Shown here: in pieces, positions 1 to 27,378 of the stretch
How positions within the stretch are numbered: the first letter of the stretch is position 1
How the letters are laid out: the number at the start of each line of letters is the position of its first letter
Translations under genes and position numbers: made by a program
Virus record (IMG/VR): IMGVR_UViG_3300037722_000380
Coordinates: 1-27,378 of that record
Length of the DNA stretch: 27,378 bases
Reading direction: 5' to 3' (one strand)
Source of the DNA: a virus
The notes under the pieces: generated by a model
The model's input: the letters and a program-made list of their open reading frames with translations, nothing else
Database searches by the model: none
What the model was told of the DNA's origin: nothing

Positions 1-93
1 GATAGCCAAAGCAGTAGGGCCGCAAAAAGCATCATAGGCGGAATCGCGCGGACCATGCGGAACGTTGCCAAAATTGGGACGATACGATTCCAT
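1..93 (-). CDS. 5' part of hypothetical protein (runs off window), MESYRPNF...CGPTALAI
   Basis: ATG at 93 preceded by GGAGTC RBS; open to the window edge; CGPxALA is weakly reminiscent of C39-like peptidases. Confidence 0.5.
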   Translation of the reverse strand, partial: MESYRPNFGNVPHGPRDSAYDAFCGPTALAI

Positions 94-121
94 AATCCGA
101 GACTCCGCCTATGGCTTCCGG

Positions 122-367
122 TCACCGCTTCAAACCATGATGCGCTACAAATTCGGCCGCATTATCGCGCCGTGACTGGTACTCTATGCCCTTTTCCGGG
201 TCAGGCTCATAGTCGCGCAAATCCGTATGAATGGGCGCGACGAGTCCGACATAGACTGCATAAAGTCCCGAATCATCGACCGTACAGACTGCGCAGAATT
301 CCGCGATAGCGATTCCGTCCGAACGTTGCGCCGGGATACCGGGAAAGTAGGAATTGATGATTCGCAT
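122..367 (-). CDS. hypothetical protein (81 aa)
   Basis: ORF track; GAGGAGTC RBS upstream of ATG. Confidence 0.7.
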   Translation of the reverse strand: MRIINSYFPGIPAQRSDGIAIAEFCAVCTVDDSGLYAVYVGLVAPIHTDLRDYEPDPEKGIEYQSRRDNAAEFVAHHGLKR

Positions 368-368
368 A

Positions 369-610
369 GAAAGACTCCTCGATTGCGTTGTATCACTCTA
401 GCCGAATAGGTGTTAACAAATAGTTACTGTCCCTCTTTAATACGGAACGTGCGATCCTGGCGCATTGCCCATGCCAGCATTGGATTTGTGCGGATATCGT
501 CGGGAAACCGAAACTTTCCCGCATAGCGAATCGCACCAATTCTATGAAGGCGAAACCATGCCAGCATGAAATCTTGGTCATTGACCATTGGAAAGACTCC
601 TCGATTGCGT
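369..610. repeat. 21-bp direct repeat GAAAGACTCCTCGATTGCGTT at ~369-389 and ~590-610 (duplicated translation-initiation leader)
   Basis: Exact repeat seen; each copy lies immediately upstream of a minus-strand start. Confidence 0.85.
424..588 (-). CDS. hypothetical protein (54 aa, MVNDQDFMLAWF...KEGQ)
   Basis: Read by hand; ATG correctly spaced from GAGGAGTC RBS; internal MLAW repeat; preferred over track ORF 393..581. Confidence 0.6.
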   Translation of the reverse strand: MVNDQDFMLAWFRLHRIGAIRYAGKFRFPDDIRTNPMLAWAMRQDRTFRIKEGQ

Positions 611-822
611 TATACCACTTTCGGCCGTAGCAATAATCCCATATTTAAGATTGTTTTACGCAAATCTTCGCGGACTTCAAACTCCGTTCTAGCATAACAA
701 TCGGCAATAAATCTCGCAGTAATTGTTGGTGAACTATCTTGATTTGCGCACCATGAGTTATCATCGTTTCGCGCAAGCCAGCGAAGGGCGGAGCGATATC
801 CAAAGGATTTTGTTCGTACCAT
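610..822 (-). CDS. hypothetical protein (70 aa, MVRTKSFG...)
   Basis: 3' part of track ORF 610..987; start at ATG after GGGAGTC RBS. Confidence 0.65.
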   Translation of the reverse strand: MVRTKSFGYRSALRWLARNDDNSWCANQDSSPTITARFIADCYARTEFEVREDLRKTILNMGLLLRPKVV

Positions 823-835
823 TCGAGTCGACTCC

Positions 836-1039
836 CTATGCAATGCCGAGTCGTTCAAGTTCCGTCGTGGCGCGATTCGCCACGTTGTCCCAAACCCGGA
901 CGTGTTCGCCGATGCGCTCATAGCGTCGCGCCAGGGTATCGGCCGCGCCCGAAGTCGCGGACGTGGCGACTGTGTACCACGGCGCAACGTGTTCCCCCTC
1001 GCCGATGCGCGCGCATTGAATGGAAAAGCGATTAGACAT
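836..1039 (-). CDS. hypothetical protein (67 aa, MSNRFSIQ...)
   Basis: GAGGAGTC RBS; packs with neighbours. Confidence 0.65.
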   Translation of the reverse strand: MSNRFSIQCARIGEGEHVAPWYTVATSATSGAADTLARRYERIGEHVRVWDNVANRATTELERLGIA

Positions 1040-1052
1040 TGGTTCGACTCCT

Positions 1053-1271
1053 CTACAGTCCAAAATCATGTTCGGAAATCAGCATCGACTCGGCAGTCGC
1101 GATAGCGTCCGCCTTGTCGGCCGTGAAATAGTCCGAGTCGGGCTTGCGCTTGCCGTTGTCGGTCACTTCGGCGATATACTCGGCATAGTCCGACTCGTAC
1201 ACAACTCGAACCTTACGGGCTTCTCCGCCCGGTGACGTGCCATAGAGATTAGCGATTGTGCGCTTTGACAT
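1053..1271 (-). CDS. hypothetical protein (72 aa, MSKRTIAN...)
   Basis: AAGGAGTC RBS; 3' part of track ORF 1053..1451. Confidence 0.7.
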   Translation of the reverse strand: MSKRTIANLYGTSPGGEARKVRVVYESDYAEYIAEVTDNGKRKPDSDYFTADKADAIATAESMLISEHDFGL

Positions 1272-1293
1272 TGGTGCCGACTCCTTCAAGCGA

Positions 1294-1476
1294 TTATCGA
1301 CGGTCACAACGCGCGTCATTCGCACCGGCCCTATACCCTTCGGTATAATCGAAATTAGCGAATGGCTTGTGCAGCGGATCGCCGGACGCGGTTTCGTGTT
1401 CGCGGCCGAAATAGCCGTCATAATAGCCCCGTCTATATGAACAAGAAACACGATTCAAAGTATTTGGGTCTAGCAT
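1294..1476 (-). CDS. hypothetical protein (60 aa; Y-x-x-G-Y-x-x-G repeats)
   Basis: GGAGTC RBS; ORF track. Confidence 0.65.
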   Translation of the reverse strand: MLDPNTLNRVSCSYRRGYYDGYFGREHETASGDPLHKPFANFDYTEGYRAGANDARCDRR

Positions 1477-1509
1477 GGGGCGACTCCAGGTTCAGGGACG
1501 GGCGCTAGG

Positions 1510-1650
1510 CTAGAAGTCGCGCCGCGCAACGGCGTCCGCCACGTTCGCCAGGGTATCGGCCGCGCCATACAGCGGGGCGAACATGCCGGGGATATCAAGC
1601 GAGCCAGCGACCATGGCGATAACTGCGACCGCGAGAAGAAGCTTGAACAT
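1510..1650 (-). CDS. small membrane/secreted peptide (46 aa, MFKLLLAVAVIAMVAG...)
   Basis: Read by hand; AAAGGA RBS; hydrophobic N-terminus; first gene of the leftward array. Confidence 0.55.
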   Translation of the reverse strand: MFKLLLAVAVIAMVAGSLDIPGMFAPLYGAADTLANVADAVARRDF

Positions 1651-1859
1651 GGCGCATTTCCTTTCGACCGATCCAATAAAGACACTCTATAGGAGTCGGG
1701 AGTCGGAGTCTAGAACTATCGCAGGTGATTTTAGATATTATTCTCGTTGCAAATCAATGGGTTCAGGCGTATCGCTGCGCGAGATTTAGCGGGCCGCGCC
1801 TATTTCCGGTTATGAGGGATAATTATAAATTCCTATCGGAAAAACTTGAATGGAAAAAG

Positions 1860-2117
1860 CCTTTAGAATCAATATTCCGTTGACAGGGAAGGAAATACAG
1901 TCGGGAAAATAGCGGTCATTGATTCTAAAGGGGAATTCCTTTCCAAAAGATTTGGAAAATTCTTGGTCCTATAAAACTTTCCGAAACTTTCCGGAAAGGA
2001 ATTCGGCTTTGAAATCAGTATATTGGAATTTCCGGTAATTAGGAAGAAAAACTTTCCGACGTTTTTTGAAAATGCGAATCGCTTGGAAAGGAATCGGCCT
2101 TTAGAATCAACGGTTTA
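1860..2117. repeat. iterated CCTTTAGAATCAA motif (1860-1873, inverted 1918-1931, 2098-2110), AAACTTTCC repeats and IHF-like sites
   Basis: Repeats seen directly; AATCAACGGTTTA (2105-2117) matches IHF consensus WATCAANNNNTTR; AATCAGTATATTG (2013-2025) is a near match. Confidence 0.65.
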
Positions 2118-2334
2118 CAAAAACTTTCCAGTTTTCCGACCCCTCTATTCTGCTAACGCAGGAAACGCTGCGCTTGCGCTGCGCGTTGTTTCCTTGCGTG
2201 ACGCAGATTAATACCGTTTATCTAAAAATCGCTCTTACTGGCAAGGAAGGGGATTAGAATGAACTAAATCCCTGGCGAGAAAGGCAGGATTCCATAAGAT
2301 TACGATTTTTGTAAAACGTTTTGAAATATAATTT

Positions 2335-2396
2335 CGTCGTGGTATCCCGAATTGAAATAATGTTGCGTCGCGGTATCTCGGATTGAAATAATGTTG
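2335..2396. repeat. two tandem 31-bp units (CGTCGYGGTATCYCGRATTGAAATAATGTTG)
   Basis: 2335-2365 and 2366-2396, 3 mismatches. Confidence 0.85.
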
Positions 2397-2419
2397 CGCC
2401 TTCCGCCTGGGAGTGGCAA

Positions 2420-2940
2420 AATTAACCATTCGTTAACCATGTTTAGGTATCCAGAGACGTATATTATATGAGAATTGATATCTGATATATCATTTTAATT
2501 AATATTCATTACGAATTTCGTAATTCGCCAGGGTCTGCCTAGTAAAACAGCCCATATTAACCATAAAAACGGGTGAAAAAGGTTAATTTATTAAGTTAAA
2601 ATGATGCAAATATTAACTTCTCCTTAAGGTTAACGCCTTGGGCCTACTTCTTTACTTAATATGTTAAGGTTAATACGAATTCATCATGAAGAGAGGATTA
2701 AGGTTAACAATATTGGTTAATTTCTTAACTTAACATATTAAGTTAACGCCCGCTAACCGCCTTGTCCTTTAACTACTTGTTAAGGTTAACGTGAAACTCA
2801 TGATTGTTAACTAAAGAAATAAACCTAACATCTTTACTTAATATATTAAGGTTAATATTTTAACTATCAATATAAATCATTAACTATTCATTAACCTTAA
2901 TGATACATTACCCCGTCTTTACTTTAAGTTTTAATTTAAA
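2420..2940. promoter_or_regulatory. AT-rich block with clustered CtrA-type sites
   Basis: TTAA-N7-TTAA at 2422-2436, 2613-2627, 2769-2783, 2880-2894; TTAACCAT at 2422, 2433, ~2558; TTAAGGTTAA five times plus one inverted copy; 27-bp near-repeat 2649-2675/2831-2857. Confidence 0.6.
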
Positions 2941-3249
2941 ACAGGCCGGGGTGGGGTGTCCACCAGCATCCGGCCGTGACCTATTTTTGAGGGATTGTTG
3001 ACCAGAGCGGCAAGCCCGCCCCCGTCTAATCCTTTGAAATACCAGTGATTTTCAGGAAAAAACCGGCCCCCGATTTAGTTTTGGAAGTCAGCCGAAGGTC
3101 GAAAATGGGTGGATTTGGGTGAAAAATCGGGTATTTTCCCTTGACTTCGTGAAAAACAGTCTTATCTCCCGAAAATTGATCTTTTCCAGCCCTTATCCCT
3201 CGAAAGCTCTCCCCCCGCTCATTTTTCTGCTGTTAACCATAGATTTTTC

Positions 3250-3278
3250 TTGCTTTTGGCCCCGAGCCGTGGTATAAG
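3250..3278 (+). promoter_or_regulatory. sigma70-type promoter for the rightward accessory array
   Basis: TTGCTT-N17-TATAAG with TG extension; TTAACCAT just upstream (~3234). Confidence 0.6.
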
Positions 3279-3302
3279 ACCACTGAAAATGGAGAAGAGA
3301 CG

Positions 3303-3494
3303 ATGATGCTTGGATGGACCTTGGTTCTAATTGTCGGCATCGTGGTGGGCCTCTTGGGCCATTACGTCAGCCCTGAATGGTGGGCGTCGATTTTGATTGA
3401 AAATGAAACAAGGTGGGTTGCGATACTCGGAGCGTTCGTCGCAGCGATAGGGCTTCTTGGTATGATCGGTGAATCCGACGATGGGTACTACTAA
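3303..3494 (+). CDS. small membrane protein (2 hydrophobic segments)
   Basis: GGAG RBS; hydrophobicity pattern. Confidence 0.7.
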   Translation: MMLGWTLVLIVGIVVGLLGHYVSPEWWASILIENETRWVAILGAFVAAIGLLGMIGESDDGYY

Positions 3495-3673
3495 TGTTTA
3501 CCCTCATGGCTGTAGGCCGGTATAAGGATTCGTTGTTCGTGAGCTTCTATGCCATCAATTGGGAGTGGGTGCTAGGTTTTCACTTCATGTACTGGTGGAA
3601 GCCGTTTGTCGAGCGTGGCCCCTCGAATTTCATGCTACGGTTCGGTCCGCTTTTCGTGCGGCGGTGGAGGTAG
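3494..3673 (+). CDS. hypothetical protein (59 aa, MFTLMAVG...)
   Basis: Read by hand; TAATG stop/start coupling. Confidence 0.5.
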   Translation: MFTLMAVGRYKDSLFVSFYAINWEWVLGFHFMYWWKPFVERGPSNFMLRFGPLFVRRWR

Positions 3674-3675
3674 AT

Positions 3676-3855
3676 ATGGATTTTACAGAATGGCTTGACC
3701 GGGCTAAATCTTATGCGGTGCATCAAGGTGTCGCGTGGCATGATCTTGAAATGTGTTTTAGTTTCAACGACCCCGCATGGCGGGACGCTTTTGACGAGGG
3801 TATCGCCCCTGAAGAAGCTGTTAAAGAAGAGATGTCCTATTGGGAAGTTGGATGA
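3676..3855 (+). CDS. hypothetical protein (MDFTEWL...)
   Basis: GGAGGT RBS; 3' part of track ORF 3559..3855. Confidence 0.7.
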   Translation: MDFTEWLDRAKSYAVHQGVAWHDLEMCFSFNDPAWRDAFDEGIAPEEAVKEEMSYWEVG

Positions 3856-4187
3856 TGTCTGGTCATTTTAATCGGTTAACTCCTGCCCAACTTGAGCGTC
3901 TTACTCTTGTCGTAGAAGAATGCGCCGAGGTCCAGCAGATTATCGGTAAAATTTTGCGGCACGGTTATGAATCATATCATCCTGACAACACTCATGACGA
4001 CAATCGCGCTTTACTTGAAATAGAGATGGGCGACTTGAACTTCGCGATGGACCTGCTTGTGCAGACGGACTTATCGACTTGGAACGTTCGGAAAGCCGCG
4101 ATTGACAAGTCTCAGCGGGTGGGTCAGTACCTCCATCACAACTTCGATGTCGCGTGGCCAAGTCCGAAGTCGGGAGACGAAGGATGA
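3852..4187 (+). CDS. MazG-like all-alpha nucleotide pyrophosphohydrolase
   Basis: EECAE...KILRHG...EMGDL acidic metal-binding motif pattern; ATGA coupling. Confidence 0.75.
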   Translation: MMSGHFNRLTPAQLERLTLVVEECAEVQQIIGKILRHGYESYHPDNTHDDNRALLEIEMGDLNFAMDLLVQTDLSTWNVRKAAIDKSQRVGQYLHHNFDVAWPSPKSGDEG

Positions 4188-4522
4188 ACCTGAACGAGTT
4201 TTATCGCGAGTTCGCTACCGTCGCTAAGCGGATGAGACGGGATAATCGCTTTCCAGGCAAGCCGGATATTCGGTTAGTCTTCAAAAGCGCGGGCAGCATT
4301 GGCGCGCGGTGCTATTGTCCTATAACCGCCGTTGCGTATCATAAGACTAGGAGGTGGTATCCGACGACCGATGCTCATGGTGCTGGAATGGCGGTGGGGC
4401 TCTCTATTCATCAAATTTTGTATATCATAGGGGCAGCCGATAAGCTGTTTTCTCCAATACCACGGGAACGGCAAATCCGTAAGAGGCTCACAAATATCTT
4501 GACACGGGCGAAGAAGTTGTGA
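4184..4522 (+). CDS. hypothetical basic protein
   Basis: GGAG RBS, ATGA overlap. Confidence 0.65.
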   Translation: MNLNEFYREFATVAKRMRRDNRFPGKPDIRLVFKSAGSIGARCYCPITAVAYHKTRRWYPTTDAHGAGMAVGLSIHQILYIIGAADKLFSPIPRERQIRKRLTNILTRAKKL

Positions 4523-4625
4523 TACAGGGGTTCGTCTTCATGATAGCCACGGCGCTGCTTCTCTTGGCGTTGTTCGGCGACCCGTCGCAACCGCCAGCGT
4601 CGATGATCGGGATTGGCCGGGGAGC

Positions 4626-4847
4626 ATGATCGTGTCTATTGCTGAACAATCGGACCACATACGGGCGGGCGATTTTCTTCGGAAGCTGTCGTGGAGTTAC
4701 GATTGGCTGCACCCCGATGTAATAGATAGGCTGGCGGCTGAGTTCGCTGAAGTTCGGCAGGAAGAGCGTGAGATCGTTCGTAATCGGAATGGGACATGGG
4801 CCTCTTGGAAACGGCTGATAGATGCTCTTCGGAAATCGGGAGATTGA
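4626..4847 (+). CDS. hypothetical protein
   Basis: ORF track, GGGGAG RBS. Confidence 0.55.
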   Translation: MIVSIAEQSDHIRAGDFLRKLSWSYDWLHPDVIDRLAAEFAEVRQEEREIVRNRNGTWASWKRLIDALRKSGD

Positions 4848-4848
4848 C

Positions 4849-5019
4849 ATGACCTTGCATGTTTTCGAAGTCGTGTACGCAGGTGAGTTGAGCGGCAAGA
4901 AACTGATCGTCGCGCCCGATGCAAAGGCGGCGATACACGTATTCAACATGACGAAGGCCAGTATTGTCAGCGTTCGTAGCTTGGGCACTGTCGATACCGT
5001 TGTTGAAACAGAGAACTAG
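4849..5019 (+). CDS. hypothetical protein (MTLHVFEV...)
   Basis: GGGAG RBS; packing. Confidence 0.55.
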   Translation: MTLHVFEVVYAGELSGKKLIVAPDAKAAIHVFNMTKASIVSVRSLGTVDTVVETEN

Positions 5020-5021
5020 CT

Positions 5022-5288
5022 ATGACGAACGAAGACCTAGACCGGTTGCAAAAAGTCGCGGAGCAAGCAACCTCTGGTGAATGGGAATCCACCGGTTTAA
5101 TCGACGTAGAACAACATCAGAGGGGCTATCGAGTCAGGTCGAAGGTTGGGAAAATTCTCGTTTGTCGCGCGCCGGGTTCCTCACTAGCTGACAGCAACGA
5201 TATACGGCACATTGCCGCTTTCGACCCCCCTACTGTTTTCAAACTAATTGCGATGGCTCGTCACGCTGTCGTTCAGACGGAGAAATAG
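5022..5288 (+). CDS. Ead/Ea22-like protein
   Basis: L..VAEQATSGEW ... HIAAFDPPTVFKLI signature. Confidence 0.7.
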   Translation: MTNEDLDRLQKVAEQATSGEWESTGLIDVEQHQRGYRVRSKVGKILVCRAPGSSLADSNDIRHIAAFDPPTVFKLIAMARHAVVQTEK

Positions 5289-5290
5289 CC

Positions 5291-5773
5291 ATGAAAATCG
5301 ACCGGTTACTGAAGACGGCCCGCGCTATCCAGGACCAGAAGTTCGAATTCGACATGTGGTCGGATAAGATAGCTGCGTGCGGCACTGCGGGTTGCGTCGC
5401 AGGTACGATAGCGGCGCTGTATCCATCTGCACGGACTCTTACGCGGCGCGGCAAGCGGTCTCCCCGGCATTGGGATGACATATCGGTGGGGCTGGCACTC
5501 GGTTTTAATATGTCCGACGAAAGTAGCTTTGTCGATGAATCGGGCGACTGGCACTTCAGCGAAGGTTTCAAGATTACTGACGCGTTGTTCTATGGTGATA
5601 ATACGGTAGACCTTGACGATATCACGCGCTGGATGGCTGTCGATACTCTCGTCACTTTGGCCCGCACGGGTAAAGTCGTGTGGCGGAAGGGTATCACCCA
5701 GGCTCAGTCCGAGCGTCGGCTGAAGCGCCTTGAAGAGCGGTGGAACCTAAAAGAGCCTCGTATTGGCGGGTGA
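5291..5773 (+). CDS. hypothetical phage protein with CGTAGCVAG motif
   Basis: GGAG RBS; 160-aa ORF. Confidence 0.75.
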   Translation: MKIDRLLKTARAIQDQKFEFDMWSDKIAACGTAGCVAGTIAALYPSARTLTRRGKRSPRHWDDISVGLALGFNMSDESSFVDESGDWHFSEGFKITDALFYGDNTVDLDDITRWMAVDTLVTLARTGKVVWRKGITQAQSERRLKRLEERWNLKEPRIGG

Positions 5774-5777
5774 CGTA

Positions 5778-6017
5778 ATGTACAACGCAGCTAATCCTTG
5801 GCGTAAGATTGAAAGCGCCCCGAAGAACGAATGGCTCGAAGTTTGCGGGGCGAGCGGGACCGGCTCTTTTCCATGGTTCATCGCTATTGCCAAATTCGAT
5901 CCTGACTATCATCCGCGCGACCCCTGGATGGATATACATTGGTATCCGCTGTCTGATCCCGGCTGGAAGCCTCTCTACTGGCGCAAGGTTTCGTCATTTC
6001 CGAGGAAAGAACCATGA
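5778..6017 (+). CDS. hypothetical protein (W-x-x-I-E-S-A-P-K, DUF551-like)
   Basis: WRKIESAPKN...PLYW motif common in small phage proteins. Confidence 0.6.
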   Translation: MYNAANPWRKIESAPKNEWLEVCGASGTGSFPWFIAIAKFDPDYHPRDPWMDIHWYPLSDPGWKPLYWRKVSSFPRKEP

Positions 6018-6202
6018 ATTATGAAGATGAAGAAATTGTGAGGGCTATTCGGGCTCAAGTAAACAAGTTGAACGATATGTTCGTACACGCCGCAGATCGG
6101 AGTATTCGGGTTGAGGTTGTTATCCATCCGATACACTCAGTACGCTGGCCCGAGGGACTTTCGGTTCCTCAAATTCACGGCGTATTGTCGAAGATACTCT
6201 GA
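6014..6202 (+). CDS. hypothetical protein
   Basis: GAGG RBS, ATGA coupling. Confidence 0.65.
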   Translation: MNYEDEEIVRAIRAQVNKLNDMFVHAADRSIRVEVVIHPIHSVRWPEGLSVPQIHGVLSKIL

Positions 6203-6519
6203 TGCCTAGCACGACTCCAGAGCGCCTAGCCCGGTGGGGTACTAGCGACAGCGCGGTCATCAAATACCTTGAAGATCGCGGGTATGTTCTCAATGGCGAT
6301 TGGACGTGGACCCTTAAGCCCTGGCGCGATCCGACTGAAGAAGAAATCGACGCGATGATATATCTCATGGAAGAGTGGGACTTCGGCTGGTTCCGGGAAG
6401 ATAGGGTAGACCTCTCGATATGGGAGTTGCGTGGATGGATACACCGGCTTCGCGAAGGTCATATCGAAGAAGTTATTGGTGATATCGAATCTAGTTTGAG
6501 AGCTAACGGTCATGACTGA
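6202..6519 (+). CDS. hypothetical protein
   Basis: TGATG coupling. Confidence 0.65.
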   Translation: MPSTTPERLARWGTSDSAVIKYLEDRGYVLNGDWTWTLKPWRDPTEEEIDAMIYLMEEWDFGWFREDRVDLSIWELRGWIHRLREGHIEEVIGDIESSLRANGHD

Positions 6520-6687
6520 CTTTTCTTACAATGATTTTGGCGAGGATGGGTACACGCTCGTCGCGATCAAACGAGAATGGGTGCCTGAATGGCTATGGTC
6601 ACTCTTTTGCGCCGATTTATGGCTTTTACCCAAAGGTATTGCAGCATACCAACCTTTAAGGGTCATCTTAACGAAAAAGATTGCGTC

Positions 6688-6915
6688 ATGACTAACCCAC
6701 TTCGTAAAGATATCGTCGGTATGTCTATGCCGCATGACATGTTGTGGCGTGTGACTGCTCCGAATTTCGTTGCGGGGTTCACTGAGTATAACGGCGAGAT
6801 CACCGGGGCTGCACCGATTATCCGGTGGTTAACGCGTGGAACAGCCTCGTGGGCTAAGCAGCAATGTATTCAGCGTGGGTGGAAAGTTGAGTTCGTGGAG
6901 GATCGTCTTGCCTAA
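6688..6915 (+). CDS. hypothetical protein (MTNPLRKD...; start uncertain)
   Basis: 3' part of track ORF 6589..6915. Confidence 0.5.
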   Translation: MTNPLRKDIVGMSMPHDMLWRVTAPNFVAGFTEYNGEITGAAPIIRWLTRGTASWAKQQCIQRGWKVEFVEDRLA

Positions 6916-7143
6916 TGCCCCTAAAGATACTCGGCCAACACTCGGGTTCTCCCTAGATGATGTTTTTGAACATGACCTTCATGTAATGAAAGCATTACGG
7001 GGATTGTTGGACATTGCTGAGACGGCAATGCCTGATACATATTATGCGACCGATTCTCGTGTTCGGCGGGCCAAGCGGCTGATGAATAAAATTCGGAGGC
7101 GCTGGGGTGGATACGGCGAGAAAGCAATTTGGAATATCAAGCC

Positions 7144-7368
7144 ATGAAGACGATCATCCACGTCAATCAAGCGGTCATCAAGGCCAATCGTAAATACGGG
7201 AAGGATGCTCCGGCTATCATCTTGCGCACCTATAAGGGGACGGTGGTTGTCCATGAAGCCGAGATTGTCGGCATGACCCGGATAATTCAACGACAAGATG
7301 ACCCGTTGTCCTGCGGTGCTCGCGTTTGGATTGAAACTGAAGACGAAGTTCGGATTGTGAGGGAATGA
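7144..7368 (+). CDS. conserved-type phage hypothetical protein (IHVNQ...PLSCGARVWIETE)
   Basis: Recognisable motif of a widespread uncharacterised phage family; ATGA coupling. Confidence 0.7.
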   Translation: MKTIIHVNQAVIKANRKYGKDAPAIILRTYKGTVVVHEAEIVGMTRIIQRQDDPLSCGARVWIETEDEVRIVRE

Positions 7369-7688
7369 TGAGGTATTGCGAGCATTGTCCAGATCACGAA
7401 GCCTGTCGGAATACCGGCTGCGGTTGGAGTCCAAATGACACCGTTCGGACGTTTGAGATTTCAGCCGACCAGCGCAAAAAGATTCATGACTGGTATACAA
7501 ACCTGAAGCCGAGTATCAAACAAATGCAGGGCTATCACGACCCTCTCGGGATTGATGAGCCCTACTATGGAACTATCGGCGGCGGGTTAACGTACTGCTT
7601 TACTCCCACAGGATTAGGTGATATCGTGGTAGTCCGGGAAGCGACGACCGGTGAGGAAATCAACGTGACAGATTACGAGAATTGGTGA
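7365..7688 (+). CDS. hypothetical protein (GTIGGGLTYCFTPTGLG motif)
   Basis: ORF track; coupling. Confidence 0.7.
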   Translation: MMRYCEHCPDHEACRNTGCGWSPNDTVRTFEISADQRKKIHDWYTNLKPSIKQMQGYHDPLGIDEPYYGTIGGGLTYCFTPTGLGDIVVVREATTGEEINVTDYENW

Positions 7689-7692
7689 CGAA

Positions 7693-8103
7693 ATGAGCAC
7701 ACCCTCCCTGCTACGGGGTCTTGCTGACAGCAGCACTCCGCTCATACTGCCGGATAGGAAGCGGCTAAACGAGCTTCTTCAGGAAGCTGCTACCCATAAG
7801 ATGACGCCGGAAGAACTTCGCGCGCAGAAAATATCGTGGGTTGCGGGTGAACTCGGTTTCGAGCATCCGGATTGGTCCGTGGATAAGTGCGTCGCGTTGG
7901 CGACGCGGGCGGCTGACGAGATGACCGTCTCGCAAACTCGGGCGGTTGACATTGATCATTTGAACCGTCTTTTACGTGATCGGGACAGGCTGTGGTGCCA
8001 AGCGGCGTGCATGGCTCTCAGTATTGACGATCTGAATAAGCTGTTAGTGCAATTCCAAACTCTTCGTCTGGAGAAAACCGATGAAAAAACGGACCTTAAC
8101 TGA
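7693..8103 (+). CDS. hypothetical protein
   Basis: 136-aa ORF; packing. Confidence 0.65.
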   Translation: MSTPSLLRGLADSSTPLILPDRKRLNELLQEAATHKMTPEELRAQKISWVAGELGFEHPDWSVDKCVALATRAADEMTVSQTRAVDIDHLNRLLRDRDRLWCQAACMALSIDDLNKLLVQFQTLRLEKTDEKTDLN

Positions 8104-8356
8104 CGCACAAGTTTTAGAGTTGGCTGATTATCTTCAAGGTACGACTAATAATCTTGATGATGTTACTATCGACTTGTTCGGCGTCTGTCAAGACGAATTA
8201 TCCTTTGAAGATTTGGTTGAACTTGACTTAACTGTTTTTCAATGTGAAAACTGTGGCTGGTGGGCTGATTCAGGCGAAATGTCTGACGATCCAGGTCACG
8301 ATTGGCAGTGTCGGGACTGCGCGAGTGATGGCGAACCGGAATTTTGTGAAGATTAA
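8081..8356 (+). CDS. acidic Zn-ribbon protein (CxxC...CxxC)
   Basis: GGAG RBS; CENC and CRDC. Confidence 0.7.
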   Translation: MKKRTLTDAQVLELADYLQGTTNNLDDVTIDLFGVCQDELSFEDLVELDLTVFQCENCGWWADSGEMSDDPGHDWQCRDCASDGEPEFCED

Positions 8357-8527
8357 ATGCGACAAGTGCGGTTTTGAAGCAACACTTTTCCTTCAAAAGT
8401 TGCTGGAAAACGACTTGTATCCGCTATGGGAAGGCGAGTTAATGGGGCCGGGCCGTTGGAATGGCGTGCATTGTAAGAATCGTCCAAGGCTCCGGGCGTG
8501 GAATTGCGAAATGGGATTTAGGACAAA

Positions 8528-9013
8528 ATGAAGAAGAAAAGGTACTGGAAGCTTCTTAGTAACGCTTCGGAAATGCAAAAGGAACAGCCTGTGATCAATG
8601 TTTTTCGCGGAGATCACTTTTTTCTCTCGAATTTTTATCCTGTTACGGTATCTTACGATGGGGTTGAGTACCCATCTGTTGAACACGCTTATCAGGCAGC
8701 GAAGACAACGGATTTGCGGCAACGCCTAATTGTGCGGCGTCAGCCAACTCCCGGCGCTGCAAAACGTGCTGGTCGGAAGCTCTTTCTTCGTCCCAATTGG
8801 GACGCGGTGAAAATTTCGGCTATGACTGAGCTTGTTGGGGAGAAGTTTAAGCGCCCTGAACTCGCGACAAAACTTGTGGCGACTGGCGACGCTGAGTTGA
8901 TTGAAGGCAACAATTGGGGTGATACGTTTTGGGGTCAGCATAATGGAGTCGGCGAGAACCACCTAGGGAAAATTCTCATGACAGTGCGTGATGAGCTTCG
9001 GAATGCCGACTAG
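8528..9013 (+). CDS. ybiA: NADAR (YbiA-like) family protein; alternative start GTG 8591
   Basis: FLSNFY...YPSVEHAYQAAK...LIEGNNWGDTFWG...GENHLGKILM signature. Confidence 0.92.
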   Translation: MKKKRYWKLLSNASEMQKEQPVINVFRGDHFFLSNFYPVTVSYDGVEYPSVEHAYQAAKTTDLRQRLIVRRQPTPGAAKRAGRKLFLRPNWDAVKISAMTELVGEKFKRPELATKLVATGDAELIEGNNWGDTFWGQHNGVGENHLGKILMTVRDELRNAD

Positions 9014-9190
9014 CTGGCATTTTTCTCAGGAACCGGCTCGGTATAAGCCGATTGCGTGTAAGGTGTGCAAAACGTGTTGGTTCGATTTGCGTGCGGGGCG
9101 TTGTGTTTATGGCGGTCCGTTTGCCGGGTTCAAGACTGTTAACGGACGGCCGCTGACAGAGGCGGCAGTCCTTGATTCGAAAGGTGACCA

Positions 9191-9424
9191 ATGAAAATCG
9201 TTGTTCAGCACTGTGGTTCTGGAATGTCTCTTCAGCATATCTGTTCTATTATCAATGATCAAAATCTCTCTGACTTTTTGGTGACGATTATCCCCGAAGG
9301 TTCGAACCTCACGATAATCTTTAAGATTCCGGATGAGTTATATGCCGTTATGCAAATGAAAAATCGGTGGGCTACGCCTGAAGAAGTCGCGAAAGCGCCT
9401 GAGATAATTTCGGTTGACAAGTAA
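9191..9424 (+). CDS. hypothetical protein
   Basis: AAGG RBS, ATGA coupling. Confidence 0.6.
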   Translation: MKIVVQHCGSGMSLQHICSIINDQNLSDFLVTIIPEGSNLTIIFKIPDELYAVMQMKNRWATPEEVAKAPEIISVDK

Positions 9425-9442
9425 GAGCTAGTCAGGCATCAT
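9414..9442 (+). promoter_or_regulatory. putative sigma70 promoter followed by a structured leader
   Basis: TTGACA-N17-CATCAT; downstream GGGGCTGGG/CCCGGCCCC stem. Confidence 0.5.
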
Positions 9443-9541
9443 ACTTCAGTCATCGTCACCTTCTTCGGGGCTGGGGGACGTGGGATACCGAGCCCGGCCC
9501 CAATTTTCCGTTACGGCGGGGATCGCCTCGATGGAGGTATA

Positions 9542-9883
9542 GTGATGTTACAGGCAATTAAGCGTTATTTCCGCAATTCTCTCTATGCAGCCCTTGCATC
9601 GACTGCACTCATGGTAAGCACGGCCATTTGGGGACCGTCGCCTCTTGACCATTGGGCTGTAAACTTCTGGCTTTGGGTCGATCAGGGGGCCAACTCGATG
9701 CTCTTTCTCGGAGACCCGCAGGAAACCATAAGCAGCCGGGCAGGAAAGTGGTATGTCGATGGCGAAAGTTGGACCCGGCGCAATACGGCTTGGGTTCTCT
9801 GCGGCTTTCTTGACGTTTTCGATACAAATCATTGCGAAGACAGTGTAAACGAGCACGTCGGCGATAAGGCCGTTGTGCGCTAA
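9542..9883 (+). CDS. phage membrane-associated protein (DQ..N....GDPQETISSRAG...HC family)
   Basis: GGAGGT RBS; N-terminal hydrophobic helix; motif. Confidence 0.75.
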   Translation: MMLQAIKRYFRNSLYAALASTALMVSTAIWGPSPLDHWAVNFWLWVDQGANSMLFLGDPQETISSRAGKWYVDGESWTRRNTAWVLCGFLDVFDTNHCEDSVNEHVGDKAVVR

Positions 9884-9924
9884 TTTCCTTGACATTTCCG
9901 GCAATTTGTGGTCTGCTGCGTGTT

Positions 9925-10212
9925 ATGTTGAAGCGCATGGCATGGCGTCGGGCACGTATTCGGGCACGGTGGATTCACCGTCAGCGCGAGGAAGCTGCGC
10001 GTCAATCTGTAGTCGATCATGCCTGGAAGATGCGCGAAGAAGCCGAGCCGTGGACGAACGTTAATCGGTTGGCGGTGTTTTTCGTTAAATGGAACCGGAA
10101 ATCTTCTGAACCAGTGCGGATTCATCTTTCCTTGGGTCCAAAAGCGACTCCTGAAAATGTAATAGCTGAACTTCGTAAGTGGTTTGATGTCGTTAAATGG
10201 AGGAAATCGTGA
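9925..10212 (+). CDS. hypothetical basic protein (start uncertain)
   Basis: Track ORF 9889..10212; TTGACA at 9889 more likely a -35 element. Confidence 0.5.
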   Translation: MLKRMAWRRARIRARWIHRQREEAARQSVVDHAWKMREEAEPWTNVNRLAVFFVKWNRKSSEPVRIHLSLGPKATPENVIAELRKWFDVVKWRKS

Positions 10213-10436
10213 AAAAGGTTCATGCGTGGTTTCAGCGGCATCGGGTAGTGGCGGTGGTTCTGTCTACAGTAGCCGCCATTCTCTTTACGGTATCGGCTCC
10301 CGTTATAATTCCTCTTGAAAGTTTTGTTGTGGGATTTCGAGCGGCGGCTGAAGAAGCTCTTGACGCGGCACGCGCCAACTTTCTTGCACTAATTAACATT
10401 TGGCAAGATACAATTAAGCAGTGGAGGAAAATATGA
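10209..10436 (+). CDS. small membrane protein
   Basis: GGAGG RBS, GTGA coupling, one TM segment. Confidence 0.65.
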   Translation: MKKVHAWFQRHRVVAVVLSTVAAILFTVSAPVIIPLESFVVGFRAAAEEALDAARANFLALINIWQDTIKQWRKI

Positions 10437-10714
10437 GCGACGACCAAGATTTCTCCAACTATCCTGAGAGTATCAGCGAACTTAGGGGCCATAAGGAACA
10501 TAATGCGGCTCACTGGAAACCACGCGATGCTCTGATTGCTGCGCTTCGTGATATTGATTCCGGAGAGCACAATCCTTACGCACTAATCGTTGTCCAAGTT
10601 CAACGTAATCCTGAAAATCCCGAACTCACAAGCTGCCACTTCTATGCGTCAACTCCCGATGCCCCGACAGCTTTCGGTTTACTTGAGTACGTCAAGAAAT
10701 TCATGACTTACTGA
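10433..10714 (+). CDS. hypothetical protein (W.PRDALI..LRDIDSG motif)
   Basis: GGAGG RBS. Confidence 0.75.
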   Translation: MSDDQDFSNYPESISELRGHKEHNAAHWKPRDALIAALRDIDSGEHNPYALIVVQVQRNPENPELTSCHFYASTPDAPTAFGLLEYVKKFMTY

Positions 10715-11268
10715 TGATTATTCGCGAGCCCATTCCTGAGTTGAGCCCGCAGGCGAAATGTCTGTGCGCTGCAATCTTTTGGCCCGGCGGCGATAAAACG
10801 GAACTTACGTTCAACACACCGAAGCGGATTGGCTTGGAAGCCAAGAGGGCGCTCGATGAACTTGCTGCGAAAAAGGTAATCAAGATGCAAGGCGACCCGG
10901 TTGACGGCCCCGTGACGTATACCGGGACCGACTTATCGGTTTTGATCGGCGTAAAAGTTTCTCAGAAGTTCATAAATCAACACGGTCGGTTTCCGATGGT
11001 AATAGATTTTCCGGAGGATATGCCGGTTTTCATTGTAGCAAAATCCTTTCATCGCGCGAAACAGGTTGCGAAGGTACACGGTTTACATCCGGAAGGAACG
11101 TTTCGTCATGGAAAAGGTGCATGGCGGTACATAAACGAACCTGATAAAGCGCGGGGTATTGAATTCGGTAAGGCCGATGTTATATGGGATGAAACCATGT
11201 GGGATTTGCCGGATATTGATACCGTTATTCAAATCATGGTGACGCGGGGTGCGCCATCCCCGTTCTAA
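10714..11268 (+). CDS. hypothetical protein (184 aa)
   Basis: TGATG coupling. Confidence 0.7.
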   Translation: MIIREPIPELSPQAKCLCAAIFWPGGDKTELTFNTPKRIGLEAKRALDELAAKKVIKMQGDPVDGPVTYTGTDLSVLIGVKVSQKFINQHGRFPMVIDFPEDMPVFIVAKSFHRAKQVAKVHGLHPEGTFRHGKGAWRYINEPDKARGIEFGKADVIWDETMWDLPDIDTVIQIMVTRGAPSPF

Positions 11269-11280
11269 CCCCGTTCCGGG

Positions 11281-11309
11281 TTGACGCCGAGCGGCTACGA
11301 GCGTATCCT
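11281..11309 (+). promoter_or_regulatory. sigma70-type promoter
   Basis: TTGACG-N17-TATCCT. Confidence 0.55.
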
Positions 11310-11334
11310 TCGATTATCAACGAAGGAGACCCAC

Positions 11335-11868
11335 ATGCCCATTGTAGCTGGCGATATTGATTTTCATCTTTCTGGTGTAGCTGACGCAGAGAACGCCGAT
11401 CCGAATGCTGCGCTTGGCGGGGTGCTTTCCTCTGTCCAGATTGTTGATGCGACTCTACACAATCTGTTCGACGTTGTAAGCGGTATCGAATCGCGCGATG
11501 GCGATATCGAATACCGTTGTTTTTATGTTCGGAATGCTCACGCGACTTTGACCTTGATGAATCCTGAGATTTGGATTCAGACAAATACCCCTCACGCTAA
11601 CACAACAATCGCAATTGGGCTCGATCCTGCCGGAGTTGGTGACGGATCGGTAACCGGTGTTGCAGATACGATTGTCGATGAAGAAGAAGCACCTGATGGT
11701 GTGACTTTCTTTACGCCAACGGGAGAAGGTGACGGCCTGGAATTCCCGGCAGACCTTGCGCCGGGTGAAGTCATGGCGGTGTGGGCGCGGCGTACTGTGA
11801 CTTTAGGTGCCACGGCATTGAATGTGGATAATGCGGTACTTCGGGTTCAAGGCGAAACTCTAGAATAG
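11335..11868 (+). CDS. putative virion structural protein
   Basis: AAGGAG RBS; acidic beta-rich composition; NLFD.VSG.ES..G..EYRC.Y..N motif. Confidence 0.7.
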   Translation: MPIVAGDIDFHLSGVADAENADPNAALGGVLSSVQIVDATLHNLFDVVSGIESRDGDIEYRCFYVRNAHATLTLMNPEIWIQTNTPHANTTIAIGLDPAGVGDGSVTGVADTIVDEEEAPDGVTFFTPTGEGDGLEFPADLAPGEVMAVWARRTVTLGATALNVDNAVLRVQGETLE

Positions 11869-11880
11869 GGGGTTTTTCCG

Positions 11881-12711
11881 ATGGTCACCTGGAATCCAGC
11901 AGATAAAGAAACTAATGTCGTTTTAACGAACGGCAATCTGACCGCCCATACTAATCTAGTCGGCGCACTTGGTGACGGGGCTCGGGCAACAACCGGAGCT
12001 ATTGATACCGGAAAGTGGTATTGGGAAAGCACCTGTGACTTGACGCATAATGCAATAGGGTGGGCCAGTGCATCCTGGGATTTAACGACATTCAATAGTT
12101 CGAACAGCCGGGCGTATTATAACGCGACTGGAAATCTACGCGGCTCGCTTTTTGGAATCGATAACGCCGCTTTCGGGGCAACTTACACCGCAGGGGACGT
12201 AATAGGACTCGCCATAGACTTCGATGCGGGCTTGGCATGGTGGAGTAAGAATGGTGTCTGGCAAGCCTCGGGTGATCCCGAGAATGGGCTGAACGGTCAA
12301 TCTTTTACCCCTAATTCGGCGTTTTACCCGGCATTTTGGTTACAAGACGGACAACCGAGTCCCCCTCAAAGCCAGCTTACCTCGAATTTCGGGGCAACGG
12401 CGTTTAACACTGCACCCCCGACGGGCTTTACGGCTTTAAACGAGTTCGGTGGTCCGGCCACAGTTACAAGCGATTCGGATATCCGGTGGGCGGTTCAGTC
12501 TTTTGTTTTGAGTGATTTGGAAGTTCAATGGCAAGTTGGGTTTCCCGTAACCAATAACCTTGAACTTCAGTGGCTTTTGCGCCAGATGGTAATGTCGGAC
12601 TTGGATACTCAATGGAAAGTCACGGAACCGGCGCAGCCTCCGATTGGAAGCTTTAATCTGCCATTTCGCTTTACTAGCTTGATTGGCATTGTTCCGGTTC
12701 GGATTTTTTAA
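11881..12711 (+). CDS. SPRY/B30.2 (concanavalin-like) domain protein with C-terminal SDL..QW.V repeats; putative adhesin/fibre
   Basis: TWNPADK..VLTNGNLT...TGKWYWE...GDVIGLAIDFDAG..WWSKNG...NFG pattern. Confidence 0.75.
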   Translation: MVTWNPADKETNVVLTNGNLTAHTNLVGALGDGARATTGAIDTGKWYWESTCDLTHNAIGWASASWDLTTFNSSNSRAYYNATGNLRGSLFGIDNAAFGATYTAGDVIGLAIDFDAGLAWWSKNGVWQASGDPENGLNGQSFTPNSAFYPAFWLQDGQPSPPQSQLTSNFGATAFNTAPPTGFTALNEFGGPATVTSDSDIRWAVQSFVLSDLEVQWQVGFPVTNNLELQWLLRQMVMSDLDTQWKVTEPAQPPIGSFNLPFRFTSLIGIVPVRIF

Positions 12712-12721
12712 GGAGAGAACC

Positions 12722-13072
12722 ATGGCCCACACCGCTGAAAATCAAGATTTCGACATCTATCAGGGCGATGATAACATTCCGGTTCAATTCACCGTTATTG
12801 ACGATCAAGGAACACCTGTGGATGTTTCTGCGGCTCAATTCGTATGGGCATTTGCGAAGACACTGCGCGCCGTGCCGATTGTTCAGAAGACGGAACTTGA
12901 CGATATTAATTTGTCAGACCCCGTGAATGGTGTGATCCAGATTGTGATGCGCGCAGCGGATACGGAAACTCGTCGTGGTGCTTTTCAGCATGAATTGGTG
13001 ATCACGTTGGACGGCCAGATTCTTACGATTGCGACCGGGGTGATGACAATCAAGGATAGCAGCATCAAATAA
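12722..13072 (+). CDS. BppU-N-like Ig-fold virion protein
   Basis: AAGGAG RBS; IYQGDD...FTVID..G.PVDVS...NG.I.I pattern. Confidence 0.65.
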   Translation: MAHTAENQDFDIYQGDDNIPVQFTVIDDQGTPVDVSAAQFVWAFAKTLRAVPIVQKTELDDINLSDPVNGVIQIVMRAADTETRRGAFQHELVITLDGQILTIATGVMTIKDSSIK

Positions 13073-13145
13073 TGTAGCCGCAAAATTTGCGGTGAATGCG
13101 GTCCCTTTCTCCGCACAGCATAAAAAACGTGAAAGAATACAGCAT

Positions 13146-13193
13146 AAAAAACTTGAAAGGGTCCGGCTGCTTTTTGCTACCGAACCCTTTCAA
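13146..13193 (-). terminator. intrinsic terminator of the tRNA/ncRNA operon
   Basis: Minus strand: TTGAAAGGGTTCGG...CCGGACCCTTTCAA followed by GTTTTTTA; G-U pair only on minus strand. Confidence 0.75.
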
Positions 13194-13194
13194 C

Positions 13195-13340
13195 GTTGCG
13201 CTGCACTGACTGTAACTACATTTCAACAGGTTGGGTGTTTCTATCGGCGTGTGTAACTTATGCGCACTAGTTACAGCATTGCTGGCAGCCCCTACTTGCG
13301 TAGTTCACCCTACCAGGGTCGGTTTTCGCCGCTGTTGAAT
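13195..13340 (-). ncRNA. candidate ~145-nt multi-stem/pseudoknotted RNA (element D), unclassified
   Basis: Stems TTCAACAG/CTGTTGAA, CGGCG/CGCCG, CTAC-GCAA-GTAG (GNRA), TGTAACT/AGTTACA, CTGTAACTA/TAGTTACAG. Confidence 0.55.
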
Positions 13341-13341
13341 T

Positions 13342-13416
13342 TGGAGCACCGAGAGGGAATTGAACCCCCATCCTCAGAGTTGCAGTCTGCCGCATGAGCC
13401 ATTCTGCCATCGGTGC
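13342..13416 (-). tRNA. tRNA-Cys(GCA)
   Basis: Cloverleaf GCACCGA...TCGGTGC-T-CCA; anticodon loop CT-GCA-AC; T-loop GTTCAATT; U73. Confidence 0.93.
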
Positions 13417-13418
13417 AA

Positions 13419-13481
13419 TTTTATAGCTCCTGTTCGCTCGCCCTACATCGAGCCTTATGGGGTTACAAATCGGAGCTATCT
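13419..13481 (-). ncRNA. structured inter-tRNA spacer (element C)
   Basis: ATAGCTCC/GGAGCTAT closing stem; GCTCG-ATGTAGGG-CGAGC hairpin. Confidence 0.45.
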
Positions 13482-13556
13482 TGGAGCATCCTGCCGGATT
13501 CGAACCGGCACCGCAGGGCTTGGAAGGCCCGCATCATCCCATTAGACCAAAGATGC
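13482..13556 (-). tRNA. tRNA-Gly(TCC)
   Basis: GCATCTT...AGGATGC-T-CCA; anticodon loop CT-TCC-AA; GTTCGAATC. Confidence 0.93.
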
Positions 13557-13559
13557 AAA

Positions 13560-13668
13560 GCTGTAAGCTCAAGAGGGCCGATTGACGGCGTGTCTCTTGA
13601 GCATTTAATAATCCGGTGGGTCGCAAGGAGACCCGCATCTCCCATGTAGCAACCCACCGGGCGGGTTT
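13560..13668 (-). ncRNA. structured inter-tRNA spacer (element B, two hairpins)
   Basis: CCGGTGGGTTGC/GCGACCCACCGG (12 bp, G-U on minus strand) with GGAGA/TCTCC; GCTCAAGAG/CTCTTGAGC with GCCG/CGGC. Confidence 0.5.
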
Positions 13669-13743
13669 TGGAGCGGCTGGCGGGATTCGAACCCGCGACC
13701 TCCTGCTTGGCAAGCAGATACTCTACCACTGAGCCACAACCGC
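13669..13743 (-). tRNA. tRNA-Gly(GCC)
   Basis: GCGGTTG...CAGCCGC-T-CCA; anticodon loop TT-GCC-AA; GTTCGAATC. Confidence 0.95.
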
Positions 13744-13840
13744 AAATCTGTGAGGGAACTTTAGATGTAGCCAGACCTGTAGGTCCAGATTTCCTGGCGT
13801 CCCTCAAACCAGTAGGCTATGACCGAAAGCGTCTATCTAG
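13744..13840 (-). ncRNA. structured 5' leader of the tRNA operon (element A)
   Basis: TGAGGGA/TCCCTCA and GCCAG/CTGGC stems. Confidence 0.4.
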
Positions 13841-13845
13841 TGCGC

Positions 13846-13886
13846 ACCATATCAGCATTGACATCTCTTGTCAAGAAGAATATTAT
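13846..13886. promoter_or_regulatory. overlapping divergent sigma70 promoters sharing the palindrome TTGACA-TCTCT-TGTCAA
   Basis: Plus: TTGACA(13858-63)-N17-TATTAT(13881-86); minus: TTGACA(13874-69)-N17-TATGGT(13851-46) with TG extension. Confidence 0.85.
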
Positions 13887-13951
13887 GGTAAATAACGATG
13901 ACACAGGCAGGGTGATCCTGCTGAAACCTAACCGCATATTGGAGGGATTCC

Positions 13952-14365
13952 ATGGCGGACGATAAAGTCGTTGATTTCCTGTCTGCACGGGATGCTCGGG
14001 AAACCGAGCAGGCTCCCGATCTCATTGAAAATCGCATCACTGGTTCTGCGAAGTGTCTCTCGTGTGCTCACGAGTGGATCGCTGTCGCGCACCCAGGACG
14101 TGCTATGTTCAATATCGAATGCCCGAAGTGCGGCACGTTTCGCGGTCAACTCGTTCAGCCGGTTATCCCTTCCGAAGAGACGATAGTTTTTCAACACAAG
14201 TGCGGGTGTTATTACTATGTACCCATGTGGGTAAAGAAATCCGGCTTCATTGCACAAGGAGACGCGGACCTTCGCCTAGTTAACACAGCGGGTACAGCCG
14301 CAGCCGAACTAGTGCTTCTCTGTGTCGGCTGCGGTGATTTTGTTTCATTTGATGAGATTGCGTGA
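13952..14365 (+). CDS. multi-Cys Zn-ribbon protein
   Basis: CLSC, CPKC, HKCGC, CVGC; GGAGG RBS; coupled to terL. Confidence 0.8.
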   Translation: MADDKVVDFLSARDARETEQAPDLIENRITGSAKCLSCAHEWIAVAHPGRAMFNIECPKCGTFRGQLVQPVIPSEETIVFQHKCGCYYYVPMWVKKSGFIAQGDADLRLVNTAGTAAAELVLLCVGCGDFVSFDEIA

Positions 14366-15942
14366 TGAGTTTTGAGCCGATTATTTTAGAAGAGCGGACG
14401 GTTGCCACAGGTCGCGATGGTACGAAGATGATATGGGCTCGGGTTCTGACGGAGGAATTCGAAGAACGTTGGCAGCCTCGCCACTATGATTCACCAAATA
14501 ACCTAGACCGATATTATGTTCCAACATGGGCACCGTTGCCCGGCTCTCAATTTCTTTTTCTTCAGTGCCCCATTTTTGAAGCTCTGTACCACGGAACGCG
14601 CGGTCCCGGTAAGACGTTGACGCTAATCATGGACTTTGCAAAAGAAGTTGGCAAAGGTTATGGCTCTGCATGGCGTGGTATTCTATTTCGTAAAACATTC
14701 GGCGATCTTGACGACGTGGTTCGGAAAATTGAAGAGTGGTTCCCTCAGATTTATCCGGGGTTCCAATTTTTGAAATCGAAGGCTGAATATGCCGCCGTCT
14801 GGCCTACGGGTGAACGTCTGCTGCTGCGGCATATGAAAAATGAAGATGACTATCCCGAGTATCACGGCCATGAGTACCCATGGATCGGCTGGGAAGAGTT
14901 GGTGCAATGGGAGAACGACAAAGCATACAAGCTGATGATGTCGTGCTGTCGTCCACCCAGGCAGGGTGTACCGTGCCGCATTCGTGCAACGACAAACCCA
15001 TATGGTCCTGGTCATAACTGGATTAAGAAGCGGTTCAAACTCCCAGGTATGAATAGCCGGATTATCCGTGTTCCGGGCGAACTTCCGCGTGTTGCAATCC
15101 ATGGTAACTTGTCTGAAAATTTCGTCTTGTTACACGCACAACCGACATATCCTACGCAGATTCGCGAAGCCGCGACAAACCCGGCGCAGGCCGAAGCGTG
15201 GCTTGCCGGTTCTTGGGATGTAACTTCTGGTGGTATGATTGACGATCTGTGGGATGCGATAGTCCATGTGTTGCCGCCGATTCCGATTGGTAAGATACCT
15301 CGCGACTGGACTCTCACGCGGGCGTATGACCACGGCCAGTCGAGTCCGTTTGCGTGCGGCTGGTGGTTGGAATCAAACGGTGAGCCAATCGAGATTAACG
15401 GGCGGTTGATTGGGCGTGTGCGCGGCGATTTGATTCTATGGCAAGAGTGGTATGGAACTTCCGGAAATGATAATGAAGGTGTCCGTATGGCCGCTGCCAA
15501 AATCGGAGCGGGTATCCACGACCGCGAAGAAGATTGGAGTGTACGGGGTCCAAACTGGTGTCGCGTTATTGCCGGACCAGCCGATACTGAAATCTTTAAT
15601 AAGGAATCAAACCGTGACGGACGGTGCCCCGCCGATGATATGGCGGATGAAGGTGTGCCGTGGGAGCGCGCCGATAAGTCGGCGGGTTCTCGTAAGCGCG
15701 GATGGGAGATGTTGCGGACTTATCTATCCGGCGCTATTCCAAGCCCGGATGGGACGCGCGAAAAGTCGGGGTTGTTCGTCTGTTCAAATTGCGAATTCTG
15801 GATTAGTTTGTGTCCCCCGATGCCGCGCGATGACAAAGATTTAGATGAAGTCCCCGCTACTTATGAAGACCACTTGGCCGATATGACGCGGTATCGGTTG
15901 AATTGGCAGGTTCCCGGCATGTGGCGGCGGGGCTTCCGGTAA
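14365..15942 (+). CDS. terL: terminase large subunit
   Basis: Walker A GTRGPGKT, Walker B WIGWEEL, motif III ATTNP, C-terminal RNase H-like nuclease (AYDHG...EDHLADMTRY). Confidence 0.96.
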   Translation: MSFEPIILEERTVATGRDGTKMIWARVLTEEFEERWQPRHYDSPNNLDRYYVPTWAPLPGSQFLFLQCPIFEALYHGTRGPGKTLTLIMDFAKEVGKGYGSAWRGILFRKTFGDLDDVVRKIEEWFPQIYPGFQFLKSKAEYAAVWPTGERLLLRHMKNEDDYPEYHGHEYPWIGWEELVQWENDKAYKLMMSCCRPPRQGVPCRIRATTNPYGPGHNWIKKRFKLPGMNSRIIRVPGELPRVAIHGNLSENFVLLHAQPTYPTQIREAATNPAQAEAWLAGSWDVTSGGMIDDLWDAIVHVLPPIPIGKIPRDWTLTRAYDHGQSSPFACGWWLESNGEPIEINGRLIGRVRGDLILWQEWYGTSGNDNEGVRMAAAKIGAGIHDREEDWSVRGPNWCRVIAGPADTEIFNKESNRDGRCPADDMADEGVPWERADKSAGSRKRGWEMLRTYLSGAIPSPDGTREKSGLFVCSNCEFWISLCPPMPRDDKDLDEVPATYEDHLADMTRYRLNWQVPGMWRRGFR

Positions 15943-15991
15943 GTTGACCCCTATGTTATCATAGTGGGTCGCATGATTAAGGACGGTTGAC

Positions 15992-17551
15992 ATGACGCAT
16001 ATCGTATCCGATAAGAAAGACCCGAAGTCCCCGGCAACCACTTCGTTTGCCTGGGATGAAATGATTGATATCTGGACGCTAATCGAGACGGTTCTCGGCG
16101 GTACTCGGTCTATGCGCGCAGCGGGTCAAGAATATCTTCCGAAACATTCGGAAGAAACAGAAGAGAACTACGTTGACCGGCTTGAATCGAATTACTTGTT
16201 CAACGCCTTAGCACTGACACTCGACCATTTCGTGGGTCTCCCGTTCAGCGACCCTATGAAGGTGAAAGAGGATGTCCCGGCGGATGTCCTTGAATGGCTC
16301 GATAATATCGACCTTCAGGGAAACAACCTTACGGTTTTTGGACGCCAGTGGTTCCGTGAAGGATTGGCAAAGGGGTTTGCGCATGTTCTTATTGACATGC
16401 CCGCCATGTCGCAGGAAGAGCGCCAGACACGGACCCTTGCGGATGACCGGCGCGAAGGGCGGCGTCCATACTGGATTTTGATTCGGCCTGAAAACGTAAT
16501 CGCCGCCGTGTCTGAGATTGTGCAGACACCTGATGGGCCGCGTGAGCATTTGGTACACGTTCGTATCGTTGAAACTGAAACGGCTATGAGCGGGTTTGCT
16601 GAAGTTGAAGTCGAGCGGATTCGGGTTTTGGAACCCGGTACATGGGCGCTCTATGAGAAGCGGAAGATACTGCGGAAGAAGCCTGAGTGGGTTCTTATTG
16701 ACGGGGGTGAAACCGGGCTCGATTTTGTTCCTCTTGTCACGTTTTATGCCGAGAGGCAAGGGCTTATGCGGGCTAAGCCCCCTTTGGAAGACCTCGCGCA
16801 TTTGAATGTTCGGTGGTGGCAGTCTAACGCAGACCAAATCAATGTGTTGACGGTTGCCCGGTTTCCGATGCTTGCGGTATCGGGTGCTACTGATACATCC
16901 GGAGCGGTGATGGCTATCGGGCCTCGTCAGCTTCTTGGAACGAAAGATGCTAACGGCAAGTTTTACTACGTTGAGCACAGTGGCAAGTCGATTGCGGCTG
17001 GCCGTCAGGATTTGCTTGACATTGAAGAGCAAATGGGCAATTATGGTGCGGTGTTTCTGAAGCGTCGCCCCGGCAATCAAGCGGCTACAAGTCGGGCACT
17101 TGATAGCGCAGAAGCTACTAGCCCCCTTCAGGACATGGTTGTGCGGTTTGTCGATAGCGTGAATAATGCTCTTGATGTAACTGCAAAATGGATGAAGCTG
17201 GATACCGGCGGTACTATCGAGATGGACCTTGACTTCCAGCCGTCTGACGAAAGTGAGAACGGACCAGTCCTTGAACTTTTGGCGAAGCTTCGGAAAGACC
17301 GCGATATCAGCCGTAAGGCTATTATCGAGGAAGCAAAGCGTCGCGACATCCTCGGAGAAAATTACGACATTGAGAAGGATTTCGCACAGTTGAAGACAGA
17401 AGACGAAGTTCTGAAGCCGCTTCAGCCCCAAGTGCCGGGTACATTCGACCCTGCCGAAGGGGACCAAAACGGTAGCCCGCCTATGAAGAAACCGGCCGGG
17501 CCGGTCCGCCCTCGTTCTTCGGAACCGGAACCTGAGAATAATGACGAATAA
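15992..17551 (+). CDS. portal protein (DUF4055-type)
   Basis: Directly after terL; GGT..MR.AG..YLP, RRPYW, KPPL.DLA.LN motifs; 519 aa. Confidence 0.92.
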   Translation: MTHIVSDKKDPKSPATTSFAWDEMIDIWTLIETVLGGTRSMRAAGQEYLPKHSEETEENYVDRLESNYLFNALALTLDHFVGLPFSDPMKVKEDVPADVLEWLDNIDLQGNNLTVFGRQWFREGLAKGFAHVLIDMPAMSQEERQTRTLADDRREGRRPYWILIRPENVIAAVSEIVQTPDGPREHLVHVRIVETETAMSGFAEVEVERIRVLEPGTWALYEKRKILRKKPEWVLIDGGETGLDFVPLVTFYAERQGLMRAKPPLEDLAHLNVRWWQSNADQINVLTVARFPMLAVSGATDTSGAVMAIGPRQLLGTKDANGKFYYVEHSGKSIAAGRQDLLDIEEQMGNYGAVFLKRRPGNQAATSRALDSAEATSPLQDMVVRFVDSVNNALDVTAKWMKLDTGGTIEMDLDFQPSDESENGPVLELLAKLRKDRDISRKAIIEEAKRRDILGENYDIEKDFAQLKTEDEVLKPLQPQVPGTFDPAEGDQNGSPPMKKPAGPVRPRSSEPEPENNDE

Positions 17552-17559
17552 CAGGAGTC

Positions 17560-17883
17560 ATGCACATGGCTGGTATGCCGAAAAAAGTTTGTCTTGGTCG
17601 GGATGTGTATGACGTGTTTCTTGTCGATGAGGTTGATGACGATGATTCAAGTGGGGACTTTAACCGGCGGCATAACCGTATTCGGATTAAGAAAGGGTTG
17701 CCCAACCATTTTGAGCGTACTGTAGTGTTACATGAACTTCTTCATGCAATTATGCACCGTAGCGGATTGAGTGACCTTTTTAAAGAGGAAAAAGAAGAAC
17801 AGATCGTATTGATAATCGGCGAATGGCTGACTGACGCTCTTAGGGATAACCCTGAACTAGTGGCGTATCTTACGAGGAAGTGA
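17560..17883 (+). CDS. HExxH zinc metallopeptidase-like (IrrE/ImmA-like) protein
   Basis: VVLHELLHAI...EEQ; AGGAG RBS. Confidence 0.75.
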   Translation: MHMAGMPKKVCLGRDVYDVFLVDEVDDDDSSGDFNRRHNRIRIKKGLPNHFERTVVLHELLHAIMHRSGLSDLFKEEKEEQIVLIIGEWLTDALRDNPELVAYLTRK

Positions 17884-18425
17884 TGAGCGGTGAACTTACT
17901 ACCAAACAAATAGGGAGCCAGAAAAAACTGGCGAAATTTTTAGCGTTACTGCGGGAAACCGGTAATGTAAATCGCTCAGCCCGTGCTGTCGGTTATATTA
18001 ATCCGTCGTATGTTTATAACATGCGGAAACAAGATGATGAGTTCGCTCGCCAATGGGACGAAGCCCTATCCCTCGGGCAGAAGGTTATGACGGATGAACT
18101 CGAAGCGGAAGCTGACCGGCGAGCTATCGACGGGGTAAAGAAGCCCCTTCTGTATAAAGGCGAAGTTGTCGCCTATGAAGTTATCTATTCTGACGCGCTT
18201 CTGATGTTTCGTTTACGTGGCCTTCGTCCGGATATGTACGCGCCGAAAGGCGGCGATACCAACGTTAACGTCAGGTTCGGTGTGGCGGTTCTTCCGATGA
18301 CGGCTCCTAATGCTGATGCGTGGGAGAAGAATGCTATCGAAGTTCATGCGAATCAAAAGCAGATCGTCTTGGACCCTAAGCCGGGTCCGTCTAAAGAGAT
18401 GATCACTACAGTACGGGGTGACTGA
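17883..18425 (+). CDS. terS: terminase small subunit
   Basis: N-terminal HTH (FLALLRETGNV..SARAVG...Y..RK.D.EFA.QWDEA), LEAEA.RRAIDG, YSDALLMF.L.GLRP..Y. Confidence 0.85.
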   Translation: MSGELTTKQIGSQKKLAKFLALLRETGNVNRSARAVGYINPSYVYNMRKQDDEFARQWDEALSLGQKVMTDELEAEADRRAIDGVKKPLLYKGEVVAYEVIYSDALLMFRLRGLRPDMYAPKGGDTNVNVRFGVAVLPMTAPNADAWEKNAIEVHANQKQIVLDPKPGPSKEMITTVRGD

Positions 18426-18643
18426 TGGCACAGATAAAAGTACGGACAGCGTGGCAGGAGAGCTTGCTCCATCATGTCGAGCGGGGCCACTCGGTTGCAT
18501 CGGCTTGTCGGCTGACGAACATCTCAATCGGTCAAGTGTATACCGCGATCAAGAACAGCCCGTCATTTGAAGTACGCTTACGGGCGGTTCTTGGTGATCG
18601 GGCATCCGAGATGTTGAAAGGACTTGTGACGCGTGTCGGATGA
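18425..18643 (+). CDS. small HTH protein resembling the TerS N-terminal domain
   Basis: G.SV.SACR...I....VY......P.F pattern; TGATG coupling. Confidence 0.65.
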   Translation: MAQIKVRTAWQESLLHHVERGHSVASACRLTNISIGQVYTAIKNSPSFEVRLRAVLGDRASEMLKGLVTRVG

Positions 18644-18789
18644 TGGCTCACGTTAAGAAGGGGCACTTAGTGCGGTCTCCCGAATGGTGGAAACATCTTC
18701 GGTGGGTTAAACGTGTATTTTGGAAACGCCATCGTCGTGCTGAGCGGCGTTTAGCTGAAAAGGAGATATCCGATGTTCAACATTCCTGA
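18643..18789 (+). CDS. small basic protein (48 aa, MAHVKKGHL...PEWWKHLR)
   Basis: Read by hand; TGATG coupling. Confidence 0.55.
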   Translation: MAHVKKGHLVRSPEWWKHLRWVKRVFWKRHRRAERRLAEKEISDVQHS

Positions 18790-19201
18790 GCGGCTTATTA
18801 CTGTTATTCGGTGGGGCAAAATTACCCTTGGATTGAGCGCGATAACTGCTCTAATTTTGGCTATCGCCATTAGTTTCGCAAATGCTGTTGAGCCCGGTGA
18901 GCAAGGAGCTACGTCACTCGTATGTCTCGATGAAGAGAGTGCGGTAAAACTTCTGGCGCTCTCAGATACAGCCACGAAAACAGCGGATTGGTCTGCTGTT
19001 ACGGCGTACATGGATGCCCAAGATAATATGTGTATTTTTGTTCGGGATGGTTTCGCAACAGATGATGGTCCCTTGGAATACCTTGGTATCGTTTTGGTCC
19101 AAGAAATTCATGTGGGAGAATTTGGTTCTGCATGGCTGGCAATAAGTGACGCCGGTATTCCTGTTTATGTTTTCGTTCGGCATGAAGAACAAGGGGCTTG
19201 A
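18773..19201 (+). CDS. putative exported/membrane-anchored protein
   Basis: AAGGAG RBS; N-terminal hydrophobic segment ending A-N-A. Confidence 0.7.
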   Translation: MFNIPERLITVIRWGKITLGLSAITALILAIAISFANAVEPGEQGATSLVCLDEESAVKLLALSDTATKTADWSAVTAYMDAQDNMCIFVRDGFATDDGPLEYLGIVLVQEIHVGEFGSAWLAISDAGIPVYVFVRHEEQGA

Positions 19202-19281
19202 CAATTAAATCATGTTCTGTTCTACTCTAAGACAACTAGCTTCGTCGGCAGGGTGATCCTGTACGACTGACAATGGAGACG

Positions 19282-20115
19282 ATGATGTTCGATTTTGCTA
19301 AGAATCTCACGGTTGCGGATATCGCAACTGTTCCCGAGAACTATCGCGGCCTGTATGCCGAAGTTGAAGAGAACGGCACAAAGGTCTTCCGAATTTCCGA
19401 CACTGCAAAAGGTATTGTCGAAGCGTATATCGGTACTAACGATGCGCTCGCGAAGTCCCGTGGCGATCTGTCTAAAGCCAATGCTGAATCCGCAAGTCGT
19501 CGGGTAACTAAGCAAGGTGTCCTTGAGCTTCTGAAGAGTTTCGGAGCCGAGGGAGTCAGCGAAGATGACCCATTGGAATCTTTGAAAGCTCATCTTGAGG
19601 GTTTGGTCTCTCAAGTGAAGAACGGTAAAGACATCAAAATCAACTTTGATAAAATCAAAGCTGATCACGCCAGGGCACTCTCAGAAGCCGTAGCGACTAA
19701 GGATGTCGAAAACGCAAAGATGAAGGGTGCGCTAGAGCGGTATCTTGTCGATCAGGCGGCAACCGCAGCATTGGCTGCTGCAAAGGGAAGTATCCAGCTT
19801 CTTCTTCCACATGTGAAGGAGCACGCTAAGGTCGTACAGGACGGCGAAGACTTTGTTGTCCGTGTTGTCGATCAACAAGGTGATTTCCGGGTAGATGGTA
19901 AGGGCGGCTTTATGTCGGTTGCAGACCTTGTTACCGAGATGAAGACACAAGAAGGGTTTAACCGCGCATTCGAGAGTGAAGCGGCTCCGGGTTCCGGAGC
20001 AAAGCCGGGCTCGCAAAATCGCGTGGTCACACAGCGTGCCGAAGACTCTATGTCCGCAACAGATAAGATTTCACGCGGTCTTCAAAAGGGGCAGTATAAG
20101 AAAAATCATCCGTAA
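19282..20115 (+). CDS. capsid scaffolding protein
   Basis: Coiled-coil composition, C-terminal GSGA..G and KI..GL motif, directly before MCP. Confidence 0.85.
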   Translation: MMFDFAKNLTVADIATVPENYRGLYAEVEENGTKVFRISDTAKGIVEAYIGTNDALAKSRGDLSKANAESASRRVTKQGVLELLKSFGAEGVSEDDPLESLKAHLEGLVSQVKNGKDIKINFDKIKADHARALSEAVATKDVENAKMKGALERYLVDQAATAALAAAKGSIQLLLPHVKEHAKVVQDGEDFVVRVVDQQGDFRVDGKGGFMSVADLVTEMKTQEGFNRAFESEAAPGSGAKPGSQNRVVTQRAEDSMSATDKISRGLQKGQYKKNHP

Positions 20116-20127
20116 CACGAAGGGGGG

Positions 20128-20156
20128 TTTACAGTCCCCCTTTCTTGTCGTATATT
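20128..20156 (+). promoter_or_regulatory. putative promoter for major capsid gene, overlapping a GGGGG/CCCCC hairpin
   Basis: TTTACA-N17-TATATT. Confidence 0.55.
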
Positions 20157-20298
20157 ATTCGTGAGTTTTACGGCGTGTCTTGTTTGACACGGGGTGATGG
20201 TTCTCGGCGGGTGATCCAAAGAGACCGATATAAGGCGACGTGATGTCGCGCCTCATGCCGGTATCGTGGACTTCGGAAGAGCCCAAGGAGGAATCATC

Positions 20299-21270
20299 AT
20301 GGCTTCCGTTACGCTTCTTGAATCGGCAAAGCTCGCTCAGGATGAGCTTGTAGCCGGAGTTATCGAGAACATCGTCACTGTGAATCGGATGTTCGAGATG
20401 CTGCCGTTCGATGGTATCGACGGTAACGCGCTTGCTTACAACCGTGAGAATGCTCTTGGCCCGGTTGCGACTGTCGGTATTGGTAACACAGACGGTGTGA
20501 TTGGTCCAGGCGCATCCGGCACGAACTCTGTTGAGCGTGCGGCTGCGAAGGACGCGGCAACCTTCACTCAGGTTACCAGCACTCTGACCACCATCATGGG
20601 TGACGCAGAAGTGAACGGCCTTATTCAGGCTACGCGTTCGGGCGACGGTAACGACCAGACGGCGGTTCAGATTGCCTCAAAGGCAAAGAGCGCCGGTCGG
20701 AAGTACCAGAACCTTCTCATCAACGGCGACGGTTCGAACTTCTCGTTCCCTGGCCTGTTGTCTCTTGTTCCGGTAAGCCAAACCATTGCTGCAACCGGCG
20801 GTTCGGGTGACGCCTTGTCATTCGAGCGCATGGACGCGCTGATGGACTTGGTTGTGGACAAGGATGGCGCGGTGGACTACTTCGCCATGCACGCCCGGAC
20901 CATTCGGTCTGTGATGTCATTGCTCCGTGCTCTTGGCGGCGCAAGCATCAATGACGTGGTGGAGATGCCGAGCGGCGAGACTGTTCCGGCTTATCGTGGT
21001 ATTCCGATTTTCCGCAACGACTGGATTCCGATCAACCAGACGACCGGCGGCAACATGACCACGACCACGTTCTTTGCCGGTACTTTCGATGATGGCTCAC
21101 GGCAGCACGGTATCGCCGGTCTAACGGCTCAGAATGCCGCAGGCATCAGCGTTGTTGATGTTGGCGAATCTGAGACCAAGGACGAGCGTATCTGGCGTGT
21201 GAAGTGGTACTCGGGCCTCGCTCTATTCTCTGAGCTTGGCATCGCGGCAGCCACGGGCATCACCAACTAA
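20299..21270 (+). CDS. major capsid protein (YuA-like, HK97 fold)
   Basis: MASVTLLESAKL.QD.LVAGVIENIVTVN...GNALAYNREN...RVKWY.GLALFS; AAGGAGG RBS. Confidence 0.95.
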   Translation: MASVTLLESAKLAQDELVAGVIENIVTVNRMFEMLPFDGIDGNALAYNRENALGPVATVGIGNTDGVIGPGASGTNSVERAAAKDAATFTQVTSTLTTIMGDAEVNGLIQATRSGDGNDQTAVQIASKAKSAGRKYQNLLINGDGSNFSFPGLLSLVPVSQTIAATGGSGDALSFERMDALMDLVVDKDGAVDYFAMHARTIRSVMSLLRALGGASINDVVEMPSGETVPAYRGIPIFRNDWIPINQTTGGNMTTTTFFAGTFDDGSRQHGIAGLTAQNAAGISVVDVGESETKDERIWRVKWYSGLALFSELGIAAATGITN

Positions 21271-21315
21271 CATGAGGAAGTGGGGGCTGACTTCATAGTC
21301 GGCCCCCTTCTCATG
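21271..21315 (+). terminator. strong hairpin after MCP (terminator or attenuator)
   Basis: GGGGGCTGACT-TCAT-AGTCGGCCCCC followed by TTCT. Confidence 0.65.
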
Positions 21316-21342
21316 CGGTGAGACTTTACAGAGGATAATTTC

Positions 21343-22182
21343 ATGCCAGCATTTCTTGTTGAGCTTCCTGTTGAACAACCGGGCGCATCCGGTTATGTCG
21401 GTGGTAACGTAGCTGTTGTGTTTGCTGCCGATGCAGAAGACGCCCTGGCGGCAGCCGATGCTCAGTTTGGTCAGGATGCTCGGGGTCTTTTCACGGCCAT
21501 TGGAACCGCAACAGAGATTGTGGCTGAAACCGACATGGAAGGCTACAGTCTTCATGTTCGCGTTTGGGATGCTGTTCCTTTAATTGATGTAGAAGCCGTT
21601 ACTGATGCAGTGGCGGGTCTTGGCGCGAATGCCGTGGCTATTCAAGCAGGCGGTACAGGCTATACAGCGGCTGACATCTTGACCGTTGGTGGTGGTACTG
21701 CTTCTCGTGCAGCTACACTTCGAGTGACTTCGATTAACGCGGGAGTAGTGGACGGTATTGAACTTGTTGATCCGGGTGAGTATTCAGTGTTGCCGAGCAA
21801 TCCAGTTGCAGTTACTGGCGGCACCGGCGGTGATGACGCAACCTTTAATCTTACAAGCAATGGTGGTGTGGATTATACCGCTCTGTTTGCCATGGCGGTT
21901 GGTCTGCTTAATGCTGACGCGCAGATTGATGGTGCCTCTGTTGATCTTGGTGAGGGGGGTATCGGTGCAACCGATTTGACTTTCATCGTAGCACTCGGCG
22001 GGGGTAATGACGATCTCGGTGACAAAAATATGATTGTCGAGTTTCGTAAGAATGGTACGGCTGTCCCAAGTCTAGTCGGTGCTCTCACCGATGGCGGCGT
22101 GGCGGCGGATAATCTGGAATTTGCCATTCCGGCGGCGGCTGCGGTGGTTCAACCAAACGTATTGCGTGTACTGAAGCAGTAA
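21343..22182 (+). CDS. virion structural protein (head decoration/fibre-like)
   Basis: Follows MCP; Gly/Ala/Val-rich with GGTGY...G.Y...P beta-repeat. Confidence 0.75.
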   Translation: MPAFLVELPVEQPGASGYVGGNVAVVFAADAEDALAAADAQFGQDARGLFTAIGTATEIVAETDMEGYSLHVRVWDAVPLIDVEAVTDAVAGLGANAVAIQAGGTGYTAADILTVGGGTASRAATLRVTSINAGVVDGIELVDPGEYSVLPSNPVAVTGGTGGDDATFNLTSNGGVDYTALFAMAVGLLNADAQIDGASVDLGEGGIGATDLTFIVALGGGNDDLGDKNMIVEFRKNGTAVPSLVGALTDGGVAADNLEFAIPAAAAVVQPNVLRVLKQ

Positions 22183-22212
22183 TCAGTCCTAGGTCGGGGA
22201 CTATGGTGAGTT

Positions 22213-22252
22213 AAACGCCCGTTTGGTCGCCTAGCGTCCGGCGGGCGTTTTC
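22213..22252 (+). terminator. intrinsic terminator
   Basis: AAACGCCCG...CGGGCGTTTT. Confidence 0.65.
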
Positions 22253-22301
22253 GTGAGAACCTAGAGGCGTAATGCCCGTGATTTAGTTGGTGGAGATGAC
22301 A

Positions 22302-22949
22302 ATGCCCGCATCGAATTTGATGAGGTATGAATTTCATTTGTTTGGTCCGTTAAACGGCAAGAGTATGAACATCGGCGGACATCAGTTTATCGCCGGTAAA
22401 TATCAGATCGTCGCTAAGCCGGAGGATGCGAAGTTTGTAATTCGGTATCTATCGCATTGGCAGGCATATGCTAAGGGCACGCCCGAGTATGCCGCAGCGG
22501 TGGAGAAAGAAAATGGCGCAGGTAAAGTTCAAGGCGATGCGCGGAGTGGGCAGGCAGAAGCTCTTTCGGGCAACGTTCAGTCGGATGGGAGAGAATTTAC
22601 CCCGTCGCAAGTCGATGAAGTCAGCGGACATGCTGGTTCCGCGCAAAGGGAAGCCGGGCTTCGTTCCGAGGGGAACGGACACACGGACGCCGGGGTTCCC
22701 AATTTCGAGGAAGCGGATTCGCTAAAACCGCCAACGGAGCCAACGGTACTTCCGAGTGAGACGCTTCGGGCGGCGGTTATGAAATTAGACCCCGATAATG
22801 TAGATCACTGGACTCAGGCCGGTCTTCCGAAGTTATCGGTGATTGATGAAGTTCTTGGGCGTGCGGGTGCGACTCGTAAAGATGTGGAAGCGGCTGTGCC
22901 GGGTTGGACTCGGGACAAAGCATTAGAGAGGATAGCCGCTGATTTGTAA
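22302..22949 (+). CDS. head-module protein with C-terminal LDP.N..HWT..G.P motif
   Basis: GGAG RBS; N- and C-terminal domains joined by a low-complexity linker. Confidence 0.8.
   Translation: MPASNLMRYEFHLFGPLNGKSMNIGGHQFIAGKYQIVAKPEDAKFVIRYLSHWQAYAKGTPEYAAAVEKENGAGKVQGDARSGQAEALSGNVQSDGREFTPSQVDEVSGHAGSAQREAGLRSEGNGHTDAGVPNFEEADSLKPPTEPTVLPSETLRAAVMKLDPDNVDHWTQAGLPKLSVIDEVLGRAGATRKDVEAAVPGWTRDKALERIAADL
22513..22725 (+). CDS. overprinted (+1 frame) highly basic 70-aa protein MAQVKFKAMRG...RKRIR
   Basis: GGAG RBS 7 nt upstream of ATG; spans the linker of the host gene. Confidence 0.5.
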   Translation: MAQVKFKAMRGVGRQKLFRATFSRMGENLPRRKSMKSADMLVPRKGKPGFVPRGTDTRTPGFPISRKRIR

Positions 22950-22960
22950 GGATTTACGGC

Positions 22961-23107
22961 GTGGCTAAGACGAAGAGCAAGCGACAGGTTCGGTTTTTGC
23001 TATCCTCAGGTAGTCCGCTCTCGGGTCGTCAGAGAGGCAAGTTGAAGCGTGAGCTTCATACTGGTGCAGTGAAAGTTCGTAAAGGACGGAAACGGAAGCG
23101 GAAATGA
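22961..23107 (+). CDS. very basic 48-aa peptide (MAKTKSKRQVRFLLS...KGRKRKRK)
   Basis: Read by hand; AAGGA RBS, GTG start. Confidence 0.65.
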   Translation: MAKTKSKRQVRFLLSSGSPLSGRQRGKLKRELHTGAVKVRKGRKRKRK

Positions 23108-23231
23108 GTTCTTTGTTGTTCAGTTTGTATTGCAATCGTGAGCAGTTTGCAATGCTCGGAGCGGTCTTGCTTACCTTCTTATTTTAAGGTATTATCTTCA
23201 TGTGCCGTAATCTCGAAAAGGGAGAGAAACC

Positions 23232-23513
23232 ATGGCTATCGTAGCACACGTTGTTGAGCGCCTTGTCGATCCGGGCGACTTTTTGGTTGATGGTATCGTT
23301 GGCGTTGTTATCGCCATTGACGATGCCGTTGACACCACAGATGCCCTCGTGCAAGCACGGGCGCGCACGGTTATAAATGCCGTACTTGGTGCGGGCAAAC
23401 TACCTGTCGGTTACTTCAATGCTAACCGGTTGGCGTCAACATATGATGATGCTGAAGGGGTAGACATCACGGTATTCGGCGGCGAGCGTGTCCATCACGC
23501 AATTGCTGAATAA
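23232..23513 (+). CDS. putative small virion protein
   Basis: GGGAG RBS; ORF track. Confidence 0.75.
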   Translation: MAIVAHVVERLVDPGDFLVDGIVGVVIAIDDAVDTTDALVQARARTVINAVLGAGKLPVGYFNANRLASTYDDAEGVDITVFGGERVHHAIAE

Positions 23514-23538
23514 TACGTTGTAACTCAGGAGACGAACC

Positions 23539-23724
23539 ATGGCGGGCGGCGCATACGGAAATCTCATGAACTCCGGCCGGGCGCATGTGGCTTCTTCTGG
23601 TATGACTCGTAATGGTCCGAGCCAGAAGAATATCGCTCATGGTGCGAAGCGCAAGCCGCACCCTAACGCAGCGATTAAGAGCCACACGGGCGCGATCAAG
23701 GGTATGGATCGGGGCACGGGTTAA
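23539..23724 (+). CDS. small basic Gly-rich protein
   Basis: AGGAG RBS. Confidence 0.65.
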   Translation: MAGGAYGNLMNSGRAHVASSGMTRNGPSQKNIAHGAKRKPHPNAAIKSHTGAIKGMDRGTG

Positions 23725-23749
23725 TCCCCTGCCCTGAAGGCAGGCGGGT

Positions 23750-24382
23750 ATGGCTTTCACCTTTACTGTTGAAGACGGCACCGGTCTCGAAAATGCAAAT
23801 GCCTATATCACGGAGGCATTTTTCCGGGACCATCATGACGGTCGGAGTCGCGATGTCACTTTCTATTCTCAAGAAGAGGTAGAAGGTGCTGTCGTCAAAG
23901 CATCGGATTACGTTGACCAACGCTTTGGCCGTAGGTTCTTGGGTACTCGTCTCATAAACCAGCAAGGATTAGAGTGGCCTCGGTTGAGCGCCTTTGACAA
24001 TGATGGTTTCCTTCTAAATGAGCCGTATGACGGTGTGCCACGGCAGCTTGAAAAAGCTGTGGCAGAGTACGCGCTGATTGTTCTTCGGCTCATTGGTAAT
24101 GAGCTTCTTCCTATTCCCGCACGGCCATTCGCGACTATTGACGAAGATACCGGTGAGATTAGTGGCGGCGTAAGTGGTCAGATCGTGCGTAATCGGGAAC
24201 GGGTTGGTCCCCTTGAAACCGAGCAATGGTACTCGGACCGCAGTCGGGCGGGCGAGCGTGCCGTTGGCGTAAAGTCATCTCTAGTAGATGACTTGAATAT
24301 TCCGGATTATCCGCGTGCCGATTTATGGCTTGAAGAGTTGCTTCATCCGTCGATGTCTATTCGGCTAGGCCGGGGAGACTAA
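23750..24382 (+). CDS. head-tail adaptor (DnaT-like N-terminus family)
   Basis: VEDGTGL.NANAY...A.DYVD...Q.LEWPR...P..L..A..EYA signature. Confidence 0.88.
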   Translation: MAFTFTVEDGTGLENANAYITEAFFRDHHDGRSRDVTFYSQEEVEGAVVKASDYVDQRFGRRFLGTRLINQQGLEWPRLSAFDNDGFLLNEPYDGVPRQLEKAVAEYALIVLRLIGNELLPIPARPFATIDEDTGEISGGVSGQIVRNRERVGPLETEQWYSDRSRAGERAVGVKSSLVDDLNIPDYPRADLWLEELLHPSMSIRLGRGD

Positions 24383-24384
24383 CC

Positions 24385-24780
24385 ATGGCGATTAATATCG
24401 CCAATATGCGGGCCACAGCGCAACGGTTGATTTCAGAGAACGGCCGGGCTATGACGTTGGTTCGTTTGGACCAAGGGAACCCGACCGATCCGACGAAGCC
24501 GTGGCGTGAAAGTACCGGGGCGTCTGAAGTCATTTTTTCAATCATTGGAGTGTTTACCGAATTTGAGAAAGAGGATTTCGACGGGACGTTAGTACGGCGT
24601 GGCGATAAGAGGGTTCTCGCGGCAGCAAGCGCAGTAGAGGTCGCAGCCGGTTTTTCAGATAATGCCGTTGAGGATTACGACATGGTTCTTGACGGAACAG
24701 TGCGCTGGAAAATTGTAGATGTTCGGGTCATCCAACCGGGTGTTGATAAAGTTTTGTATGATATTCATGTGAGGCAGTAA
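24385..24780 (+). CDS. head closure/stopper protein
   Basis: A.RLI..NGR, DGTLV..GD, P....LY...VR motifs; synteny. Confidence 0.82.
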   Translation: MAINIANMRATAQRLISENGRAMTLVRLDQGNPTDPTKPWRESTGASEVIFSIIGVFTEFEKEDFDGTLVRRGDKRVLAAASAVEVAAGFSDNAVEDYDMVLDGTVRWKIVDVRVIQPGVDKVLYDIHVRQ

Positions 24781-25214
24781 TGCCAATTCCGACAGTTAAT
24801 GAAGCTCGGGATGAAATCTTAGACCACTTCACGGCTCTGTGGAATGCTCAAACGCCCCCTGTTCCGGCGCTTCTGTATGACGATAAGGTCAAGGGTGTTC
24901 CGGAGGATGCCCCCTTTGTCCGGATTACTATTCGGCACACCCCCGCTGGCGGGCAGGTATCAGTAGGGGGAGAGGTAGGAAACAGGCGGTTTCGGCGGTT
25001 TGGGGTGATTACAGTCCAGATTTTCACGATTACCGGAGGCGGCTTGTCAGACGCCGATTCTTTTGCTACTATTGCTAGGGATGCTTTTGAAGGTCAGAGT
25101 ACCGGACCGGACCGCATATATTTTCGCAACGTGAATGTTGTCGAGATTGGCGAGAGCGGGGTTTGGTTTCAGACGAATGTCGTGGTAGATTTCGATTACG
25201 ATTCGGTGAAGTAA
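24780..25214 (+). CDS. tail terminator (DUF4128-like)
   Basis: G.I.VQIF...G.G, WFQ.NV..DF.YD motifs; before tail tube. Confidence 0.82.
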   Translation: MPIPTVNEARDEILDHFTALWNAQTPPVPALLYDDKVKGVPEDAPFVRITIRHTPAGGQVSVGGEVGNRRFRRFGVITVQIFTITGGGLSDADSFATIARDAFEGQSTGPDRIYFRNVNVVEIGESGVWFQTNVVVDFDYDSVK

Positions 25215-25227
25215 GGAGCCCATCGCT

Positions 25228-27126
25228 ATGGTCCAGGTCAACAAGATTGACAGTAACAACACCGGCCTTCGGTACGCAGAGGAAGACACTCTCGGCGTCC
25301 TTCCGGGGTCTCCGGTTTGGCACGCTCTTGAGCCGAACAGCTACGATTCCTTCGGCGGCGAGATCACTACGGTTGCCCGGAACCCGATTAACGCCGGTCG
25401 CCAGCGCCAAAAGGGTGTGGTGGTTGACTTGGATGCGTCTGGTGGGCTTAACTCCGATCTGACCCAGGATAATCTTCAGGATATTCTTCAGGGCTTCATG
25501 TTTGCCGATCTTCGCCGGAAGGGTGAGGAAGTTGCTACGGATGTTGAAACTGGCGCTGAAGGAGTATATGGTCTTGCGGAGACTGAGGGCTTTTATGTCA
25601 GCAGCCTTGTATTCGCTAACGGCTTCACCAACATTGCAAACAACGGGTTGAAACTCGTTGAAGTCGTTACTCCGGATACCAGCATCACTGTTAGCGATGG
25701 TGCGCTAGTTGACGAGACTCCGCCAGCGGATAACCTACTTGTGGTTGCGGGTCATCAATTTAATGCGGGCGAACTCGATGTAGACAGCGCAGGCGTTTTG
25801 CCGCAGCTATTGAGCACAGTGGTTGCTGCAACCGGAACACTCGATACCAACGATGCAGAGGCAGACGACATCACCGACGAAACATCTGTAACCATCGACG
25901 GAGTTGTATATACTTTTGAAACAACTATCGCCGTGGCAAATGATATCCTTATCGGAGCAAGCGATGCAGAGGCGTTGGAAAACCTTCAGCACGCTATTAA
26001 CGGTACGGGTACGCCGGGCACAGAGTATTTCGTAGGCACAACCTCGCCGCACACGACCGTCGAAGCAACTAATTTGACCGGCGAAGTGTTGACATTTACT
26101 GCACGGGTTCCGGGCGCTGTCGGTAACCTCATTACGTTAGCTACCGATATTCCTAACTCAACTATCGACGCGACCTTGGCCGGTGGTGCGGGCATGGCCT
26201 TCACCACGCTTGGTTTGATTCCCGGCGAGTGGATTTTCATCGGCGGAGACAGCGCAAGTCTCGCATTCGCTACTCCGGCGAATAACGGGTTTGCCCGCGT
26301 CAAGTCTGTTGAACACGACATTCTAACCCTGGACAAGACCCAGGATACGATGGTCACTGAACCTAGCACAACCGAAACTGTGCAGCTATTCTTCGGTCGT
26401 GTTCTAAAGAATGAAGCTGAACCGACTCTTCAGGTTCGGCGCTCATACAATCTTGAGCGGCTTCTTGGCGCTCCGGATGACGCGGAAATCGACGCGCTTC
26501 AGTCCGAGTATCTAGTTGGTGCCGTGTCTAACGAGTTGACGTTCAATTTCAACACGGCGGACAAGATTACGGTGGATTTGAGTTTCGTCGCTACTGATAA
26601 CGAGCAACGCACGGCTGCACAGGGTCCGAAAGCGGGAGACCGCCCTGCCCTTGTATCGGGTGATGCGTTCAACACGTCAAACGACTTTGCTCGGTTGAAG
26701 ATGTCGGTTCTAGACCCGGCGGATTCGAATCCGCTTCCGCTCTTTGCGTTTTTGACTGAATTCACGGTTGCGATTAACAACAACGTGAGCCCGAACAAGG
26801 CCATCTCGGTTCTCGGTGCATTTGATGTAACGGCAGGCCAGTTTAACGTTGAGGGTACGGCGACGGCTTACTTCGCTAACGTTTCTGCTGTGCAAGCCGT
26901 GCGCAACAATGCCGACGTAACTCTGGACTTCATCTTGGTCAAGGCAAATAAGGGTATCGCGGTGGACGTGCCGCTTATCGCTCTCGGCGATGGTCGTTTG
27001 AACATCGAACAGGACCAACCGATCACATTACCGCTCTCTATGCCTGCGGCGGCAGACCGTGTGTTCAATCACACACTGTTGATGGTGTTCTATGATTACC
27101 TTCCGGATGCGGCTGACGTATCGTAA
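25228..27126 (+). CDS. major tail tube protein with inserted accessory domain(s)
   Basis: KIDSN.TGLRYAEE...LEPNSY..FGG......RNPIN..RQR.KG and G.F.V.G..TAYF motifs typical of YuA-like tail tubes. Confidence 0.9.
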   Translation: MVQVNKIDSNNTGLRYAEEDTLGVLPGSPVWHALEPNSYDSFGGEITTVARNPINAGRQRQKGVVVDLDASGGLNSDLTQDNLQDILQGFMFADLRRKGEEVATDVETGAEGVYGLAETEGFYVSSLVFANGFTNIANNGLKLVEVVTPDTSITVSDGALVDETPPADNLLVVAGHQFNAGELDVDSAGVLPQLLSTVVAATGTLDTNDAEADDITDETSVTIDGVVYTFETTIAVANDILIGASDAEALENLQHAINGTGTPGTEYFVGTTSPHTTVEATNLTGEVLTFTARVPGAVGNLITLATDIPNSTIDATLAGGAGMAFTTLGLIPGEWIFIGGDSASLAFATPANNGFARVKSVEHDILTLDKTQDTMVTEPSTTETVQLFFGRVLKNEAEPTLQVRRSYNLERLLGAPDDAEIDALQSEYLVGAVSNELTFNFNTADKITVDLSFVATDNEQRTAAQGPKAGDRPALVSGDAFNTSNDFARLKMSVLDPADSNPLPLFAFLTEFTVAINNNVSPNKAISVLGAFDVTAGQFNVEGTATAYFANVSAVQAVRNNADVTLDFILVKANKGIAVDVPLIALGDGRLNIEQDQPITLPLSMPAAADRVFNHTLLMVFYDYLPDAADVS

Positions 27127-27228
27127 CGGCGGCGGACCTTCAGGATGTATTGAAGGTTGGCGCGATTAATCCCGCCGGGACGGAGCGGGTTTCTTCCGTC
27201 CACAATCCCCTAAAAATAGGAGACGATG

Positions 27229-27378
27229 ATGGCTGAGTCGCTATATGACTTGTTCGGTACGGACAAGGAGTTGGAGAAGGACGGAATTGTTCTAAACTAC
27301 GGCAAGGGTGGTAAAATCAAAATCGCTCGCGCTGGCGGTGCAAATTCTAGGTTCGCCAAGGCCCTGGAAACTAAGATG
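27229..27378 (+). CDS. tail assembly chaperone (5' part; runs off window)
   Basis: AGGAG RBS; SLYDLFGTDKELEKDG...IARAGGAN; follows tail tube. Confidence 0.75.
   Translation, partial: MAESLYDLFGTDKELEKDGIVLNYGKGGKIKIARAGGANSRFAKALETKM

Follow-up and report, generated by a model that had tools for sequence, protein, structure and literature searches.

Phage T4 makes RNAC and RNAD, two small RNAs that have been proven to be stable and to end in a tRNA-like way at the 3′ side. They are non-tRNA RNAs within a phage tRNA region (PMC3014915), and the locus described here has a similar layout, with non-tRNA segments lying likewise among phage tRNA genes; it differs from the T4 region in that it is a separate three-gene unit and runs on the strand opposite to the main tRNA array. 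The large RNAs GOLLD and ROOL (PMC12286853) are also encoded by phages, lie near or contain tRNAs and have a length (660–800+ nt) similar to that of the unit. Theta (minimal HDV-like) ribozymes (PMC10879173) are likewise structured elements found directly beside phage tRNA genes.

An earlier, sequence-only reading of the locus had described a non-coding operon in which three tRNAs alternate with four structured RNAs, named A to D in the direction of transcription, and had proposed either that the tRNAs act as punctuation releasing small RNAs or that the whole transcript folds as one RNA. The present analysis confirmed the operon and led us to reject the large-RNA proposal, while the release of small RNAs is plausible for the clade and unproven for this genome. 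For the analysed DNA this is largely a sobering outcome, since the locus is no new large RNA but a tRNA operon that is conserved while its hairpin spacers vary.

A minus-strand operon of three tRNAs preceding the terminase gene

The analysed window (27,378 nucleotides) comprises the first 27 kb of a virus contig of 93,022 bases with end overlap, and the numbering of that contig is used throughout. The tRNA unit lies on the minus strand among the genes for terminase, portal and major head protein, between a converging plus-strand gene that ends at 13072 and a divergent gene that starts at 13952. The terminase large subunit gene (terL; 14362–15942, plus strand) served as a context marker for collecting relatives. 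A homologue search with the protein encoded upstream of TerL found none. The minus strand also carries replication genes (DNA polymerase A, Thy1) as well as those for an RNA ligase and a polynucleotide kinase, with the primase gene on the plus strand, and the orientation of the tRNA operon is that of the replication genes. Since the sequence of the unit was 100% identical between independent assemblies, it is not an assembly artefact. As had been claimed, the unit lacks a credible ORF: in an independent contig no gene was called across the region, and start codons preceded by an SD-like word opened only frames of 14–30 aa running into the tRNAs. The operon is predicted to be a stand-alone, sigma-70-type promoted unit of an uncultured siphovirus of roughly 93 kb.

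A sigma-70-type promoter match with an extended −10 (10/12 plus the extended TG) was located at 13846–13874 on the minus strand, and transcription of the operon likely starts near 13839. An equivalent promoter was present 5′ of the first tRNA in most relatives. The −35 element of a divergent promoter match belonging to the packaging/late operon (13858–13886, plus strand) overlaps the −35 of the tRNA promoter, and such a back-to-back −35 pair was found in 15/26 loci. At the distal end, an intrinsic-terminator-like hairpin followed by U6 lies at 13146–13193 (minus strand). The hairpin itself (13193–13153), which a simple terminator scan missed because its stem is interrupted, folds at z −6.3 against dinucleotide shuffles and does so better on the minus than on the plus strand. 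The promoter match, the terminator and the three tRNAs were all recovered where the sequence-only reading had placed them. The 3′ end of the terminator is duplicated in tandem (21 nt; copies at 13115–13135 and 13139–13159), and two further hairpins beside the 13115–13159 duplication may terminate the converging plus-strand gene.

On the late side of the intergenic region, hairpins with a GNGAU loop were observed at 13906–13952 (plus strand), and also at 19248–19262 and 20235–20249. At 15/26 loci (0.8 expected) the first late gene has hairpins of this kind in its leader, with stems that are varied yet paired, and they are probably a protein-binding operator for the late genes.

The three minus-strand tRNAs, each with an encoded CCA, are tRNA-Gly(GCC) (13669–13743; Rfam 72.7 bits), tRNA-Gly(TCC) (13482–13556; 54.6 bits) and tRNA-Cys(GCA) (13342–13416; 56.3 bits). 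All are canonical and score above the Rfam cut-off. Besides the CCA, all three have U at −1 and G at +1, that is, the normal processing signals and the features engaged by bacterial RNase P (PMC10465520). The phage has in addition a main array of about 33 tRNAs on the plus strand (43093–47125), with gaps mostly of 1–9 nt, in which no Gly or Cys tRNA was found. The relative G001 (74% TerL identity) is split in the same way, with a 32-tRNA main array devoid of Gly and Cys tRNAs and with the trio located upstream of TerL. The Gly tRNAs of another relative, which is more distant (56% TerL identity), lie within the main array. Because the main array has no Gly or Cys tRNA and the same split recurs in G001, the Gly-Gly-Cys trio is the missing part of a near-complete phage tRNA set. 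A shared U73-CCA end was considered as the reason for setting Gly and Cys tRNAs apart and was discarded, as main-array tRNAs for Thr and Lys have that end too.

Folding of the four spacers

Spacer folding was scored as z against dinucleotide shuffles. Every spacer had been described as structured and bounded by closing stems; individual stems were indeed present in all four, though modest ones in A and D, and only B and C as a whole folded better than the shuffles. Leader A (13744–13838, minus strand, like all four spacers) has a bulged 7-bp closing stem (13806–13800 with 13757–13751; P 0.05–0.15) and an overall z of −0.7, no better than shuffles. Element B (z −5.9) turned out to be two separate hairpins and not one: B1 (13613–13660), with a 12-bp stem, a 5-nt bulge and a 7-bp inner stem, and B2 (13567–13602), with a 9-bp stem, a bulge and a 4-bp inner stem, the 12-bp and 9-bp stems both having a P of 0.01. 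Spacer C (13417–13481) folds at z −3.4, and its 8-bp closing stem (13479–13472 with 13430–13423), which joins both ends, was matched in 0/1000 shuffles. Trailer D (13195–13341), at z +0.1 again no better than shuffles, contains several short hairpins, an individual 8–9 bp stem with a P of 0.03, and two mutually exclusive long-range helices. The closing stem proposed for it (13339–13332 with 13229–13222) is predicted to form only while no more than the first 125 nt of D have been made; once D is complete its probability is 0.01 against 0.97 for an alternative 9-bp helix, and neither fold disturbs the terminator (P 0.98). By these folding models B and C are real hairpins, and of the four spacers B is the strongest candidate for a module that was inherited. 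The linkers between tRNAs and spacer stems are short (2–10 nt) and mostly A/U-rich, as had been noted, though not always so.

A search of the unit against Rfam, at the gathering score and also down to E 10, matched the tRNAs only, which agrees with the earlier failure to assign the spacers to any RNA family. In particular, no Rfam ribozyme model matched in the unit down to E 10, and a home-made HDV descriptor (nested double pseudoknot with catalytic C), run with no positive control, gave no hit there; a further difference from the theta ribozymes is that each tRNA here encodes its CCA and has ordinary signals for RNase P. A tRNA-like domain plus tag frame, as in tmRNA, was not found in the unit, and for Y RNA there was neither a Ro60/TROVE gene in the genome nor a YrlA-type match. 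No CCA-ended hairpin, T-loop or cloverleaf trace was detected in A–D. They differ from RNAC and RNAD of T4 in having no T-arm or CCA end, and a tRNA-like 3′ end is found only in a 34-nt module of relatives. Further copies of A–D elsewhere in the phage genome were not found.

The hexamer CUACAU occurs in A and B and its complement in C and D, with the copies in A and B predicted to be unpaired. Some hexamer (or its complement) was shared by all four spacers in 0.75% of shuffles (P 0.0075). CUACAU is depleted genome-wide and is present once in 10 kb of relatives' spacers. Being the one feature that links all four spacers, but chosen after the fact, it is given little weight here. Two longer complements, one of 10 nt linking the promoter with D and one of 12 nt linking B with D, were set aside, about 0.4 and 0.9 such matches being expected by chance.

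Conservation of the trio and turnover of the spacers in relatives

TerL and the head protein served to collect relatives. In 19 distinct ones the complete minus-strand trio was present upstream of TerL, and a further 6 had part of it. Apart from L027, these relatives fall into one TerL clade (support 100/99), which also includes a member without the trio (L102); L011 is missing from the tree, probably owing to an interruption of its TerL, and duplicate contigs were excluded. The tRNAs are ordered either Gly-Gly-Cys, as here, or Cys-Gly-Gly. Internal spacers of the relatives range from 1 to 498 nt, with 13/38 of them at 15 nt or less and both spacers that short in 4 relatives, and the leaders range from 1 to 160 nt. 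Even the sisters L016 and L019 have spacers of 115/50 and 9/4 nt, respectively. The tRNA set is conserved together with its position and promoter; the alternation with spacers is not. Hairpin-bearing spacers are common in this clade, where 12/26 internal spacers fold at z below −2, as does 1 of the 4 main-array spacers tested. Within the main array, the spacer at 44903–45060 is strongly folded (z −4.1).

Spacers A–D were compared by local alignment with 58 segments (12.4 kb) from relatives. This comparison did not bear out a conservation of the spacers: A, C and D gave no significant match among the 58 segments (family-wise P 0.15, 0.15 and 0.74, respectively), and B weakly resembled a single relative, L047 (family-wise P 0.03; position-specific P 0.003, in the same spacer). 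The 9-bp outer stem of B2 recurs in that spacer with two G-U changes and no two-sided change, and the resemblance is only suggestive of a shared element. An exact-pattern scan of IMG/VR for B2 gave no match, and when cultured phages were searched by blastn, matches were confined to the tRNAs of the unit. The nearest relatives are just 75–78% identical in TerL, so that fast-evolving functional RNAs could be missed; the nearest TerL of a cultured phage is 50–55% identical. Several oddities were seen among the tRNAs of relatives, namely a truncated tRNA-Cys in L105, a Met-type anticodon hairpin in a spacer of L001, and in L047 (1766–1990, minus strand) an atypical tRNA, missed by ARAGORN and Rfam, whose acceptor end is of the Gly type and whose anticodon arm is odd.

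When the spacers of relatives were compared all against all, recurring modules that move between slots were recovered. The slots hold clearly selected RNA modules, notably a covarying minihelix that was found in 9 loci beside tRNA-Cys or tRNA-Gly, always on the minus strand (L001:681–714; L023:609–642; L029:535–568 and 571–604, a tandem pair; L031:115–148; L035:311–344; L039:254–287; L189:2557–2590; L190:4344–4377; L295:450–483). It always measures 34 nt and consists of 13 bp, a four-base loop (GNRA in 9/10 copies) and a 4-nt tail (NCCA in 9/10). In an alignment of 8 sequences, 96% of cells pair and 9/13 pairs have changed on both sides, compared with 4.5 ± 1.2 in shuffles and 5 or fewer in slid controls, the structure having been derived from the same related sequences and the shuffle figure being no probability. 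The model recovered the unseen member in L295 at 42 bits (E 5e-7), and its background over 855 kb was a single weak hit. A generic scan for CCA hairpins barely exceeded shuffles (9 vs 5), and the case for the minihelix rests instead on its uniform length and covariation. It is built like the RNase P model hairpins such as pATSer-GAAA, with a long stem, a GNRA loop and an NCCA tail, and GAAA-capped hairpins are cleaved by E. coli RNase P RNA (PMC10465520); those hairpins are made in the laboratory, whereas a 13-bp stem is found in the natural module. An Rfam search with the minihelix gave no match. The module is limited to a subclade that excludes this phage, in whose genome it is absent, the best hit there (16.8 bits, compared with 42–51 for members) lying outside the unit. 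D showed a weak similarity to it (z 3.5), but the minihelix model gave D no score.

A second module is a multi-stem RNA of 80–100 nt with a GNRA hairpin, an invariant 7-nt loop and a 2x2 internal loop, which follows the last tRNA in 4 loci on the minus strand (L189:1795–1874; L190:3900–3995; L355:3569–3666; L035:1–74). It had no match in an Rfam search, and exact-pattern scans of IMG/VR revealed no minihelix or multi-stem loci beyond the known contigs. D was considered as a member and rejected: the nhmmer profile was negative in D, the partial likeness is by eye only, and a regular expression linking the two was tuned to include D and hence is no test. Also on the minus strand, a three-way junction with weak covariation was found in 3 loci (L017:4735–4799; L001:525–596; L021:7361–7425) and a short bulged hairpin in another set of 3 (L011:1493–1525; L024:2941–2973; L001:66–96). 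Other slots carry coding sequence. A small ORF of ~50 codons with its own ribosome-binding site is conserved in spacers of L029, L030, L047 and L189, and an HNH-like ORF (L190:4398–4805, minus strand; weak Pfam match, E 0.019) sits at the 3′ end of tRNA-Cys, its insertion coming with a duplication of the tRNA end. In the genome under study, none of the recurring modules of relatives was detected.

Possible roles of the spacers and of the tRNAs

The account that we favour, with moderate confidence, is that of an RNase P-processed tRNA operon in which the spacers are a fast-turnover cargo slot and A–D are the lineage-specific fillers of this genome. Its tRNAs, two for Gly (GCC and TCC) and one for Cys, supply what the main array misses. 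The operon would be read as a single transcript; host RNase P and 3′ trimming, acting as in established tRNA processing, would cut this precursor at each tRNA and free A–D as separate pieces, and this excision would occur whether the pieces are used or not. Self-folding inserts would be tolerated because cloverleaves and cut sites stay free, and occasionally one might be selected; across the clade some slots are empty, and others house small ORFs, an HNH-like gene, self-contained hairpins or conserved RNA modules of small size. A–D would then be fillers of this lineage. The earlier view of the tRNAs as punctuation is in this respect partly upheld: release of the spacers is mechanically expected, and at the level of the clade covarying modules do occupy the slots, whereas in this genome A, C and D show no detectable conservation and A and D fold no better than shuffles, two outcomes that the earlier reading had itself counted as refuting. 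What counts against mere filler is that B and C fold far above chance, because neutral filler needs no such folding; the same-slot likeness between B and L047, the hexamer present in all four spacers and the selected modules of relatives point in the same direction.

We regard it as possible, though tentatively so, that RNase P and 3′ trimming release some spacers (likeliest B1/B2 and C, perhaps D) as stable RNAs with a function, comparable to RNA C and D of T4. Such RNAs would be exchanged between phages as modules, and host defence proteins that bind RNA would meet them as decoys or ligands. The precedent of T4 (PMC3014915) argues for such a tRNA-punctuated cassette, as do the folding of B and C, the B2 outer stem in common with L047, and the presence in the same slots of clade-mates of selected modules, both the covarying minihelix with its independently found member and the multi-stem RNA after the last tRNA. 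Set against this, the genome contains no detected recurring module of the clade and no Ro60/TROVE partner gene, A–D have no CCA end on a stem, and B2 has no supporting two-sided change.

A broader version, which we consider unlikely, makes the operon a clade-wide expression platform from which tRNA processing would release exchangeable small RNAs early in infection. Among these, the 34-nt CCA minihelix would absorb defences that attack tRNA tails, e.g. toxSAS FaRel2 and Cas12a3, and B, C and D would be further cargo RNAs, possibly pairing via their complementary hexamers. The toxSAS FaRel2 is described as targeting tRNA-Gly and tRNA-Thr and attacking tRNA tails (bioRxiv 10.1101/2024.07.05.602228), and Cas12a3 as attacking tRNA tails (PMC12851939); by analogy with the substrates so described, the minihelix could act as a decoy against such enzymes. 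As a uniform, covarying CCA minihelix it is a natural version of the laboratory RNase P substrate, offers a simple test of phage acceptor-end decoys, and bears on the role of spacer RNAs such as RNAC and RNAD of T4.

It seems quite improbable to us that the spacers derive by decay from tRNA genes, from minihelices or from small mobile inserts, or that their action is confined to cis (through pausing, or as a switch between the folds of D by the terminator). Relatives do carry candidate remnants, such as the truncated tRNA-Cys of L105, the atypical Gly-acceptor tRNA of L047 and the HNH-like insertion with its duplicated tRNA end in L190, and D itself has two exclusive folds and is weakly minihelix-like; but A–D are free of any T-loop or cloverleaf trace, D is unscored by the minihelix model, and the terminator stays intact under both folds of D.

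Least probable is a ~700-nt transcript that folds as a whole into a GOLLD/ROOL-like RNA with embedded tRNAs and hexamer bulge-loop contacts from A/B to C/D: GOLLD linkers are able to hold tRNAs (PMC12286853) and the complementary hexamers, predicted to be unpaired in A and B, would suit such contacts, but the evidence argues strongly against it because tRNA order is permuted, spacers are missing or only 1–15 nt in many relatives, and inter-spacer pairing is no better than with foreign spacers (gain with tRNAs blocked −7.2 vs −8.9 ± 4.2 kcal/mol). The covariance models of GOLLD and ROOL likewise had no match in the unit, a conserved, covarying long-range core was not found across relatives, the linking hexamer was picked after the fact and is nearly absent from relatives' spacers, and all three tRNAs carry normal processing signals.

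As to the tRNAs, they are likely kept to replace host tRNAs lost to a tRNA-targeting defence, and the phage also encodes an RNA ligase and a polynucleotide kinase. The genes for the T4-type RNA ligase and the kinase (PNKP), recognised by domain matches, lie near each other at 65857–68406 on the minus strand, and the pair is consistent with tRNA repair; a gene for a CCA-adding enzyme was not found in the phage genome. A near-complete tRNA set together with RNA ligase and PNKP is shared with phage tRNA arrays that are described as counter-defence (PMC10264068, PMC11555353, PMC11464382). In contrast to those arrays, here exactly the Gly and Cys tRNAs are set apart, conservedly, in their own divergent unit, an arrangement of which literature searches found no description. 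Since a whole phage clade sets exactly these tRNAs aside behind a promoter of their own, it becomes testable when tRNA counter-defence acts and what it targets. The main array (43093–47125) in turn contains several irregular tRNAs, a LAGLIDADG gene (43567–43929) and an RNase H-like gene.
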